This document shows, piece after piece, positions 1 to 64,000 of a DNA stretch of 64,000 nt. How positions within the stretch are numbered: the first letter of the stretch is position 1; each line of letters starts with the position of its first letter. The stretch is from IMG/VR virus record IMGVR_UViG_3300037067_022526, positions 64,001-128,000 of that record; one strand, given 5' to 3'. The notes under the pieces were generated by a model. The model did no database searches. It was not told the DNA's origin and was given only the letters and a program-made list of their open reading frames with translations. Both the position numbers and the translations under genes were made by a program. This stretch comes from a virus. Its lineage: Duplodnaviria; Caudoviricetes.

Positions 1-878
1 AGAATCCACTGATAGGTAATGACCATTTGCAGACCAACAATGTGGGTATACCCGTAGCTAGTTGTTTCCACCCTCATATGATGAAAGTGCGATGCCTATC
101 CAGGTATTTGTCTCCCTCAGAATTATATAATAACGACGAAAAGTTTAAAGACGCCATCAATCGTTGTTTTGAATTGGGTAACAAACCAAACGAAGCGAAT
201 ATTCGCCGTATCCTCCGCACTCGTGACGGTGTCCGTAGTGCAGTTAATTTTAAGCCAGTTATAGCTAAATATATTTATCAGAACTATGCCCCCACCGGAG
301 GTAAGGTCCTCGACCCTTGCGCTGGCTACGGTGGCAGACTAACCGGACTTATCTCTACTAATAAAAACCTTCTCTATCACGGTATAGACCCCTGCCCAGA
401 GACCACAGTGGGTAACACCCAACTAGCAGCCTTCTATTCCCGCCTATACGAACCCATAACTAAAGAATTGCAGTGGAAGTTTAGGTTTCGTCACGATTTA
501 GGTTGCGCAGAGGATGTCTTGCCCACTTTGCCAGATAAAGAATATGATTTGGTCTTTACTTCGCCACCTTATTTTAATGTAGAACAATATGACACTTTGC
601 CTAATCAGAGCTACCTCAGATATCCTGATTATGAGTCCTGGCGGGATAAATTCTTATCTGTTTTAATCAAAGAATCTTGCCGGGTCTCCAAGCAGTATGT
701 AGTATTAAATGTTAAAAACTATAAGAGCTATCCGATAGCAGACGATGCTCTAAAGTTTGCGGAGCAAATGGGATATGGAATACATAAGACTTACCAAATG
801 AGATTAGCCAATAGCGAATTTCACAGAAGAGAGAGTGAACCGACATATCATGTTGAACCTATTTATGTGTTGTTGTGA
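1..878 (+). CDS. DNA amino-methyltransferase (N4-C/N6-A type), 5'-truncated by window edge
   Basis: SAM-binding motif DPCAGYGGR and catalytic FTSPPY; frame is open back to the window edge; stop codon lies inside the degenerate terminal CRISPR repeat. Confidence 0.85.
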   Translation, partial: NPLIGNDHLQTNNVGIPVASCFHPHMMKVRCLSRYLSPSELYNNDEKFKDAINRCFELGNKPNEANIRRILRTRDGVRSAVNFKPVIAKYIYQNYAPTGGKVLDPCAGYGGRLTGLISTNKNLLYHGIDPCPETTVGNTQLAAFYSRLYEPITKELQWKFRFRHDLGCAEDVLPTLPDKEYDLVFTSPPYFNVEQYDTLPNQSYLRYPDYESWRDKFLSVLIKESCRVSKQYVVLNVKNYKSYPIADDALKFAEQMGYGIHKTYQMRLANSEFHRRESEPTYHVEPIYVLL

Positions 879-1239
879 TTCACTCCCCTCCCCTTCATAG
901 AGGAGAATCACCGATAATTGGGTGTTACCCACTACGGTTTCGTTGCAATTCACTCCCCTTTTCAGGGGAGAAACACCGTGGCATAAGGAGAAACAGCAGT
1001 GGCAAAGGTTGCAATTCACTCCCCTTTTCAGGGGAGAAACACCATTGGCGCATTGTTCTGTTGCCATGTCGTTGTTGCAATTCACTCCCCTTTTCAGGGG
1101 AGAAACACCCATCGAGTGATGTAGCGGTGAAAGCGTCGGTTGCAATTCACTCCCCTTTTCAGGGGAGAAACACCTTTATCTTTGCTGCTGCGTGGCCGTG
1201 GCCGTTGCAATTCACTCCCCTTTTCAGGGGAGAAACACC
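872..1239 (-). CRISPR. CRISPR array 1: five identical 36-nt repeats plus one degenerate trailer repeat, five spacers of 29-30 nt
   Basis: Repeats at 942, 1008, 1074, 1139 and 1204; minus-strand sequence GGTGTTTCTCCCCTGAAAAGGGGAGTGAATTGCAAC (hairpin CTCCCCT-GAAA-AGGGGAG plus 11-nt 3' tail); degenerate copy at 872-912. Confidence 0.98.
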
Positions 1240-1384
1240 CGAGCACTCATAACTTGATATAATTCAGCACCTTATGAGTATTCAGGGTCACAAATTTTGA
1301 GTCGCCCAATTCACTTTTCAAAGAACACTTCCCATTTTCTACGAATTCTCAGTATATTGTACTTGCTCTGCTGCTAAAAGTCAA
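1240..1384 (-). promoter_or_regulatory. Leader and sigma70 promoter of array 1
   Basis: About 110 nt homologous to the array 2 leader; minus-strand TTGACT(1384-1379)-17 nt-TACAAT(1361-1356). Confidence 0.8.
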
Positions 1385-3687
1385 ATCAATTCTTCCATGT
1401 ATCCCAAAAATTCAGTATCGTATTTTCCTGACCACACACACATTCCAGGTATTTTTTCATAGGGTTTAGTATAGTTTAAAATCGTTTTAATATTGCCTTC
1501 GAAAATTTGTACACTATTTCTAACTATATCTGTCGATGTTGGATATTCGATATTATCTATGTTTTCTGGTTTAACTATAACAGTTATTTTATTATTAGGT
1601 ATAACCTGATAAATGTCACCAACATCTTTCATGTATTTTTTTTGTTCAAAGCTCATTAAGCTCCCGATTGTAACAACTTTGTTATTTAAATTGCCAACTA
1701 CATTAAGATTGCCTATTTCATCTTCCATTGCTTCTGCGCAATGTTCTGGTCCTATTTTTCCGAGAGCGTAATATTCTCGAAAAATTTTTGCTCCATCTCT
1801 GAATTCTTTGTTTTCAGTAAAATCATCTAAATCTAACTCGAAAACGTATAGTGTGGAATCATTAAAGACATTATCTCGATTGATTCGACCAGCCAATTGC
1901 AAAGCACTATTTAAATTGCAGTTTTCTCTGAAACCATTTCTGAAAGAAATGTTTATTCCAGATTCTATGCACGATGTTGCAATTAATATGAAATTCTCAT
2001 CGGAACTTAATCGTGATTTGATATCTTCTAATATGACCTCTCGATCTGTAGCACAAAGTGCTGTGGACATGTGTAATACATGTTCACGCCCAATTATCTT
2101 TGATATTGTTTTTGCAACCAATGCTGCGTTTTTGACAGTGTTAAAAACCGCTACTACCGGACCTTTGCTGCGCTCATTTATAACAGCATTACAAATTTGG
2201 GGTAAAGATAGTTTATTCCAATGCCCGTTATCTTGTATGCCGCCTAATTGCTTTATTGTAACTCTGGATTTTTCTTGTTTAAGAGTTATCTCTGAAATCT
2301 CTGGTGGAACTATAGATGGGACATTATAATCAAAACCATCTAAGACATATTTTCTAAATCGCTTGATTTCCCAAGGCTTCGTCATAGACCCAGACACAAA
2401 CAGTACTCGGCATCCCATATTTTCAACTAACCATTTTAAGTAATATAATGTAAGTGGCCACAATTTTGAGGGCAGGCAACAATGAGACTCGTCAAAAATA
2501 ATGAATTTACCGGCTAAATTGAGATACTTTCTAAGCTTTTTAGGTGTGTATCCAGCCAAAGTTTCACAAAATTGTACTGCGGTTGTGCAGGTAATTGGAC
2601 AATTCCATGTCTGTGTATAAAGTTTTGCGGATAGATCATGTTCAAAATCTACTCCAAGATGATGCTCTGCAACGGTTAATTTATCATCTTCTTCGGGCAA
2701 AACAATTGCTTTTCTATAAGTGTCTGCAGTTTGGCTAATAATATTAGTATAAGGTGCAACATAAATTATACCTGACATATTATTAGTATTAACAGTATGT
2801 AAAGCATATGCCAAAGATGATAAAGTTTTGCCATTACCAACTTCACTAGCAAGATATGTAAATGATGCGGAAATTTCTGAATGTCTACACGATTGATATA
2901 TAGCTTGCCTTATTTTGTTCCTCTCGGTTTCTGCTGAAAAGCTACTAACATATTTATCTAGTTGTAGTAATCTTTCATTTGCTTTTATTGGGATTGTGTC
3001 TTCTACTATGAAGTTCTTGTAATTTTTAGCAGTGTCATAGTAGTCTGCTGTTACGAGTACGCTTAATGCTAATCTTGATAGTGGAGCACTAATATTCTTG
3101 TTATAATTCATTCCGCTTTTCAGAGGAGAAACACTTAGGGGTTCAACTAAATTTATTTCTTTTTTATGAAGTTCCATTAGCTTGTCTAATTTTGCATCGA
3201 CATATTCGCTCATGAGCATGTCTGTTTCTTTTACCCACGGACATCTTTCCCCTAGTAAATTATTATCTCGAAGGTCATCGTATAGATTTTTTTGGTATCC
3301 GAGATGATGAGCGAAAACAAGCCATGCTGCGTACCTATATTGATCTGATAAAGACATGTTCCCGTTTTGTGCTGCCTTGTCACATTGACTTATCAGATAA
3401 GACACACCGGCATCAACATGATTTGGCATTTTACAATTTAATACTTTACCACTTAAAACCATTTGACAATAAGGATCAAGCTTCCCTGTGTCATGGTACA
3501 AAATTGCGGTTAATAAATGACATTTTAGAAAATTATAATGATCTTCTGATATGAATGATTTTAATTTTTCTATTTCTTGCTCTGCTTTTAAGTATACACC
3601 AGATATATGATCAATAAAAGATTGTTCTGGAATGTTTCTTTCCAAATCTGCTGAATGGGCTAAGTTACAATTCACTCTACTTTTCAT
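1381..3687 (-). CDS. cas3: Cas3 HD nuclease-helicase (type I-C-like)
   Basis: HD motifs AHS..DH, YHDTGK, AHH; SF2 motifs VGNGKT, YVAPYTNII, FDESH, FNTV, LQLAGRINR; CRISPR context. Confidence 0.95.
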   Translation of the reverse strand: MKSRVNCNLAHSADLERNIPEQSFIDHISGVYLKAEQEIEKLKSFISEDHYNFLKCHLLTAILYHDTGKLDPYCQMVLSGKVLNCKMPNHVDAGVSYLISQCDKAAQNGNMSLSDQYRYAAWLVFAHHLGYQKNLYDDLRDNNLLGERCPWVKETDMLMSEYVDAKLDKLMELHKKEINLVEPLSVSPLKSGMNYNKNISAPLSRLALSVLVTADYYDTAKNYKNFIVEDTIPIKANERLLQLDKYVSSFSAETERNKIRQAIYQSCRHSEISASFTYLASEVGNGKTLSSLAYALHTVNTNNMSGIIYVAPYTNIISQTADTYRKAIVLPEEDDKLTVAEHHLGVDFEHDLSAKLYTQTWNCPITCTTAVQFCETLAGYTPKKLRKYLNLAGKFIIFDESHCCLPSKLWPLTLYYLKWLVENMGCRVLFVSGSMTKPWEIKRFRKYVLDGFDYNVPSIVPPEISEITLKQEKSRVTIKQLGGIQDNGHWNKLSLPQICNAVINERSKGPVVAVFNTVKNAALVAKTISKIIGREHVLHMSTALCATDREVILEDIKSRLSSDENFILIATSCIESGINISFRNGFRENCNLNSALQLAGRINRDNVFNDSTLYVFELDLDDFTENKEFRDGAKIFREYYALGKIGPEHCAEAMEDEIGNLNVVGNLNNKVVTIGSLMSFEQKKYMKDVGDIYQVIPNNKITVIVKPENIDNIEYPTSTDIVRNSVQIFEGNIKTILNYTKPYEKIPGMCVWSGKYDTEFLGYMEELI

Positions 3688-4161
3688 GGAAGAAACACCT
3701 CAATAGTAAGACTTTCAGTTGTAATTCACTCCACTTTTCAAAAGGGGAGAAACACCACGCCCGCCGATCTTTCCGCCGTCGGTTCCGTTACAATTCACTC
3801 TCTTTTTTCAGGAGAGAAACATCAAGTGTCAGCGTCATGTTGCAAGTCTTTCAAAAAATTAGTTGTAATTCACTCCCCCTTTCGGGGGAGAAACACCTCG
3901 TGATTTATGTTACCTATGCACTCGGCGGTTGCAATTCACTCCCCCTTTCGGGGGAGAAACACCTATACCCGAGTGGGGTACAGAAGTTGGCGTGTTGCAA
4001 TTCACTCCCCCTTTCGGGGGAGAAACACCCCCGCTCGTATAACATACCGTAACTGCCAGGTTGCAATTCACTCCCCCTTTCGGGGGAGAAACACCCGTCC
4101 TGAGAATCAAGCAATGCTAGGTCTAGTTGCAATTCACTCCCCCTTTCGGGGGAGAAACACC
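3664..4161 (-). CRISPR. CRISPR array 2: five near-identical repeats plus three degenerate trailer repeats
   Basis: Repeats at 3862 (one mismatch), 3928, 3994, 4060 and 4126, minus-strand GGTGTTTCTCCCCCGAAAGGGGGAGTGAATTGCAAC, with 30-nt spacers; degenerate copies at 3664, 3718 and 3787 with 18-, 30- and 38-nt spacers. Confidence 0.97.
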
Positions 4162-4271
4162 CGAGCACTCATAACTTGGTATAATTCAACACTTTATGAG
4201 TGTTTAGGGTCACAAATTTTGAGATATTTGGTTTACTTTTCAAAGAACGCCTCTCGTTTTTTGCGAATTCT
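4162..4271 (-). promoter_or_regulatory. Leader of array 2
   Basis: Homologous to 1240-1349; inverted repeat ACTCATAA/TTATGAGT around an IHF-like site (ATTCAACACTTTA). Confidence 0.75.
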
Positions 4272-5250
4272 AGCTCAGATCATGTACTTCAAAACTGAAT
4301 CCACATTCCGCAGCATTGGGTACATTGTAATCACTTAGACATATTGGTTTGTCGTTTTTTGCAGTAGGCTTAAGATTATTTATAAATTCAGTTTCTTTGA
4401 AACTTCCAATAGTATTAGAATGGTCTGCCCACCAAACATGTTGTAAATTCATCGAACCCGATGGACGTGCACACGAAGACGATGTTTCGAAAATATGTGG
4501 TAGTATTTTCTTAAGAATATCAATATCTTCTTGGGCAGCATTGGTCAGATGGGCACAATGCGGGTTGACGGAAATTAGTTGATAATACATGCCGTGACGA
4601 ATAAATTTTAGCGCATTTGGACCTATATCTCCAGAAGGATCTTTATCTTTGATCGTTCTTCCTGTATCTGTTGCCAGATGATCTGCGCTTAATGGCGACT
4701 TTTTTGTAACACTTGCCTCGATAATTTCCACTGGCGCAATTGAACACCCGACACCAATCGAAACACATCCAGTACGAACAAATCGAGGTTCTTCTTTCTT
4801 TTCCTTCTCTAGCCCATCTGGTAGAGCTGTTGTTCCGAAAATCCTGACATCAAAATATCGATTTAAAAAGGCTTCAGGGTCAGACTTGGCTAGCGCCATT
4901 GCTTTTCTGGCACATTCAAGCTCTGATGTTCCAGCGTACCCTTTGTTGCGGCTTTCAAATACATACAATCGTTCAGGGTCAAGATTGTCTCTCTTTACAA
5001 AATCCTTGAAAACCGGATTATCATGATCGGACAAGAAATCCCTGATCTTCCTTTTAATAGACATTGGTGATACCCACCCATATCCATCTGGAAATGTGCG
5101 TGGAGCATTTCCTACATCCGGGTCTCCGTTGGGATTTCCACAAATTACTTCATACACTAGCATTCCAACACTGCGATTCAATTGATACATTTTTTTCTCC
5201 AAAGTTGAATTTTCTGTTACGATCGTTTCTGATTTAATTGACTTATTCAT
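4270..5250 (-). CDS. cas7: Cas7 (Csd2-type) backbone subunit
   Basis: NPNGDPD..NAPR and SIKRKIRD motifs, FDVRIFG; start moved to ATG 5250 (GGAG SD, overlaps the cas8 stop). Confidence 0.93.
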   Translation of the reverse strand: MNKSIKSETIVTENSTLEKKMYQLNRSVGMLVYEVICGNPNGDPDVGNAPRTFPDGYGWVSPMSIKRKIRDFLSDHDNPVFKDFVKRDNLDPERLYVFESRNKGYAGTSELECARKAMALAKSDPEAFLNRYFDVRIFGTTALPDGLEKEKKEEPRFVRTGCVSIGVGCSIAPVEIIEASVTKKSPLSADHLATDTGRTIKDKDPSGDIGPNALKFIRHGMYYQLISVNPHCAHLTNAAQEDIDILKKILPHIFETSSSCARPSGSMNLQHVWWADHSNTIGSFKETEFINNLKPTAKNDKPICLSDYNVPNAAECGFSFEVHDLS

Positions 5251-5716
5251 TGTTTTCTCCATTCGGATTTTCCACAGACACTTTTTCAAGATCAACACCG
5301 ATCTCTGACTTGACTGATTTTGGCGACCTATAAGCATATCCCATTTCCAGGAGTATTTTATAAATATCAGGATCAAACTCATTAAATTGGTTAACGCTCT
5401 TAAATTGATTATTATGTAAATCAGGCATTATATTCATAAGTTTACTAATTATTTCTTTATATTCTCTGATTGGCAAATAACCATGTTTATATGGCTCTTT
5501 TTCTTTGCGAATATAATTTTCTGCCCAACATTCGTACTTAGAAAAGTTTCCTATAAATGTTCCTAGCGCTCGTTTTGGAAATTTATATGCTTGCTGTATA
5601 TATTCTTGTCCGATAAGCTTTTGAGGTTCATTTATCCCTCTACTCTTAAAATATATTCGGTGAATATTGTTTGCTTGACTAAATAATTGTCCCATTAAAA
5701 ACGGCACACTGTTCAT
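5243..5716 (-). CDS. cas11: Cas11 small subunit translated internally from cas8
   Basis: In-frame ATG 5716 preceded by AAGGAG (5728-5723) at 6-nt spacing; MNSVPFLMGQLF motif; internal Cas11 translation is established for type I-C. Confidence 0.7.
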   Translation of the reverse strand: MNSVPFLMGQLFSQANNIHRIYFKSRGINEPQKLIGQEYIQQAYKFPKRALGTFIGNFSKYECWAENYIRKEKEPYKHGYLPIREYKEIISKLMNIMPDLHNNQFKSVNQFNEFDPDIYKILLEMGYAYRSPKSVKSEIGVDLEKVSVENPNGENNE

Positions 5717-7186
5717 GATCATCTCCTTTGTAAAACCATTTTTACTCAAAACAATCCCCGAAATTGGCACCAGCCATTGCCGTTCATACGGCATTTTTTC
5801 TAATTTACCATCAGAACACTCAATTAGCATTTTGGTATGATTTTTTGCAAATATGCGAGTAACTTTTTTAATTGCTTTTTCGTTTTCGAAAAAGAAGTCG
5901 TATATATCTGAAATTGTTATATACTCTCGCTCTATAATAGATGATATTTTATTACGATCATTTTTCCATATTTTATTAATACATTTAGAAAAATTAGAAA
6001 TAGTTGGCGGGAGAAATTTGCCTTTGCAAACAAATTTAGACGGACGAGTTGATGTTCCGGATACCCATTTGTTTACACAATTAGCAATATTTTTTCCATT
6101 CATTTCTTTATGATATTTAATTTGACACGCACCATTTTTGGGTATAAATAGGACAAAAATTGAACATTGAAATGGTGTTTTATTAATCTCACCGTTTAAC
6201 ATGTGAACAATCTTTTTGCCCTCTGCCTCCCATTGTTCAATATCCATTTGGTTGGATTCTTCTGTTCGACCCTCAATCCAGTCAGATGAAGGTGATAGAG
6301 TAGTAATAACCAAATCTCTTCCGTTGTCTTTTTGGATATAATACCAGAGACCATTTCGAGTGCCTTCTTTTCCTAAATTGTTATAATAAAAATTCTCAGA
6401 TACAATAGAATTGATGATTTTCAGTATTTGTTTGCGAGTAGAATTTCCGATTTTGCACGCATTTACACCAGACATGCCAAATCGTTCATAGCATTCATTA
6501 TCCTCATTTTTAGAATAAAGTTTTATTGTGCCGACGCCGCAAGGGAGCTTGGTTTCAAATGTTTTTGATTTATTTTCCCACCCATCGGCAGGATTGTTGA
6601 GTATGTCGATATCGATAGATGAGTTTGTTTGTTTAGAAATAAGCCAATCATTCACCACCTTCATTGACTCACTATTTTGAACCTTATTGGAAAATTTTAA
6701 TTGTTTCCAATCTGGAATGTCTAGAGAAAAATAACAACTTTTGATCTTTTTATCTTGTTGTGAAATAAAGTCATCTAATTTGTTCATTAAAGCATTTGGA
6801 TCAATTCGAGATAATCTATTGGATAATTCTTTGAAAGCACAAAACCTATCTTGATCATCTATATGTTTAGATATATCGGAATGGCAATATAAATGATGTT
6901 TAATTCCATTCAGTCTTTTCTTAGAATCTTTATTAGTGTCATATTTGAAAGTAAATCCAGATGCAAAATTAGAGTATTTAAAATATCTAAGATCGGAAGC
7001 AGACTCAGACTCAAAAGGTTCGATAGCGATATCAAGATTCTTATCAATTAATATAAGAAAACGTTGACCGTTATTATTTTTGGGCATTTGTGGATGCCAC
7101 GTTGTATCGTTTGTGTTTGATAAATCCCCAATATTCAGACCCCAGCTTTTTAAACTTTCTTCAATTGATAATATTTCATGCAACAT
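5243..7186 (-). CDS. cas8c: Divergent Cas8c (Csd1)-like large subunit
   Basis: Position between cas5 and cas7, 647 aa, C-terminal PFLMGQLFSQANNIH resembles the Cas11c region; N-terminal part not recognisable by eye. Confidence 0.75.
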   Translation of the reverse strand: MLHEILSIEESLKSWGLNIGDLSNTNDTTWHPQMPKNNNGQRFLILIDKNLDIAIEPFESESASDLRYFKYSNFASGFTFKYDTNKDSKKRLNGIKHHLYCHSDISKHIDDQDRFCAFKELSNRLSRIDPNALMNKLDDFISQQDKKIKSCYFSLDIPDWKQLKFSNKVQNSESMKVVNDWLISKQTNSSIDIDILNNPADGWENKSKTFETKLPCGVGTIKLYSKNEDNECYERFGMSGVNACKIGNSTRKQILKIINSIVSENFYYNNLGKEGTRNGLWYYIQKDNGRDLVITTLSPSSDWIEGRTEESNQMDIEQWEAEGKKIVHMLNGEINKTPFQCSIFVLFIPKNGACQIKYHKEMNGKNIANCVNKWVSGTSTRPSKFVCKGKFLPPTISNFSKCINKIWKNDRNKISSIIEREYITISDIYDFFFENEKAIKKVTRIFAKNHTKMLIECSDGKLEKMPYERQWLVPISGIVLSKNGFTKEMIMNSVPFLMGQLFSQANNIHRIYFKSRGINEPQKLIGQEYIQQAYKFPKRALGTFIGNFSKYECWAENYIRKEKEPYKHGYLPIREYKEIISKLMNIMPDLHNNQFKSVNQFNEFDPDIYKILLEMGYAYRSPKSVKSEIGVDLEKVSVENPNGENNE

Positions 7187-7203
7187 TTTTAATCTCCATT
7201 TAA

Positions 7204-7887
7204 TTATTTATTTAAATTTTCGTTTTCAAACTTTAGAATTCCATTGGCTGCGATTACTTTCTCGGGACCAAGTTGTAAAATTCCATGAGCGATTCGCAAA
7301 GTTTCTGTTATTGGAAATTGCATAATATATCCATTTTTTTTGTCAAAATATTGTAGGACATATCCGTGTAAAATTTCATTATAATCAGAAATTATGGGAG
7401 TTATAGGTAATCCGACATAATCAGAAAAAAAGTCGCTCGGACCAAGTGTCGGCATTCGATAATATTGTTCTTTACTTAATCGACGATAAAATTGATCGCG
7501 ATATGAATGGGCACAATTAATATGTGCGTATTTTGGGTGAGGTGGTTCTACGGTAGACCTTTTGGCGGTTGCACAAATTTGAAATCTAGGGCGAAGCAAA
7601 GCTGTAGCTTTTATTTGACATGCATTTCCATCTCTTTTCTGTCCTTCTTTTCGAATTGATGACCACGAATTAAAAGCATAATCTAAATATTCTGGTCGGT
7701 GACATATCCCGATAGCTTCTATTTGTATGGATGCACTTTTAACTCTTAAAATTGACTGCATTATACCAAATGCCGCAGTGGGCGTAGGAACTGGATAACT
7801 ACATGGTTCTGATCCGCTATCAGGTCTGGCGAACATGCCTATGGGTCCGCCAACCTCGAATATGATTCCGTAAGATTTCTGGTACAT
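7204..7887 (-). CDS. cas5: Cas5 (Cas5d-type, likely the crRNA-processing nuclease)
   Basis: EVGGPIGMFARPD..SYPVPTPTAAFGI motif; start at ATG 7887 after AAGGAG; no cas6 present. Confidence 0.92.
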   Translation of the reverse strand: MYQKSYGIIFEVGGPIGMFARPDSGSEPCSYPVPTPTAAFGIMQSILRVKSASIQIEAIGICHRPEYLDYAFNSWSSIRKEGQKRDGNACQIKATALLRPRFQICATAKRSTVEPPHPKYAHINCAHSYRDQFYRRLSKEQYYRMPTLGPSDFFSDYVGLPITPIISDYNEILHGYVLQYFDKKNGYIMQFPITETLRIAHGILQLGPEKVIAANGILKFENENLNK

Positions 7888-7907
7888 TCTGAATCTCCTT
7901 TCAAACA

Positions 7908-7936
7908 ATTATAACCTTAGCGTGATGGGAAGTCAA
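7908..7936 (-). promoter_or_regulatory. sigma70 promoter of the cas operon
   Basis: TTGACT-17-TATAAT on the minus strand. Confidence 0.8.
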
Positions 7937-7973
7937 GCGAGAGATATTAGATTTTTTAAAAATATTCGTGGCC

Positions 7974-8002
7974 TTGACAATTTACGTAGCAGGCAATATA
8001 AT
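7974..8002 (+). promoter_or_regulatory. Consensus sigma70 promoter, divergent from the cas operon
   Basis: TTGACA-17-TATAAT. Confidence 0.88.
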
Positions 8003-8011
8003 GGATTGTAA

Positions 8012-8046
8012 GATGTTTCTCCCCTAAAAAGGGAGTGAATTGCAAC
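8012..8046 (+). repeat. Solitary CRISPR repeat (array-type)
   Basis: GATGTTTCTCCCCTAAAAAGGGAGTGAATTGCAAC, intact 11-nt 3' handle, 9 nt after the -10 box. Confidence 0.9.
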
Positions 8047-8068
8047 GTGATGATGTCGAGGAAATCAG

Positions 8069-8353
8069 ATGTGGAATTTGACAGAACACGCAAAACCGGT
8101 CACCGGAGAAGAATCTTTAGTAATTTATACTTGTCCGCAATTTCTTGAGGACGAACATCCTGGTATATATTACATACACGAAGCATACTGTATACACAAT
8201 GGTTTCTGTCGTTATTACCCGGATGAAGGTTGGTTCTGTGGGGATAATAAAATGCCAGAACCCGTAGCGTGGATCCGTCCCGAAAAATTGTTAGAGTATT
8301 TTTTGACGCAACTACCCAGCAAAGATCAGTCAGCTACAACACCTTTCAGATAA
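8069..8353 (+). CDS. Hypothetical protein, paralog of 13268..13519
   Basis: Shared MWNLT..AKPV.GE.SLVIY and WFCGD..MPEP.AW.RPEKLLE motifs. Confidence 0.75.
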   Translation: MWNLTEHAKPVTGEESLVIYTCPQFLEDEHPGIYYIHEAYCIHNGFCRYYPDEGWFCGDNKMPEPVAWIRPEKLLEYFLTQLPSKDQSATTPFR

Positions 8354-9252
8354 TCAGATATCGCAGTCCTGATGATATCTACGTAAGAAATTTCACAGTC
8401 ATTTTCATATGCTTGCTTGCGGGCAACTCTTTTTAATTGTTCTAATTGATCACTCAAAATTCGGATGCTGATTGTGATATTCTCAACGACATTTTGAAAT
8501 TTCGACCCAAATTCACATCCGAAATCGCCATCAGACATATGTTGGTTTTCTTGCCGCAGCATCTCTTCGGTATAATCGGTATTCACTTCCCATGTGGGTA
8601 GTTGGCATATCAACCTGTAATCAGGTGCAGTTGAAATTAAATTATATAATAAATCGCCTTTGCGCCTTGGTGACGAGACTATAATAGTTCGTGATTCATG
8701 CACTCCGTCATGTTTGAAGTCGGCAGTGCTGGGAATCAATGCATTATAAATTCTATCACCCGACTGCCCTGGAAATGACGCGATCTCATTGAATACAAGA
8801 GTGAAATATCGCTTGCCCAGGAGATTTGAACTATTGGCGTGAGCAACCATTAAACAAATGTATCCTGATCGATTCCGCCTTGGCAACCAAATTTTGTTCT
8901 GCTCTATTTTGGTTATCTCATCTCGAAAATACTCAGATCGAGTAACAAGCAGTTTCAACTCCGTGAAGAAAGATCTTGCCTCCTCTGCACTATTACAAAC
9001 AGCAAGCTGATAAATCGTGTCCTGGTTTGGGATATTATAATATTCAAACGGATTTGGTATTTCTAATAGTCGCCGTGTCTCTGCCAGTAGCAGCAGTGTA
9101 GCAAGATAATCCTTTCCGCTACGTCTTCCCAAAACGGCAACTAACTCTCGGTATTGTCCAATATAGAAGTTGGACATGATTTCTTTTAACCTCGGATATA
9201 ACTTAATGTTAGGTGTAATTAAATATTGCTCGATAAATTCCATTGAAGTCAT
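8326..9252 (-). CDS. Terminase-large-subunit-like ATPase domain fused to a C-terminal ribbon-helix-helix domain
   Basis: GRRSGK Walker A, LVFNEIA (Walker B with D to N), IVSSP, LPTWEVN; no nuclease domain; RHH ISIRI..LKRVAR..SYVDIIR; start at 9252 with GAAAGGAG SD. Confidence 0.75.
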   Translation of the reverse strand: MTSMEFIEQYLITPNIKLYPRLKEIMSNFYIGQYRELVAVLGRRSGKDYLATLLLLAETRRLLEIPNPFEYYNIPNQDTIYQLAVCNSAEEARSFFTELKLLVTRSEYFRDEITKIEQNKIWLPRRNRSGYICLMVAHANSSNLLGKRYFTLVFNEIASFPGQSGDRIYNALIPSTADFKHDGVHESRTIIVSSPRRKGDLLYNLISTAPDYRLICQLPTWEVNTDYTEEMLRQENQHMSDGDFGCEFGSKFQNVVENITISIRILSDQLEQLKRVARKQAYENDCEISYVDIIRTAISDYLKGVVAD

Positions 9253-9358
9253 AAAAAGCTCCTTTCTACTAATACTTACTTCGCTGTCATAATTATTTCC
9301 TGTAAGAATTATGACAAAATTTACCACATAATACATTATACAGCGCAGGAGATGTGGA

Positions 9359-9583
9359 ATGTTTCTTCAATGAAGTGAATTGCAACTTGACAACTCCCAC
9401 AGCCAGCAGTATAATGAGCCGTAAGATGTTTCTCTTTTGAAAAGAGGAGTGAATTACACAACATGGTAGTGTGGATTTTACTCATCAATGCCATACTTTG
9501 TGCATTATTCTTCTTTTTCGGCGTTTTCTGCGGATGGAGTTTAAGCTCGGATATAGATGTTTCTCCCCTGAAAAGGGGAGTGA
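9359..9583 (+). repeat. Three degenerate or partial CRISPR repeats (mini-array-like)
   Basis: Copies at 9359-9386, 9425-9462 and 9556-9583 (the last has a perfect array-1 hairpin and lies inside an ORF). Confidence 0.8.
9387..9415 (+). promoter_or_regulatory. Consensus sigma70 promoter in spacer position
   Basis: TTGACA-17-TATAAT; homologous to 7974-8011. Confidence 0.85.
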
Positions 9584-9840
9584 TAAAAAATCATATTGCT
9601 GCCGGACAGAAGGGTGCAGAGCTTTTGCGTAATAAATTTGGACTTATTAATATAGAAACCAGATCGGAAAGATACCCCGAGTCCCAAAGTATATCTCCGC
9701 AAAAGGCCCTAGATTTATTAAATGTATCTTGTGTTTGGATATCCAAACCATCTCTTAATGTTGTCATAGAGACATCGACAGGGAATTACCGAGTGAGATT
9801 CAGTGAATTTGACCGATACTTTTTATGCGGAGACAAATAA
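9463..9840 (+). CDS. Hypothetical membrane-anchored protein
   Basis: Hydrophobic N-terminus; ATG directly follows a repeat; contains repeat-derived DVSPLKRGV. Confidence 0.55.
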   Translation: MVVWILLINAILCALFFFFGVFCGWSLSSDIDVSPLKRGVIKNHIAAGQKGAELLRNKFGLINIETRSERYPESQSISPQKALDLLNVSCVWISKPSLNVVIETSTGNYRVRFSEFDRYFLCGDK

Positions 9841-10051
9841 ACATGACCGAACAAGAGATGAAAATTGCTTTAGAGTGGGTTAAAGAATCCGAAAATACTA
9901 ATGAATATTGCGAGCGTAATCTTTTAATTGACGCCCTAAGACAATTAGAATTTGACCCGCCTGATATAAATAAAGCACAGCAAAGACTTCGAGAATTAAT
10001 TCCGTTAGGTGAACCTTATCATTTAGTTATTCCGCCTGATTTTGTGAAGGA

Positions 10052-10366
10052 ATGATTATGTCTTATATTCACGAATTAAATTTCCGCAAAGTATTTGGTC
10101 TTTGCGAAGGATGGGTTATTTTACAAACAAAGAATGATTTTATGTCAATATCGGAATTATGTAGAGAAGCTAATGTGCTAGATCCGCCTTTGCCTAAAGA
10201 ATATCCTTGTTTGGCTCGGTTCTGGCGAGATGAGGTTGCAGAGGAACCCCATTTGAACGCAATTTATGTCGGTATTTATGATGCCAGTGAATTCCTTAAA
10301 TCGGCTGGTTTTATTGTTGAAGTTGGCGAGGAACGCAGAAAACGAGTCGATACCGAAGGATGGTAA
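10052..10366 (+). CDS. Hypothetical protein
   Basis: ORF in a co-directional, tightly packed block. Confidence 0.55.
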   Translation: MIMSYIHELNFRKVFGLCEGWVILQTKNDFMSISELCREANVLDPPLPKEYPCLARFWRDEVAEEPHLNAIYVGIYDASEFLKSAGFIVEVGEERRKRVDTEGW

Positions 10367-10386
10367 AACAACAATAGGAGAAATAT

Positions 10387-11439
10387 GTGTTAATTGAAAT
10401 TGATTCAAAACTAAGTGCCCCACATGATCATTTGCCCACTGTTAATGCCTTAGATGCAATTAAAGCCAAAGTTACGGGGTATCATGTTGAATGCCATTCA
10501 GAGATGGGTAAACTTGTAGGCAAGAAATCTCGTGGTTCTACAAAATCCACTGTTCCATTCAATATGCACGGATTATTTGGTGCAATGTTGAGGGCATATT
10601 ATGACCACCGTAAATTAATTATCTCTCCAGATATGATTTGGAATACTATTGTTCAGGGTTTATCTTTGCATGTGTTTATGAATCCAGAAGATATGCGTAG
10701 TAAATTTGTAAAACATCAAGATAAAATAACCCTTAAAGTGCGGCGAGATGATTTCGTCAAAGGTGGTGTTAATCCTTGGCCAGAAGTTTTTGAAACATTC
10801 AACTCGTTGATTGCAGAGCACATCGGAGATCGAGCGCAACAACTCGTGCCCAATTTTTCCACAACTGGCCAATTAGAAAGAGCAATTCACCATGTTGCTT
10901 TAATGGACTCAGTTCAATCTTATTTTAAGTTTGAGGTCTATACACTCTGCGGTATACCATTTGTTGAACTTGAAGGCACGAGAGAAGACTGGAATAACTT
11001 GAATGAGCGAGCCAAATCTCTAAGCGACATAATTCCGGCGTGGTGGAAGGATCCGCTATTAGAAACATGTCAGACTTTTTATGATGCAGCATGCGGTAAA
11101 GTTGACATTAAACAGTGGAAATCTATATTTAAAGAAGAATCAATTGGAAGTGGCAGTCCAGAAATTACGGGATGGGCTTTAAATTTATGTCCATATTTAT
11201 ACGACAGATACGGTAAAACACATTATCCGAATCCCAATCTCGTCGGTGGTAGGTCATATATTACTTCTGAGAATTTGCCAAGTGGTGTATCACAAGTGCC
11301 ATTTGAGTGGTTTTATTATGAGCAAGTGTTTCACATGCAATTTGTTGGTGGATTTATGGGTATAATTGAGAACGATGACTTTTCTGTTCGTCCACAATTT
11401 GGATGGGCCATTGTTGAATCGGAAGAAGGATTGCTTTAA
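10387..11439 (+). CDS. DUF4419-like protein
   Basis: AYYDHRKLIISPDMIW..GLSLHV..NPEDMR.KFV, FSTT and CGIP.VELEGT.EDW motifs recalled for this family. Confidence 0.75.
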   Translation: MLIEIDSKLSAPHDHLPTVNALDAIKAKVTGYHVECHSEMGKLVGKKSRGSTKSTVPFNMHGLFGAMLRAYYDHRKLIISPDMIWNTIVQGLSLHVFMNPEDMRSKFVKHQDKITLKVRRDDFVKGGVNPWPEVFETFNSLIAEHIGDRAQQLVPNFSTTGQLERAIHHVALMDSVQSYFKFEVYTLCGIPFVELEGTREDWNNLNERAKSLSDIIPAWWKDPLLETCQTFYDAACGKVDIKQWKSIFKEESIGSGSPEITGWALNLCPYLYDRYGKTHYPNPNLVGGRSYITSENLPSGVSQVPFEWFYYEQVFHMQFVGGFMGIIENDDFSVRPQFGWAIVESEEGLL

Positions 11440-11623
11440 ATATGATTGGGTTTGAGTGGAATTATTGTGGAGTATGTGGATGTCGGTTAGCCCCTGACGA
11501 TTTTGATGGTATTTGTTGGGATTGTGACCGCAAATGTCGTATTTGTGGTTGCGAGCTTTCGGATGAAAATACTGGTACGATTTGCCCTGTCTGCGGAGAA
11601 TTAGAATCTCGACTGGAGATCAC

Positions 11624-12004
11624 ATGAACGTAAAATGGCGTAATAGTGGTAAATTTGACAAAGAAGCAATAAATAGAGGCTCTCAGCCTATATTTCTTCC
11701 AACTATAATATTCAGCATCATAGCCTATTTGTATTTCGGTTGGATATCAGTGATACTTATAATTCTCGCTGGTGTCATTGCTATATATTTTATAGGTAAA
11801 CATACTAAATCAATGTATTGCTCAAAGCATGATTGCCCTATAGAGGAAAGACATTGGGATTTTTACGATGTAGAATATTATTGTCCGACATGTCATGAAA
11901 AAGAAGTGAAGGAATACAAACAACAAGTAAGAGAAGCACGTATATCTGAGTATGCAGAAGGTGCCCGCAGGGCGCTATTAGAGCAGGATCGAGATTATAC
12001 CTAA
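11624..12004 (+). CDS. Membrane protein with C-terminal Zn-binding motif (duplicate A)
   Basis: Two TM segments, CxxH..CxxC; near-identical flank and start with 12067..12348. Confidence 0.65.
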   Translation: MNVKWRNSGKFDKEAINRGSQPIFLPTIIFSIIAYLYFGWISVILIILAGVIAIYFIGKHTKSMYCSKHDCPIEERHWDFYDVEYYCPTCHEKEVKEYKQQVREARISEYAEGARRALLEQDRDYT

Positions 12005-12066
12005 TTTAACCATCGAAGAATGTTTGAAATTATTAGAGAAAAATTAGAATCTCGACTGGAGATCAC

Positions 12067-12348
12067 ATGAACGTGACATGGCGTAATAGTGGTAAATTTG
12101 ACAAAGAAGCAATAAGCAGAGGATGTAGATTTATGATGCTTCCAGTTGTAATGTCCAGTATTATAACTTATATGTACTATGGTTGGATACCACCAGTAAT
12201 AATAGTTTCTGTTGGTATAATATCTGTTTATTTTATGGGTAAACATACTAAATCAATGTATTGCCCAAAACATGATTGTCTCATAAAGGAAAGACGTTTT
12301 GATTTTTATGATGTAGAGTATTATTGCCCGAAATGCTCGAAGAGGTGA
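12067..12348 (+). CDS. Membrane protein with C-terminal Zn-binding motif (duplicate B)
   Basis: Tandem paralog of 11624..12004. Confidence 0.65.
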   Translation: MNVTWRNSGKFDKEAISRGCRFMMLPVVMSSIITYMYYGWIPPVIIVSVGIISVYFMGKHTKSMYCPKHDCLIKERRFDFYDVEYYCPKCSKR

Positions 12349-12415
12349 AAAATTATGTCTAATTCTGAATTTTGTCGTAGAATGGGATTGTCGGGAGTAA
12401 TTTAAAGGAGAAAAA

Positions 12416-12892
12416 ATGACATCTGAAGCAATTATAAATCGTAAGAAATATGCTCATCGCCTTGGATTTTGGTACATTAATGTATTAACAGCAGTTCAAT
12501 CTATGGGATATTCAGAGGAAGAATCCAAGCAAATTTGCACTGAGGCTGGTATTGACTGGGAAAAAGATGTAGAACAAACAAAAAATGAATATATAGTACG
12601 ATCGAACCAGTCCCGGCAAAAGCAACAAAAAAGGTATTCTAAATATCAGAGTGAATTAGAAACTCAGTTGACTAAACAACAACTCGATATATTAGATCAA
12701 CTTAGAACTTTTAAATCTATACTATGTAAAGAAAATGAAATAGCAGATTCTCTTGTGTCTTTAGGATTAGCCCGCAAACTAGATGATGGATATTATGATC
12801 GTGGTGAACAAGCATGGGAAAAATATAATGCAGAGTTAGCAGAGATGAAAAAACTAAGCCTAAAAGAATTAATAAAGAAAATGGATGAATAA
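12416..12892 (+). CDS. Hypothetical protein
   Basis: AAGGAG SD, 158-aa ORF. Confidence 0.65.
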   Translation: MTSEAIINRKKYAHRLGFWYINVLTAVQSMGYSEEESKQICTEAGIDWEKDVEQTKNEYIVRSNQSRQKQQKRYSKYQSELETQLTKQQLDILDQLRTFKSILCKENEIADSLVSLGLARKLDDGYYDRGEQAWEKYNAELAEMKKLSLKELIKKMDE

Positions 12893-13267
12893 AATGGCAA
12901 CCGAACCGTGTAATTTACCAATGATTAAGATGATGTGGCACTTGGGGTTTCTGCGGTTGTTGGTAGAAAAAGAGTTCGGCAGAAGTAGCAGTTTAACTAT
13001 ACGACAGTTGAGTGGCGGTGCCGCCTCGGAGTGAAAAATGAACGCGTTGCTTGTCGGCAAGAGAGAAGAGGACGGTCAATTCCATGTTTACCACATGGCA
13101 CTTTATCCCGAGACCCCAACTCAGGTTGACATAGACGATCTCCGTCGAGAATTATCTGAAACCCCAGAATTTGGACTGATGGACAGAATAAGCGAAATGG
13201 AAATACGAGCCACAGTGCTGAGACCAGAGGCGGGACAGCCGCCACCGGAAAACAAGGAGAGTGAAAA

Positions 13268-13519
13268 ATGTGGAACTTGACCAAGAATGCGAAGCCTGTC
13301 TCGGGTGAGGATTCTCTCGTAATTTATTTTCACCCGCAAATTGGTCATTATATTCACGATGGCTTCTGTCGATACTTTCCACCTTATGACAGTCGTGAAG
13401 GCAAATGGTTTTGTGGTGACGATGAAATGCCTGAGCCGATTGCGTGGATGCGTCCTGAGAAGCTGCTTGAGTTCTTTCTGGTAACTAGTGCAGGACAGCC
13501 GCCGCTGGAAAACACATAG
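13268..13519 (+). CDS. Hypothetical protein, paralog of 8069..8353
   Basis: Shared motifs; AAGGAG SD. Confidence 0.7.
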   Translation: MWNLTKNAKPVSGEDSLVIYFHPQIGHYIHDGFCRYFPPYDSREGKWFCGDDEMPEPIAWMRPEKLLEFFLVTSAGQPPLENT

Positions 13520-13767
13520 GATATTGTATGACTGAAATCATTGATTTTTGGCTCGCATCTCCACGCCTGAATAAGACTAAATATCTTGAAAAACATTTTG
13601 GCGGTAAATGGAAATACGATGGCATGGCCTCGTGGTGGTGCGATGATGGCAAACGGCACGTATCAAGAACGGCGTCATGCTATTGCGATGATAAGTGTAA
13701 TCATCTGCCACATTATTATCTTTATGAGGACACAGAAGCAAGTATAATTACGTGGCAGGTGTAGCGC

Positions 13768-14280
13768 ATGAGTGGTATGCTAATTGTTGATTTTTCTCGT
13801 CAGTCCGACATGGACGACCTGAAGATGCGTTTCAAAAAACTTGCCCCCGATGGTGGTAACTTAATCCCTCCTCACATTGAAGGCGAACCACCGGAATCTC
13901 GAAAGAGTGGTTTGCGTATAGAAATACCCGATAAAATCTGGGGTAAAAAAGTTGTTACTTTTGAATACGCCATTTGGGATCAGTGGTCGGCAGAATTTGC
14001 TTTCTTTTTTGGACTTGAGATTATCAAACGATATAAAATCAAGCGCATTGGGTGGGATTGTATTGGATGGTGCAAGACAACCGATGATTATAAGAAAACA
14101 CGCAACTTCGAATTGCGTAGATTCGCTACAAGATATATGTCTCCCGATAATCGCAAGATAGAGTTTTCTTTTTTGAACCGTGTTTGTCGCACATTTAAGA
14201 GGGCCGCCAAAAGATTTTTCGACGGGGATGGATCTGATTTGATTCTAAAGGAGCAAACTAATGCAATGGTCAACACATGA
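13768..14280 (+). CDS. Hypothetical protein
   Basis: ORF in packed block. Confidence 0.6.
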   Translation: MSGMLIVDFSRQSDMDDLKMRFKKLAPDGGNLIPPHIEGEPPESRKSGLRIEIPDKIWGKKVVTFEYAIWDQWSAEFAFFFGLEIIKRYKIKRIGWDCIGWCKTTDDYKKTRNFELRRFATRYMSPDNRKIEFSFLNRVCRTFKRAAKRFFDGDGSDLILKEQTNAMVNT

Positions 14281-14444
14281 CATTCAGACGGTTTTACTCA
14301 TATTTCGAAGGATAGTCGAAGACTACAAAATAGAAAAAGAATGTCCATACTGTTATACTCACAACAAAAATCTGATTGATGGACACGCTAGTGGTTGTCT
14401 TTTTAGAGACTGGCTTATAAATAACTCGATAGAATTGACAAACA

Positions 14445-14756
14445 ATGCGAAGACCTGATAGAATAGAACCATTTCTGGGCATCCTTGGTAATATCTGGAA
14501 AAACAATCCAGAATTAAGATTTGGACAATTAATCTCTCTTGCTTTTGGTTTGTTTTCCGGACAAACATATGATGGTCGATTATGGCATGTAGAAGATGAC
14601 GATTTTCTTGAGCGGCTGATGGAAAATATGTCTATATCTAGAGATAATCTTACTAAACCAGAAATAGAGCAACGATTAGCAGAATTAAAAGAACCAATTC
14701 GAGGAGAAATTATGGATTTGGCTATATTTGAAGGCGAAGACTGGAGATTAAAATGA
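14445..14756 (+). CDS. Hypothetical protein, MRxPxRI..W...PxLRxGQL (DUF1040-like) family
   Basis: N-terminal motif MRRPDRIEPFL..W..NPELRFGQL. Confidence 0.55.
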   Translation: MRRPDRIEPFLGILGNIWKNNPELRFGQLISLAFGLFSGQTYDGRLWHVEDDDFLERLMENMSISRDNLTKPEIEQRLAELKEPIRGEIMDLAIFEGEDWRLK

Positions 14757-15314
14757 CAGATTATTCAACTCATAAATGGACCGAAGCAGATCACGCTCGT
14801 TGGGACAGGGCATGTGGAGTGAGTGAAAAAGAAATTGCTCGACGCCAAGAGAAAAGGCGTAAATTAAAAGAGAAGGCAGATGCCCTAGTTAATCCATACG
14901 AAAATGTTTGTGATCATTGTGGTAAAACTTTCATCTCGAAATTTTCCTATAAATATTGTGGTAATATTCGTGGTTGTCTTAATGATGAGTCGGGCGAAAC
15001 CCGTAAAGAAATGGATGAACTTCTCAGCAATTGGAGTAAGTGAAATGGAAAAGATAGGTGTGATGATTGTTAGTGAAAACGAGCATTTACTTTTGGATGC
15101 AGTGCAGTTTCTGAAAGAAGAGTTCCAGCAGCCAGAGTATCCAGAAGATGATAACTATGATAAAGGATGGAATGATGGACGGAAAACATTGGCAGCGGAA
15201 ATCTTAGAGAAATTAGGTCTCTACGACATGGTGCCCAAGAATTGCGTAAGTGGCTGGAATCCGCCAGAAAGAAGAGACGAAGGATAACCATCGCCTAAGG
15301 TCGTATATTAGTCC

Positions 15315-16166
15315 ATGAAACGTTTTAACTGGCTTCAAAAAATTGCAGCGAGTATTTGTAAAACTGCCTCTATAACTTTCAGTATACAGGGTTCTGGACG
15401 TATATCTCAACCCAAAACACTTCAATCTATTTGCCATGATATTGATCAGCTTATTGGTGATACCTATCCCCGGTCGTGGATTGTGGATGGTTTGTTGAAC
15501 AATACTATAGTTCCAGATGCTCCTCAGTGGGATGATCTTATGGGTAATATTAATTGGTATGTCCCTGCTCAGGTTGATCCATCGGAAGTTGAGCCATATA
15601 TTTCAATGGCTATTAAAGAACTTGCTCTTTTGGGTATCGATATTCAAGCCAGCCAAAAATCACGATCAAGAATGATGCATCCACATGCCTACAAAATCGT
15701 ACTTCAGGTCAGAAATAATGAAACTCAGAACATAGAAAAAATACCAAAATTAAATCTGGCAAATGGTAATGCTGGTACAATTCTGGAATTGCTTGGGTTA
15801 TCTAAACAGCAGACTCAAGACAGTCCTCTTGGTCCACTAAGCGGCCCCGAAGATCCCGAAGGACAAGTAACTGCACAAGATTTACTTCGGCGTATTAAAC
15901 AGGCTTACGGACGTATTCAGTCTGCCATTCGACCGCCTCAGGGAGGTTTTCTGAATCAAAATCAGCCCGAAGAAAATCCTTACGCCATTGACTCTCCTTG
16001 GTCACAGCAGGAAGAACAAGAAAATGTGCCTGGTGCAAAATGGACAGATCAGGGTATGGACCAAGATAAAATCTGGGAAATATTAAATGCTCTGGAAGAA
16101 ATGGCATTTACAGCTAGCCGATTGCAATTAGACAAAAATAAACCAGCGATCATTCAATGGGGATAA
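15315..16166 (+). CDS. Hypothetical phage protein
   Basis: 283-aa ORF. Confidence 0.65.
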   Translation: MKRFNWLQKIAASICKTASITFSIQGSGRISQPKTLQSICHDIDQLIGDTYPRSWIVDGLLNNTIVPDAPQWDDLMGNINWYVPAQVDPSEVEPYISMAIKELALLGIDIQASQKSRSRMMHPHAYKIVLQVRNNETQNIEKIPKLNLANGNAGTILELLGLSKQQTQDSPLGPLSGPEDPEGQVTAQDLLRRIKQAYGRIQSAIRPPQGGFLNQNQPEENPYAIDSPWSQQEEQENVPGAKWTDQGMDQDKIWEILNALEEMAFTASRLQLDKNKPAIIQWG

Positions 16167-16173
16167 TTAATCC

Positions 16174-16202
16174 TTGACATATGCGTAATTTGGCGGTATA
16201 AT
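16174..16202 (+). promoter_or_regulatory. Consensus sigma70 promoter
   Basis: TTGACA-17-TATAAT. Confidence 0.85.
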
Positions 16203-16208
16203 ACTAGT

Positions 16209-16341
16209 AGTGCGGCATGTCGTAAAGCCTGCACCAAAATCCATGCCAGGATGTTTGTTGCTCGCCACTGCACTAACCGTAATTCTGACGAGCCGTATTG
16301 CCTTAATTAAAGGCATCCAGGTAATTCGATCATGCCGCACT
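16209..16341 (+). ncRNA. Candidate structured RNA or 5' leader (rod-like)
   Basis: Starts at the predicted TSS; 11-bp terminal helix AGTGCGGCATG/CATGCCGCACT plus inner helices. Confidence 0.5.
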
Positions 16342-16371
16342 GCCTTGGCCAAAAAATGGAGTAAAAACCAC

Positions 16372-16659
16372 ATGAGTAATCGAATCAATGTTGTTCTTGA
16401 AGATGACAATGCAACGTGTTTGAATCTTCTGAGAGAAACTAATCCCAAGTGGTCAACCGAGACCATTGTACGGGAAGCCCTTGAGATGTATTGGACGTTG
16501 CAAAACCAATTCAACCAAGGATTTGTCACCGTTAAGGTGCATAGTCCCTACACAAATCAAGAACATCAGATGCATATTGTCAACATGCAATGCGGCAGTC
16601 CATATCATGAACCGAGGAGTGGTTGCTGTGAAGATTTGCCCACAAAAGCGGGAGAGTGA
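16372..16659 (+). CDS. Small CopG/RHH-like protein
   Basis: RINVVL..L......STETIVREAL pattern; GGAG SD. Confidence 0.45.
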   Translation: MSNRINVVLEDDNATCLNLLRETNPKWSTETIVREALEMYWTLQNQFNQGFVTVKVHSPYTNQEHQMHIVNMQCGSPYHEPRSGCCEDLPTKAGE

Positions 16660-16923
16660 CAATGTATTGTCCCCTTTGTGGATCTGAATTGGAAATTCAT
16701 GATCTTCCGCCAAGACCAGAAATAGACTGGGAATTGGAAGGCGAAGAATTGGAAAAACAAATTGAATTGAATGCCAATTATCCCGAAAGGAAAGAATGCA
16801 CCTGTCCCAAGGGCTGTTTTGGTAAGGATTATCCATTGTATTTCCACCATCCGCTGGGTGGAATTGATACTGCCCCCGGAGATAGTTGGTCATTGAGTTG
16901 GGTTAAGTAACTAACTGGGGTAA

Positions 16924-17631
16924 GTGAAAATGTATATTAAAGATGGATCAAATATTGATTACGGCAGTAAGGAACCTATGAAAAATAGGTATTCATGGGG
17001 ATGGCTAGGATCAAAAATCTCCTGGGAAAGTAGGGGATGGAAAGATATTGAACTCAAAAATAAAGTCATTAATCGGCTAAAAGAGATAGACGACGCATTC
17101 GAATGGGAAACCAGTTCATTTGATGGCAAACAATACAGAAAACCAACTTATCAAGTAATGCACCATATGGGGTCTCATGAATGTGAAATATGTGGGGCTC
17201 GAACTCGCAAAGAAAAAACAAAAGCCGCTAAAAATTATCGAGAGTGGATGTCCATACAATCCCAGCAGGAGAATAAACCTGAGACTATTAAAAATTTCAA
17301 TGGTAGCCATATCATATATTACAATGGGTTAGAATTTCGTTGTCCTGCTGGTGTTTATCACTATATAGAAGAACATGATTATAATCCTGGTCCAAAAGTT
17401 ATCGATGCTATTTTTAATGGTCGAGTAGCAACCTCTGATGAAATTGATGGTAAAATCAGAGAAGAAATGCACAAAATGGCAGAAGAAATTGGACGTAAAA
17501 ACGCAGAGGAAGCAGCCGCCAGAGAAGCAGCCAAATCTCCGGAACAAAAACAATATGAGTCTTGGGTTAAAACCAAAATCGAACAATTGCGCAAATCAGG
17601 TGCTATCATTGGTAGTGTAGAGAAAGAATAG
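16924..17631 (+). CDS. Hypothetical protein
   Basis: MGSHECEICG and P..VYHYIEEHDYNP motifs typical of a phage DUF. Confidence 0.65.
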   Translation: MKMYIKDGSNIDYGSKEPMKNRYSWGWLGSKISWESRGWKDIELKNKVINRLKEIDDAFEWETSSFDGKQYRKPTYQVMHHMGSHECEICGARTRKEKTKAAKNYREWMSIQSQQENKPETIKNFNGSHIIYYNGLEFRCPAGVYHYIEEHDYNPGPKVIDAIFNGRVATSDEIDGKIREEMHKMAEEIGRKNAEEAAAREAAKSPEQKQYESWVKTKIEQLRKSGAIIGSVEKE

Positions 17632-18938
17632 GAGAAATAAAATGCAGAAGTGGTTGGAGACAAAACTGAAGTTCTTACCTCAAGATAAGATGTCCTCTCG
17701 GTATCACGATCATGGGACGCACAGTAGCTGTCAATCTGGTGGAGAACTGGTTTTTATTTGGGAGATGGAACGGGCAACAAAACTCGGAATTCAAGGTGAT
17801 CCGTGGGTAGAGATTGGAGCCATTATTAAAGAAATTGCTTATGCTCGGAACGACGAAGGTTTGGTAGATATTGTTGGTTCTCGATATATATATATTTAAG
17901 CCAAATCCTGAATATCCAGAGGGTATCAATGGCGGTCTAACTCCAAAAATGTTACGATCCATCTCTAATAGAATTCGGAAGAGCGAAGTTCATCCACTGA
18001 CCGAAAATGGTGTATAATATTGTACCAAATAGAAGAACAATTAAGGGAGAAAACCGATGAAGTTTAGTATTAATACTGAGAAGATTAAAATTGAGATTGA
18101 AGTTCCGAACTGTTAGAATGTAGAAATGTTTCGGCACATCGACGATCTTATCAGGTACATTTTGTCAGAGCTTTAGGAGCAATCTGCCGCTTGTTGTGAA
18201 AAGTATGAAGAACAACTGGAGCCACAATAAAAGGAGCCCGAAATGTATAAGATTCAAGAAAAACCAGATCCAGATATAATCGTTGGGGATAATCCTGCAC
18301 CGACCCATGATCCCATTGTCACCCTGAAAGATGAGTACGGCGGGGTAGCACATATCATAAATGACGATCACTGCTACGTATTGGTTTTGGGAAGTGTAGA
18401 TTCTTCTCATTTCAAGTCTGTGAAGCATTGGTTCCCCGAAGCTGTTGAGGCAATGAGGATGTTGCCTACACCAGAATAGAGTTTGCGGGCCGCCGACCGC
18501 AAAAACAGAGAAAGACGAAGCACAATATCCCAAGGAGAGTAAATATCATGTCAATTCTACCTACAACCCCAAAAGATATTAGAGAAGGACAATTGGTTTG
18601 TGTTGCACAGAATTTAAACCTAACATTTAGTGTCGAAATTGTCACTCCATCATACGCCCGACTCTCGGATGGTAATTGGTATTCTAAAGACAATTTACAC
18701 AAAGTTGTCGAGTAAGGAAGAAATTGTGTACTTTGATTTAAAAACAGATTATTATGGTTGGCCCATTGAACATATTATTGGTCATCCTGTTTCCAATTGG
18801 ACACGACACATTATTCAACTGCTTCGGAAATGGCTCCATTTACACAAAGTTGAAAATAAGAAGATATAGTTGTCAAAAAAGGTATGAACAATAATTGTTC
18901 CGAATTATAACTTCGGTAATCTTTAACAGGAGAAATGT

Positions 18939-19307
18939 ATGTCATACGGACCAGTATCCCTCTCAGAATTAGCGACAACGGACATTGTTGCTCCAAGCGC
19001 TCCAACTTTTGTCACGATTGGACAAATAGACAATCTAACCATTCGGGCCTTAGTTGCGATTCCAACCACAGATGCAACTGGTGGTGCTTTAACTGGATTG
19101 GCCAAATTGACTGTTGTAACAGCAGTTATGTCGGGAGGCCAAAGCCCATTTGTTGGCCTTAGTATGGATGAAATCTTAGCATTGCCCGGTATAAATGCGG
19201 TTCATGTTGACCTGGTGGAAGCCGAAGCCGGCACACAGGTAGAAGTTGTTCTGCCGATAGTTAATCTAGGCGGGTTCCAGGCACTGGCTGCTGCTTGCAG
19301 TGATTAA
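18939..19307 (+). CDS. Hypothetical beta-rich protein
   Basis: AGGAG SD; followed by a strong hairpin. Confidence 0.6.
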   Translation: MSYGPVSLSELATTDIVAPSAPTFVTIGQIDNLTIRALVAIPTTDATGGALTGLAKLTVVTAVMSGGQSPFVGLSMDEILALPGINAVHVDLVEAEAGTQVEVVLPIVNLGGFQALAAACSD

Positions 19308-19317
19308 GATTTAATTT

Positions 19318-19356
19318 AATTGGGGGCAAGAGAATTTATTTCTCTTGCCCCCAATT
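19318..19356. terminator. Stem-loop, probable intrinsic terminator
   Basis: AATTGGGGGCAAGAGAA / TTCTCTTGCCCCCAATT inverted repeat after a stop codon. Confidence 0.7.
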
Positions 19357-19451
19357 GAGTGTAATAATGTTTGGACCTGTTAGTATATCTCAGCTCAAAA
19401 CAAGAAAACGGCCCTGGCTTCGCTTTATTCTACATATATTATACCTGATAA

Positions 19452-19979
19452 TTGCCTGAATGCCTGAGCACAATGAGTAGAATCACAGCCAAATTTTTGC
19501 GGCAACAGTATCAGACCATTTCAAAACAATACAAAATATATATAAAAGAATTTCCATCGTATATAATAAAAAAATCAACCGAAGAAAATTCGTATGGTTT
19601 TATACTTCGATACAAAAACAATAAAATAGAAATGTTTATTGACAAATCTCATCCTAATTATAGAAAAATTGTTACTCTCTATCACGAAACTGGACATGTT
19701 CGGTGCATTAGAAACAATTGTTTTTGCATAAAATATATCATGAAAATGTATAATATACGAAATAGAATTTATCAAGAAAAACATGCTATAGAGTTTTCTT
19801 TACGACAATTAATAGATAACGAAATGATCAAAAGTTTAAGAGACGAAATAATCGCCATCAAAGTTTTGTCTAAAGGTAATATAGACGACGGGATTTATGC
19901 TACTGCATCCAAAATGGTCATGCGAACCAAACTGTGGCGAGAGGCAATTGCACTTCTAAAAAAGGCATCTCGATTGTAG
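19452..19979 (+). CDS. HExxH metallopeptidase-like protein (ImmA/IrrE-like)
   Basis: TLYHETGH followed by a downstream E..A. Confidence 0.5.
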   Translation: MPECLSTMSRITAKFLRQQYQTISKQYKIYIKEFPSYIIKKSTEENSYGFILRYKNNKIEMFIDKSHPNYRKIVTLYHETGHVRCIRNNCFCIKYIMKMYNIRNRIYQEKHAIEFSLRQLIDNEMIKSLRDEIIAIKVLSKGNIDDGIYATASKMVMRTKLWREAIALLKKASRL

Positions 19980-20039
19980 TTTTTCTTGCATTCTCCTCGA
20001 AAATGCAATACAATACCATTAGAGGAGATAGAACCGAGT

Positions 20040-20090
20040 GTCACGTTAGACGTGATTAAGCAGTATATTCTGGATCAAAGAGGAGTATAA
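20040..20090 (+). pseudogene. IS200 TnpA (Y1 transposase) C-terminal remnant
   Basis: Encodes VTLDVIKQYILDQRGV*, matching the YIxxQ catalytic helix of TnpA. Confidence 0.45.
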
Positions 20091-20091
20091 C

Positions 20092-20463
20092 GTGAAAGTA
20101 GAACTAAAAACTGGTTGTGACCGTTTCGACCCCAGATACGTAATCCAAGACGACGATGGCAAAGTAGTCGATGACGCTCAGGGATGGGGTTACAAGAGCA
20201 AACAAAAAGCCTACAAGGCAATGTGGTATAAGTTTAGTGGGGGCAAGCAAAAAGTATCTGAAAGCATCAATAAGAAGAATGAGTTCTTCAAGCAACACAC
20301 TGGTCTCGAAAAGTTTCTCAACAGAATATATGAGAATAATTTCAAAGAAATTGCCAGAGGTGAAGTAACTGATGAGAACATTCTAGAAGAGATCAAAGAG
20401 AAATTCGGGATTGATATGCCCAAAGAATATTTGGGTGGTCCAGAGTACAAGAAGAGAAAATAA
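20092..20463 (+). CDS. Hypothetical protein
   Basis: GAGGAG SD; DDAQGWGYKS motif. Confidence 0.65.
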   Translation: MKVELKTGCDRFDPRYVIQDDDGKVVDDAQGWGYKSKQKAYKAMWYKFSGGKQKVSESINKKNEFFKQHTGLEKFLNRIYENNFKEIARGEVTDENILEEIKEKFGIDMPKEYLGGPEYKKRK

Positions 20464-21012
20464 GTGCTTTTGACGTTTGAAGTTAAACACAACAGAGATG
20501 AAGAGAATAAAATGACACCAATTAGAGAATGTTCAGCAGAGGAACGAATGTTGCGAGCATTGCTTGCAATCGAATATATATTAAGCGGAGACGCTTTGCC
20601 TGAAAGCGCGGAAGAAGTCCAAAAGAATGCCGAATTGATTCGAAAGATAATGTCTGACATATACTGCATTGCCCACGCTGGACACGGACAGTGCTGCGAA
20701 GGCGGTATAAGCAAATGGTTAGATTTAATCGAAAAATGCGAAAGTCATCTGGATGCGAAGATATAATGTGGAAACTACACTGTCCTAGTTGTGGGCAAAA
20801 AATAAATAAAGCCGAAGTAATTCCAATATATAAAACTGTTACAGTATCTAGTGACTATTTTGGCGACTGGATGGATAAAAATAGGACTACTGTTCCCAAA
20901 AACAAGAGTAAACCAATAAAAGAACAGCGGTTCGTGTATAATAAAGCAACGTGTTTTCCGTGTGAATGTGAAGTAGACGAACGTGAACTGATAGCAAAAA
21001 ATGAGGGAGAAA

Positions 21013-21489
21013 ATGTCTGAAAATAAGATATCAGGAGAATTGTCACCTGTTATACTAATCAGGATAGGTAGTGATGATATAGCAACTGTCGCTGATCTTG
21101 ACAACGTCATTAAGTATGTGCAAGAACATAATTCACCGCCTAAAGATGGTGAGATAATTGGACAATCAGGATTTCCTATCCCAATCAATATTAGCAAAGT
21201 TAATCGATCCCCCACTCCCGGTATGTTACTTGTTAAAGTTGGCAACGAAACTCGGCCAGCAAGCGCAGATGACATTAAAAAAATACAACAAGAGTTATGT
21301 GATTTTCTGAAGGATAATAATGAAGCAACCATAGTCACATATCATAATATGGAAATGAAATGGCTACCTATCGATGGCACATCTTTTAAGGAATCGCTGC
21401 CGCAAACACTTTTTGTATCTGGACATTTAACCCCGGATGACAAAGAGTGGGCGAATAAAATGCTTGCAGATCCAGCTGTGGAATCGTAA
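21013..21489 (+). CDS. Hypothetical protein with internal duplication
   Basis: Two copies of an L(I/V)x(I/V)G.....A...D(L/I) unit. Confidence 0.55.
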   Translation: MSENKISGELSPVILIRIGSDDIATVADLDNVIKYVQEHNSPPKDGEIIGQSGFPIPINISKVNRSPTPGMLLVKVGNETRPASADDIKKIQQELCDFLKDNNEATIVTYHNMEMKWLPIDGTSFKESLPQTLFVSGHLTPDDKEWANKMLADPAVES

Positions 21490-21812
21490 TGAGTTATTGG
21501 ATATTTCCATTAATATTCCTCATTATATTTGAGTCTATCGCAGATATTTTTGCCAAAGAATATGCTATTAGACGACAATTCCACTTAGCATCAATATCAA
21601 TTCTGCTCTATATTATTTGTAGTAGTTTTTGGTTAATTGCGCTTCGCAATGGAGCAGAATTATCTAGGGGTGCTGTGCTATTTTCAGTTGCAAGTGCCAT
21701 TTTGGCCTGTTGTATAGGTGTCGGATATTATCGAGAGCAGTTGACAATCACCGAATGGATTGGTATACTATTAGGTCTGGCTTCAATTGGATTGTTAATC
21801 AAACATGCATAA
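21489..21812 (+). CDS. SMR/DMT-like small four-TM membrane protein
   Basis: 107 aa, Glu in TM1, C-terminal E.L...W.GI.LG. Confidence 0.7.
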   Translation: MSYWIFPLIFLIIFESIADIFAKEYAIRRQFHLASISILLYIICSSFWLIALRNGAELSRGAVLFSVASAILACCIGVGYYREQLTITEWIGILLGLASIGLLIKHA

Positions 21813-22530
21813 GATAATCCATGGCGACTGTATAACCGAATTAAAAAATATACAATCGGATTGCATCGACTTAATTATTACAGATCCTCCCTTCAATATT
21901 AAGAAAAAATATAATTCTTATGCTGATAATAAAAGCAAAGATGAATACCTAAAATGGTGTGAAATTTGGTTATCTGAATGTATTAGAGTATTAAAAAATG
22001 GTGGATCACTTTATCTTATTAACTATCCAGAGAATAATGCATATCTTATGCCATTTCTAGATAAGCACTTAACGTTCAAACGGTGGATGACTTGGCACTA
22101 TCCTGTTAATACTGGCATGTCTCCAACTAACTATACCCGTAGCCAACACTCGATTTTATTCTATATCAAAGGTAAAAAACCTAAAACATTTAATAAAGAT
22201 GACATAGCAGAGCCCTATCGTAATCCCACTGACAAAAGAATAATTCAACGCGTAAAAGATGGCAGCAAAGGAAAGACCCCCTACGATGTCTTCCATCTCA
22301 ATTTAGTTAAGAATGTCAGCAGAGACAAGACTGAACATCCGTGTCAAATCCCCGTTCCATTATTGGAAATTTTTATAAAAGCCAGCTCTAATCCTGGAGA
22401 TATTGTGTTAGATCCATTTGGGGGCAGTTTTTCAACTGCTCGTGCAGCAAAAAATTTAGGCAGAAATTCTATAAATATTGAGTTGGATAAAAAATATTGT
22501 GAAATAGGTGAACGACGACTCAAAACATAA
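21805..22530 (+). CDS. DNA methyltransferase (N4/N6, beta class)
   Basis: TDPPF..HPCQIP..VLDPFGGSFST motif order. Confidence 0.92.
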   Translation: MHKIIHGDCITELKNIQSDCIDLIITDPPFNIKKKYNSYADNKSKDEYLKWCEIWLSECIRVLKNGGSLYLINYPENNAYLMPFLDKHLTFKRWMTWHYPVNTGMSPTNYTRSQHSILFYIKGKKPKTFNKDDIAEPYRNPTDKRIIQRVKDGSKGKTPYDVFHLNLVKNVSRDKTEHPCQIPVPLLEIFIKASSNPGDIVLDPFGGSFSTARAAKNLGRNSINIELDKKYCEIGERRLKT

Positions 22531-22931
22531 TAAAAGAGCAGACGCTGGCAAGTTTATTCAAGTAGGAGTAAAAATTGGCTAAAAGAATTCCAACTGAAGA
22601 AGAAATCAAAAAATTTGGCATAATCGAAGGAGTAAATAATATTTATTATGTAATAACTTCATTTGGTGTGCTATCTAGAGTATACTGGATAAATGGAGAA
22701 CCAAAATACCACATAGGGGAGGAAATGCAAAACATACCTCGTATTTTAACTTGTAAATTACAAGGGCAGTACTTACGATATTTGGAGAAACAATTAGGGG
22801 TCGATTACATACAAAAGCTCGAAAAGGCGGGAATAAAAGTAGATATCCAATCGTCTAAAAGAGAACAAGGAGTTGTCGAAAAATTAGAGTATAATACCGA
22901 ATGAATCGGATTAACAAACAAGGAGAAACAA

Positions 22932-23459
22932 ATGATTAAGGTTCGATGGGCAGTGCTGAGTGTTGCAGTATTGCTGGCAACTTCAACGGTTGCGATGGCA
23001 GACAGTTTTATGTTCAGCTTTAGCTTTGGAAGACCGATTTATACTTATGCAGAAGTAGCTTATGTTACTCCAGTTGTATACGAGCCTCCGGTGGTTGTAT
23101 ACGAGGAACCAGTAGTTGTATACGAGCCTCCAGTCGTAGTAACATACCTTCCACCGCCAACTAGATATGTTTATCCTGTGACTTTATACCATCCATGTCC
23201 AACTTATGTATTTAACTGGACAGTGTATCATCACGATCGGCCGTTTAATCATGGCAGGTTTAGTTATGAACACCGGCGATTTGTCCCTCGAACTGAAATT
23301 AGTCATCGTCCTGTCCACCAGCCCAGGATTGATGTTCAACGCAGCCAACGTATTGGCTCTCAGCACAGAATTGGTAGTCGTCCTGTTAGCCGTCAATCCG
23401 GGTTGAGTCATCGCCCTGGTTTAAGTCGGCGGTCTAACTCTGGTCATCGCGGCCGGTAA
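22932..23459 (+). CDS. Secreted Pro/Val/Tyr-repeat (PXPV-like) protein
   Basis: Signal peptide, VVYEPP repeats, Arg-rich tail. Confidence 0.65.
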   Translation: MIKVRWAVLSVAVLLATSTVAMADSFMFSFSFGRPIYTYAEVAYVTPVVYEPPVVVYEEPVVVYEPPVVVTYLPPPTRYVYPVTLYHPCPTYVFNWTVYHHDRPFNHGRFSYEHRRFVPRTEISHRPVHQPRIDVQRSQRIGSQHRIGSRPVSRQSGLSHRPGLSRRSNSGHRGR

Positions 23460-23486
23460 ATTGAGAACGGATTAACGTAGTTAAAA

Positions 23487-24734
23487 ATGAAAAATGAATC
23501 AAGTGGCTCTAATTTAGAGCCTCCCGAATCGGGTTGTAATAAAGTAAAATCAGAGGATTCAAAACCAGTAGAAGAAGACAAACCTCCTTCCACTGGTTTT
23601 GTTATATCTCCAAAATCTAATGAATTTCGTTGTCGATTGTCTAATGCCAGTATATCCGAATGGAATGATTGGCATTGGCAACTTCGGTCTCGTATTCGCA
23701 ACACAACGGGTCTATCAAATATTATTCAATTAACAGATGATGAGAAGAATGCCATTTCTCAGATAGGAGATCATTTGCCTGTTGGCATTACTCCGTATTA
23801 TGCATCTCTAATTGACCCAAACGATCCCGCTGATCCAATCAGAAAAATGATGGTTCCTGTTAGCACAGAACTTACTCGAACAGAGTTTGAGTCTGATGAC
23901 CCATTATCAGAAGAAAAGCACATGCCGGTGCCGGGGCTCGTGCACCGCTACCCGGACCGCGTGCTGTTCCTGGTCACGAACTTCTGCGCCACGTATTGCC
24001 GCTACTGCACACGCGCTCGGATGGTGGGCCAGACCGGCGAGTACCACTTCAACACGGACCAGTACCAGCAGGCCCTCGACTACATCGCCGCACACCCGGA
24101 GATCCGGGACGTGCTCCTGTCCGGCGGCGATCCGCTGACGATGATGGACGAGCGGCTGGAGTGGCTCCTGGAACGCATAAAAGCAATTCCTCATATTGAA
24201 ATGATTAGAATTGGTACCAAAGTGCCCTGTGTATTACCGCAAAGGATTACTTTAGAATTGTGCAATATGCTTCGTAAATACCATCCGTTATTTATCAGTA
24301 TCCATTTTATGCATCCAGTTGAAATCACACCAGAAGTTTCAAGGGCATGTTGTATGCTAGCTGATGCTGGTATACCACTTGGTAGTCAAACAGTATTAGC
24401 GTCTAGAATCAATGATGATTCTAAGACAATGAAAAAACTTATGCATGAACTTCTTAAAATACGCGTAAAACCATACTACATATACGCATGCGATCCGATT
24501 TCTGGTTCAGGACATTTTCGGACACCAGTTCAAAAGGGATTGGAAATCATATCTGGGATCCGTGGACATACCACCGGATATGGAGTGCCAACCTTCGTGA
24601 TTGATGCACCTGGTGGAGGCGGTAAAATACCAATAACTCCTGATTCTGTCATAGGTCATGATCCTAACTTTGTATTTCTGCGAAACTATGAAGGCAAGGA
24701 ATTTAAATATCCAGATCGACCCGTCGCTGTATAA
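23487..24734 (+). CDS. kamA: KamA-family radical SAM (lysine 2,3-aminomutase-like)
   Basis: HRYPDRVL, CATYCRYC, LSGGDPL, RGHTTGY..P.FVIDAPGGGGKIP; exact substrate not determinable. Confidence 0.92.
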   Translation: MKNESSGSNLEPPESGCNKVKSEDSKPVEEDKPPSTGFVISPKSNEFRCRLSNASISEWNDWHWQLRSRIRNTTGLSNIIQLTDDEKNAISQIGDHLPVGITPYYASLIDPNDPADPIRKMMVPVSTELTRTEFESDDPLSEEKHMPVPGLVHRYPDRVLFLVTNFCATYCRYCTRARMVGQTGEYHFNTDQYQQALDYIAAHPEIRDVLLSGGDPLTMMDERLEWLLERIKAIPHIEMIRIGTKVPCVLPQRITLELCNMLRKYHPLFISIHFMHPVEITPEVSRACCMLADAGIPLGSQTVLASRINDDSKTMKKLMHELLKIRVKPYYIYACDPISGSGHFRTPVQKGLEIISGIRGHTTGYGVPTFVIDAPGGGGKIPITPDSVIGHDPNFVFLRNYEGKEFKYPDRPVAV

Positions 24735-24766
24735 TGATATAGTGTCATTAGAGAACCAAATTAATA

Positions 24767-25747
24767 ATGCTATTTCTAAAAAAACTGAAACTTGTCAATT
24801 TTTGTAATTTTGAAAATTACGAAATCTCTTTTATTAAACCAAACGGAGAACCATATAAATACGTATGTTTCTTTGGGCCAAACGGCGTGGGCAAGTCTAC
24901 GCTGCTAGAATCTGTCTCCATGCTACCCGGTGACATATTCGGCAGGACAAGCCAATTTGTTTCTCAGGGATTACAAAAATATGTTCGGCACCCTGACTAT
25001 GATCCTACCTGGCAAAAAGTAACCGATGAAACCGAAAGAGAAATGTTTATTGAGGGAATTTATGATATTGATGGCAAAGAATATATAGTACAGATTAACC
25101 AGAATGGGTGGGTTCGCAATGATCTGTGTCCAATAGCAATAATTAATGAGAATGATGACGATGATGCTGAACAAAAATCAATGAGAAGTGGTCCTTGGAA
25201 GTCGGATCACCTGCTATACAGAAAGAGGATTTCATATTTCATAAAATCTGATTCTGACTTATCGATGAGTAAGTTTCAGTTACACTGGTCACAAAAAGAC
25301 GATTTTGAAAAAATTGTATCTCAAATCACTCGATTTCCATGCGAATGTTTGCCACCAAAAGGGCTAACTCCACAAGAGAGAGAGTTTTCTACTGACTTTG
25401 TTATTATTAAGAAAAATTATAGAATTCATTTTAAGCGCATGTCTGCCGGTGAACGTAAGATATGCAAATCATTTAGTGATATTTTTAACCTGATGCATTC
25501 ATTAAAATATCCCAAAGTCGGTGACCCGGTCATGGACAAATGGCCCAGATTATTGTTAATTGATAATGTGGAGATGCATGTATATTACGATCGGCATGTT
25601 CAAATGGTTGAATGTCTAAAAGAGATTTTTCAACATCAGCAGATTTTTGCCACAACTCATAGCGGTATCCTTATCAATCGATTTCTTCGTGGTGAAAATG
25701 ACAGGGAAAATGAATTAATGATTAACCTCGAAGAAGTCAACAACTAA
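24767..25747 (+). CDS. ABC/SMC-type ATPase
   Basis: GPNGVGKS, MSAGE signature, LLIDNVE, TTHS. Confidence 0.82.
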   Translation: MLFLKKLKLVNFCNFENYEISFIKPNGEPYKYVCFFGPNGVGKSTLLESVSMLPGDIFGRTSQFVSQGLQKYVRHPDYDPTWQKVTDETEREMFIEGIYDIDGKEYIVQINQNGWVRNDLCPIAIINENDDDDAEQKSMRSGPWKSDHLLYRKRISYFIKSDSDLSMSKFQLHWSQKDDFEKIVSQITRFPCECLPPKGLTPQEREFSTDFVIIKKNYRIHFKRMSAGERKICKSFSDIFNLMHSLKYPKVGDPVMDKWPRLLLIDNVEMHVYYDRHVQMVECLKEIFQHQQIFATTHSGILINRFLRGENDRENELMINLEEVNN

Positions 25748-26132
25748 TATTCTAAATTATTTGAGCAATTCATCCTCTACGATAAAGACATAGAGGGATT
25801 TCTTGTTACTAAAAGGAAAGAACCGAATACCGGAGCAATTATAAGCACCAGGAGACATGCATTAGAGAGGTCAAGATATGTCCGTTATGAATGCTACTCA
25901 GACCGGAAATACGAACACGTCTACTTCTCGAATCCCTTCACTTCAAATTAATAATCTCTCAGAAGGACAAAATGTGATCGATTAGGTAAATTAGTTTTAA
26001 AAAGGAGGCACCAATGTTGCATAAAATTAAGAGACTATTTTGTGCTATGTTTCAGTTTGTGTTTCCCACCAAGAAAACTGAGCCTTCAAAACCTAATTTC
26101 CAGTTCATTTGTCCGATTTGCGGAAAAGAACA

Positions 26133-26510
26133 TTAGACCTCTTCATATCCATCAAATCCAGTATCGGCCAAATCATCTGGCTTTTTAAGGTTTGATATTA
26201 TAATATTTCTTGCAATTTTCCATTGTTTTACAGAATGTAATCGAAGTGTTTCGCCATCGGGTTCACTGTGATATTTAGCATCTCGACCAGCCGGAGTATT
26301 CTCCATGAATTCATTTCGAACATTGACTTCCTGATTAATGCCGTTTTTGATAACCTTGTCCCATAAATTAACTGTTCCATTGATAGCATCTTCGGGTAGA
26401 AAATTAACTGCCAATGTGTATAACAATATGCGGTCAAACATCTTCATGTATTTGCCGACAAATTGAATATCTGAGTCCTTTAATATTTCTTGAAGTTCTT
26501 TTCCGTCCAT
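26133..26510 (-). CDS. Hypothetical protein
   Basis: 125-aa ORF in a minus-strand trio. Confidence 0.55.
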   Translation of the reverse strand: MDGKELQEILKDSDIQFVGKYMKMFDRILLYTLAVNFLPEDAINGTVNLWDKVIKNGINQEVNVRNEFMENTPAGRDAKYHSEPDGETLRLHSVKQWKIARNIIISNLKKPDDLADTGFDGYEEV

Positions 26511-27148
26511 TTTTGTTATCCCAGTGCTGTTTGATATCCGGTCCAGAAAATTTCTGCCATCTCTTTACTGATTGGTTGGTCACAAATTAGAAGTACTACT
26601 TGATCATCCGTGTGATCCACCAAGTGCATACCCTTAATAATACTTCCTTTATCGAGGAAATCCTGTATTTTATTTATTATTGTGCTTACGTCATTTTTGC
26701 AAACTACTGGTACAAGTTTCATAGCCACTTCCTTTATATTTTAGCGAATTCTGCTCTGAAAAGCAACTTCATTTCGCTTAATAGGACAATTTTATACAAA
26801 TGTTTAACTTTATAAATATACCAGTGTAAATCTGGAAATTTGTAAACTGCTCCTACGTTTAGTTCTTCGGGCTCAATTACGCCAGAAGTGATTATCTGCC
26901 AGTCTCTCCATTTGAGATCAAATTTTGACTCATGTTTTCGCATTTTTTCGGCTGCCCAATCCATCATTCTTTGCTCGGCGGTTTTTTCCTGCCTAACTTC
27001 TTTGGGGTCTAGAATATATATTGGCTCTCGCCTTTTTTGTAGTTCCTTCTCATTGGGTATATTATTTTTTTTTGACATAGAAGTTCCTTTTGTCTATATT
27101 ATACAATGCATTAGGTATAATATACTTATCAAAATAAGGAGATACAAT

Positions 27149-27571
27149 ATTCCCACATATGAGTATATATGCGATAAGTGCGGCCATTCCGAGGATATAA
27201 TTCATGCCATGTCGGACGTATCATTGCGAGATTGTCCGGAATGTGCCCACAACATGTCAAAACAGATAGGGATTGGGTATATAGCATCAAAGGGATTCAA
27301 GCCAACCCTCGCGGATATCAGAGAGGACAATCATTCTAAGAAAGTTAGTGATAAGGATCGAGCAATTAAAATGAGAAAGCGAGCATTTGGCCACGAGGCA
27401 GTGGGGGATCCTGTTTATACTCCCGACCCAAAACACATTGTCAAAAAGGGCAGAGTTCTTGGTGGACAGGATAAAGAAGTGGATAAACAGGAATTTATAA
27501 AATCAGCCGCCAAAGACCCTCTAATGGTTAAATTGGCAGAGGATGCCCTGAAACGAAGTTCTCAAAAATAG
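27149..27571 (+). CDS. FmdB-family zinc-ribbon protein (apparent ATT start)
   Basis: PTYEYICDKCGH..CPEC; AAGGAG 7 nt before ATT. Confidence 0.7.
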   Translation: MPTYEYICDKCGHSEDIIHAMSDVSLRDCPECAHNMSKQIGIGYIASKGFKPTLADIREDNHSKKVSDKDRAIKMRKRAFGHEAVGDPVYTPDPKHIVKKGRVLGGQDKEVDKQEFIKSAAKDPLMVKLAEDALKRSSQK

Positions 27572-27582
27572 TAGGAAGTTTT

Positions 27583-29388
27583 ATGCATAACCGAACATTT
27601 TACGGCAAAAAGGTATGTATTATCATACCGTGTATGAACAGAATAGAAATCCTAATGCATACCCTTCCAAGGTGGCTAGAACAAATTTACGGGTCATACC
27701 AACTTATTATAGTAGATTATAGCTCACACCAAGAAATATATGGAGATATCCGCAAAATATGTTCTAGATACCAATGTGAGATAGATTATAATAATCCCAA
27801 ATCAGATAAAAAGGTAAATGTTATACGAATTAATAGAATGTCAAATTTTAATATGAGTCATGCTATTAATATCGGAATTAGAAATTCATCATCTGAAATA
27901 ATAAGCATAGCCGGATGTGAGACATCTCCTGCTCCTTTCTACCTTGAGTCTGTCATGATGACAGTAGACCATAATATATTTACAAGATGTCAGTTCGGAC
28001 GTTTATCTTTTCCTCGAAATGCGATTGAAGAAATTAATGGGTATCCCGAATTATTCGAATACTGGGGAGCAGAAGATGACATTGTGTCTAAATGCCTTGT
28101 CGTTAAAGGTATGTTTCTTCATGATTTAGACCCAATTTTGGCAGACAATATTTCACACCATGATTTTTCGTCTATTATCGGGGATCAATATAATAAATTC
28201 TCCCGCAATTATAATAGAGGCAGAATAGAAACAAAAACGGGATCTATCATCAATTTACAGAGATATTATTCATACCGACGACGCCATGGAATAATTAATA
28301 ACTATGGAAAAGCATATGGGGCAGACAAACCCATACTTGCAGATCCGTCTGAACAGGATGATACACCAATTGAATCAACTGTTGTTCCATCTAGAAAATC
28401 ATACATTGGGGCGCGGTTGGCTGTTGTTATTCCATGCATGAACAGGTTGGACAACTTATCTGTCACACTGCCCATGTGGTTTGAACAAGTCTATCATAAC
28501 AAGCAGATTGTCATTATTGACTATAACTCTGATATTCCAATATATAAAACAATCGAATCTATATGTGATTTGCATAAAAAAAGATTGTCATATAACAAAT
28601 TTGATTATGATGCTGATTGTGTTTTGTTTAGAATTAATGGTACTAAGTACTTCAATATTAGCCACGCATACAATTATTGCATATCTAAAATCTCATGTGA
28701 CATTATATCTACAACATGTGCCGATTCGTGCCCAAGGGACTATTATCTAGATTGTTGCGCCAACTTGATTGATGACCACCATTACACGCAATGTTACTGG
28801 GGATTACATACAATCACATATGAAAATTGGAAAAAGATTAATGGGCATCAAGAGATTATTGTTGGGTATGGAGTCGAAGATGAGGACTTTTCAACCAGAG
28901 CATCACTTATGGGTCTCTACCAAATAATATTGCCAGAACATTTGATTTTTAATATTCCCAACAATCCTGATACGCAGGGTGAAAACTACGAATTGAAAAA
29001 CATAAAGAATAGTGAAATAGTGAATCGAGCAAGATTGTATGAGTATATAGGAAAATTCGGATATACCGCCAATTATGGTTTGCCCATAGGAAATGATCAT
29101 CCAATTGATTTTGTTCCATTTGATCCGATTTCAGAGAAAAACCTAATTAAATTATCCGTGTGTTCTACTGATTCACTAGACAAATCCAACCCTCCTGACG
29201 GTATTTCATATAGTGAAATATATGATGTTTTTTACACATTCACAAAAGATTGGTTTGATTGGACATTGATTTGTGAAGTCAAAAAATCACAGATTTTTGT
29301 CCTGCCAAATAAGGACGAGAATATAGATAAATACCTGTTTATTTTATCTCAGAAAATAGCAAGAACTCAACAGGAGTTAATTCCTTGA
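27583..29388 (+). CDS. Tandem two-domain GT-A glycosyltransferase (GT2/GT7-like)
   Basis: Two (I/V)IPCMNR..DY.S..FN.SHA.N..ING..E...G.ED units. Confidence 0.8.
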   Translation: MHNRTFYGKKVCIIIPCMNRIEILMHTLPRWLEQIYGSYQLIIVDYSSHQEIYGDIRKICSRYQCEIDYNNPKSDKKVNVIRINRMSNFNMSHAINIGIRNSSSEIISIAGCETSPAPFYLESVMMTVDHNIFTRCQFGRLSFPRNAIEEINGYPELFEYWGAEDDIVSKCLVVKGMFLHDLDPILADNISHHDFSSIIGDQYNKFSRNYNRGRIETKTGSIINLQRYYSYRRRHGIINNYGKAYGADKPILADPSEQDDTPIESTVVPSRKSYIGARLAVVIPCMNRLDNLSVTLPMWFEQVYHNKQIVIIDYNSDIPIYKTIESICDLHKKRLSYNKFDYDADCVLFRINGTKYFNISHAYNYCISKISCDIISTTCADSCPRDYYLDCCANLIDDHHYTQCYWGLHTITYENWKKINGHQEIIVGYGVEDEDFSTRASLMGLYQIILPEHLIFNIPNNPDTQGENYELKNIKNSEIVNRARLYEYIGKFGYTANYGLPIGNDHPIDFVPFDPISEKNLIKLSVCSTDSLDKSNPPDGISYSEIYDVFYTFTKDWFDWTLICEVKKSQIFVLPNKDENIDKYLFILSQKIARTQQELIP

Positions 29389-30113
29389 AAAAGTCTAACG
29401 TTTTAGTAGTGACGATGACTCATTCGAAACGACTGGAACATCTTCCTACAATTTTGCGGGAACTTAAAGAACAAACTTATTGTTGCGATTATTGCGTCTG
29501 GAACAACAGTGAACACAATATATTCTTCGACAATATAAGGGTTTTTCGTGGATTCAACGATCTCAACCCGATGCAGCGATTTGTGCCTGCCGTTATATCA
29601 GACTATGAGTATATTTTTTATTGTGATGATGATATTCGAGTGGGAAAACAATTTGTTGAATTTGCAATTTCATATTTATCCAATAGAAACTCGACAATTT
29701 TAGTAGCGGGTGGCAGCTTGATACTCAGGCCAACCGATGATGGCGGGTTTCAAAGAGATGAACATTGGGGAGTTTCAGAACTAAACAATAAAGAAATTCT
29801 AGTTGATATTGGTGCATCAGGATCGGTATTTTGCAAATCTAATTTGTTAAGGCCGGTTTTTATGGTACATATTCCATATGAAATTATGAGCACTGATATT
29901 GCAATGTCTGTTGCACATCATTTATATAACCATGGCGATCTAATAATACCTCCCCATGATGGTGATTCGACTCGTATGATAGAAAATTTTCATCCGTGGC
30001 ATTCAACCGGCAAGAACTCATCTCCTAATTTCACCAGTACTAAAAACGGTTTATTGCGGTATATTATTCAGACCACAAAATGGATTCCCCCATCATGGCA
30101 ACGAAAGCAGTAA
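29385..30113 (+). CDS. GT-A glycosyltransferase-like protein
   Basis: FYCDDD motif, EQT..VWNN. Confidence 0.6.
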   Translation: MKKSNVLVVTMTHSKRLEHLPTILRELKEQTYCCDYCVWNNSEHNIFFDNIRVFRGFNDLNPMQRFVPAVISDYEYIFYCDDDIRVGKQFVEFAISYLSNRNSTILVAGGSLILRPTDDGGFQRDEHWGVSELNNKEILVDIGASGSVFCKSNLLRPVFMVHIPYEIMSTDIAMSVAHHLYNHGDLIIPPHDGDSTRMIENFHPWHSTGKNSSPNFTSTKNGLLRYIIQTTKWIPPSWQRKQ

Positions 30114-31048
30114 TTCTTCATTATGGTAGCAATGATTTTTCCGATGTATATCAGAATGCGTCTAGAATTTTAGATGAAGAATACAACATTCGATCTGTCT
30201 GTGCGCTAGATAATAAATCATTGGTTTCTCAGGTTAAGAATTTTCAAAAGAAATATCAGAAAGTATTGCTGGTTAGCCATGATTTGCTACCGTTTGACAC
30301 ACTGAAAGAATGTTTATTCGAGAATGTATATTATTTTGGTGGCCAAACTCTTTCAAAGCGACATCAGATCCAAACGCTTCGATCGTATAAAATAAATGTT
30401 CCAGAAGATATAGCATTTCCATCTGATATTAAAGATGTTTTTAGTAAACTCGGTAATCATGTAATTGCCGGTCCAGACACTTACGCGGCGTCATCTAACC
30501 AACTAATCAATTTTTTAGTGTATGACCCAGTAAAAAATAAGATAAAATACAAAAGGGCAGGGGATGATGACAACTCTGTTATGTTCGGAAAGTTTCATGA
30601 AATGTATTCATATGAATTCACTAATTGGAATAGATATTATTACACTAAATATGTTGGATCATCTGGTCCAATATATTGGCGGGCTAAAATTGAATCAATA
30701 TTCGGCGAATATATTATGGGGTATGTCATGGAATCGCATGAGAATGCTCCGTCGGCACCTTTTATTAGGCTCAACGAATCAATTATTACAGAGCCAACAG
30801 AAACAATGATCTCTCTGGGAAAGAAAATATCTTCTATAATGGCAACCGAACATCAATGTGGATTTATCAGTGTTGACATGGTATTGGATTGCCCGCCAAC
30901 ATTGGCCACCGAATCCAATATATTCGTTGTTGAGACTAATTTAATGTTGGTCGGACTTTACTACAATCCGTTTAAAGTCAATCGCAGCAATGGAATTGCA
31001 CTGGGATGCTACAACTTTTTAGAAAACCATATGAATTGCCCTGTATGA
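30095..31048 (+). CDS. ATP-grasp-like protein
   Basis: K..Q...L....INVP, GFISVD, FVVETN. Confidence 0.45.
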   Translation: MATKAVILHYGSNDFSDVYQNASRILDEEYNIRSVCALDNKSLVSQVKNFQKKYQKVLLVSHDLLPFDTLKECLFENVYYFGGQTLSKRHQIQTLRSYKINVPEDIAFPSDIKDVFSKLGNHVIAGPDTYAASSNQLINFLVYDPVKNKIKYKRAGDDDNSVMFGKFHEMYSYEFTNWNRYYYTKYVGSSGPIYWRAKIESIFGEYIMGYVMESHENAPSAPFIRLNESIITEPTETMISLGKKISSIMATEHQCGFISVDMVLDCPPTLATESNIFVVETNLMLVGLYYNPFKVNRSNGIALGCYNFLENHMNCPV

Positions 31049-32064
31049 TTTATTATGCAAATAGAGATCCAGTCCAATATTTACAAAATAAGCCCGATTT
31101 GATTGACCACTCTATAATTTCGGTTGCTGGTGGGATGGGATATATTCACTTTTTGAATGAACATACTCAAAACCTGTTAGTGGTAGACAGAGACCAGCAA
31201 AACCTTGATTATAATCAACATATATGTGAATTAATACAGAATTCTAGTTCTCTTCAGGAATTTTGTACAACTATACGAGCACAGCAGCAAAATAGTGGTA
31301 TTAAAATATATTATGACTGCAACACAGACGTAACGCAACAACTAATGAGTTATCATTGGTATTTTGGGACCAATCATCCGTATTCTGCTTTTTATGATGA
31401 GAATTCTTTTGTTAAAATGAAAAGAAAAATTACATTGGCCAGATTCATATTAGCAGATTTGTCAAAGATTAATTATTCTCACTGGCAAAGGAATGCAACA
31501 TATGTATATGTTTCTAATGCAGATTGGAATATCTACAATAAATCTGATGGTATTTTACATCAAATTATTTCAAGCATGAAAATGAATTCTATTATATATT
31601 ATCGATCTTGGTATCGGTCTCTTACTCTCAGGCCCGGAATGCACCACATAGATGCTGCCGCAAAGTTAATACCGTATACGACCAATAGATCTATTACAGA
31701 AATCAAAACACATAACGGATATACATTTAAGACTGGCGAGTTACACGAAAAATCCAAGCGCATTTTGTGTTTCAACGAGCAGCCTACCCAGTCTGGAATA
31801 TGTGATTGTTTATTATATCACATTTCATTGGATAAATCTGACGATTATGAATTGGTTATTAAGAGCTATTTCAATGATATATTGGGATCCTATAAAAGAA
31901 TTATCATATTAGATCACAGCAGCAATGCCAGTGAAATTCAGTGGATAAAATATCTCAAAGATATTAATTTCCACTACTCATATCAATTATGTGGAATTGA
32001 ATGGTCTGGCGGAAAGACGAGTCTAGATCGTAATTTTATTATGATATGGGATTTGCGGCGTTGA
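31045..32064 (+). CDS. Hypothetical protein (possible SAM-fold)
   Basis: SVAGGMG..VVD motif; island context. Confidence 0.5.
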   Translation: MIYYANRDPVQYLQNKPDLIDHSIISVAGGMGYIHFLNEHTQNLLVVDRDQQNLDYNQHICELIQNSSSLQEFCTTIRAQQQNSGIKIYYDCNTDVTQQLMSYHWYFGTNHPYSAFYDENSFVKMKRKITLARFILADLSKINYSHWQRNATYVYVSNADWNIYNKSDGILHQIISSMKMNSIIYYRSWYRSLTLRPGMHHIDAAAKLIPYTTNRSITEIKTHNGYTFKTGELHEKSKRILCFNEQPTQSGICDCLLYHISLDKSDDYELVIKSYFNDILGSYKRIIILDHSSNASEIQWIKYLKDINFHYSYQLCGIEWSGGKTSLDRNFIMIWDLRR

Positions 32065-33028
32065 TATACTTATCCACATTGCCCAGTATACTATCAACTG
32101 TATCGTCCGTCCTGATTGTTGAAATTGCTGATTGTTTTACTATTTCATCAACGAATAAATTTTCCTCAACCATTGTTGGGACAACAGAGAAAAATGTATG
32201 AGCATCTCGTCGTCCGGCATAACAACACCGTTTTGTGAGCAATTCAATTTTGGGTAGAATTGGAAATGATCTGGCGACAAAAACTGAATTTTGTTTACCG
32301 GACAATTCAGCGATAGGGATATTTCCTCCGGGAGATAAAGTATAATTGGCGATAATTCCGTACATATCGATATAATTGTCATATAACTGTAATGAGCCGA
32401 TGCTGACATCTGCTACTGCGATGGATGCGCTGTCATTGTTGATATATTTAGCAAAAGCGTCGCTAATTTTTACCTCTTTATACCCGCTTCTCTGTATTCG
32501 AGTATTGAAATCATTGTTTTTATAACCAACGGGCACAACAAATTCTTGATATCCGTTAACTTTATACCACGCAGTCCTTTCAAAACTAGAACTATTTCTA
32601 AACCGAGCAAAAGTATTATCTGAAACTAGATGCATTATGATTTCAAGATAATGAGCGTCAGGTAATATATATGGGTCGGCCACCACCACAACATCGGATG
32701 TTGATCTGGTGACAGCATAATTTATTGCGTGCGGAATATTGAATGTTGCTGTATTTTCCAATCTTAAAATAGTAATCTTGTCAAAAACATCGTAACCGTT
32801 TTTGCTCTTTTCCTCTGACGTATTTATTTTGATATTATACTTTTGGGCTACTGGCATAATGTTATTATATACAGGTTCATCGGAACTATAATCAACCAAT
32901 ACTATATCAAAGGTTTTGTAAGTCTGGGATATCCAGAATGGCACCGAAAATCTCAATACCTCTGAGCAGTTGAAGCAGGGTATAATTACTGAAGCTTTTT
33001 TTGAATAATAGTTCATTATATTTCCCAT
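32039..33028 (-). CDS. GT-A glycosyltransferase, paralog of 27583..29388
   Basis: IIPCFN..VDYSS..FNIPHAIN..VNGYQE. Confidence 0.75.
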   Translation of the reverse strand: MGNIMNYYSKKASVIIPCFNCSEVLRFSVPFWISQTYKTFDIVLVDYSSDEPVYNNIMPVAQKYNIKINTSEEKSKNGYDVFDKITILRLENTATFNIPHAINYAVTRSTSDVVVVADPYILPDAHYLEIIMHLVSDNTFARFRNSSSFERTAWYKVNGYQEFVVPVGYKNNDFNTRIQRSGYKEVKISDAFAKYINNDSASIAVADVSIGSLQLYDNYIDMYGIIANYTLSPGGNIPIAELSGKQNSVFVARSFPILPKIELLTKRCCYAGRRDAHTFFSVVPTMVEENLFVDEIVKQSAISTIRTDDTVDSILGNVDKYINAANPIS

Positions 33029-33702
33029 TTTTTATCTAACGTAGAATATTTATATTTTCTAAGGAAATGATCGTAACCCTTTTTTTGATATATACTATGC
33101 GGATCATGTAATTTGTAGAATTCATACCTTTCCATTATACGGGATGAAGAACAAAGGCTGAAATGGTAAATTTTTGATGATAGATGATAGGTATCATACC
33201 CGGTTTTTGTTGGAAATCTAGATGTATGTAATCTATCAATATCTGATAGATTATAATGCCCATCTGTCATTCTGGAAATAATTGTAGTTTTGTGATTCAC
33301 ATAAATTCCTTGAGTAATATAATGATGTTCATCCGGATACAACGTTATCATATCAGCGGTATAATAATCATTCTCTGGAATAGACCCCAATTCATCTATA
33401 AATGATTCATCTAAAATTTCATCAAGATCAAGATATAAAGAAAATTGTTTTCGGGTTGTTAGTGCCATAGAATGCAAAGATTCTCTATCACATACTTCAC
33501 TAAAATTACACTTAGATGTTTTTTGTGCAATATAGGCACATTTGGGATGACCCTTTAATTTATCATAGCAATGAGTGTCTGTTGATCTGTCATCTATAGC
33601 AACAAAACAATCACAATATTGCATATTATAATGCATAAACCTGTCAATCAGGTCGTTTGAATTTCTAAATCTAAAAATAAGTACAATATCTGATATATTC
33701 AC
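33016..33702 (-). CDS. GT2-family glycosyltransferase
   Basis: IDDRSTD, LDLDE. Confidence 0.7.
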   Translation of the reverse strand: MNISDIVLIFRFRNSNDLIDRFMHYNMQYCDCFVAIDDRSTDTHCYDKLKGHPKCAYIAQKTSKCNFSEVCDRESLHSMALTTRKQFSLYLDLDEILDESFIDELGSIPENDYYTADMITLYPDEHHYITQGIYVNHKTTIISRMTDGHYNLSDIDRLHTSRFPTKTGYDTYHLSSKIYHFSLCSSSRIMERYEFYKLHDPHSIYQKKGYDHFLRKYKYSTLDKKWEI

Positions 33703-33704
33703 GG

Positions 33705-34295
33705 TTATTTATGCATGTAAATTGTGGCATCGTTGTTTAGATATTCTTGTTTTATGACTACATTATTGGAAATCGATTTGCAATAACTCAATATTTCATC
33801 TGGATCTCTATATATATAATCATCTAGTTTGTGTTTTGCGTGAATGCTTATAAAATTAAATGCTACGCCTATTTTACATAACTTAAACATTTTGTCGATG
33901 GTCGCCCACATCCATTCTGTGTGATGTGCTGTTGGACTACTGAAAATTCCTGATGCTACTACATAGTCAAATTGCGAATCAATGGTTTCATCGAGAATAT
34001 CCAACACAAAAACATTTGCATCGGGATATCTCTGTTTTGCTATTTGTATTCTTGCCGGATCGATATCAACTCCGGTATAATTTGTATCCCTCTGTATGTG
34101 CTTGAACAAATCTGCGTATCCGCATCCTACATCTAAAACGGTTTTATGCGACCAGTCACCGATCCCCTTAAGTATATCAAACCGAGTTTCTTGAGTGCAA
34201 CAGCTATACCATCCGAGTATTTTGGGATGTTCGGAGAACATATCAGACAGTATCGCATTAAAATTTATGATTTCAAGTTTATCTTCTTCAAACAT
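33705..34295 (-). CDS. Class I SAM-dependent methyltransferase
   Basis: VLDVGCGYAD, YTGVDI, FDYVVASGIF. Confidence 0.88.
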   Translation of the reverse strand: MFEEDKLEIINFNAILSDMFSEHPKILGWYSCCTQETRFDILKGIGDWSHKTVLDVGCGYADLFKHIQRDTNYTGVDIDPARIQIAKQRYPDANVFVLDILDETIDSQFDYVVASGIFSSPTAHHTEWMWATIDKMFKLCKIGVAFNFISIHAKHKLDDYIYRDPDEILSYCKSISNNVVIKQEYLNNDATIYMHK

Positions 34296-34335
34296 GATAT
34301 ATTATACACTTTTGAAAAATTTTAGAGGAATCTGC

Positions 34336-34363
34336 TTGACTTCCGGTGAATAGTGGGTATAAT
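34336..34363 (+). promoter_or_regulatory. sigma70 promoter of the tRNA cluster
   Basis: TTGACT-16-TATAAT. Confidence 0.75.
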
Positions 34364-34369
34364 TAGGCA

Positions 34370-34400
34370 GTCGCGCCTTGATAGGCGTGTGGATTGTAAG
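34370..34400 (+). repeat. Solitary canonical type I-C-like CRISPR repeat
   Basis: GTCGCGCCTTGATAGGCGTGTGGATTGTAAG against the canonical pattern GTCGCGCC-loop-GGCGCGTGGATTGAAAC. Confidence 0.65.
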
Positions 34401-34409
34401 GAGATTATC

Positions 34410-34478
34410 GTGAAACGAGAGCTAGACAGATTATATTGTTTGCTGGATTGGTACCTCCGAAAGGAGGTGGCTGCCTAA
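34410..34478 (+). CDS. Putative attenuator leader peptide MKRELDRLYCLLDWYLRKEVAA
   Basis: AAGGAG 6 nt before GTG; codons match the downstream tRNA anticodons; followed by a terminator. Confidence 0.7.
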   Translation: MKRELDRLYCLLDWYLRKEVAA

Positions 34479-34500
34479 GACTCGTTTCGCTTTTTCTATG

Positions 34501-34540
34501 AGTCCCCGGTAGCCCAAGAGCTTCCGGGGACTTTTCTTTT
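34501..34540 (+). terminator. Intrinsic terminator immediately before the first tRNA
   Basis: AGTCCCCGG..CCGGGGACT hairpin followed by TTTCTTTT. Confidence 0.8.
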
Positions 34541-34541
34541 G

Positions 34542-34616
34542 GGCAGAGTAGACCAATTGGCAGGAGTCGCAAAGCTCAAACCTTTGAATGTGCGGGTCCG
34601 AGTCCCGCCTCTGCTA
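34542..34616 (+). tRNA. tRNA-Leu(CAA), short variable arm
   Basis: Cloverleaf; anticodon arm CAAAG-CTCAAAC-CTTTG; A73; no encoded CCA. Confidence 0.85.
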
Positions 34617-34623
34617 TTTTTTT

Positions 34624-34698
34624 GGCCGGGTAGACCAACGGCAGGAGTCGTCGAGCTTAGAACTCGAACAGTGTTGGGTTCAAATCCCACCCCGGCTA
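34624..34698 (+). tRNA. tRNA-Leu(TAG), short variable arm
   Basis: TCGAG-CTTAGAA-CTCGA; TTCAAAT T-loop. Confidence 0.85.
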
Positions 34699-34701
34699 TT
34701 C

Positions 34702-34794
34702 GCAGGAGAGGCCACTGTTGGATATGAGTGGCGCGAGACTGTAAATCTCGTCCCTTTGTGGTAAACATCGGCGGTTCGATTCCGTCCTCCTGCA
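34702..34794 (+). tRNA. tRNA-Tyr(GTA)
   Basis: CGAGA-CTGTAAA-TCTCG; long variable region; extended D-stem. Confidence 0.85.
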
Positions 34795-34808
34795 TTTTCA
34801 AAATATTT

Positions 34809-34883
34809 GGGCTATTGGAGGAGTCTGGAGTCCTCATCTCCCTGTCACGGAGAAAATCATGGGTTCAAATCCCATATAGCCCG
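34809..34883 (+). tRNA. tRNA-Asp(GTC)
   Basis: TCTCC-CTGTCAC-GGAGA; G73. Confidence 0.92.
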
Positions 34884-34888
34884 TAAAT

Positions 34889-34962
34889 GGCGACGTAGAC
34901 CAACGGCAGGAGTCATCAAGCTTAAGCCTTGAACAGTGTGAGTTCGAATCTCACCGTCGCTA
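34889..34962 (+). tRNA. tRNA-Leu(TAA), short variable arm
   Basis: TCAAG-CTTAAGC-CTTGA; TTCGAAT T-loop. Confidence 0.88.
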
Positions 34963-34966
34963 TTTT

Positions 34967-35035
34967 AGGACAGCCAGCAGCCTGGACCTGAGACTCCAAA
35001 TCTCAGAGGAAGGGGGCAGCACCCTTCTGGTCCTG
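34967..35035 (+). tRNA. Atypical tRNA-Trp(CCA)
   Basis: CTGAGA-CTCCAAA-TCTCAG anticodon arm, G73; reduced D-arm, non-canonical T-loop, bulged acceptor stem. Confidence 0.6.
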
Positions 35036-35096
35036 TTGTCTCAATCAACACAAGGAGAACAAAGATGAGAGACTAGATGAAAATCACTGTGATAGG

Positions 35097-35450
35097 ATGT
35101 ATTATTGTGACACAAAAACATGGGAAACGGTTGGACCCACGACCATCCAAAAAATTTGGTGGGGACTAGAGATATGCACTTTTGGATGGCATATAGACAA
35201 TTGGTGGGAGCATTGGGGAATCAGTATTTGCTGGTCGTCTCATTGGGTAGGACAGTCAAAGTGGTGGGATTTTGTGGTTACATGGGGCAGGCAATACCGT
35301 GGCCGAGTTAAGTATTATTTCAAGAGATTTGAAAAATCGCAGTTTCCTAAGTGGCTTGGCAATCAATGTCGGCTGCCCTTTGGACTACGTTCTTTTCATC
35401 TTTATCTTAATAAACAGAATGTCCCATTCTATCTTCGGTTGTCGTGGTAA
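35097..35450 (+). CDS. Trp-rich hypothetical protein
   Basis: 14 Trp in 117 aa; lies within the tRNA cluster; start uncertain. Confidence 0.4.
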   Translation: MYYCDTKTWETVGPTTIQKIWWGLEICTFGWHIDNWWEHWGISICWSSHWVGQSKWWDFVVTWGRQYRGRVKYYFKRFEKSQFPKWLGNQCRLPFGLRSFHLYLNKQNVPFYLRLSW

Positions 35451-35456
35451 ACAAAA

Positions 35457-35527
35457 GACTCAGTGGATGAGCGGATAGTCTCAAGTCTGCAAAACTTGCT
35501 ACGCGGGTTCGAATCCCGCCTGAGTCT
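35457..35527 (+). tRNA. tRNA-Cys(GCA)
   Basis: CAAGT-CTGCAAA-ACTTG; U73. Confidence 0.9.
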
Positions 35528-35581
35528 TATATATCACATTATTCCGCTTGACTTTTTTTGAATCTGTGTTATCATATCTGC

Positions 35582-36187
35582 ATGAAACAATATCCGACCA
35601 TTTCGAAAGTGATTCGCCGAGATATTGATATCTATGCGTTTGATAAGTTCGACGGGTCTAATATTCGAGCAGAATGGACAAGAAAGAATGGGTTTTTTAA
35701 GTTTGGTAGCAGAAACGTGTTAATCGATGATAAGCACAAAGATCTTGGCAAATCGATTTCTTTGATGCAGTCCAAATACGAAGACGATTTAAGTAATATA
35801 TTCCGCAAAGAGCGATTTGACAAAGTTACCTGCTTTTTTGAATTCTTTGGACCGAATTCATTTGGCGGACAGCATAACCCAAACGATGACCATTCAATTA
35901 TTTTGCTTGATATCAATCCGCACAAAAGGGGCATATTAGACCCCCGACAATTCTTGAAAATGGTTGGACATTTGGACGTTCCACGACTATTATATCAAGG
36001 TAAGGCAAATGCCGAATTCGAGAATTCAGTTCGGGATAGTTCTATAAATATTACTTTTGAAGGTGTTGTTTGTAAAGGCATGTATCGTAATACCTTAGTA
36101 ATGTTCAAAATTAAAAGTAATGCATGGATCGAAAAGCTAAAACAATTTTGTGGCGGTGATCTAAAATTGTTTGAGGAATTGTATTGA
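35582..36187 (+). CDS. RNA ligase (Rnl2-like nucleotidyltransferase domain)
   Basis: KFDGSN (motif I), FFEFFG, EGVVCK, FKIK. Confidence 0.75.
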   Translation: MKQYPTISKVIRRDIDIYAFDKFDGSNIRAEWTRKNGFFKFGSRNVLIDDKHKDLGKSISLMQSKYEDDLSNIFRKERFDKVTCFFEFFGPNSFGGQHNPNDDHSIILLDINPHKRGILDPRQFLKMVGHLDVPRLLYQGKANAEFENSVRDSSINITFEGVVCKGMYRNTLVMFKIKSNAWIEKLKQFCGGDLKLFEELY

Positions 36188-36864
36188 CGATTTTGATAAA
36201 ATTTATTATTCAGATTATTGTCTCAGCGCCCGTTTTAGTATGCCATGTCGAAAATACGTGGGATGGTGCAAACACCGTAAAAGAACAAATAAACGAAATC
36301 GCTCAAAATTATCACACAGTATGTTTCGTCTCAGACAGGGATTCTGTGCCTCTGACCCGTTGTGATGAAATTTATACCGCTCCAGCAGGTATGACAAGCT
36401 ACAATATTAACTATCCGTTTGCTTTTATTTGTGGCGGATATCGCAAAGCTTGTTTTAAAAATTTTGTAGAATCGTTGCAAGAGGATAATCCGTCGGTTTT
36501 TTTAATTCCGATCAATGGTTGCATCTATTAGGAGAAAACATGAGAGAATTAAGTCCCGATTTTGATGATGACGATTATGATGTGATACTCGAATGGGGTG
36601 AGGCCAAGGTTACTTGTGATTGGCTAAAGGATGATTTTCCGCTATGGACATTGTCGTGGAAGCCTGGTTTTATTAGCTTTTGGGGTATTGAACCCGAGGA
36701 CGAGAAATCTGCCCGTAAAGCAGCAGCACTTTTTATTTATCTGTGGACCAGAGGAGTAGATGCTGGTTTAGCTGAGAAATGTGGCAATGCATATGCTTTG
36801 CATTATGAAGAAGGCAGCATCAGGAAACTTCAATATAAAGAAGACATCGAAAACCTACCGATTA

Positions 36865-37812
36865 ATGACAAAAAAGATTAAAATTTACGACTGTTCCAAT
36901 TCGTCCGACAGACCACCGCATCGTGGTTATGGTGGTGCTGTTGAAAATGCCTGTGTTAGTATGTTAAAGCAGAATGCTTATAAATTTGGATTTGAATTTG
37001 TTTCCGATCCAAATAAAGCAGACGTTTTGTTCACCAACGACGTATATCCTCAAAGTTTGTTGTATCTCAACAAACCTAGAGTGAAAAGAATGGACGGTAT
37101 ATATTGGCAATCTGATCTAAAAGAAAGAAATGGCAAATTAAGCGCTGCTGCCCTCCTGTCAGATATGGTTATTTTCATCTCTGGCTTTAGTCAAAAATCC
37201 TATTTCAATATGTGTGGCCCCTTACAGTGCAGTAAAGTCGTATTAAACGCTGTCGATAATAATGTATTTTATAGAATTACACCAAAAATTATCAAACAAA
37301 AACCTGAGGTCTGGGCAGCTGCTGCGACTCATTGGGAAAGACCAGAAAAAAGGCTGAAAAATATCTGTCAATTTGCCGAAATTATTCAAAAAGATAGAGC
37401 AATGCTTTATTTGGTGGGCGCTGTTCCTTCGGATATTGAACTGCCCTTTAACGTTATACCTCTAGGATATTTGTCTCCTATGGATTGGAATTTTGTTTTG
37501 AATTTGTCGGATGCTTTTATAAATTTATCTTATCGGGATGCCGCACCCAAAGTAGTATTGGAAGCTTGTCGTTGTGAATTACCAATTCTACTCGCAAACA
37601 GCGGCGGCGTTCCAGAATTGTGTGATGGAATAGAAATTGACGATCCAGCATCTGACTGGTATGAGGACTCAGTGCCTCAACTGGATAAATCGAAAATTTC
37701 CGATGGATATCGTCTTATGTTGGAAAATTTTACAAACACGGCTAAAGTAGATCAAAATACTGATCAAAAAATGCTTACTGGATATTTTGACACTTTCAGA
37801 GAACTGGTATGA
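36865..37812 (+). CDS. GT-B (GT4-like) glycosyltransferase
   Basis: D..PKVVLEA....LP......GGVPE motif. Confidence 0.8.
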   Translation: MTKKIKIYDCSNSSDRPPHRGYGGAVENACVSMLKQNAYKFGFEFVSDPNKADVLFTNDVYPQSLLYLNKPRVKRMDGIYWQSDLKERNGKLSAAALLSDMVIFISGFSQKSYFNMCGPLQCSKVVLNAVDNNVFYRITPKIIKQKPEVWAAAATHWERPEKRLKNICQFAEIIQKDRAMLYLVGAVPSDIELPFNVIPLGYLSPMDWNFVLNLSDAFINLSYRDAAPKVVLEACRCELPILLANSGGVPELCDGIEIDDPASDWYEDSVPQLDKSKISDGYRLMLENFTNTAKVDQNTDQKMLTGYFDTFRELV

Positions 37813-38240
37813 TCAAATTTTGGAGAACAACAGACAAATATGGTCCGCTGTCAAATTTCGCACAATTTGGTTTTGTGTTAGACGGAAAATATTATCAAAC
37901 AAGTGAGCATTACTATCAATCTCAAAAATCGTTAGACCCAGCAATTCAAGAAAAAATACGCACTCAAAAAACTCCCAAATTATCCAAGCAATTAGCCTCG
38001 ACAATTCAATTAAGGCCCGATTGGGAAGATATCAAATATCAAATTATGTTCAAAGCATTGAAAGCAAAATTCACCCAGACTGCTTCGCTCAAAGGTCTTC
38101 TGCTCGAAACAGGAGATGAGATTCTGGTTGAAGATAGTCCTTATGATTGTATATGGGGGTGTGGGCGCGATGGAACGGGCCAGAATCTCCTGGGAAAGTG
38201 CCTCACGGAAGTCAGAAACTGGCTTAGAGAATCATCTTGA
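37809..38240 (+). CDS. NADAR (YbiA-like) protein
   Basis: LSNF, TSEHYYQSQK, RPDWE, LLETG..LVEDSP.D..WG..GQNLLG. Confidence 0.92.
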   Translation: MIKFWRTTDKYGPLSNFAQFGFVLDGKYYQTSEHYYQSQKSLDPAIQEKIRTQKTPKLSKQLASTIQLRPDWEDIKYQIMFKALKAKFTQTASLKGLLLETGDEILVEDSPYDCIWGCGRDGTGQNLLGKCLTEVRNWLRESS

Positions 38241-38282
38241 CAAATAATACATTTGAGGTATAATAGAAGAAGAGGACGAAGA

Positions 38283-38741
38283 ATGTATGCGCTTTATGCA
38301 GATGGGTCGTGTCAGCCCAATCCCGGTACTGGTGGCTGGGCCTATATATTAAAGTGCCCCGATGGCACAGAACTGGTAGGTTCGGGATTTGAAAACGAAT
38401 CTACCAACAACCGGATGGAGTTACGATCCGTCATTGAGGGATTGTATGTTTTTAAACAAACAGCGCCTGTCAACGAGCAATTGACCCTTATCTTGGATAG
38501 TAAATACGTTCTGGATGGTATTTCGATCTGGAGTAAAAAATGGGTAAAACAGGGTTGGATTAAGAAAAATGGAAAGCCAGTTTTAAATGAAAATTTATGG
38601 AAAGAACTAATCTTTCTCGCTTCGAATATCAAAATGAAGTTTGAGCACGTAAAAGGGCATACCGGACATCCTGAAAACGAAAGATGCGACAAATTGGCGG
38701 TTCAGGCAGCAAAAAGAAGCATTGCAAAGGAGCAGAGATGA
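38283..38741 (+). CDS. rnhA: Ribonuclease HI
   Basis: DGSC.PNPG.GG, TNNRMEL, DSKYV, VKGHTG..ENERCD. Confidence 0.95.
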   Translation: MYALYADGSCQPNPGTGGWAYILKCPDGTELVGSGFENESTNNRMELRSVIEGLYVFKQTAPVNEQLTLILDSKYVLDGISIWSKKWVKQGWIKKNGKPVLNENLWKELIFLASNIKMKFEHVKGHTGHPENERCDKLAVQAAKRSIAKEQR

Positions 38742-39081
38742 AATTCATTCGAAAATCTTCGGCCACCAGAAATAAATCGCTTTTTCCTAGATACTATTGT
38801 TCCGGGAACGGATACGATACATGGGAGATTGATATTTTGCAGGGACATCGAAGAACAGAAAGTCTTGCTAAGTTTCGGGTAGTCAAATCGGGTGATAATT
38901 TGTCCATTGAACGCAATGTAATTAATAAACCCAATAAAACATTTCCAGTTACATCCCTAAAAAATACAGATAAAATGTCTGTATCAGAAGAGGTAATGTT
39001 TCGAACAGCATATTGTGAGGCACAAGTTCTTGCGATAGAATATACCAGAAAAATACAAGAGAAATATACAAGTGAGACACG

Positions 39082-40089
39082 ATGAGCAGAGATTTTTATG
39101 AGATATTAGGTGTTTCAAAATCTGCTTCTCAAGATGAAATTAAAAGTGCTTATCGAAAACTCGCCAAAGAATGGCATCCCGATAAGCACTCCGAGGATAA
39201 GAAAAAAGAAGCAGAAATTAAATTTAAAGAAATTGCTGCAGCTTATGAAACGCTAATTGATTCTGATAAAAGGCAGAAATACGACCAATTTGGGGAAGAT
39301 GGAAATAAGTTTACATCTGGATGGAGTTCTCATGTTGATATAGACGATATGGGATTTGGATTCTTTGGAAGGCGAAAACCCCAGAGGGGAGAAGATATAA
39401 AAATACTTGTTCCCCTAACCCTGGAAGAGTCTGCCACTGGCATTACTAAAACCATAGATGTTCCCCGAAATGATATATGCGACAAATGCAAGGGTGCCGG
39501 TGGCACAGGATCTGCCTGTTCCGCGTGTGGAGGACAGGGTCGGGTTCAACAGAAACATCCTATGGGAATATCTATATCAACCTGTCCAGCTTGTTGGGGC
39601 GAAGGAGTCAGAATCACAACGCAATGTCCTAATTGCTCTGGTGCAGGATATACTACATCATCTAAGCAAATCGAAATTAAAATACCACCCGGAGTTGATA
39701 CGGGCGAAGCAATTTTAATTCAACACGAGGGACACAGAAGTATTTATGATACTCCAAGAGGCCACGTTTATTTTGTGATGAAAATAAGTTCACATCCCAA
39801 TTTTACTAGGGATAATATCACAATACGATCCCGTGCTAAAATTCCCATAACTACGGCAATACTTGGGGGGAAGATACCAGTAAATACCATCTATGGAACT
39901 CAAATGGAATTAAAAATACCGCCAGGAACTCAGCCATCGGCAACTTTCCGAATGAAGGGTAAAGGGATAAAGAAGAACAATCTCATAGGTGATCATCTTA
40001 TAGAAGTGCAGGTTGAAATACCTCAGAAAATGTCCGATGAAGCTAAAGACGCATTCCAAAAGTTTGCCAATATCTATAAGAAACGGTAG
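39082..40089 (+). CDS. dnaJ: DnaJ chaperone
   Basis: J-domain HPD, four CxxCxGxG repeats, C-terminal domain. Confidence 0.95.
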   Translation: MSRDFYEILGVSKSASQDEIKSAYRKLAKEWHPDKHSEDKKKEAEIKFKEIAAAYETLIDSDKRQKYDQFGEDGNKFTSGWSSHVDIDDMGFGFFGRRKPQRGEDIKILVPLTLEESATGITKTIDVPRNDICDKCKGAGGTGSACSACGGQGRVQQKHPMGISISTCPACWGEGVRITTQCPNCSGAGYTTSSKQIEIKIPPGVDTGEAILIQHEGHRSIYDTPRGHVYFVMKISSHPNFTRDNITIRSRAKIPITTAILGGKIPVNTIYGTQMELKIPPGTQPSATFRMKGKGIKKNNLIGDHLIEVQVEIPQKMSDEAKDAFQKFANIYKKR

Positions 40090-40103
40090 AAGGTGATTTA
40101 AAA

Positions 40104-40147
40104 TAACCGCGAGTGGAATTCTAGCAATTTTCCGCCCGCGGTTTCTT
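40104..40147. terminator. Hairpin between convergent dnaJ and sigma genes
   Basis: AACCGCG..GGAA / TTCC..CGCGGTT inverted repeat. Confidence 0.55.
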
Positions 40148-40184
40148 TAGATGTGCATCTTTTTTGAGTCTGCTAGTTTGGTGC

Positions 40185-40937
40185 TCATTCCAGAGTTGGA
40201 TCTGCCTTCATATATTGGCGTAATTTATTAACCCCGTCCGCTTGTATTTGTCGTATTCGTTCCTTAGATAAGTTATAAATTTGGCTAACTATTTCTAGAG
40301 TATTTTTCGTATCAGTGAACCTGAGACCAATTATTGCCCGCTCTCTACTGGTTAAATTGGCAGAGATAAGAGCAGATTCTAATCTATCTTTATATAGTTC
40401 TAAATTCTCATCTTCTTGTTTCTCAATAGGATCAAATTCGGATATATCGAGAGCATTGTGTTTGTTGTGTTGTCTCGCGGCGGCATTAAAACGGTATAGG
40501 ATTGATCGGCATGCGTAAGTACTGAATTTAAATCCTCGCCACGGATCAAACGATTCTGCTGCAGATATCAGCGCCAAAGAACCATCGCTAACAAGCGTAT
40601 CTCTATCAACTCCATTCACTGATGTTTTCTGGATACAGTCATAAACTAACGACATGTTGGCTGTTATTATACGATTGCGAATTATATCTGTAACTTTTTT
40701 CCAGAAGAATGTATCTCTATTTTCCTGCATTTCACAATATAGCCTCCATTTAGCGTAGTGAAATGCCTTAAAGTAAATTATTTCATCTTTTACTACTTCG
40801 TCTGGATATGATAATGAAATTGAATTTTCGCTGATACCAATTGGCGATAAAAAAATCGATGAAGCATTGGGGTTCTGGAATTCTGCCACCGCACTTTTGT
40901 TGAACTTAATTGTGTTCGACTCATTTGTTTTACTCAT
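40185..40937 (-). CDS. Sigma-70 family RNA polymerase sigma factor
   Basis: Region 2 FDPWRGFKFSTYA; region 4 LT.RER.II.LRF..TLE......LSKERIRQI. Confidence 0.92.
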   Translation of the reverse strand: MSKTNESNTIKFNKSAVAEFQNPNASSIFLSPIGISENSISLSYPDEVVKDEIIYFKAFHYAKWRLYCEMQENRDTFFWKKVTDIIRNRIITANMSLVYDCIQKTSVNGVDRDTLVSDGSLALISAAESFDPWRGFKFSTYACRSILYRFNAAARQHNKHNALDISEFDPIEKQEDENLELYKDRLESALISANLTSRERAIIGLRFTDTKNTLEIVSQIYNLSKERIRQIQADGVNKLRQYMKADPTLE

Positions 40938-41035
40938 AGTGGGCATTATACCACATTGGCACCGGATGTCAAGACATTTTAGGATTCATGGGTTTTTTGA
41001 TTGACAAATGCCTATTTAGTGGTATACTGTGCTAT

Positions 41036-42400
41036 ATGAAAGCAAAAGAATTGTTAAACATCGGGTACAAAGAAGGTCCGGTAATTGGAATCGCCCTAAA
41101 GGCGACTCAAAATGCCAAGGCACACGGTATGCACGCTCAAGAAATTAGAGATATTGTGCGCTACATTCTGTCTGACCCATCGACCTATTTGAATCACCCC
41201 CAATTGGGGATTATTGCACAATATTTAGAATCACAAAAGCGACCTGCATACGATTTTTCTGATAAAGAATTTTCAATATTCGGGAAAGAACTAGTTGATG
41301 AAAATACGCTAGAGCAAATGAAAAATTGCATGAGATTGCCAATCTCAGTCGCAGGGGCAACGATGCCTGACGCACATGTCGGGTATGGTTTGCCGATCGG
41401 TGGAGTTTTAGCAACTGATAATTCGATAATACCTTTTGCCGTCGGGGTCGATATAGCCTGTCGTATGATGCTTACAGTGTTGCCAATGCCAGCGTCAGAT
41501 ATTGGTAAATATCGAGATGATTTTCATAAATTAATTGGGAAGCACACTCGATTCGGATTGGGAGCATCATATGAAAATAAATTAGAGCACGAAGTAATGG
41601 ATGATGACTGGAGTTTTTCTCCCATAGTTAAACAGGTAAAAGATTTGGCCTGGGAACAGCTTGGAACTCAGGGCGGAGGCAACCATTTCTGTGATGTTGG
41701 AGAAATAGATCTGGCCGGAAATAAATATATTGCAATAATTACTCATTCTGGTTCTCGCGGTCCCGGAAATAAAATTGCAACTTACTATTCTGATTTGGCT
41801 AAATCTTTACGTCCATTTTTGCCAAATGAATATAAACACTTGGCCTGGTTGGATATGGATAGCGATGAAGGAGTTGAGTATTGGCGCGCAATGCACCTAA
41901 TGGGTAGATATGCATCTGCGAGCCATCACTTAACACATGAGGGTTTTCTGAGTGGACTAAAAGTAGAGCCACTTCTACAAGTTGAGAATCACCACAATTT
42001 CTGCTGGAAAGAAATTGTAAATGGACGCGAACTTTATGTTCATCGAAAGGGTGCTACTCCTGCCCAATCAGGAGTACTGGGGATAATACCCGGAAGCATG
42101 GCTACGCCGGGGTTTTTAGTAAAAGGTAAAGGCAATTTATTGTCTCTTAATTCCGCTTCTCACGGAGCAGGGAGAGCCAAAAGTCGTAAAGCCACCAAAG
42201 AATCTACTCGATGGAGCCACGTCAGAGCAATGCTCAAAGAGCGTGGCGTGGAATTGCTTGGAGCAGGATTGGATGAGGCACCAACTGGCTACAAGCCAAT
42301 TCGGGATGTCATGAATGCTCAGAAAGATTTGGTTGAAATCATAGCTGAGTTCACGCCTCGTATCGTAATGATGGCAGAAGACGGGTCTTCTGAAGATTAA
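41036..42400 (+). CDS. rtcB: RtcB RNA ligase
   Basis: MPDAHVGYGLPIGG, VGVDIAC, GGGNHF, HSGSRG, NHHN, HRKGA, PGSM, SHGAGR. Confidence 0.96.
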   Translation: MKAKELLNIGYKEGPVIGIALKATQNAKAHGMHAQEIRDIVRYILSDPSTYLNHPQLGIIAQYLESQKRPAYDFSDKEFSIFGKELVDENTLEQMKNCMRLPISVAGATMPDAHVGYGLPIGGVLATDNSIIPFAVGVDIACRMMLTVLPMPASDIGKYRDDFHKLIGKHTRFGLGASYENKLEHEVMDDDWSFSPIVKQVKDLAWEQLGTQGGGNHFCDVGEIDLAGNKYIAIITHSGSRGPGNKIATYYSDLAKSLRPFLPNEYKHLAWLDMDSDEGVEYWRAMHLMGRYASASHHLTHEGFLSGLKVEPLLQVENHHNFCWKEIVNGRELYVHRKGATPAQSGVLGIIPGSMATPGFLVKGKGNLLSLNSASHGAGRAKSRKATKESTRWSHVRAMLKERGVELLGAGLDEAPTGYKPIRDVMNAQKDLVEIIAEFTPRIVMMAEDGSSED

Positions 42401-43356
42401 TATACAGCGTAAGGCAAATTAAATGCAGCACCGTATTGCAATAGCATGTTTTCTAGATACACATTGAGAGGCCCATTAGATTGCATTGTATCGACTGAAT
42501 TCCCACATTGATTTTTTGGTTCCGGGCTCAGTATTGGACTAGGTATACTGACTTTTGCCTTATTCCAGTTGTTCGCTCCAATATCTTCTATTAGAATTTT
42601 TCTAATCTCCTCATCTGATGGAACAGCAACATTCGGATCTATAACAAAATTAAGTCCCATTCTATTTGTCCACTCTCTAATTCGGCGTATGGGTATTATC
42701 AAGTTAAAAGTTTCACCGCCACCACGAACAAGCATTCCGACGTATTCTCCATTTTCTTCGAGGAAAATGCCACCGCCAGATGACCCCGGCAAAGCAGTGC
42801 AGCTTGTCTGGTCATAGATTTTTCCATCATATATTCTACCAATAGAATTAATAATACCATTAGTCAGAGAATTGCTTCCGAATTCACCCCGTAGCGATCC
42901 AACATGATATAGCCTTGTTCCTATCTTGGGTATATCATTGCTCAAATAAAATGTGGCGCTCTCTGTTGCGAAATTTTTCTTTATGATTTGCAACAACGCC
43001 AAATCTTCTCCGCTGTCAGCATTTGAGTATGAGATTACTTTTGCAGTCATCTCCACTTGTCCCACTTTTCTGCCGTCTTCGTATACATTTTGAATTATAC
43101 TTGCATCATTAAATTCAACAACAGTCCGATCCATCCCTGAATCTATCACGGATCTGGTTTTTCGCAGAGATGAAACCACATGCCCCGCTGTTAGAACGAA
43201 ATTATATTCACCTCGTTTAACAATAACACCCGAGCCCTCACTTCCTCCGGCTTTGATTGTCACAGAGACAGATTGTAATTTTTCTGCCACTGTATCCGCA
43301 ATTGTAACCAAAGGAAAAACTAACAGTAAAAATATCCCAATTAGAGTTTTAGACAT
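42397..43356 (-). CDS. Secreted trypsin-like serine protease
   Basis: Signal peptide; LTAGHV, DLALL, PGSSGGG triad motifs. Confidence 0.88.
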   Translation of the reverse strand: MSKTLIGIFLLLVFPLVTIADTVAEKLQSVSVTIKAGGSEGSGVIVKRGEYNFVLTAGHVVSSLRKTRSVIDSGMDRTVVEFNDASIIQNVYEDGRKVGQVEMTAKVISYSNADSGEDLALLQIIKKNFATESATFYLSNDIPKIGTRLYHVGSLRGEFGSNSLTNGIINSIGRIYDGKIYDQTSCTALPGSSGGGIFLEENGEYVGMLVRGGGETFNLIIPIRRIREWTNRMGLNFVIDPNVAVPSDEEIRKILIEDIGANNWNKAKVSIPSPILSPEPKNQCGNSVDTMQSNGPLNVYLENMLLQYGAAFNLPYAVY

Positions 43357-43388
43357 GACTGGTCTCCTTTGTATGGGCCTTCTATGAA

Positions 43389-45290
43389 TTATACCTGACG
43401 ATACACGTCAAGTTCTCCGGAGTCTATCATATTCTTGACAATTTGTTCAGCCTGCTCTTCTGTTAATAATGGATTTTTTATCTGTTCATCTCTAATTTTG
43501 TTTCTAACGAATTGTATGTAGCCAATCCTTCCTTCTGGTGGTCGCCCTGGTTCAATACCAACAATAGACTGGACCCGTTCTCTGGATAGTATCTGAGGTA
43601 AAAACGATTTGGCAATTTCTACAGCCTTTGTTTTTTGCTCATCGACCGATAAAACCTGGGCAATTCCAAAGTTTCTATACTGTGCCTGCCGTATGGCATT
43701 CATTATCTCGCCTATTATTTTGCCCGGCTTAATACCGAGCAATCGTTGAATTTCATTCCCGTTCAACAATATTGGTAAATTTATCTTTTCAATTCTCTGA
43801 ATTGTTTTATCGTATTCGCGGGCTTCGCCCATATCTGGCTGTTCGTGCTTAGACATCGCATCAGCCATGGCGTGAATATATATTATTTTCCAAAGCGGGT
43901 TTTTGTCCTTAAACTCCGCTATTTGGGCTGCATTATCTCGATTTCTAATATGGTCATGAGGCTGCATATGAGATGAAATAATACCACTAACGGATGATTT
44001 TTCTTGGTTTGACATCCTCATTGCATCAGAAAATCTGCTCCAGATTTCGTTACTAGATTCCTCGTGAGACATTTTCTGCCCTTTCGGCAGATTGGGATTC
44101 CCGGAGTATCCGATTTCTCCAGTTGGCTTTACCTTCTGTGTCCGTGGATCAAGTTTCCCAAAATCGTGAAATAATGAAGCCATATTAAGCAGCATTCTTT
44201 CCATTGGAGAAAGATTATATTGTTTAGCTAATTTATTGGCGTTCTTAAGCACTCTAAGGGTATGATTGATTAAATTCATGCTGTGATGCACATTTCTCTG
44301 ATCCATGTGTAATGGATTAAATGATTGCGGCAAACGAAGCATATTAGATAAAAGCCCGCATTGGTACATAATTCTCATGGCATCTGCAGGACGATCCCCA
44401 GACATGATTTTCCTAAATTCGTCTGCTATCTTTTCTACGACTATGCCCTTCGACGCAGGATCGAACATTTTATTGGTCAGTAATTTTTGTGCGTTTTCAT
44501 CAAACATGGATTCTTTTGTTGGTTCGTCTAATATCGCTTGAGAATATTTACTAAAGAATCGAAGAACCCTCAACAGCCTCGTTGGATCATCTATGAATAT
44601 ACGCCGAGCCTCTATTTGTTGCCAATCATCATCACTAATATTATCGGGTTTTCCACCGTCATACCCAGCAGGGATTGAGGGTGTTCTTAGCTTCATTTGG
44701 GCCAAATCAGGAAATCCACCGGTATAATCTTCTATTGTATTTTCATTTAAATTATAGAACATGGCGTTAATAGTCAGATCTCTCCTGAACGCATCATCCC
44801 AGGGTTTGCCCGGGACAACGATCGGATTTCTCACTAGTTTTTCTCCGGTATTTGGATCTGTCCAAATTTCTTTTCTTAAACTTACTACGTCAATCGGCAA
44901 TCCAAATATAGAGATTTGTCCGGCTGCAATTCGTTTGACTTGTTCATCTTTGGTCCGGAACTCTGCATTTAATATTCTAACATAATTTTGTGCTGTCCCA
45001 AATTTTCGATCCGCAAAACTTTTTAGTCCGTTAACAAAATCTATACCGGAAACTGAATCCACGGTTATGTCAATATCTTTAGGATTTGTGGTCGATTTAA
45101 TATCTGGCCTGGCTATGGGCAATAGTTTATCCCTCGTCCATCCTCCGGCCACTCTTACAATCGGATGAGATGGCATGGTTTGCACTGCTTCAAGAATGAA
45201 ATTAAAAACTTTTTGTTCCTCGGGAGTCCGCGAAATCTGTATTCCTTCCAAGATGGGTCCGTTGATTTTGTTACTTAAAATCTTTAACAT
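43389..45290 (-). CDS. cca: CCA-adding tRNA nucleotidyltransferase with HD domain
   Basis: AGGWTRD..DIDI, RRDLTINA, DDPTRLLR.LRF, HT..LFHDFGK. Confidence 0.9.
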   Translation of the reverse strand: MLKILSNKINGPILEGIQISRTPEEQKVFNFILEAVQTMPSHPIVRVAGGWTRDKLLPIARPDIKSTTNPKDIDITVDSVSGIDFVNGLKSFADRKFGTAQNYVRILNAEFRTKDEQVKRIAAGQISIFGLPIDVVSLRKEIWTDPNTGEKLVRNPIVVPGKPWDDAFRRDLTINAMFYNLNENTIEDYTGGFPDLAQMKLRTPSIPAGYDGGKPDNISDDDWQQIEARRIFIDDPTRLLRVLRFFSKYSQAILDEPTKESMFDENAQKLLTNKMFDPASKGIVVEKIADEFRKIMSGDRPADAMRIMYQCGLLSNMLRLPQSFNPLHMDQRNVHHSMNLINHTLRVLKNANKLAKQYNLSPMERMLLNMASLFHDFGKLDPRTQKVKPTGEIGYSGNPNLPKGQKMSHEESSNEIWSRFSDAMRMSNQEKSSVSGIISSHMQPHDHIRNRDNAAQIAEFKDKNPLWKIIYIHAMADAMSKHEQPDMGEAREYDKTIQRIEKINLPILLNGNEIQRLLGIKPGKIIGEIMNAIRQAQYRNFGIAQVLSVDEQKTKAVEIAKSFLPQILSRERVQSIVGIEPGRPPEGRIGYIQFVRNKIRDEQIKNPLLTEEQAEQIVKNMIDSGELDVYRQV

Positions 45291-45389
45291 TTGTTCTTAC
45301 TCTTAATAATTAAAACTATTGAAGGGAATAACCTTTTCAGAATGGTAATATTAATACAGGAAACCACTATAGTAAAATTAGGAGTTTAT

Positions 45390-45782
45390 ATGCCACCAAA
45401 AGAAGAAACTAACGCTCTTCATTTAATATCAGATATTTTAGATAAACTTATTGAAGCCCAGCAAAAGAATGCAGATACTAACGCATCTGTGTCTGTTTTG
45501 CTTGATGAAACAGTAGAATCTGTCAGGCATATCAAATCGTTGTTTACTAATGGTTTTCGGTCTGAAATCAAGGGACATATTACACAAGAGTCTGAAAAGG
45601 TTATTCAAAATCAATCCAAAATTCTAGATAGTATTGAAACGTCCAATAACAATATCATGAAAGTGTACGATGCCCTTTCCAAGCCATGGTATTGGATTAA
45701 ATTATTTGGAACAATGTTAGGTGCCATTGCTATCATAATTACAGCCGTGTGGAAATCTCTAGATTTTTTGGGAATTAAATAA
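45390..45782 (+). CDS. Hypothetical protein with C-terminal TM helix
   Basis: AGGAG SD; coiled region plus hydrophobic tail. Confidence 0.55.
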   Translation: MPPKEETNALHLISDILDKLIEAQQKNADTNASVSVLLDETVESVRHIKSLFTNGFRSEIKGHITQESEKVIQNQSKILDSIETSNNNIMKVYDALSKPWYWIKLFGTMLGAIAIIITAVWKSLDFLGIK

Positions 45783-46189
45783 TGTTACATATTTTTAAAA
45801 AAGTTGCAGATATCAGTATTAACACAATTATAATAACAGACTACGATGGCAATATAACCTACGTGAATGACGCATTTACGGAAACCACCGGATATACGTT
45901 CGAGGAAGTTCAGGGTAAAAATCCAAGAATAATCAAAGGCGGACACCTTACAGAAGATTATTATAAAGAAATGTGGGATGCCCTAAAAAGCGGAGAAGAG
46001 TGGTCCGGAGAATTCTTAAACAAAGACAAATTCGGTGATGAGTATTGGACATTTTCTCGGATTGCACCTGTTCTAGATGTTGATGGATCAATTTATTTTA
46101 TAGCAGTTCAACAAGACATAACTAAAATTAGAGATCTAGAAGATAAACTGGTTATGCTTTCTAGCAAAGCAGAACAAATTTGCCAATAG
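45782..46189 (+). CDS. Stand-alone PAS/PAC domain protein
   Basis: IIITD.DG.ITYVN.AF...TGY..EEV.GKNPR..W.GE..NK.K.G..YW..DIT. Confidence 0.9.
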   Translation: MLHIFKKVADISINTIIITDYDGNITYVNDAFTETTGYTFEEVQGKNPRIIKGGHLTEDYYKEMWDALKSGEEWSGEFLNKDKFGDEYWTFSRIAPVLDVDGSIYFIAVQQDITKIRDLEDKLVMLSSKAEQICQ

Positions 46190-46195
46190 GAATTC

Positions 46196-47215
46196 TCAAG
46201 AAACCATAATCAGTGGTATTTGCGCTCCATTTAACTCTCCAGAATGAACATATTTATCCTTACGGTTGGCGTCCTGTCTTCGTCCCTTCGACATAATTTG
46301 TTTAAACAATTCGGGCAGTGCCAGATAGACTGTTAATGTAGCATCTGGTTTTTCGTTATAAAATTCCGGAGTATTAGGATCAACTATTATATCTTGTTCT
46401 ATGCGGCCACCAGCGCCGATAGACGCTTTATCACAAGCATCATAATCAAGTGAATGATTTGTTATGACAGTAGTATCGGGCGAATTAACAAAACATTCGA
46501 TTTGTTCTTCGACTTCTGCAATATCTGCATTATTGCATTTAGGTAAAGTGAACTCTGGAACTGTAATTGTTGATGATGTATGAACATAACCACCAGTGGT
46601 AGCAATCGACCGCGTTTGCGCGCGGTTCGAATTTATTTGCCAGTTCTGCGGCGTGTGCAATGGCGAGAACCACATAGGATTTCCTAAAGAATAACTCGTT
46701 CTGTCAATACGCCCATCAACAATTTCTGGTTCCCATGCTGCTCGTTTAGGTAGAAAGAACGCAAATCCCAAAGCATGTGAATCTTGCAATTCAACGGGCA
46801 ATAGATATTCGTTAACCGCTAATCCGATACCAGCTTTAGTTACTATGAATTGATATACTTTGCCTTCTTTCACATATCCATCTATCCATTTTTGTCGAGG
46901 TAAAACAAGATAATTCTGCTTGGGATCTTTCTTGACTCCATCTTTAATGTTGCAAGATTCTCCGGTTATAGGATTAACTCTCTGAACAGATGGAATGACA
47001 GCGCTTGACCAGTTACCTCGAAAATCAATCCAAAATGGGTCTCCCTCTTTAACTGGAATGAATATACCGTTATTGGTCCATTCCTCTGGGCAAAAATAAT
47101 CTGCTACTCTAAATTCGTTAAATGGACCATAATCTGGCGGAAGGACATTCGCTTCAGGACTTATCTCTACGACTTTTGTTTGCCGTATGCTCACATAAAA
47201 ATTATTTGCTTTCAC
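46196..47215 (-). CDS. Conserved hypothetical protein
   Basis: QNYLV.P.Q.WIDG..QF..G.G..V and IGAGGRIEQ.I motifs. Confidence 0.65.
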   Translation of the reverse strand: MKANNFYVSIRQTKVVEISPEANVLPPDYGPFNEFRVADYFCPEEWTNNGIFIPVKEGDPFWIDFRGNWSSAVIPSVQRVNPITGESCNIKDGVKKDPKQNYLVLPRQKWIDGYVKEGKVYQFIVTKAGIGLAVNEYLLPVELQDSHALGFAFFLPKRAAWEPEIVDGRIDRTSYSLGNPMWFSPLHTPQNWQINSNRAQTRSIATTGGYVHTSSTITVPEFTLPKCNNADIAEVEEQIECFVNSPDTTVITNHSLDYDACDKASIGAGGRIEQDIIVDPNTPEFYNEKPDATLTVYLALPELFKQIMSKGRRQDANRKDKYVHSGELNGAQIPLIMVS

Positions 47216-47276
47216 GTTTTAATCTCCAAAATAGCACCAGAGGAGATTGCTCTCCCCTGGTGCTTGTTATTCACAT

Positions 47277-48230
47277 TTAGCCTACGAATCCGGTATCACA
47301 ACCTTTTACTGTATCACCCACAATCTGAAGAGTTGGAAGCTTGTTCAGTTTTTCCATCTCATCATATTTAAGTGCTGCTTTGGGAAACTTTTCTCTCATA
47401 GAAATATATGATTTGTCGGTCATAAATATATACATGCTAGATTTAGCTACATCATAAATTTCTTTTAAATCCCGCATATTGGTCGTTTTTTCAATATATC
47501 GAGCTTGTATATGGGCCAAAATACGTAATACTTTGTGCACTCCGGTCCAATTGGTGTCACTCTGAGGGCAATATCCATCGACTAATGGAATTTGCGGGAA
47601 GAACGGAGAAGCGTCGATTGTATCATTCGGGAATTTGTCAGCTTCATAAACCTTAAAAGCCTTATCTCCGATAACAATAACATCGAGTGTAGATTGTCGC
47701 TTTGCGATTCTGACGAGCTTTTCTGATTCTACGATATTAAGCGTATTGTCATCATTGAAGATTAAACATGGACGAGAACGGGTTCTTTTAGAAAGAATTT
47801 CTATTATCTCAGTAGCATCTCGATCATAATGCTCTAATAGTTCACGATCTGACCAATCCTCTTTTGGTCGATTAGATGATATTACATCTCGAATTACTGC
47901 TGCCACATCAGATGTTTCAGTTGCAGCATAGGTTACGCCGGGGGTTTTACCCCGCAATTCTGCAATTCCCATTCGTAATACGCTTTTAGGTAGCATTCCT
48001 GAATCGCAAAAACATTCAAATAAATCTTGCATAGTTAACCATTGCTCATTATCAAGCAATTTTAAGCTACGCTCAGTTTGACCATCAACTCCAATTTTAG
48101 CAAGAGCAATTAAGACATCGGATTCTAATAATCCTACGTCTTTTGCAAATAGTTGAATTCGCTTATTGAATTCGATTTTCCAAAGGGGGGTTGACTCTGA
48201 AACAGATGTGGTGGAATTAGTGTCACTCAT
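47277..48230 (-). CDS. Hypothetical protein
   Basis: 317-aa ORF, AAGGAG SD. Confidence 0.65.
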   Translation of the reverse strand: MSDTNSTTSVSESTPLWKIEFNKRIQLFAKDVGLLESDVLIALAKIGVDGQTERSLKLLDNEQWLTMQDLFECFCDSGMLPKSVLRMGIAELRGKTPGVTYAATETSDVAAVIRDVISSNRPKEDWSDRELLEHYDRDATEIIEILSKRTRSRPCLIFNDDNTLNIVESEKLVRIAKRQSTLDVIVIGDKAFKVYEADKFPNDTIDASPFFPQIPLVDGYCPQSDTNWTGVHKVLRILAHIQARYIEKTTNMRDLKEIYDVAKSSMYIFMTDKSYISMREKFPKAALKYDEMEKLNKLPTLQIVGDTVKGCDTGFVG

Positions 48231-48318
48231 TTTTCTCTCCTTTACACACTAGGCCACTCTACATTTTCTTATACGCCGTAGGAAGCGTAACTCTGGCAAC
48301 TCTGCCACTCTATTATAC

Positions 48319-48687
48319 TCATTCAGTCCGAGAATTCAACTTTTCTTCAAAATATTTTCCAGCGGTGAATAATAAATTTTCAATACAGTGCCAAATCCAG
48401 TTCATTCCGAAGACGGCTATTACACTACCAATATATCCCCAAATATCTGGCATCGGCGGAAAAACCCAGCAAACAATCAAAGAAATCCAGAGGCCGACGC
48501 ACATTGGACAATGAAACATTTTATACCACCAAGTATGGAAAAATGATGGGCGACTAAAAACCCGAGATGCGAGATATCGTTCTTTAACAAACTCCCGTGT
48601 TTTGTGCATTATAGATGATTTATTGATGGTCAGGGTGATTCCAAATACCACTAAGGAACAAAATATAAGTATACTTATCAAAATCAT
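48319..48687 (-). CDS. DUF1360-like membrane protein
   Basis: TM helices with CPMCVGLW. Confidence 0.6.
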   Translation of the reverse strand: MILISILIFCSLVVFGITLTINKSSIMHKTREFVKERYLASRVFSRPSFFHTWWYKMFHCPMCVGLWISLIVCWVFPPMPDIWGYIGSVIAVFGMNWIWHCIENLLFTAGKYFEEKLNSRTE

Positions 48688-48777
48688 CTCCTACAACAAT
48701 TATCAGTTTCTTCGGGATCAAAGTGCCACCAGTCGTGTATATAATTTATGAGAATTTCAATTCCAAAAAGAATTCTA

Positions 48778-49842
48778 TCAATTATTTTCAACTTCTTCTC
48801 CTGAAAATAGCATGTCAGTTTGTTGTCCATATCGATGAATTAATATATGATCGGATGTTGTTCGAATTTTATAAGCATCCAAAGTCGGGAAAGACCTAAT
48901 TATCCTGCCTCTCAAAAAATTGATTAGCATTATGGAATCCGATGACTGGATAACACCAACATCAAATGTTTTATTACCGGATCCGATTCCTTTAATAGCT
49001 AAACTGTCATAGATTACTTTGTCGCTTTTAATTTCCCAGATTATGCTGTCTAGTTTTTCATCGAAGGCCGATATATTTGTTTTGTCGGTAACCAAGTAGT
49101 AGTATGTCTGAGATATTCCCAACAGTCTAGACGTGCTTGAAATAGGAGTGCGAATGCTCTCTGTTTGTTTCCCATTCCATTTTCTTATTGAGTTTTGACT
49201 GAGGTATATTATCCCATTATTTGTGCAAAATATTTTAGGGCTCACCAAAGACGATTCAAACCGGACATTTTTAACCTCGCAAGTTGAATTATTAAATGCA
49301 ATTAAAAATGTCGAATCTAATACTGCATATATTGTGTCATTAAATTGAACGACATCGGTGACCGATTTAAAATTCCAAGTTGATGTTTGTGACACTCTTT
49401 TTTGATTAATAAAATTATAGTTCATAAATTGTATGCCGGTATGAGATTTCGTTCCAAACACTATACAATTATTGTCAGAAGACAAAAATATAGGAGTGAT
49501 AATTTTTCCTAGTTTTGTGTCGAATTTATGATGATATGGCAAATTCCCAGATTTATCAATGAAAATAAACTCATTTCCACTAAATACAAATAAAATTGAG
49601 TCGCCTAAATCCACGTATTCGTAAATGCGGGCGTCTACCGGACAGATAACTCGGGTAATTTCATTCCCGCTGCAATCATCTACCTGAATTGACTGTCCAT
49701 TCTTATATATTATTAAATCACCGGATGCATAGAAAACAGGTCGATGTCTAGACTCAACTGAAACCGTATATGGATTTATAATACATTCACTTATCAAATT
49801 TGCACCTGGTATAAATGGCTGGCTGAGGCTATATAAACCCAA
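48778..49842 (-). CDS. Beta-propeller-like protein
   Basis: Repeating beta-strand pattern; start uncertain. Confidence 0.45.
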   Translation of the reverse strand: MGLYSLSQPFIPGANLISECIINPYTVSVESRHRPVFYASGDLIIYKNGQSIQVDDCSGNEITRVICPVDARIYEYVDLGDSILFVFSGNEFIFIDKSGNLPYHHKFDTKLGKIITPIFLSSDNNCIVFGTKSHTGIQFMNYNFINQKRVSQTSTWNFKSVTDVVQFNDTIYAVLDSTFLIAFNNSTCEVKNVRFESSLVSPKIFCTNNGIIYLSQNSIRKWNGKQTESIRTPISSTSRLLGISQTYYYLVTDKTNISAFDEKLDSIIWEIKSDKVIYDSLAIKGIGSGNKTFDVGVIQSSDSIMLINFLRGRIIRSFPTLDAYKIRTTSDHILIHRYGQQTDMLFSGEEVENN

Positions 49843-50819
49843 TTATCTCTTACAATTGGTTTCCATAACTGGTTTTTCGATAGATTCAAAATTGACAATC
49901 CCTGTTTGTTGAAATCGTATTGGATCAGGTTTCCAGAATCATCCGAAACATATACACTGTCTCCGGATTTTGTGACAGAAGATGCTCCCGGATTTGGTAT
50001 ACTTTTTCGGTCATCTATGCTTCCGGAGTCGATATCAACCACATATATCGATTTACCAGCGAACCAAATTATTTTATCATCATATAATTGTACTGGTGGA
50101 GAACTATTTTTTTCTACTAATATTTTACGGAACATAATTGCGGATTCCTTGTTAATAACTTCCATCGTTCCCATGTTTGATGCATAAGATATATATTTAT
50201 TAGAAATCACAGGGGAATAATTGGACGTTACTTTTAATTCTAGTATGCCATCGATTTCGCACTGGGTATTAATTTTATATACTTTCCTGCCGATGTTTAT
50301 CCAAATGTCGTCTACAAGAACCATTTGATTTACTGTTTCTCCACGAACACTGGGACTTTGTTTCGTTTTTTTGCCGTCTCGCTTGTCGTTATAACAGACA
50401 CAAAACAAGTCGGTGGTAGGTTTTCCACCATTATTAATTGGAATACCACATAAAGAGTATATGCCATCAACGGTTTGGCAAAAATCAATAACGTTCATCA
50501 CTCCGACATCAAAATGTACCAATTCAATGCCTGAGAATTTGTCGATGGCTATAAGTTGGCCAGTATTTGTAACGACGTAAAAACAATTTTCATCAATACA
50601 AGATGGAGTTTGTAATTGATGATTAATCCAAAAAGACCCTAATTTTACAAAGGTATTCGGGTCGAAAGTGACTAATTGACTTGATGACTTGGACAGTACT
50701 AAAGCATTAAAACCTGACTCGTCTAAAAAGTAGTCTAGCAATGTTCCGTTTATTGGAATAGCTTTTTTAAGTTGCATTTGATTTCCAGTATAATATAAAT
50801 GGACATTAGAATTATACAA
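49794..50819 (-). CDS. PQQ-like beta-propeller protein
   Basis: G.L.AID..SG and VYV.D.SG.L blade motifs. Confidence 0.55.
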   Translation of the reverse strand: MYNSNVHLYYTGNQMQLKKAIPINGTLLDYFLDESGFNALVLSKSSSQLVTFDPNTFVKLGSFWINHQLQTPSCIDENCFYVVTNTGQLIAIDKFSGIELVHFDVGVMNVIDFCQTVDGIYSLCGIPINNGGKPTTDLFCVCYNDKRDGKKTKQSPSVRGETVNQMVLVDDIWINIGRKVYKINTQCEIDGILELKVTSNYSPVISNKYISYASNMGTMEVINKESAIMFRKILVEKNSSPPVQLYDDKIIWFAGKSIYVVDIDSGSIDDRKSIPNPGASSVTKSGDSVYVSDDSGNLIQYDFNKQGLSILNLSKNQLWKPIVRDNWVYIASASHLYQVQI

Positions 50820-50823
50820 TCTT

Positions 50824-51489
50824 ATGAGCTGGCTAAAAAGACATGACGCGATTATTCTTTCTCAATCCTCTGAGATACCATACGTTATCTTGGAAAATGG
50901 AGTGTTCTTATGTTTCGATAATTTGTATGGCACTGATGCTTACGATTCGGAACATTCAATTAAGTTTATAGCCTATCCAAATGACATAAGTAGACAAAGC
51001 ACTAATTATTTTAAGCTCAAACAATTTCCAAAAATTATACCGTTCGAAGAAATATTAAGTCTCGATAATATTATCACAAATGGAAAATTGTTAAAAATTG
51101 CACAGGATTTACCAGATGATTCTAAGTCGGTTTTGGTGGCCAAATCCAAATACACTAGGCGGCTGAACGAAAATAAGCTCCAGGATTTTATTGACATGTT
51201 GGATGAATATGACAAAACGTTTTTACTCGTTGGAGATGAAATAGATGAACAATCAAGAATTCTGGAAGATGATATGACTTTGATTCATCATCGAGGATGG
51301 TATCCAACATCTGTGTCTATCGCTCATCATGTCTGCGGCTTGTCTAGTAGGAAGTGGTGCTGGACAAAATCATTGCCAGAATTAGATATAGTTACCTTGG
51401 GACTAAAAGATTCCCAAGAAATGAGAAGAGCGGATGAGTGCTTAAGCAATATAGGAGTTACGAATAAAGAAATAATTTGGCGTGGTTAA
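50824..51489 (+). CDS. Hypothetical protein
   Basis: 221-aa ORF. Confidence 0.6.
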   Translation: MSWLKRHDAIILSQSSEIPYVILENGVFLCFDNLYGTDAYDSEHSIKFIAYPNDISRQSTNYFKLKQFPKIIPFEEILSLDNIITNGKLLKIAQDLPDDSKSVLVAKSKYTRRLNENKLQDFIDMLDEYDKTFLLVGDEIDEQSRILEDDMTLIHHRGWYPTSVSIAHHVCGLSSRKWCWTKSLPELDIVTLGLKDSQEMRRADECLSNIGVTNKEIIWRG

Positions 51490-51527
51490 CTGGTATAATA
51501 TAAAGAATTGAATTTGGATTTGTTCTG

Positions 51528-52958
51528 ATGAAGTTAATAAACACAACTAATAACACAATTTACTTAGACGATTTAGATGAGTATCTGCCATTTGATGATG
51601 GCAAACCATTCGACGTTTCATTTGATAAACTGAAAAAATCCAGATGTCTTCGTAATACAATTCTGTCTGGTGCTCTAAAAATACACGATTATGACCCCAA
51701 TGAACAAATCGAAGCATCTTTGTCTTATATGGTTAATAAGATTAATCAGGAAAGAAAAGTAGAACCTATCCCGAAGGAAGAAGTAGACGATATTTTACCA
51801 ATACCACCATCGTTAATTAAATCAAACTCTGATATAGAAATAAAAGTTCGTGGATTATTTTATGATACCAGTGGCTATGCTAAAGTAAATAGAAACTTGG
51901 TATCTAAATTGGTTCAGATGGGATATAAGGTTAAAGTTGACCCCAAAAAAGGGCAAAATCAACTTGGCGAGCAAGAGCTAAAAAACCTTGTTCCACTTGA
52001 AAAAACCAAAATATCCAGGAATCACATTTTGATTGACAGCATCATACCATCATTTTCAGAAGTTGGCACTGGTAAATATAAGATATTGTATACTACTATT
52101 GAATCATATACTATCCCAAAACAATTTGAAGAGTGCTGCAAATTATATGATGAAATTTGGTTGACTTCGGACTGGAGCGCATCAATTCTGCGAAAGAGCA
52201 TTAAGGATAAACCGATTTATTCGGTTATTACAGGGGTAGATACAGATCTCTACACAGAAAATGGGGCTCAATATGATTTCGGGTCCAGCGTTAAAAAATT
52301 TATTTTCATATCAGTATTTAACTGGGGATATCGTAAGGGACCTGACGTTTTACTAAAGGCTTATTTCGACGAATTTTCATCGAACGATGATGTGACTCTC
52401 TTGATTATGAGCCGATATCAAGGAGGAAGGACTAAGTTCCATAAGGATAAAATCAAATTTGACATAGATGAAATAATGACAAAGTTTCCCAACAAAGATA
52501 TGCCGCATGTTGTTAGGTTTAGTCAGCAACTATCTGAAAAAGATATGCCAAAGTTATATCGATCAGCACATGCTTTTATTTTGACTTCGCGGGGAGAAGG
52601 CGGTTGCTTAACTCCATTAGAGGCAAGTATGTGCGGAATGCCTGTTATTATGACCAATTGCAGCGGACAACAAGGGTATCTTCGTCCAGATAATTCATAT
52701 ATGATAGAAATTGATAGATTGAAAGAGATTCAACCCGGGCAGATGGGTCTCCATTACTGGGATGGACAGCAGTTCCCAGATTTGACATCGAACAAAGTGC
52801 ATGACCAAGTTAAACGGGCAATGCGATCTGTTTATGAAAATTATGCAGAAGCAAAGAATAGAAATCGCAATATGCAAAAATTTATTCTAGAGAATTTTAC
52901 TTGGAATCACACTGCAAATGCTGCTGCGGAAAGGATCAATGACATTGCAAGGAGGTAA
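51528..52958 (+). CDS. GT4-like glycosyltransferase with N-terminal extension
   Basis: SGYA, RKGPDVLLKAY, SRGEG..L.PLEA..CG.PVI.T. Confidence 0.88.
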   Translation: MKLINTTNNTIYLDDLDEYLPFDDGKPFDVSFDKLKKSRCLRNTILSGALKIHDYDPNEQIEASLSYMVNKINQERKVEPIPKEEVDDILPIPPSLIKSNSDIEIKVRGLFYDTSGYAKVNRNLVSKLVQMGYKVKVDPKKGQNQLGEQELKNLVPLEKTKISRNHILIDSIIPSFSEVGTGKYKILYTTIESYTIPKQFEECCKLYDEIWLTSDWSASILRKSIKDKPIYSVITGVDTDLYTENGAQYDFGSSVKKFIFISVFNWGYRKGPDVLLKAYFDEFSSNDDVTLLIMSRYQGGRTKFHKDKIKFDIDEIMTKFPNKDMPHVVRFSQQLSEKDMPKLYRSAHAFILTSRGEGGCLTPLEASMCGMPVIMTNCSGQQGYLRPDNSYMIEIDRLKEIQPGQMGLHYWDGQQFPDLTSNKVHDQVKRAMRSVYENYAEAKNRNRNMQKFILENFTWNHTANAAAERINDIARR

Positions 52959-52961
52959 AAT

Positions 52962-53591
52962 ATGATAATTGTATTTTATAATGCTAATCAAGAAAAAGTG
53001 TATATCTGTGACACAAACAATAAAACTACAGTTGTTGATGCTAACGACACAAGAGTGTTTGATAATATACCCAACGATGACATTCTCTATGTAACAAATG
53101 GACATTATTTTACTAAACAGCAGTTTCTTGATTGGATGGCAGGAGAATATAAAATTAATGATGCCACTAATACGAGCAAATATGCTGGAATAATGAATGA
53201 TAGTCCGGTCAACGCAAATACTGGTGTGCCTCAAAAGCCTCGGAAATATATTCATGCCACGGCTAATGGTGTTGTGCTGATTGAAGACCTAAATCCACCT
53301 GTAATGCTCGAAGGAAAATGGGATTTTATAGCAGTAGATACCATTGGAGAAGAAAACCTAGAAAACAGTGCATTCTTCAGAACTCTGCTAAAGCGAGGCA
53401 AAATCGCTTATGTTGACGAGAAATATGTTGTAGAAAACCAGCATAAGAAGAAGACCAAAAAATCTCCAACCGAAGCAGCGTTAGATAAGATACTGATAAA
53501 AGACTCTACTCCTGGAGCGGCAGATAAAGTAGCCTCCTCTGGAGGAATGTCAAATGGCGACGACGTTGCAATACCGATAATAATTGAGTAA
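52962..53591 (+). CDS. Hypothetical protein
   Basis: AGGAGG SD. Confidence 0.65.
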   Translation: MIIVFYNANQEKVYICDTNNKTTVVDANDTRVFDNIPNDDILYVTNGHYFTKQQFLDWMAGEYKINDATNTSKYAGIMNDSPVNANTGVPQKPRKYIHATANGVVLIEDLNPPVMLEGKWDFIAVDTIGEENLENSAFFRTLLKRGKIAYVDEKYVVENQHKKKTKKSPTEAALDKILIKDSTPGAADKVASSGGMSNGDDVAIPIIIE

Positions 53592-53619
53592 TAAGTAAAC
53601 AATTAAACAGGAGCAGTGA

Positions 53620-53967
53620 ATGAGAGAAGTTAGTAGGGAACATCAATTAGGCAGAATTTTAGCATCCAAATGGATGACTGTATTGAAATTTACACTTGAC
53701 TTAGAAGAGTTCTCTTACAAAGAAAATGGACGAGATGATCCAAAATACAAGTTTTTTAAGAAACAATTAATGTCGCATTCATATGATGTATTCAGGCGTC
53801 TAATGGAGGAACTAGAAGATATTGGAATACTCCAAGAAACCGAATACGATGAAGACATCAAGCAGGGATACCAGGATAACGACAGTGGCGGATCGGGATA
53901 TTTGAATACCGACAGTTTTAATGGCTGGATAAAAAGAGAGGTCGCTAAACTCAAAGAATCAGATTGA
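53620..53967 (+). CDS. Hypothetical protein
   Basis: AGGAG SD. Confidence 0.6.
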   Translation: MREVSREHQLGRILASKWMTVLKFTLDLEEFSYKENGRDDPKYKFFKKQLMSHSYDVFRRLMEELEDIGILQETEYDEDIKQGYQDNDSGGSGYLNTDSFNGWIKREVAKLKESD

Positions 53968-53982
53968 ATTGATTGCGATTAT

Positions 53983-56223
53983 TTAATAGTCACTTCTTGA
54001 CTGCTCTCTATTGTAAGTGTTATTATGTATTGTCGCGCCTCTAGATGTTTTAGTTTCAGTCCATTGAGGATTTGAGGTTCGCACAGTGGCTCCTTTGCTT
54101 GTTTTGGTGACAGTCGTGTTATCTCTGTGCTTTCCGCCTACCACTCTGATTTCACCAGTTAAGTCCAAATAGTTCCAATCGCTCCAACCAGCATTGTCTA
54201 CATTTGTTCTGATGTAATAATTTTTTGTTCTATCTATCCAAAGATTAATGTAATTGGTCCCATAGGATAATAAATTCCCATTAATAACATTGGGTATTGA
54301 AATTGTTTGAGCCTCTTTTGATGTTTGGTCTTCACTTCTGATCTGCCATATCATAGAATCAGTATAATCTGTGTCAGAAACCAGTTTTACTTCATTATTT
54401 TTGAAGGTTTGATTGGAAACGGCCGCAAATTCTTCGTACTGCACTTGTCCTATTATGTCAAAAGAGTTTGAAGTAGCGGAAGTAGAACCTACTGTAGCTA
54501 TTAGATGATGTGTCCCAAAACCATCAATTTTTAAATCATCAAAAGTGGCAATTCCATCAACTATTTCCTTAATCAGTGTTCCTGTTAAAGTTCCGATGCC
54601 AGACATCGACATTGTTACGGCAGTGGTAGAACCTATAGAATCCGATATATTGCCGTATTCATCATAAACTGTAACAGTTACGGTTGGCAAGGTTCTATTT
54701 TTTAATGTGTCTTGTGGTTGTACTGAAAAGGATAAAAATGCGGTTGATAGGCTTTTTATCTCGAAACTTCCACCCAATTCCCATGCCACTCCAACTCCCA
54801 CAGGAGCAAAATCACTTCCGTTCAATCTCATATATATTTTATCTGCGTCTGATTGAGTATAAAATTCAGTATTATCATGATCTGATTTTAAATTAACCAC
54901 ATATGGGCAATCATCTGGATAAAAATAGGCAGATTTTGAAGTAACTGCCTTAGTTTCCTCACCTATTGTATAATGCGTTGTATCACCTGATAATTTAACA
55001 TACCCGGTTAATGCTAGTAATAAATCAGCAGAGCCAGATGTCCCCAATGACCACGAAGGTAAATAAATAGTGTAAGCAGGAGATGCCGATTGCCATGTTA
55101 TTGTCGATGTCGTGGCAACACCAGAGCTTGTATATGTGTACGTATAAGACACTTCTGTCACTCCAGCGCCTGCCGGTCCACATGTTCCTGAATATGTTAC
55201 AACAATTTCATCTGCTTCAATAATAGAATCATAAGCAGGACCACCGCTACCCGGGTCTGTCAATGGGTCTGGATATGCCGCTCCGTCTGTAGTAATAACT
55301 GGTGTTATTGAAAGGGTTAATTCATTATTATCTGCGACAACGAAATGGAATCCATCTCCTGTCCATCGGGCAACGCCAGACCCATTATTTTGGTTCGCGG
55401 TAGTGTGTATCACGTTGGGTTTTACTAATCTATAACAACCACGAGAATATGTCGTTGGAATGTGTGAGTGAGTGTTAGTCCCTGATCCCGCGACAGAGTA
55501 CTGGATTGAAGTTCCATCATGATATAAGGCAAAGTGCCTATTGCCTTCAATATAACCATCGATATTTACTTCTGTCGGGTCTGCCTCTCTATCGGTATCA
55601 AAAGTCAGAACGGCAATTAAGAAAAACGATTTTGCTCCATCACTACCTAATGAAATTTTAATTGATCTATCTGCGTCGGTTGGATCTACCGTAACAACAT
55701 AGTCCCCAATCCTGCCAGCAGTGGCATACGTTGGCGGAGTGAATGTGCCTATAGCGTTATATACTCCTGGTGAAGCAGGTGTGCCAACGGATAATAGCAC
55801 AGTAACATCTTTACCCGGAGTTGGGCGAGGATTATGTCTGATAGCAATAGTATCGTAACCTGCTGGTAAAGTGCACAGTGCATAATCAACATCTGCTGCC
55901 GCGTGTCCTGTCCATCGTTCTACGTGCCCACTTGCTGGGCCAGATGCGGTAACTGCCGCCAGAGACCAGGCTGCCGCAGCATTATTTATATATTCAGTTA
56001 TACGGCCATTGTTCACCGTTTGAAACCTACATGCTCTTACTACTCCAGCGGTTACTGAATGTATCGGAAGAACTTTCCATGCAGCATCAGCGGTAGGATT
56101 AGTATTAAGCAGTTCTGGAGGCATTAAACCATAACAGACCCATTCATTGGTGCCCACCAATGGAGCATAAATGTCGTATCCGCGCCAATGGTCTGACCTT
56201 CTAATTATAGATATTTTGGACAT
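53983..56223 (-). CDS. Large Thr/Ser/Gly-rich beta protein with Ig-like domain, probable virion/tail component
   Basis: FSVQP..VTVYD.YGN..G.ATF.DL Ig-like motif; composition. Confidence 0.55.
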   Translation of the reverse strand: MSKISIIRRSDHWRGYDIYAPLVGTNEWVCYGLMPPELLNTNPTADAAWKVLPIHSVTAGVVRACRFQTVNNGRITEYINNAAAAWSLAAVTASGPASGHVERWTGHAAADVDYALCTLPAGYDTIAIRHNPRPTPGKDVTVLLSVGTPASPGVYNAIGTFTPPTYATAGRIGDYVVTVDPTDADRSIKISLGSDGAKSFFLIAVLTFDTDREADPTEVNIDGYIEGNRHFALYHDGTSIQYSVAGSGTNTHSHIPTTYSRGCYRLVKPNVIHTTANQNNGSGVARWTGDGFHFVVADNNELTLSITPVITTDGAAYPDPLTDPGSGGPAYDSIIEADEIVVTYSGTCGPAGAGVTEVSYTYTYTSSGVATTSTITWQSASPAYTIYLPSWSLGTSGSADLLLALTGYVKLSGDTTHYTIGEETKAVTSKSAYFYPDDCPYVVNLKSDHDNTEFYTQSDADKIYMRLNGSDFAPVGVGVAWELGGSFEIKSLSTAFLSFSVQPQDTLKNRTLPTVTVTVYDEYGNISDSIGSTTAVTMSMSGIGTLTGTLIKEIVDGIATFDDLKIDGFGTHHLIATVGSTSATSNSFDIIGQVQYEEFAAVSNQTFKNNEVKLVSDTDYTDSMIWQIRSEDQTSKEAQTISIPNVINGNLLSYGTNYINLWIDRTKNYYIRTNVDNAGWSDWNYLDLTGEIRVVGGKHRDNTTVTKTSKGATVRTSNPQWTETKTSRGATIHNNTYNREQSRSDY

Positions 56224-56361
56224 AATCTCTCTCCAAATTTTAAGCAAACCCGCCAATCTGATGCGGCTATTAATAAACCCATACGTTAGTTGCACAAATT
56301 ATTAAACAAATCCTTTGCAAATTTTAGAGGAGCGCTATTACATTTTGCACAAATTTATTAT

Positions 56362-57273
56362 ATGACAAGTCGATTACAAATCATATTGCCTCCAATGAAT
56401 CCCGAGATCGTCGTGGAATTATTTGGCGAAGTCTATGATTGGGGATTAAGAGATCTGCATATACCTGAAATACATAAACAGACAATGGGGGAAGGTGTTA
56501 CCATTGCTGTCATTGACAGTGGAAAAAGTGAACATTTTGAAATGAAAAACAATATTATAGGAGAGAAGAATTTTTCAAAATCTCCGGTTGTCGAAGACAG
56601 AGTAGGACATGGCACTGCTACATCTGGAATTATAGCAGCCGGGATCAATGGTGAGGGTATTATTGGAGTTGCACCAAAAGGTAAAATTTACTTTATTAAG
56701 GCAATTGATGACAGTGGTTGTGGATCCCCATCAGCGCTTACTAATGGAATACGATGGGCTACTGATCAGAAAGTAGATATTATTTCTATTTCAGCCGGAA
56801 TGTTCAGTGATTTCGCCCCGATGAGAGATGCCGTCATAAGGGCTTATGATAATAATATTATTATAGTAGCTGCGGTTGGGAACACGGGAAATCGGTATTA
56901 TGACGTAGCATTCCCAGCCAGATACCCACAAGTTATAGGAATAGCAGCATATGATCCAAATCATAAAGTTGCTACGTTTTCATCAAGAGGCGCTAATATA
57001 TCTTTTGCCGCTCCGGGAGTGGATATTTATTCTACGTGGCTTAACAACCAATATTGCAAGCAAAGCGGAAGCAGTTTTGCGGCTCCAATTATGTCGGGCA
57101 TCTGTGCCCTGATTCTGTCCAAACATAAGTATTCTGGCGTTAAATCAGCTACGCCATGTGAAACTCCAAAACAAATGATGGAGCATCTACAGAAATATGC
57201 AATAAACATAGGGGAGAGAAATGCAGTGGGATTTGGAATGCTAGATACCAGATCTATGTTCCAGGAAGATTAA
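56362..57273 (+). CDS. Subtilisin-like S8 protease
   Basis: VIDSG, GHGTATSGII, AAVGN, SGSSFAAP. Confidence 0.93.
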   Translation: MTSRLQIILPPMNPEIVVELFGEVYDWGLRDLHIPEIHKQTMGEGVTIAVIDSGKSEHFEMKNNIIGEKNFSKSPVVEDRVGHGTATSGIIAAGINGEGIIGVAPKGKIYFIKAIDDSGCGSPSALTNGIRWATDQKVDIISISAGMFSDFAPMRDAVIRAYDNNIIIVAAVGNTGNRYYDVAFPARYPQVIGIAAYDPNHKVATFSSRGANISFAAPGVDIYSTWLNNQYCKQSGSSFAAPIMSGICALILSKHKYSGVKSATPCETPKQMMEHLQKYAINIGERNAVGFGMLDTRSMFQED

Positions 57274-57278
57274 GATTA

Positions 57279-57315
57279 GAGAATCTGTGGGACTTTAGTC
57301 CCTGCGGAGTGTCAA
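57279..57315 (+). mobile_element. IS200/IS605-type right-end remnant (copy 1)
   Basis: GAATC-GGGACTTTAGTCCC hairpin-GGAGTGTCAA terminus. Confidence 0.65.
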
Positions 57316-57319
57316 AAAC

Positions 57320-58735
57320 ATGGATATATCAAATGTTAAATTCAGAGGAGACTGCACGATATGGGGTATGGGCGTTTCGTCTGTGAGATGCACAAGGGAT
57401 AACGGCTTTAAAGTCTCAACGACCGGTAGCCATTTTAGATACAATACAGGCAAATTGCGCATATACCAAGGTTTGTCTCTTACCCGCAGATTAATTGCAA
57501 CTATATTTTTTGATAATGGAACTGTTTTTACGATGGAAGAATCCACGCCAGATCATGTACTTTATTCATCAGAAAAAGTTAATATAGGCATTTATGGCGA
57601 CTCAACCCTTATAATATCCCCCAAAGAGGACGTGCATTTAGCCATTAAGGGTAATTTTGTTCCAGACTATGAAGGAACATACAGTGGTGAATTATTACTA
57701 ATTGACAGTCTTGGTGGCATTTCAATAGCTCCTCAACGATACGAAAGTGGATATTCAACTGACAGAGTACTCTTGCAGAGAAAATATTGGCTAGTTGAAT
57801 ATAATTTATTAGCAAATAATAGGATGATGATTGCTGCATTTCCTGGTAAATCATTTGATTTTGACAGATCATTCCATTCCGAATCAATTTTTGTATATGG
57901 TGCTCGTGACCCACAATATGCTAACCCATTCGGAGAAATGCCGCCAGATGATATCATTGTTCAAATGAGTAATAAATTTAATTTTATAATCTCACATCAT
58001 TTAGGATTGTATGTGAATTCTAAACCAGCCCCATTTAACGTTGTTAATAAACCCGAATTCGCAAGGTTTGTCAATACCGCACAATCCAATGGAATAAAAG
58101 TTGCGGCATATTCATCACTGTTTTATGATTATAAGCTTAACGCACCGACGGAAGGACACGATACATCTGTAAACATGTATATTCAGCATGTTCAGAACTT
58201 AGTCAATCAATTTGGCATTCAGGCTATTTATGTTGATGGTCTTCTGCCTGATGCAGATGGCCGGTTATATGATAATAAAATAACCAGTTGGGAAGTTATT
58301 CGAATTCTGAGAGAGATGTTTGGCCCAGAAGGCGGTATTATATTCCACGGCACTCACAGAGGGCTTCCCAACGCAACTATGCCGAATGTTGATGTATATT
58401 GTTCTGTTGTAATATATGGGGAGAGCGTCCCTGTATATACCCTGAACGACCCATATGTGTTATATCAAATCAGAAAGTATGGAATCTCAAATGCAGTTGG
58501 ATATTGGTATTGTATGACAACAAGAGAGCGAAAGAATAATTTAACTATTAATCAATGTATGGACAAATCTCTTGAGATGAATTGTAGGGGATATAGTTTC
58601 AGCTCTATGATTCCAAATCCAAATACTAATTTAATTGAATGGGGCAATGGGTTCGATGGAGTTGGATTTTATCAGCATTATGATTCACAGCTAGCGATAA
58701 AAAAAGAGGAGTATTTGAATGCTACGGTCGAATAG
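57320..58735 (+). CDS. Hypothetical protein with a possible glycoside-hydrolase-like TIM barrel
   Basis: FV..AQ.NGIKV.AY, FGI.AIYVDG pattern. Confidence 0.5.
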   Translation: MDISNVKFRGDCTIWGMGVSSVRCTRDNGFKVSTTGSHFRYNTGKLRIYQGLSLTRRLIATIFFDNGTVFTMEESTPDHVLYSSEKVNIGIYGDSTLIISPKEDVHLAIKGNFVPDYEGTYSGELLLIDSLGGISIAPQRYESGYSTDRVLLQRKYWLVEYNLLANNRMMIAAFPGKSFDFDRSFHSESIFVYGARDPQYANPFGEMPPDDIIVQMSNKFNFIISHHLGLYVNSKPAPFNVVNKPEFARFVNTAQSNGIKVAAYSSLFYDYKLNAPTEGHDTSVNMYIQHVQNLVNQFGIQAIYVDGLLPDADGRLYDNKITSWEVIRILREMFGPEGGIIFHGTHRGLPNATMPNVDVYCSVVIYGESVPVYTLNDPYVLYQIRKYGISNAVGYWYCMTTRERKNNLTINQCMDKSLEMNCRGYSFSSMIPNPNTNLIEWGNGFDGVGFYQHYDSQLAIKKEEYLNATVE

Positions 58736-58780
58736 TAAATTACCCAAAAACTGTGGGAATGCTACAGGGTTTCATAAGTC

Positions 58781-58861
58781 TGCTAGAAATATCTTAGCTA
58801 AGGGATTAGCAATTTTGGATGAAGGAAGAATCCGTGGGGTTTAGCCCCTGCGGAGTGTCAA
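58781..58861 (+). mobile_element. IS605 tnpB 3' remnant plus right end (copy 2)
   Basis: Encodes ARNILAKGLAIL (TnpB C-terminal NAAxNI..GL pattern), then GAATCC-GGGGTTTAGCCCC-GGAGTGTCAA. Confidence 0.7.
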
Positions 58862-59085
58862 TTTCCTAGAGGATTATAAATGTTAAAAATAGAGACACAA
58901 TCGTCATTAGGAGTGGAATTAGTCGATTCGGCAAATAGAGCTAAATTACAATACTCTTTTAATAGTGGAAAAGTGGTTTTGAGTTCACATTCAATATCAG
59001 ATGATTTAAAAATTTTTGATACTATACAAGATGCAATTAAATACTTGAGATCTCTTGATAAATTCAGTGCCCCGGAGAAATTATA

Positions 59086-60549
59086 ATGTCTGATAATACA
59101 CCTATCATTGTGGCACCCGGACAAATACAGTTTGAAGGCGGGGGATCTTTTGTCACGGGAACCAAAGCAGTTTTCTTTTTCACTTTTACAGACATAACAG
59201 GCCAACTATATGATCCCTATGATTTTAGTATTGAGATACTAGATCCATCAAGTACTTCTGTCGAAACGGGCACAAATCTAGATAAAGTTGAGCTGGGAAT
59301 TTTTGCTTACTCGTGGAATATACCCAATGACGAGACCGCAGGAAGCCATATCCTAAATCTAAGTTATACTTATGAGACGATTGATGGACCCACTACAGAT
59401 ACACATACTGAAGAATTTATAGTCATTGAATCTGGGCAAACAAGTGGAGATGCCTATACTTACCGACAGGTAGCAAGCAGAGCTTTCCTCGAATCACTAA
59501 TTGGGTATATACAGCGTATACCCATATTCCACGAACCTGCCAGATTTAATAAAGCAAGAACTACTTGTGAATTATCCTTCCCAAGATGGAATCAGTCTGC
59601 GGGTGTTAAAGTTTATCTGAACGGCGACATACAAGAAAGTGGTTATTCCGTAGACTATCTTAAAGGGCGAGTCATTTTCAGCAAGTCTAGATCGTCTTAC
59701 GATGAGACTCATGTGAGCTATAATTTCAGATGGTTTACCGATAGTGAATTGGATAGTTTTATAGAACAAGGTGTTAATGTTGTCAATATATGGCCACCTC
59801 AAAGTGTTTATAATATTAATACCATAGAAGATAGGTGGATTATAGCTGCTGAATATGCTGCTGCTATTAACGTTTATCGTCGTTGGATGAGCGATGTTCA
59901 ATTTCAGGAGCCAATCAAAATATTTGGAAGCTTACAAAGAGCCCAAGAAGTTTTCGGCAACTTTGACTCGATCAAAAAGAACTACGAAGATCAACTCAAT
60001 AAAATGCTAGAAGTAAAGAAATATGGACCATACACTGGCTTGACAAAGACTGTTACGGTGCCGGAGTTTACGCTCCCTGGAGGTAGGTGTTTATCTTATA
60101 ATTCTATGCTTGTTTTTAAGGTAAATAATGAGGATATTCAATCTGACACGATAGAAAATGTATATACATTATTGGAAAATGGAAATGAAATTCGAGTGCG
60201 GTCAGACAACAATGGTGAGTTAAAATTTGAACCGGTTTCTCGTATTTGGGAAACTGGGGCAAAACCATTATTACGAATCGAGGATGAATTTGGTAATTTT
60301 GTGGAAGCATCTGATGAGCATATAATGTTTATTGACAACAAGCCAGTTGCGGCATCCGATGTAAAAGTTGGAGATTTATTAACTATAACATCATTTGAAA
60401 ATATAAGAAACAGTAAAGTGGCATCAATAACACCAGTTGGTGAAACTCTAACTTTCGATATTGAAGTTCCATCAACCGAGAATTTGTTTGTAAATAACAT
60501 TAAATGCCATAACTCAAGGTGGTTCAGATACTTGTTTAGCACTAATTAA
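59086..60549 (+). CDS. Probable virion (neck/connector-like) protein carrying an intein
   Basis: Ig-like N-terminus, YSVDY..G.V.F motif, helical C-terminal region; function inferred. Confidence 0.6.
   Translation: MSDNTPIIVAPGQIQFEGGGSFVTGTKAVFFFTFTDITGQLYDPYDFSIEILDPSSTSVETGTNLDKVELGIFAYSWNIPNDETAGSHILNLSYTYETIDGPTTDTHTEEFIVIESGQTSGDAYTYRQVASRAFLESLIGYIQRIPIFHEPARFNKARTTCELSFPRWNQSAGVKVYLNGDIQESGYSVDYLKGRVIFSKSRSSYDETHVSYNFRWFTDSELDSFIEQGVNVVNIWPPQSVYNINTIEDRWIIAAEYAAAINVYRRWMSDVQFQEPIKIFGSLQRAQEVFGNFDSIKKNYEDQLNKMLEVKKYGPYTGLTKTVTVPEFTLPGGRCLSYNSMLVFKVNNEDIQSDTIENVYTLLENGNEIRVRSDNNGELKFEPVSRIWETGAKPLLRIEDEFGNFVEASDEHIMFIDNKPVAASDVKVGDLLTITSFENIRNSKVASITPVGETLTFDIEVPSTENLFVNNIKCHNSRWFRYLFSTN
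60088..60513 (+). mobile_element. Mini-intein (142 aa, no endonuclease)
   Basis: CLSYNS block A, ASDEH block B, TFDIEV..NLFVNNIKCHN/S blocks F and G. Confidence 0.92.
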
Positions 60550-60634
60550 GTTATTGTGAATAATGAATTTATAAATATTTTGAAAAAATACCATATTCCG
60601 GTATCTTTTTCAAGTTGATGTTGTATAATGTATT

Positions 60635-61549
60635 ATGATAAACGATAATGATTCGGTGACATGTCAAGTATGTGGGAGAGCATTTGATTTAATTCATCCA
60701 AAACATCTGAAACTTCATGGTTTAACTTTCGATCAATACAAAACACAATTCCCAGATGCTCCAACTTGTAGCAAAGCATCTCTTGAGCGTAGAAAAAATT
60801 CTCTAATTGGGCGAGAAATAACCTGGGCTGATAAAATAGCTACTGGTGTAAAAAAGAGCTGGTCGGAAAATAAATTTCAAGGAAGAACTGGAATTCCACT
60901 GTGCGAAGAAAGTCGGAAAAAATTATCTAAAAAATTAATGGGTCATTTGGTTAGCGATGAAACTCGTGTTAAAATTGGCATTGCCGGATTAGGACGAACT
61001 CCCTGGAATAGTGGAATCACCAAAGAAGACGACGAAAGGCTTCGATCTGTTTCTGATAAAATCAGGATATGGAATAAAGAGCATATGACTCCTGAAATAA
61101 GATATCAGATCAGTCAGACATTAAAACAGAAATATGCAGATGGCATGCAAATACCCCAGAGCAAGGGCAATAAAAGAGCTGACTTAGGAATGTATTTCAG
61201 GAGTACATGGGAAGCCAATTATGCTCGTATATTAAATTATGAAAACACAGAATGGGAATATGAAACTGGAAGATTCTCTTTAATGGGAATTGATGGTGAT
61301 ATAATAGCAGTTTATACTCCGGATTTTTTAGTAAATAATAAGTGGATAGAAATTAAAGGACACGCTGATGCTGCCAGTGATTGGGAGTGTGATTGTAAAA
61401 GATGCGATCGAGATAGATTAAAAATGCTTTTATTTGCAGAACAATATCCCGAAGAAGAAATTGAAATTATTGGGAAAACGGAATATAGGAAAATTTCTAA
61501 AAAATATGCATCAATTATTGAAAACTGGGAAAAATCAGCATATGATTAG
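60635..61549 (+). CDS. Free-standing homing-endonuclease-like protein (Zn finger, NUMOD3-like repeats, PD-(D/E)XK nuclease)
   Basis: CQVC..HLKLH, H..S.ETR.KI, FRSTWEAN.A..WEYE..YTPDF..IEIKG. Confidence 0.75.
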   Translation: MINDNDSVTCQVCGRAFDLIHPKHLKLHGLTFDQYKTQFPDAPTCSKASLERRKNSLIGREITWADKIATGVKKSWSENKFQGRTGIPLCEESRKKLSKKLMGHLVSDETRVKIGIAGLGRTPWNSGITKEDDERLRSVSDKIRIWNKEHMTPEIRYQISQTLKQKYADGMQIPQSKGNKRADLGMYFRSTWEANYARILNYENTEWEYETGRFSLMGIDGDIIAVYTPDFLVNNKWIEIKGHADAASDWECDCKRCDRDRLKMLLFAEQYPEEEIEIIGKTEYRKISKKYASIIENWEKSAYD

Positions 61550-61575
61550 AAAAAGTAAAATCAAAGGAGAGTATT

Positions 61576-61980
61576 ATGAATCGCCGTAATTTTTTTAAAA
61601 CCGCTGGAGCTGCCGCTGGAACAGTATTACTTAGTACGCCCAGTAATGCTCTTTCACAGTCTATTGAAACCGATAGTGGTATATGCATAGGCACTGAGCA
61701 TTTCACTAAGGAAGATATTGAAAATATGTGGAACAATCATAACACTCTGAATGTTTGTCTTGATATACTTTTGTCTGATTATCAATCCCTCAGAGATAAC
61801 GGCAAGTTAGATGACTTGCAGCATTTTCATAAGCGTATGAAATCAACTATTGAAAATATAGTAGTTCATCTTTTGCAAAAGCATCCAATGCGAGCTGTGG
61901 GTAAATGGGATAATGGTGAGGATTATATTCCATTGCAATTCTCTAGATCGTTTATCGATAGCATCAAGAATAAATCATGA
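61576..61980 (+). CDS. Protein with twin-arginine (Tat) signal
   Basis: MNRRNFFK followed by a hydrophobic stretch and a possible signal-peptidase site. Confidence 0.6.
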   Translation: MNRRNFFKTAGAAAGTVLLSTPSNALSQSIETDSGICIGTEHFTKEDIENMWNNHNTLNVCLDILLSDYQSLRDNGKLDDLQHFHKRMKSTIENIVVHLLQKHPMRAVGKWDNGEDYIPLQFSRSFIDSIKNKS

Positions 61981-62089
61981 CAGAAATGTTTAATGTATTG
62001 TATAAAAATCACTTTTTCGAAAATAGATGAGAGAGTATCACCTGGAATATGAACATTGATTTTTGTGAGTTACCACTGTATAATACACC

Positions 62090-62572
62090 ATGCTAAATCA
62101 CGGTTTAGATAACGACACGCAAGTCTTCTTTTATGAACAAGAATTCTATGTCTTGTCCAATTTCTCGTCTTTCAGGTTATTCTGGAAAGGACACGATTTT
62201 CCCACATCTGAGCATGCTTATCACTGGGAGAAGTTTTCTAACAATCCAAATTGTCAATCATATATTCTCGAATCGAGATCTGCCCACGATGCTCTCAAGT
62301 GGGCACAATATTGGTCTAATTTAGTGCGACCAGATTGGAATGACATTAAAGTAGATGTCATGCGAGACATTCTTCGTGCCAAAGTCCAACAACATGAATA
62401 TGTCCGTAAAAAACTACTGGAGACAGGTGACCGTGAGATCATAGAGAACTCATGGCGAGACAATTTTTGGGGGTGGGGTCCGGGTAGAGACGGATTAAAT
62501 ATGTTGGGTAAATTGTGGATGGAAGTGCGTAGTGAGATAAAGCACGATGAACATTCATCAATGCAGGAGTAG
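62090..62572 (+). CDS. NADAR (YbiA-like) protein, second copy
   Basis: LSNFS, PTSEHAY, RPDW, LLETG..IIENS..D.FWG..G.NMLG. Confidence 0.92.
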   Translation: MLNHGLDNDTQVFFYEQEFYVLSNFSSFRLFWKGHDFPTSEHAYHWEKFSNNPNCQSYILESRSAHDALKWAQYWSNLVRPDWNDIKVDVMRDILRAKVQQHEYVRKKLLETGDREIIENSWRDNFWGWGPGRDGLNMLGKLWMEVRSEIKHDEHSSMQE

Positions 62573-63601
62573 ATTATGTTGAATAGATCAGTAGGTGGTC
62601 CGTGGCCAGACAGTTGGTTTGTATGGTTGTTCGGGGGGTAACTTTCGCCTAAATACTTGCCGGTGCGGACAGTGTGGCGGTGGATATGGATGGGCTCCCA
62701 ATCTGTACTGCAGATTTAGGAATTGGTACCTTTATTGGTGTTATAAGACATTGCTGCAATTTTTGTCACTTGGCGGCGGTTCTGTTGTTGACCACAATTG
62801 TCAAGATGGATCTCATTATGACTAATAAATATGAATATTATGATTTAACTTGTCGTCTTTCCAAAGAAAACCTATATAACCTCCTCTACGCTTTGGTTAT
62901 GCATAGTGGGGCTATAACTGATACTTCTGTAATCGGTCTAAACACCATTAAATCACTAACTCGACATCAGAATTCATACAGCATGGCTGATTTTCGTATT
63001 CAACTACCTTCTAACCAGAGAAAATCTTTCGAAGATATGTCGAGTCTTGAACTTGTAGATATACCTAAAGTATCGATCAATTCTGAATTTTCGCAAATTT
63101 TGGAGTAAACAATGATTGATAAATTTGGACACAACTGGGAAGGTAATAGAAATTGTGTTTGCCATCACCAATGTATATATTGTGGCGCATTGAGTGGTAC
63201 GTCTGAAGCTTTTGCTAATTGCGTGTCTAATATTGGACCCGCAGGATATGATGTAGAAATAATAGTTCATACTCCAAATGGTGATATTCAACATAACATG
63301 AAATTAGTGAATCTAGATATTTCTAGCAAATCTGGTGTATTTTCACTCCGTGGGGAAATATTGTAAAGGTATCCTTTCCCATTCTGTTGTATAAATCCTT
63401 ATGCTCCAGGTTCTGGATACGTGGGTAATTTCAAGTCATGGTCAGATGTAATGTCTTTCATCGGGATGTTACGTGCAGAAAATATAGAAATACAGAACTT
63501 GAGTTAACGTCCTACCTAAAAATTTCTAAAATTCTGGTTAAATCTCCCGATGTAATGTATAATACACAGTATACATGAAATTTTGTAATGGAGATTGCCA
63601 C

Positions 63602-64000
63602 ATGCCATCCAAAGAACTGACTCCTTTAAGTATCCGATTAAATGATGATGTTATTAGCTGTTTGAAACAAGAAGCTCGTCGTGTTTCTTATGGGGGCAAC
63701 AAGGACGTAAGCTATGTAGACTTAATCCGAGATGCTGTTGCAAATTATGTTGCAGGCATTGAACCGACACACAATCAAGAAACAGTGCGTAGTATTTCGG
63801 TCGAAACGACCGATGATATGCCATTTTCATCGGATAGAATTTCTGATCTCGAATGGCTCAAAAACTTGGATGTGAATGAATGGCTTGAATTATTTGGGCT
63901 AAATTTTAACTCGCGACTATCTTGCTCAATGCAACGTATTATTATGCCAATACTTGAGAAAATGTCAATTCCCAGATCGGTACTAGTTAGAAACGAAGGC
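63602..64000 (+). CDS. RHH-domain fusion protein, 3'-truncated by window edge
   Basis: Translated manually: MPSKELTPLSIRLNDD..LKQEARR..SYVDLIRDAV..; GGAG SD; absent from the ORF track because no stop is reached. Confidence 0.75.
   Translation, partial: MPSKELTPLSIRLNDDVISCLKQEARRVSYGGNKDVSYVDLIRDAVANYVAGIEPTHNQETVRSISVETTDDMPFSSDRISDLEWLKNLDVNEWLELFGLNFNSRLSCSMQRIIMPILEKMSIPRSVLVRNEG

Follow-up and report, generated by a model that had tools for sequence, protein, structure and literature searches.

A probable leader-peptide attenuator ahead of phage tRNA genes, with regulatory codons that match the tRNAs encoded behind it

We analysed a stretch of 64,000 nucleotides (hereafter, the window) of a Caudoviricetes phage, corresponding to positions 64,001 to 128,000 of the IMG/VR record IMGVR_UViG_3300037067_022526. 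In the window, a cluster of tRNA genes is preceded by a short open reading frame (ORF) whose codons match the following tRNAs and which overlaps one of two mutually exclusive RNA helices. Comparisons with related phages showed that both helices covary, and that leader codons and tRNA sets vary together between loci. Taken together, these sequence data indicate that the locus probably represents a ribosome-mediated leader-peptide transcription attenuator placed before a phage tRNA operon. The same contig also occurs in SRR6484325.

All elements of the locus are on the plus strand. A sigma-70-type promoter-like site (34336-34363; TTGACT at 34336-34341 and TATAAT at 34358-34363, with 16 nt spacing and 11 of 12 matches) is preceded by an element, GAGGAATCTGC, resembling the AGGATTT..CC box that is found ahead of the -35 hexamer in eight of eight relatives. 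It is the sole usable promoter of the cluster and lies upstream of the terminator hairpin described below, the gene further upstream being divergent. The leader RNA harbours a 5' hairpin (34372-34389; 7 bp, UGAU loop, -11.1 kcal/mol), followed by a Shine-Dalgarno sequence, AAGGAG (34398-34403), located 6 nt before the GTG start of the leader ORF (34410-34478), which comprises 22 codons and a TAA stop codon. Its codons 5-15 (34422-34454), CTA GAC AGA TTA TAT TGT TTG CTG GAT TGG TAC, constitute the regulatory block. Towards its 3' end the ORF contains a small hairpin (34453-34468; ACCUCC GAAA GGAGGU), which serves as a spacer between this block and the antiterminator and possibly also as a pause hairpin.

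Four segments account for the alternative structures. Segment 1 (34410-34419) includes the start codon and forms 10 bp with positions 34481-34490 (-15.6 kcal/mol). Segment 2 (34469-34485), the 5' strand of the antiterminator, consists of GGCTGCC, TAA and GACTCGT, and thus contains the stop codon. Segment 3 (34498-34514) is the 5' arm of the terminator, which can pair with either segment 2 or segment 4. The latter (34520-34540) comprises the 3' arm (34520-34533) and the T-tract (34532-34540) of a predicted intrinsic terminator, whose hairpin (34500-34533) folds at about -23 kcal/mol (-23.5) and was overlooked in a simple terminator scan solely because of the 8-nt loop limit of that scan. The T-tract ends 1-2 nt ahead of the first tRNA gene. 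The entire leader transcript has a lower folding energy than 200 of 200 shuffled sequences (z -4.4). No match was found between positions 33800 and 36200 with the Rfam models Trp_leader, His_leader, Leu_leader, Thr_leader, Phe_leader and T-box at E <= 5. Apart from the tRNA-Trp gene, the promoter, Shine-Dalgarno sequence, 22-codon ORF, hairpin with T-tract and tRNA cluster are located where a previous sequence-only reading of this DNA had placed them, and codons 5-15 are identical to those that it listed.

That reading counted seven tRNA genes, six of which we recovered. ARAGORN and Rfam both identified tRNA-Leu(CAA) (34542-34616, 75 nt), tRNA-Leu(TAG) (34623-34699), tRNA-Asp(GTC) (34808-34884), tRNA-Leu(TAA) (34888-34963) and tRNA-Cys(GCA) (35456-35528). 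A probable class-II tRNA-Tyr(GTA) (34705-34794, 90 nt) was detected by ARAGORN at a relaxed threshold only; in Rfam it scores 31 bits on the tRNA-Sec model, under the family cut-off, and its folding z is -2.9. The seventh, a Trp-like element (34966-35040) whose anticodon would be CCA, can be arranged into a cloverleaf with a CUCCAAA loop and is recognised by neither ARAGORN nor Rfam. It folds no better than shuffled sequences (z -0.7), lacks the conserved D and T loops, and matches the tRNA-Trp of relatives at the acceptor ends and in the anticodon loop alone. This element is a non-canonical or decayed tRNA-Trp whose identity as a tRNA is doubtful. A Trp-rich ORF of 117 codons between it and tRNA-Cys (35097-35450) is probably not a gene, as it has no Pfam match, no homologue and no gene-caller prediction. 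The phage record harbours this single tRNA block (Leu, Asp, Tyr, Cys, Trp).

Downstream of the tRNA genes, an RNA-ligase-like gene (35582-36187) with a KxDG motif has its own promoter-like site (35548-35575). Pfam PF09414 matches 19 of 32 homologues of its product and is unmatched in the protein of the window itself, and a search of solved structures with the ligase profile yielded only a marginal match. The RNA-ligase-like gene is the first gene behind the attenuator in eight of eight relatives (8 of 9 members). The window also codes for RtcB (40988-42400), a tRNA nucleotidyltransferase (43389-45290, minus strand) and a NADAR protein.

The regulatory block had been described as carrying 10 of 11 codons cognate to the downstream tRNAs, with all seven anticodons represented. 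With the verified tRNAs, this amounts to 9 of 11 codons and to all six verified anticodons; the Trp codon brings the count to 10 of 11 if the unrecognised Trp-like element is included. AGA is the non-cognate codon of the block, and there are no cognate codons among the last six of the ORF. A six-frame scan of the window, in which the background is approximately 20%, revealed two loci alone that reach 10 of 11. The second one (40655; 40622-40693, upstream of RtcB) was discarded as a leader, being antisense inside a sigma-factor gene; it has neither a Shine-Dalgarno sequence nor a terminator and represents a chance match. Judged from the window alone, the chance probability of the codon match is roughly 1e-4 to 1e-3; it is the related loci that decide the matter.

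We identified homologous leaders in eight more phage contigs (L108, L109, L110, L117, L118, L127, L132 and L189). The nine leaders share the promoter, the Shine-Dalgarno sequence, an ORF of 18 to 22 codons, the small hairpin within the ORF (present in per-sequence folds of nine of nine members), the position of the stop codon and the terminator; the position of the 5' hairpin is occupied in seven of the eight relatives, with a different sequence. The mean column identity of the aligned leaders is 63%, which rules out that they are assembly copies of one sequence. The reading frame is kept in all nine ORFs, whose indels have lengths divisible by three. Leu, Asp, Tyr, Cys and Trp occur in each of the nine leader peptides, in an order that varies between subfamilies. 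In the six clusters of sufficient length, every tRNA gene is for Leu, Tyr, Asp or Cys, apart from Trp genes in three clusters and one Ser gene. Comparing leader codons with cluster anticodons in related phages, as the sequence-only reading had suggested, thus showed that the five amino acids are kept and that the tRNA sets match.

In these nine leaders, which are homologous (type A) and hence do not represent nine independent observations, cognate codons account for 98 of 134 positions (73%) from codon 2 up to, but not including, the last six codons, and for 8 of 54 (15%) within those six. In four loci, the leader offers a codon for each distinct anticodon. The leaders of relatives also include non-cognate AGC, Phe, Val and His codons.

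A model built from the nine sequences (R1) gave 89-108 bits on members and nothing comparable in other loci. The leader is absent from approximately 150 other RNA-ligase loci with different tRNA neighbours, and the loci of the ligase homologues P0006 and P0018 likewise have different tRNAs and no leader. A blastn search of the phage GenBank collection with the region returned tRNA matches alone, without the leader, and scans of IMG/VR yielded no matches, whether run with the single ligase protein, with an exact pattern of the leader or with a degenerate pattern of the terminator loop. With a Leu-tRNA pattern we collected 23 loci, none of which has a leader detectable by blastn; three of them (L006, L010 and L017) were later picked up by R1 as divergent leaders.

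In these divergent leaders, composition follows another tRNA set. In L010, four Ser, seven Leu and two Tyr tRNAs follow a leader rich in Ser, Leu and Tyr. In L006/L193, a Ser/Leu/Phe/Tyr leader is followed by 21 tRNAs, solely for Leu (12), Ser (4), Phe (3) and Tyr (2), and in L017/L194, a Ser/Leu/Phe/Tyr/Gly leader is followed by Leu, Tyr and Phe tRNAs. An unbiased scan revealed more leader types covering other sets of amino acids; L105, L005, L057, L047, L081, L184, L014 and L018 resemble a small ORF coded in the amino acids of the tRNAs that follow and coupled to a terminator and antiterminator. For some divergent types, a scan with simple windows gave no significant pairing between segments 2 and 3. 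We permuted the tRNA sets among 32 candidate leaders picked irrespective of codon/tRNA match. The value obtained with their own sets was 0.478, versus 0.269 +/- 0.027 with permuted sets, and 0 of 20,000 permutations reached the former. The codon/anticodon correlation, whose lack in homologous loci had been put forward as grounds for refutation, is thus present.

These data bear on one alternative, namely that a small ORF arose by chance downstream of a promoter and ahead of a stable hairpin for 5' processing of the tRNA precursor. The second 10 of 11 match at 40655 shows that such matches do arise by chance in the window, and one of the seven tRNAs goes unrecognised by the detectors. Against coincidence, the ORF is kept in nine contigs with its frame intact, the alternative helices covary, and the permutation test gave 0 of 20,000; we consider this explanation extremely improbable.

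Both helices proposed in the sequence-only reading, 1:2 (34410-34419 with 34481-34490) and 2:3 (34479-34485 with 34498-34504), are present in the window. The latter had been presented as a modest helix of 7 bp, with segment 2 placed just after the stop codon. Our analyses redefined it: positions 34469-34485, which comprise the last codons, the stop codon and the next 7 nt, pair with 34498-34514 over 14 bp and so engage the full 5' arm of the terminator. Across the nine leaders, 90.7% of the cells of this antiterminator are paired (20-44% in slid controls) and 7 of its 12 pairs are altered on both sides, a covariation equalled in 0 of 500 shuffles. The terminator also covaries, with 10 of 19 pairs altered on both sides and 0 of 500 shuffles as good. 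Helix 1:2 has energies of -11 to -21 kcal/mol in all members, modestly better than those of shuffled sequences (z -0.3 to -3.5), and shows no covariation over the nine-leader family.

Folding had been suggested as a check. In the window, the antiterminator hairpin (34466-34516) is at -20.6 kcal/mol versus -23.5 kcal/mol for the terminator, which is slightly more stable at equilibrium. In equilibrium folds of the full-length leader with a masking ribosome, the terminator persists at all or nearly all stall positions in seven of nine members. As the terminator is the more stable structure at equilibrium, the switch would have to be kinetic, as in the trp leader; its persistence in the masked folds is expected for a kinetic attenuator, and thermodynamics alone does not prove a switch. 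The geometry of the locus is consistent with such a mechanism. Assuming a footprint extending 12 nt beyond the A site, a ribosome on the last regulatory codon (34452-34454) would have its front edge at approximately 34464, short of segment 2 at 34469. Conversely, the presence of the stop codon inside segment 2, combined with the covariation of both helices, suggests that a ribosome at the stop codon would mask the antiterminator.

The same features help in weighing the possibility that the ORF codes for a functional micropeptide, or that the transcript, 170 nt long, is a small RNA, the terminator being an ordinary one, the tRNAs resulting from leaky read-through and the codon match being a by-product of constraints on the peptide or on RNA structure. 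Some leader peptides and attenuator RNAs are known to act in trans (PMC7298713, PMC6614838), the leader is strongly structured, the peptides of the window and of L108 align at Leu 5, 8, 12 and 16 plus an Asp-x-Tyr-Leu motif, and segment 1 constrains the codons CTA GAT AGC in L118, L127 and L132. However, the subfamilies differ in residue order and agree in the five-amino-acid composition, composition follows the tRNA set in unrelated leaders, the stop codon lies within the covarying antiterminator strand, and cognate codons avoid the last six positions. All of these are unexpected for a free-standing peptide or small RNA, which makes this explanation improbable.

Under the attenuation model, RNA synthesis would start near 34370 and a ribosome would load at the GTG codon at 34410. 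Quick decoding of the Leu, Asp, Tyr, Cys and Trp codons would bring the ribosome to the TAA codon, where it would cover segment 2; the terminator (34500-34540) would fold, and the RNA would end 1-2 nt short of the first tRNA gene. Should any of these codons be slow, the ribosome would stall within codons 5-15 with its front edge upstream of segment 2, which would then be free to pair along the full length of the terminator's 5' arm, allowing the polymerase to continue into the tRNA genes. Read-through would yield the three tRNA-Leu, tRNA-Tyr, tRNA-Asp and tRNA-Cys, together with the Trp-like element and, probably, the RNA ligase. We infer that the ORF is translated, that transcription can terminate at the hairpin, that ribosomes stall in the regulatory block and that a shortage in decoding is the physiological trigger. 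Since the circuit would produce exactly those tRNAs that read the tested codons, it would form a closed loop on decoding capacity.

This organization closely resembles that of the enterobacterial trpL, hisL, leuL, pheL, thrL and ilvL leaders, in particular the multivalent thr and ilv leaders, in which a short ORF preceded by a Shine-Dalgarno sequence is similarly enriched in regulatory codons. In the attenuators of amino-acid operons, a terminator likewise precedes the first gene, an exclusive antiterminator uses its 5' arm, and segment 2 is masked once the ribosome has reached the stop codon but free while it stalls at the regulatory codons. However, those leaders control biosynthetic enzymes, whereas tRNA genes and an RNA ligase follow the phage leader, whose output would be the sensed molecule itself. 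The phage leader also differs in sampling five amino acids and nearly every isoacceptor once or twice, without runs, and in having its stop codon inside segment 2. The pheST attenuator of Escherichia coli, in which leader-peptide attenuation governs phenylalanyl-tRNA synthetase, similarly controls a component of the translation apparatus, but it is cellular, senses one amino acid and regulates a synthetase. In T-box riboswitches, tRNA status likewise sets read-through via a choice between terminator and antiterminator; these elements, however, directly bind one uncharged tRNA through a specifier codon and the T-box bulge and involve no translation, in contrast with the Shine-Dalgarno-led ORF and the many codons of the phage leader.

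As to the signal sensed, one possibility is a response to tRNA damage: a host anticodon nuclease or tRNase toxin would cut the tRNAs for Leu, Tyr, Trp, Asp and Cys, and the specific role of the attenuator would be to sense this cleavage and induce replacement tRNAs together with a repair ligase. Sensing of tRNA depletion was the rationale of the sequence-only reading; the proposal is a sub-case of the attenuator explanation, with the same mechanism. We know of no nuclease with such a target set, an attenuator would be blind to the difference between cleavage, amino-acid starvation and a naturally poor host supply, and the leader types that cover other sets of amino acids fit a general control of supply at least equally well. 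In its favour are the position of the RNA-ligase-like gene in 8 of 9 members, the presence of RtcB, tRNA nucleotidyltransferase and NADAR protein genes in the window, and the ability of phage tRNAs to evade tRNA-targeting defences (PMC10264068, PMC11555353). On balance, we regard damage sensing as rather unlikely.

In a broader and tentative proposal, which we hold with somewhat more doubt than confidence, phages rich in tRNA genes would exert closed-loop control of decoding block by block, each leader sampling almost every isoacceptor encoded behind it; in this lineage, the switch would also drive the RNA ligase, and an attack by host anticodon nucleases would set off both repair and the supply of fresh tRNAs at the same time, the module acting as a tRNA-damage alarm.

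The regulation of phage tRNA genes, and the reasons why given sets are present, have been debated for decades, with codon compensation and evasion of tRNA-targeting defences as contending explanations. In the literature searched, we found no description of leader-peptide attenuation controlling tRNA genes; if our interpretation is correct, this would be the first case known to us. The leader would then show directly, and in a testable way, what the phage "measures" while infecting, and an ORF of 20 codons could predict the tRNA content of incomplete phage contigs. The linkage with an RNA ligase makes the reading in terms of defence and counter-defence amenable to laboratory tests.

The window lies within a 90-kb phage record of IMG/VR, and a 45-kb Logan contig carries an identical copy. 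Next to a minus-strand methyltransferase gene that lies upstream of 34296 and diverges from the leader, we found on the plus strand a near-consensus promoter (TTGACT at 34336-41 and TATAAT at 34358-63, separated by 16 nt), a 5' hairpin (34372-89), a Shine-Dalgarno sequence (AAGGAG, 34398-403), a 22-codon leader ORF with a GTG start (34410-34478) and a predicted terminator hairpin (34500-34533, -23 kcal/mol) with its T-tract (34532-40). The first gene of the tRNA cluster, tRNA-Leu(CAA), starts at 34542. The space between hairpin and tRNA gene is too small for a second promoter, and thus any transcript of the cluster must cross the hairpin. The fold of the leader beats 200 of 200 shuffles (z -4.4), and the region matches no leader or T-box family of Rfam. 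TTGAC..TATAAT-like sites are also present upstream of an RNA-ligase-like gene (35548) and of RtcB (about 41000).

Codons decoded by the tRNAs of the cluster ('cognate' codons) reach 10 of 11 at only two loci in a six-frame scan of the window, the leader and a 23-codon ORF (40622-40693) with a Cys, Trp, Leu, Tyr and Asp run at its end. The latter is antisense in a sigma-factor gene and has no Shine-Dalgarno sequence or terminator. Its resemblance is due to chance and illustrates how often the codon criterion gives false positives; the codon match is rare yet not unique, and the window by itself could not decide.

Relatives were collected using the ligase gene (35582-36187), downstream of the tRNA cluster, as an anchor, which yielded about 160 loci (L108 and L026 being one contig). 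PF09414 matches 19 of 32 ligase homologues, with no match on the window's own protein. A homologous leader is found immediately 5' of the ligase gene at eight loci on other phage contigs (L108, L109, L110, L117, L118, L127, L132 and L189), and such a leader is absent from roughly 150 ligase loci set among other tRNAs. All eight share the promoter, the Shine-Dalgarno sequence, an 18-22-codon ORF with a small hairpin in its 3' part, the stop codon, the hairpin and the T-tract, and seven have the 5' hairpin. Each of the eight also keeps a box, AGGATTT(N)CC, immediately 5' of its -35 TTGAC; the variant in the window (region 34325-34341) is GAGGAATCTGC. The box may act like an UP element or be bound by a factor of phage or host origin. 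Leu, Asp, Tyr, Cys and Trp occur in the nine leader peptides without exception, in varying order, and in all long-enough contigs the tRNAs behind the ligase are restricted to Leu (3-5 isoacceptors), Tyr, Asp and Cys, with Trp added in three contigs and a single Ser.

The alignment of these nine leaders supports two mutually exclusive helices. The sequence-only reading had proposed a 7-bp antiterminator, GACUCGU (34479-85) with AUGAGUC (34498-504). This pairing exists, yet it is only half of a larger helix between segments 2 (34469-85) and 3 (34498-514), in which GGCUGCC (34469-75) also pairs with GGUAGCC (34508-14) and the halves are separated by an internal loop that has the stop codon TAA opposite CCC. 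In the alignment, 90.7% of the cells of the 2:3 helix are paired (20-44% in slid controls), 7 of 12 pairs have changed on both sides, and 0 of 500 shuffles equalled the pairing. The terminator similarly has 10 of 19 pairs changed on both sides (0 of 500 shuffles). Segments 2 and 4 (34520-34533) are alike in sequence, as required, and in the window the antiterminator hairpin is predicted at -20.6 vs -23.5 kcal/mol for the terminator. Helix 1:2 can form in all members (-11 to -21 kcal/mol), with segment 1 (34410-34419 in the window) falling in the regulatory codons, and has no covariation support across the nine leaders.

As for the tRNA genes, Leu-CAA, Leu-TAG, Asp-GTC, Leu-TAA and Cys-GCA, as called from sequence alone, were recovered concordantly by ARAGORN and Rfam, and Tyr-GTA (34705-94), a plausible class-II tRNA, at a relaxed threshold only. 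The proposed Trp gene (34966-35040) was accepted by no tRNA detector: its cloverleaf has an anticodon loop CUCCAAA but lacks canonical D and T loops (a 4-nt D loop; a T loop, GGCAGCA, that lacks the conserved bases). Relatives have a canonical tRNA-Trp, with which it has only the acceptor ends and anticodon loop in common. The element may represent a gene in decay or a tRNA of unusual form. At 75-77 nt, the three tRNA-Leu genes in 34542-34963 are too short to include the long variable arm that bacterial class-II tRNA-Leu has; in relatives, some Leu genes are short (73-77 nt) and others long (82-87 nt). A 415-nt gap (35041-35455) separates the Trp-like element from tRNA-Cys. It contains a 117-codon ORF (35097-35450) with 14 Trp, which has no homologue and is uncalled by gene finders, and a 32-nt stretch (35052-35083; SD-like AAGGAG, then ATG AGA GAC TAG) with 87.5% identity to L110:4095-4126, likewise located between tRNA genes.

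Because the nine leaders are homologous, leader types rather than members represent independent events. A covariance model built from the nine identified divergent leaders before other clusters. At L010, a Ser/Leu/Tyr-rich peptide precedes four Ser, seven Leu and two Tyr tRNAs and samples 10 of 10 anticodons; at L006 (extended as L193), all 21 tRNAs behind a Ser/Leu/Phe/Tyr peptide are for Leu, Ser, Phe or Tyr; and at L017/L194, a Ser/Leu/Phe/Tyr/Gly peptide is followed by Leu, Tyr and Phe tRNAs. We also scanned all loci for a Shine-Dalgarno sequence, small ORF, terminator and tRNA, picking candidates blind to codon match. This gave leaders of the types Asn/Ile/Asp/Cys/Tyr/Lys/Val (L105:2508), Gln/Asn/Pro before three Pro, two Gln and one Asn tRNAs (L057:12395), Trp/Cys (L047:12053 and L179:6964), in which a W-C-x-W-C motif precedes Trp and Cys tRNAs, and Phe/Asn/Ser/Cys (L081:7296 and L184:4431), with further small SD-led ORFs, each ahead of a terminator and of tRNAs for the amino acids that it spells, at L005:2806, L005:4787, L014:4144(-) and L018:11896. 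When tRNA sets were permuted among the 32 candidates, the own-set match was 0.478 vs 0.269 +/- 0.027, and for 23 non-redundant peptides 0.451 vs 0.264, with 0 of 20,000 permutations reaching the own value in both cases. For several of these types, the final codons and the stop again pair with the 5' arm of the terminator (z -2.4 to -6); the simple window used gave nothing significant for the others. At L158:228, an Ala/Arg/Ile/Gly-rich leader lies before ligase and tRNA-Ala genes, where the contig ends. Several related giant-phage loci (L052, L057, L079, L084, L085, L087 and L088) carry tRNAs of the suppressor type, with anticodons CTA and TTA, which suggests that stop codons are recoded in those phages; the window's record yielded no such tRNA.

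The position of the codons agrees with ribosome-controlled switching. As the stop codon lies within segment 2, a terminating ribosome would mask the antiterminator; one stalled at codons 5-15, with a footprint taken as A-site +12 nt, would end upstream of 34469. In line with this geometry, cognate codons fill the upstream stretch (98 of 134, 73%, from codon 2 to the seventh before the stop in nine complete loci) and are scarce among the last six (8 of 54, 15%). Four leaders sample every distinct anticodon of their cluster, and those of the window and L108 have five Leu codons, all different. In equilibrium folding with a masked ribosome the terminator persists in seven of nine members, so the switch must be kinetic, like that of the trp leader.

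An RNA-repair and host-takeover gene set lies near the tRNA cluster (37809-45290), with genes for a NADAR protein (37809-38240), an RNase H, DnaJ (39082-40089), a sigma factor (40185-40946, minus strand), RtcB (40988-42400) and a tRNA nucleotidyltransferase (43389-45290, minus strand). The ligase, RtcB, nucleotidyltransferase and NADAR protein would fit an attenuator responding to tRNA damage, but the mechanism is blind to the difference between nuclease damage, starvation and poor host supply, and we consider damage a rather doubtful candidate for the trigger.

Leader-peptide attenuation is a textbook mechanism. In the literature searched we found no published description of attenuation of phage tRNA genes by a multi-isoacceptor leader, and the phage-tRNA papers examined mention no leaders, attenuators or terminators. 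Judging from sequence comparisons, the leader is probably a leader-peptide attenuator, through which expression of the tRNA operon depends on how fast codons of the same tRNAs are read, and in relatives it would gate the RNA ligase too.
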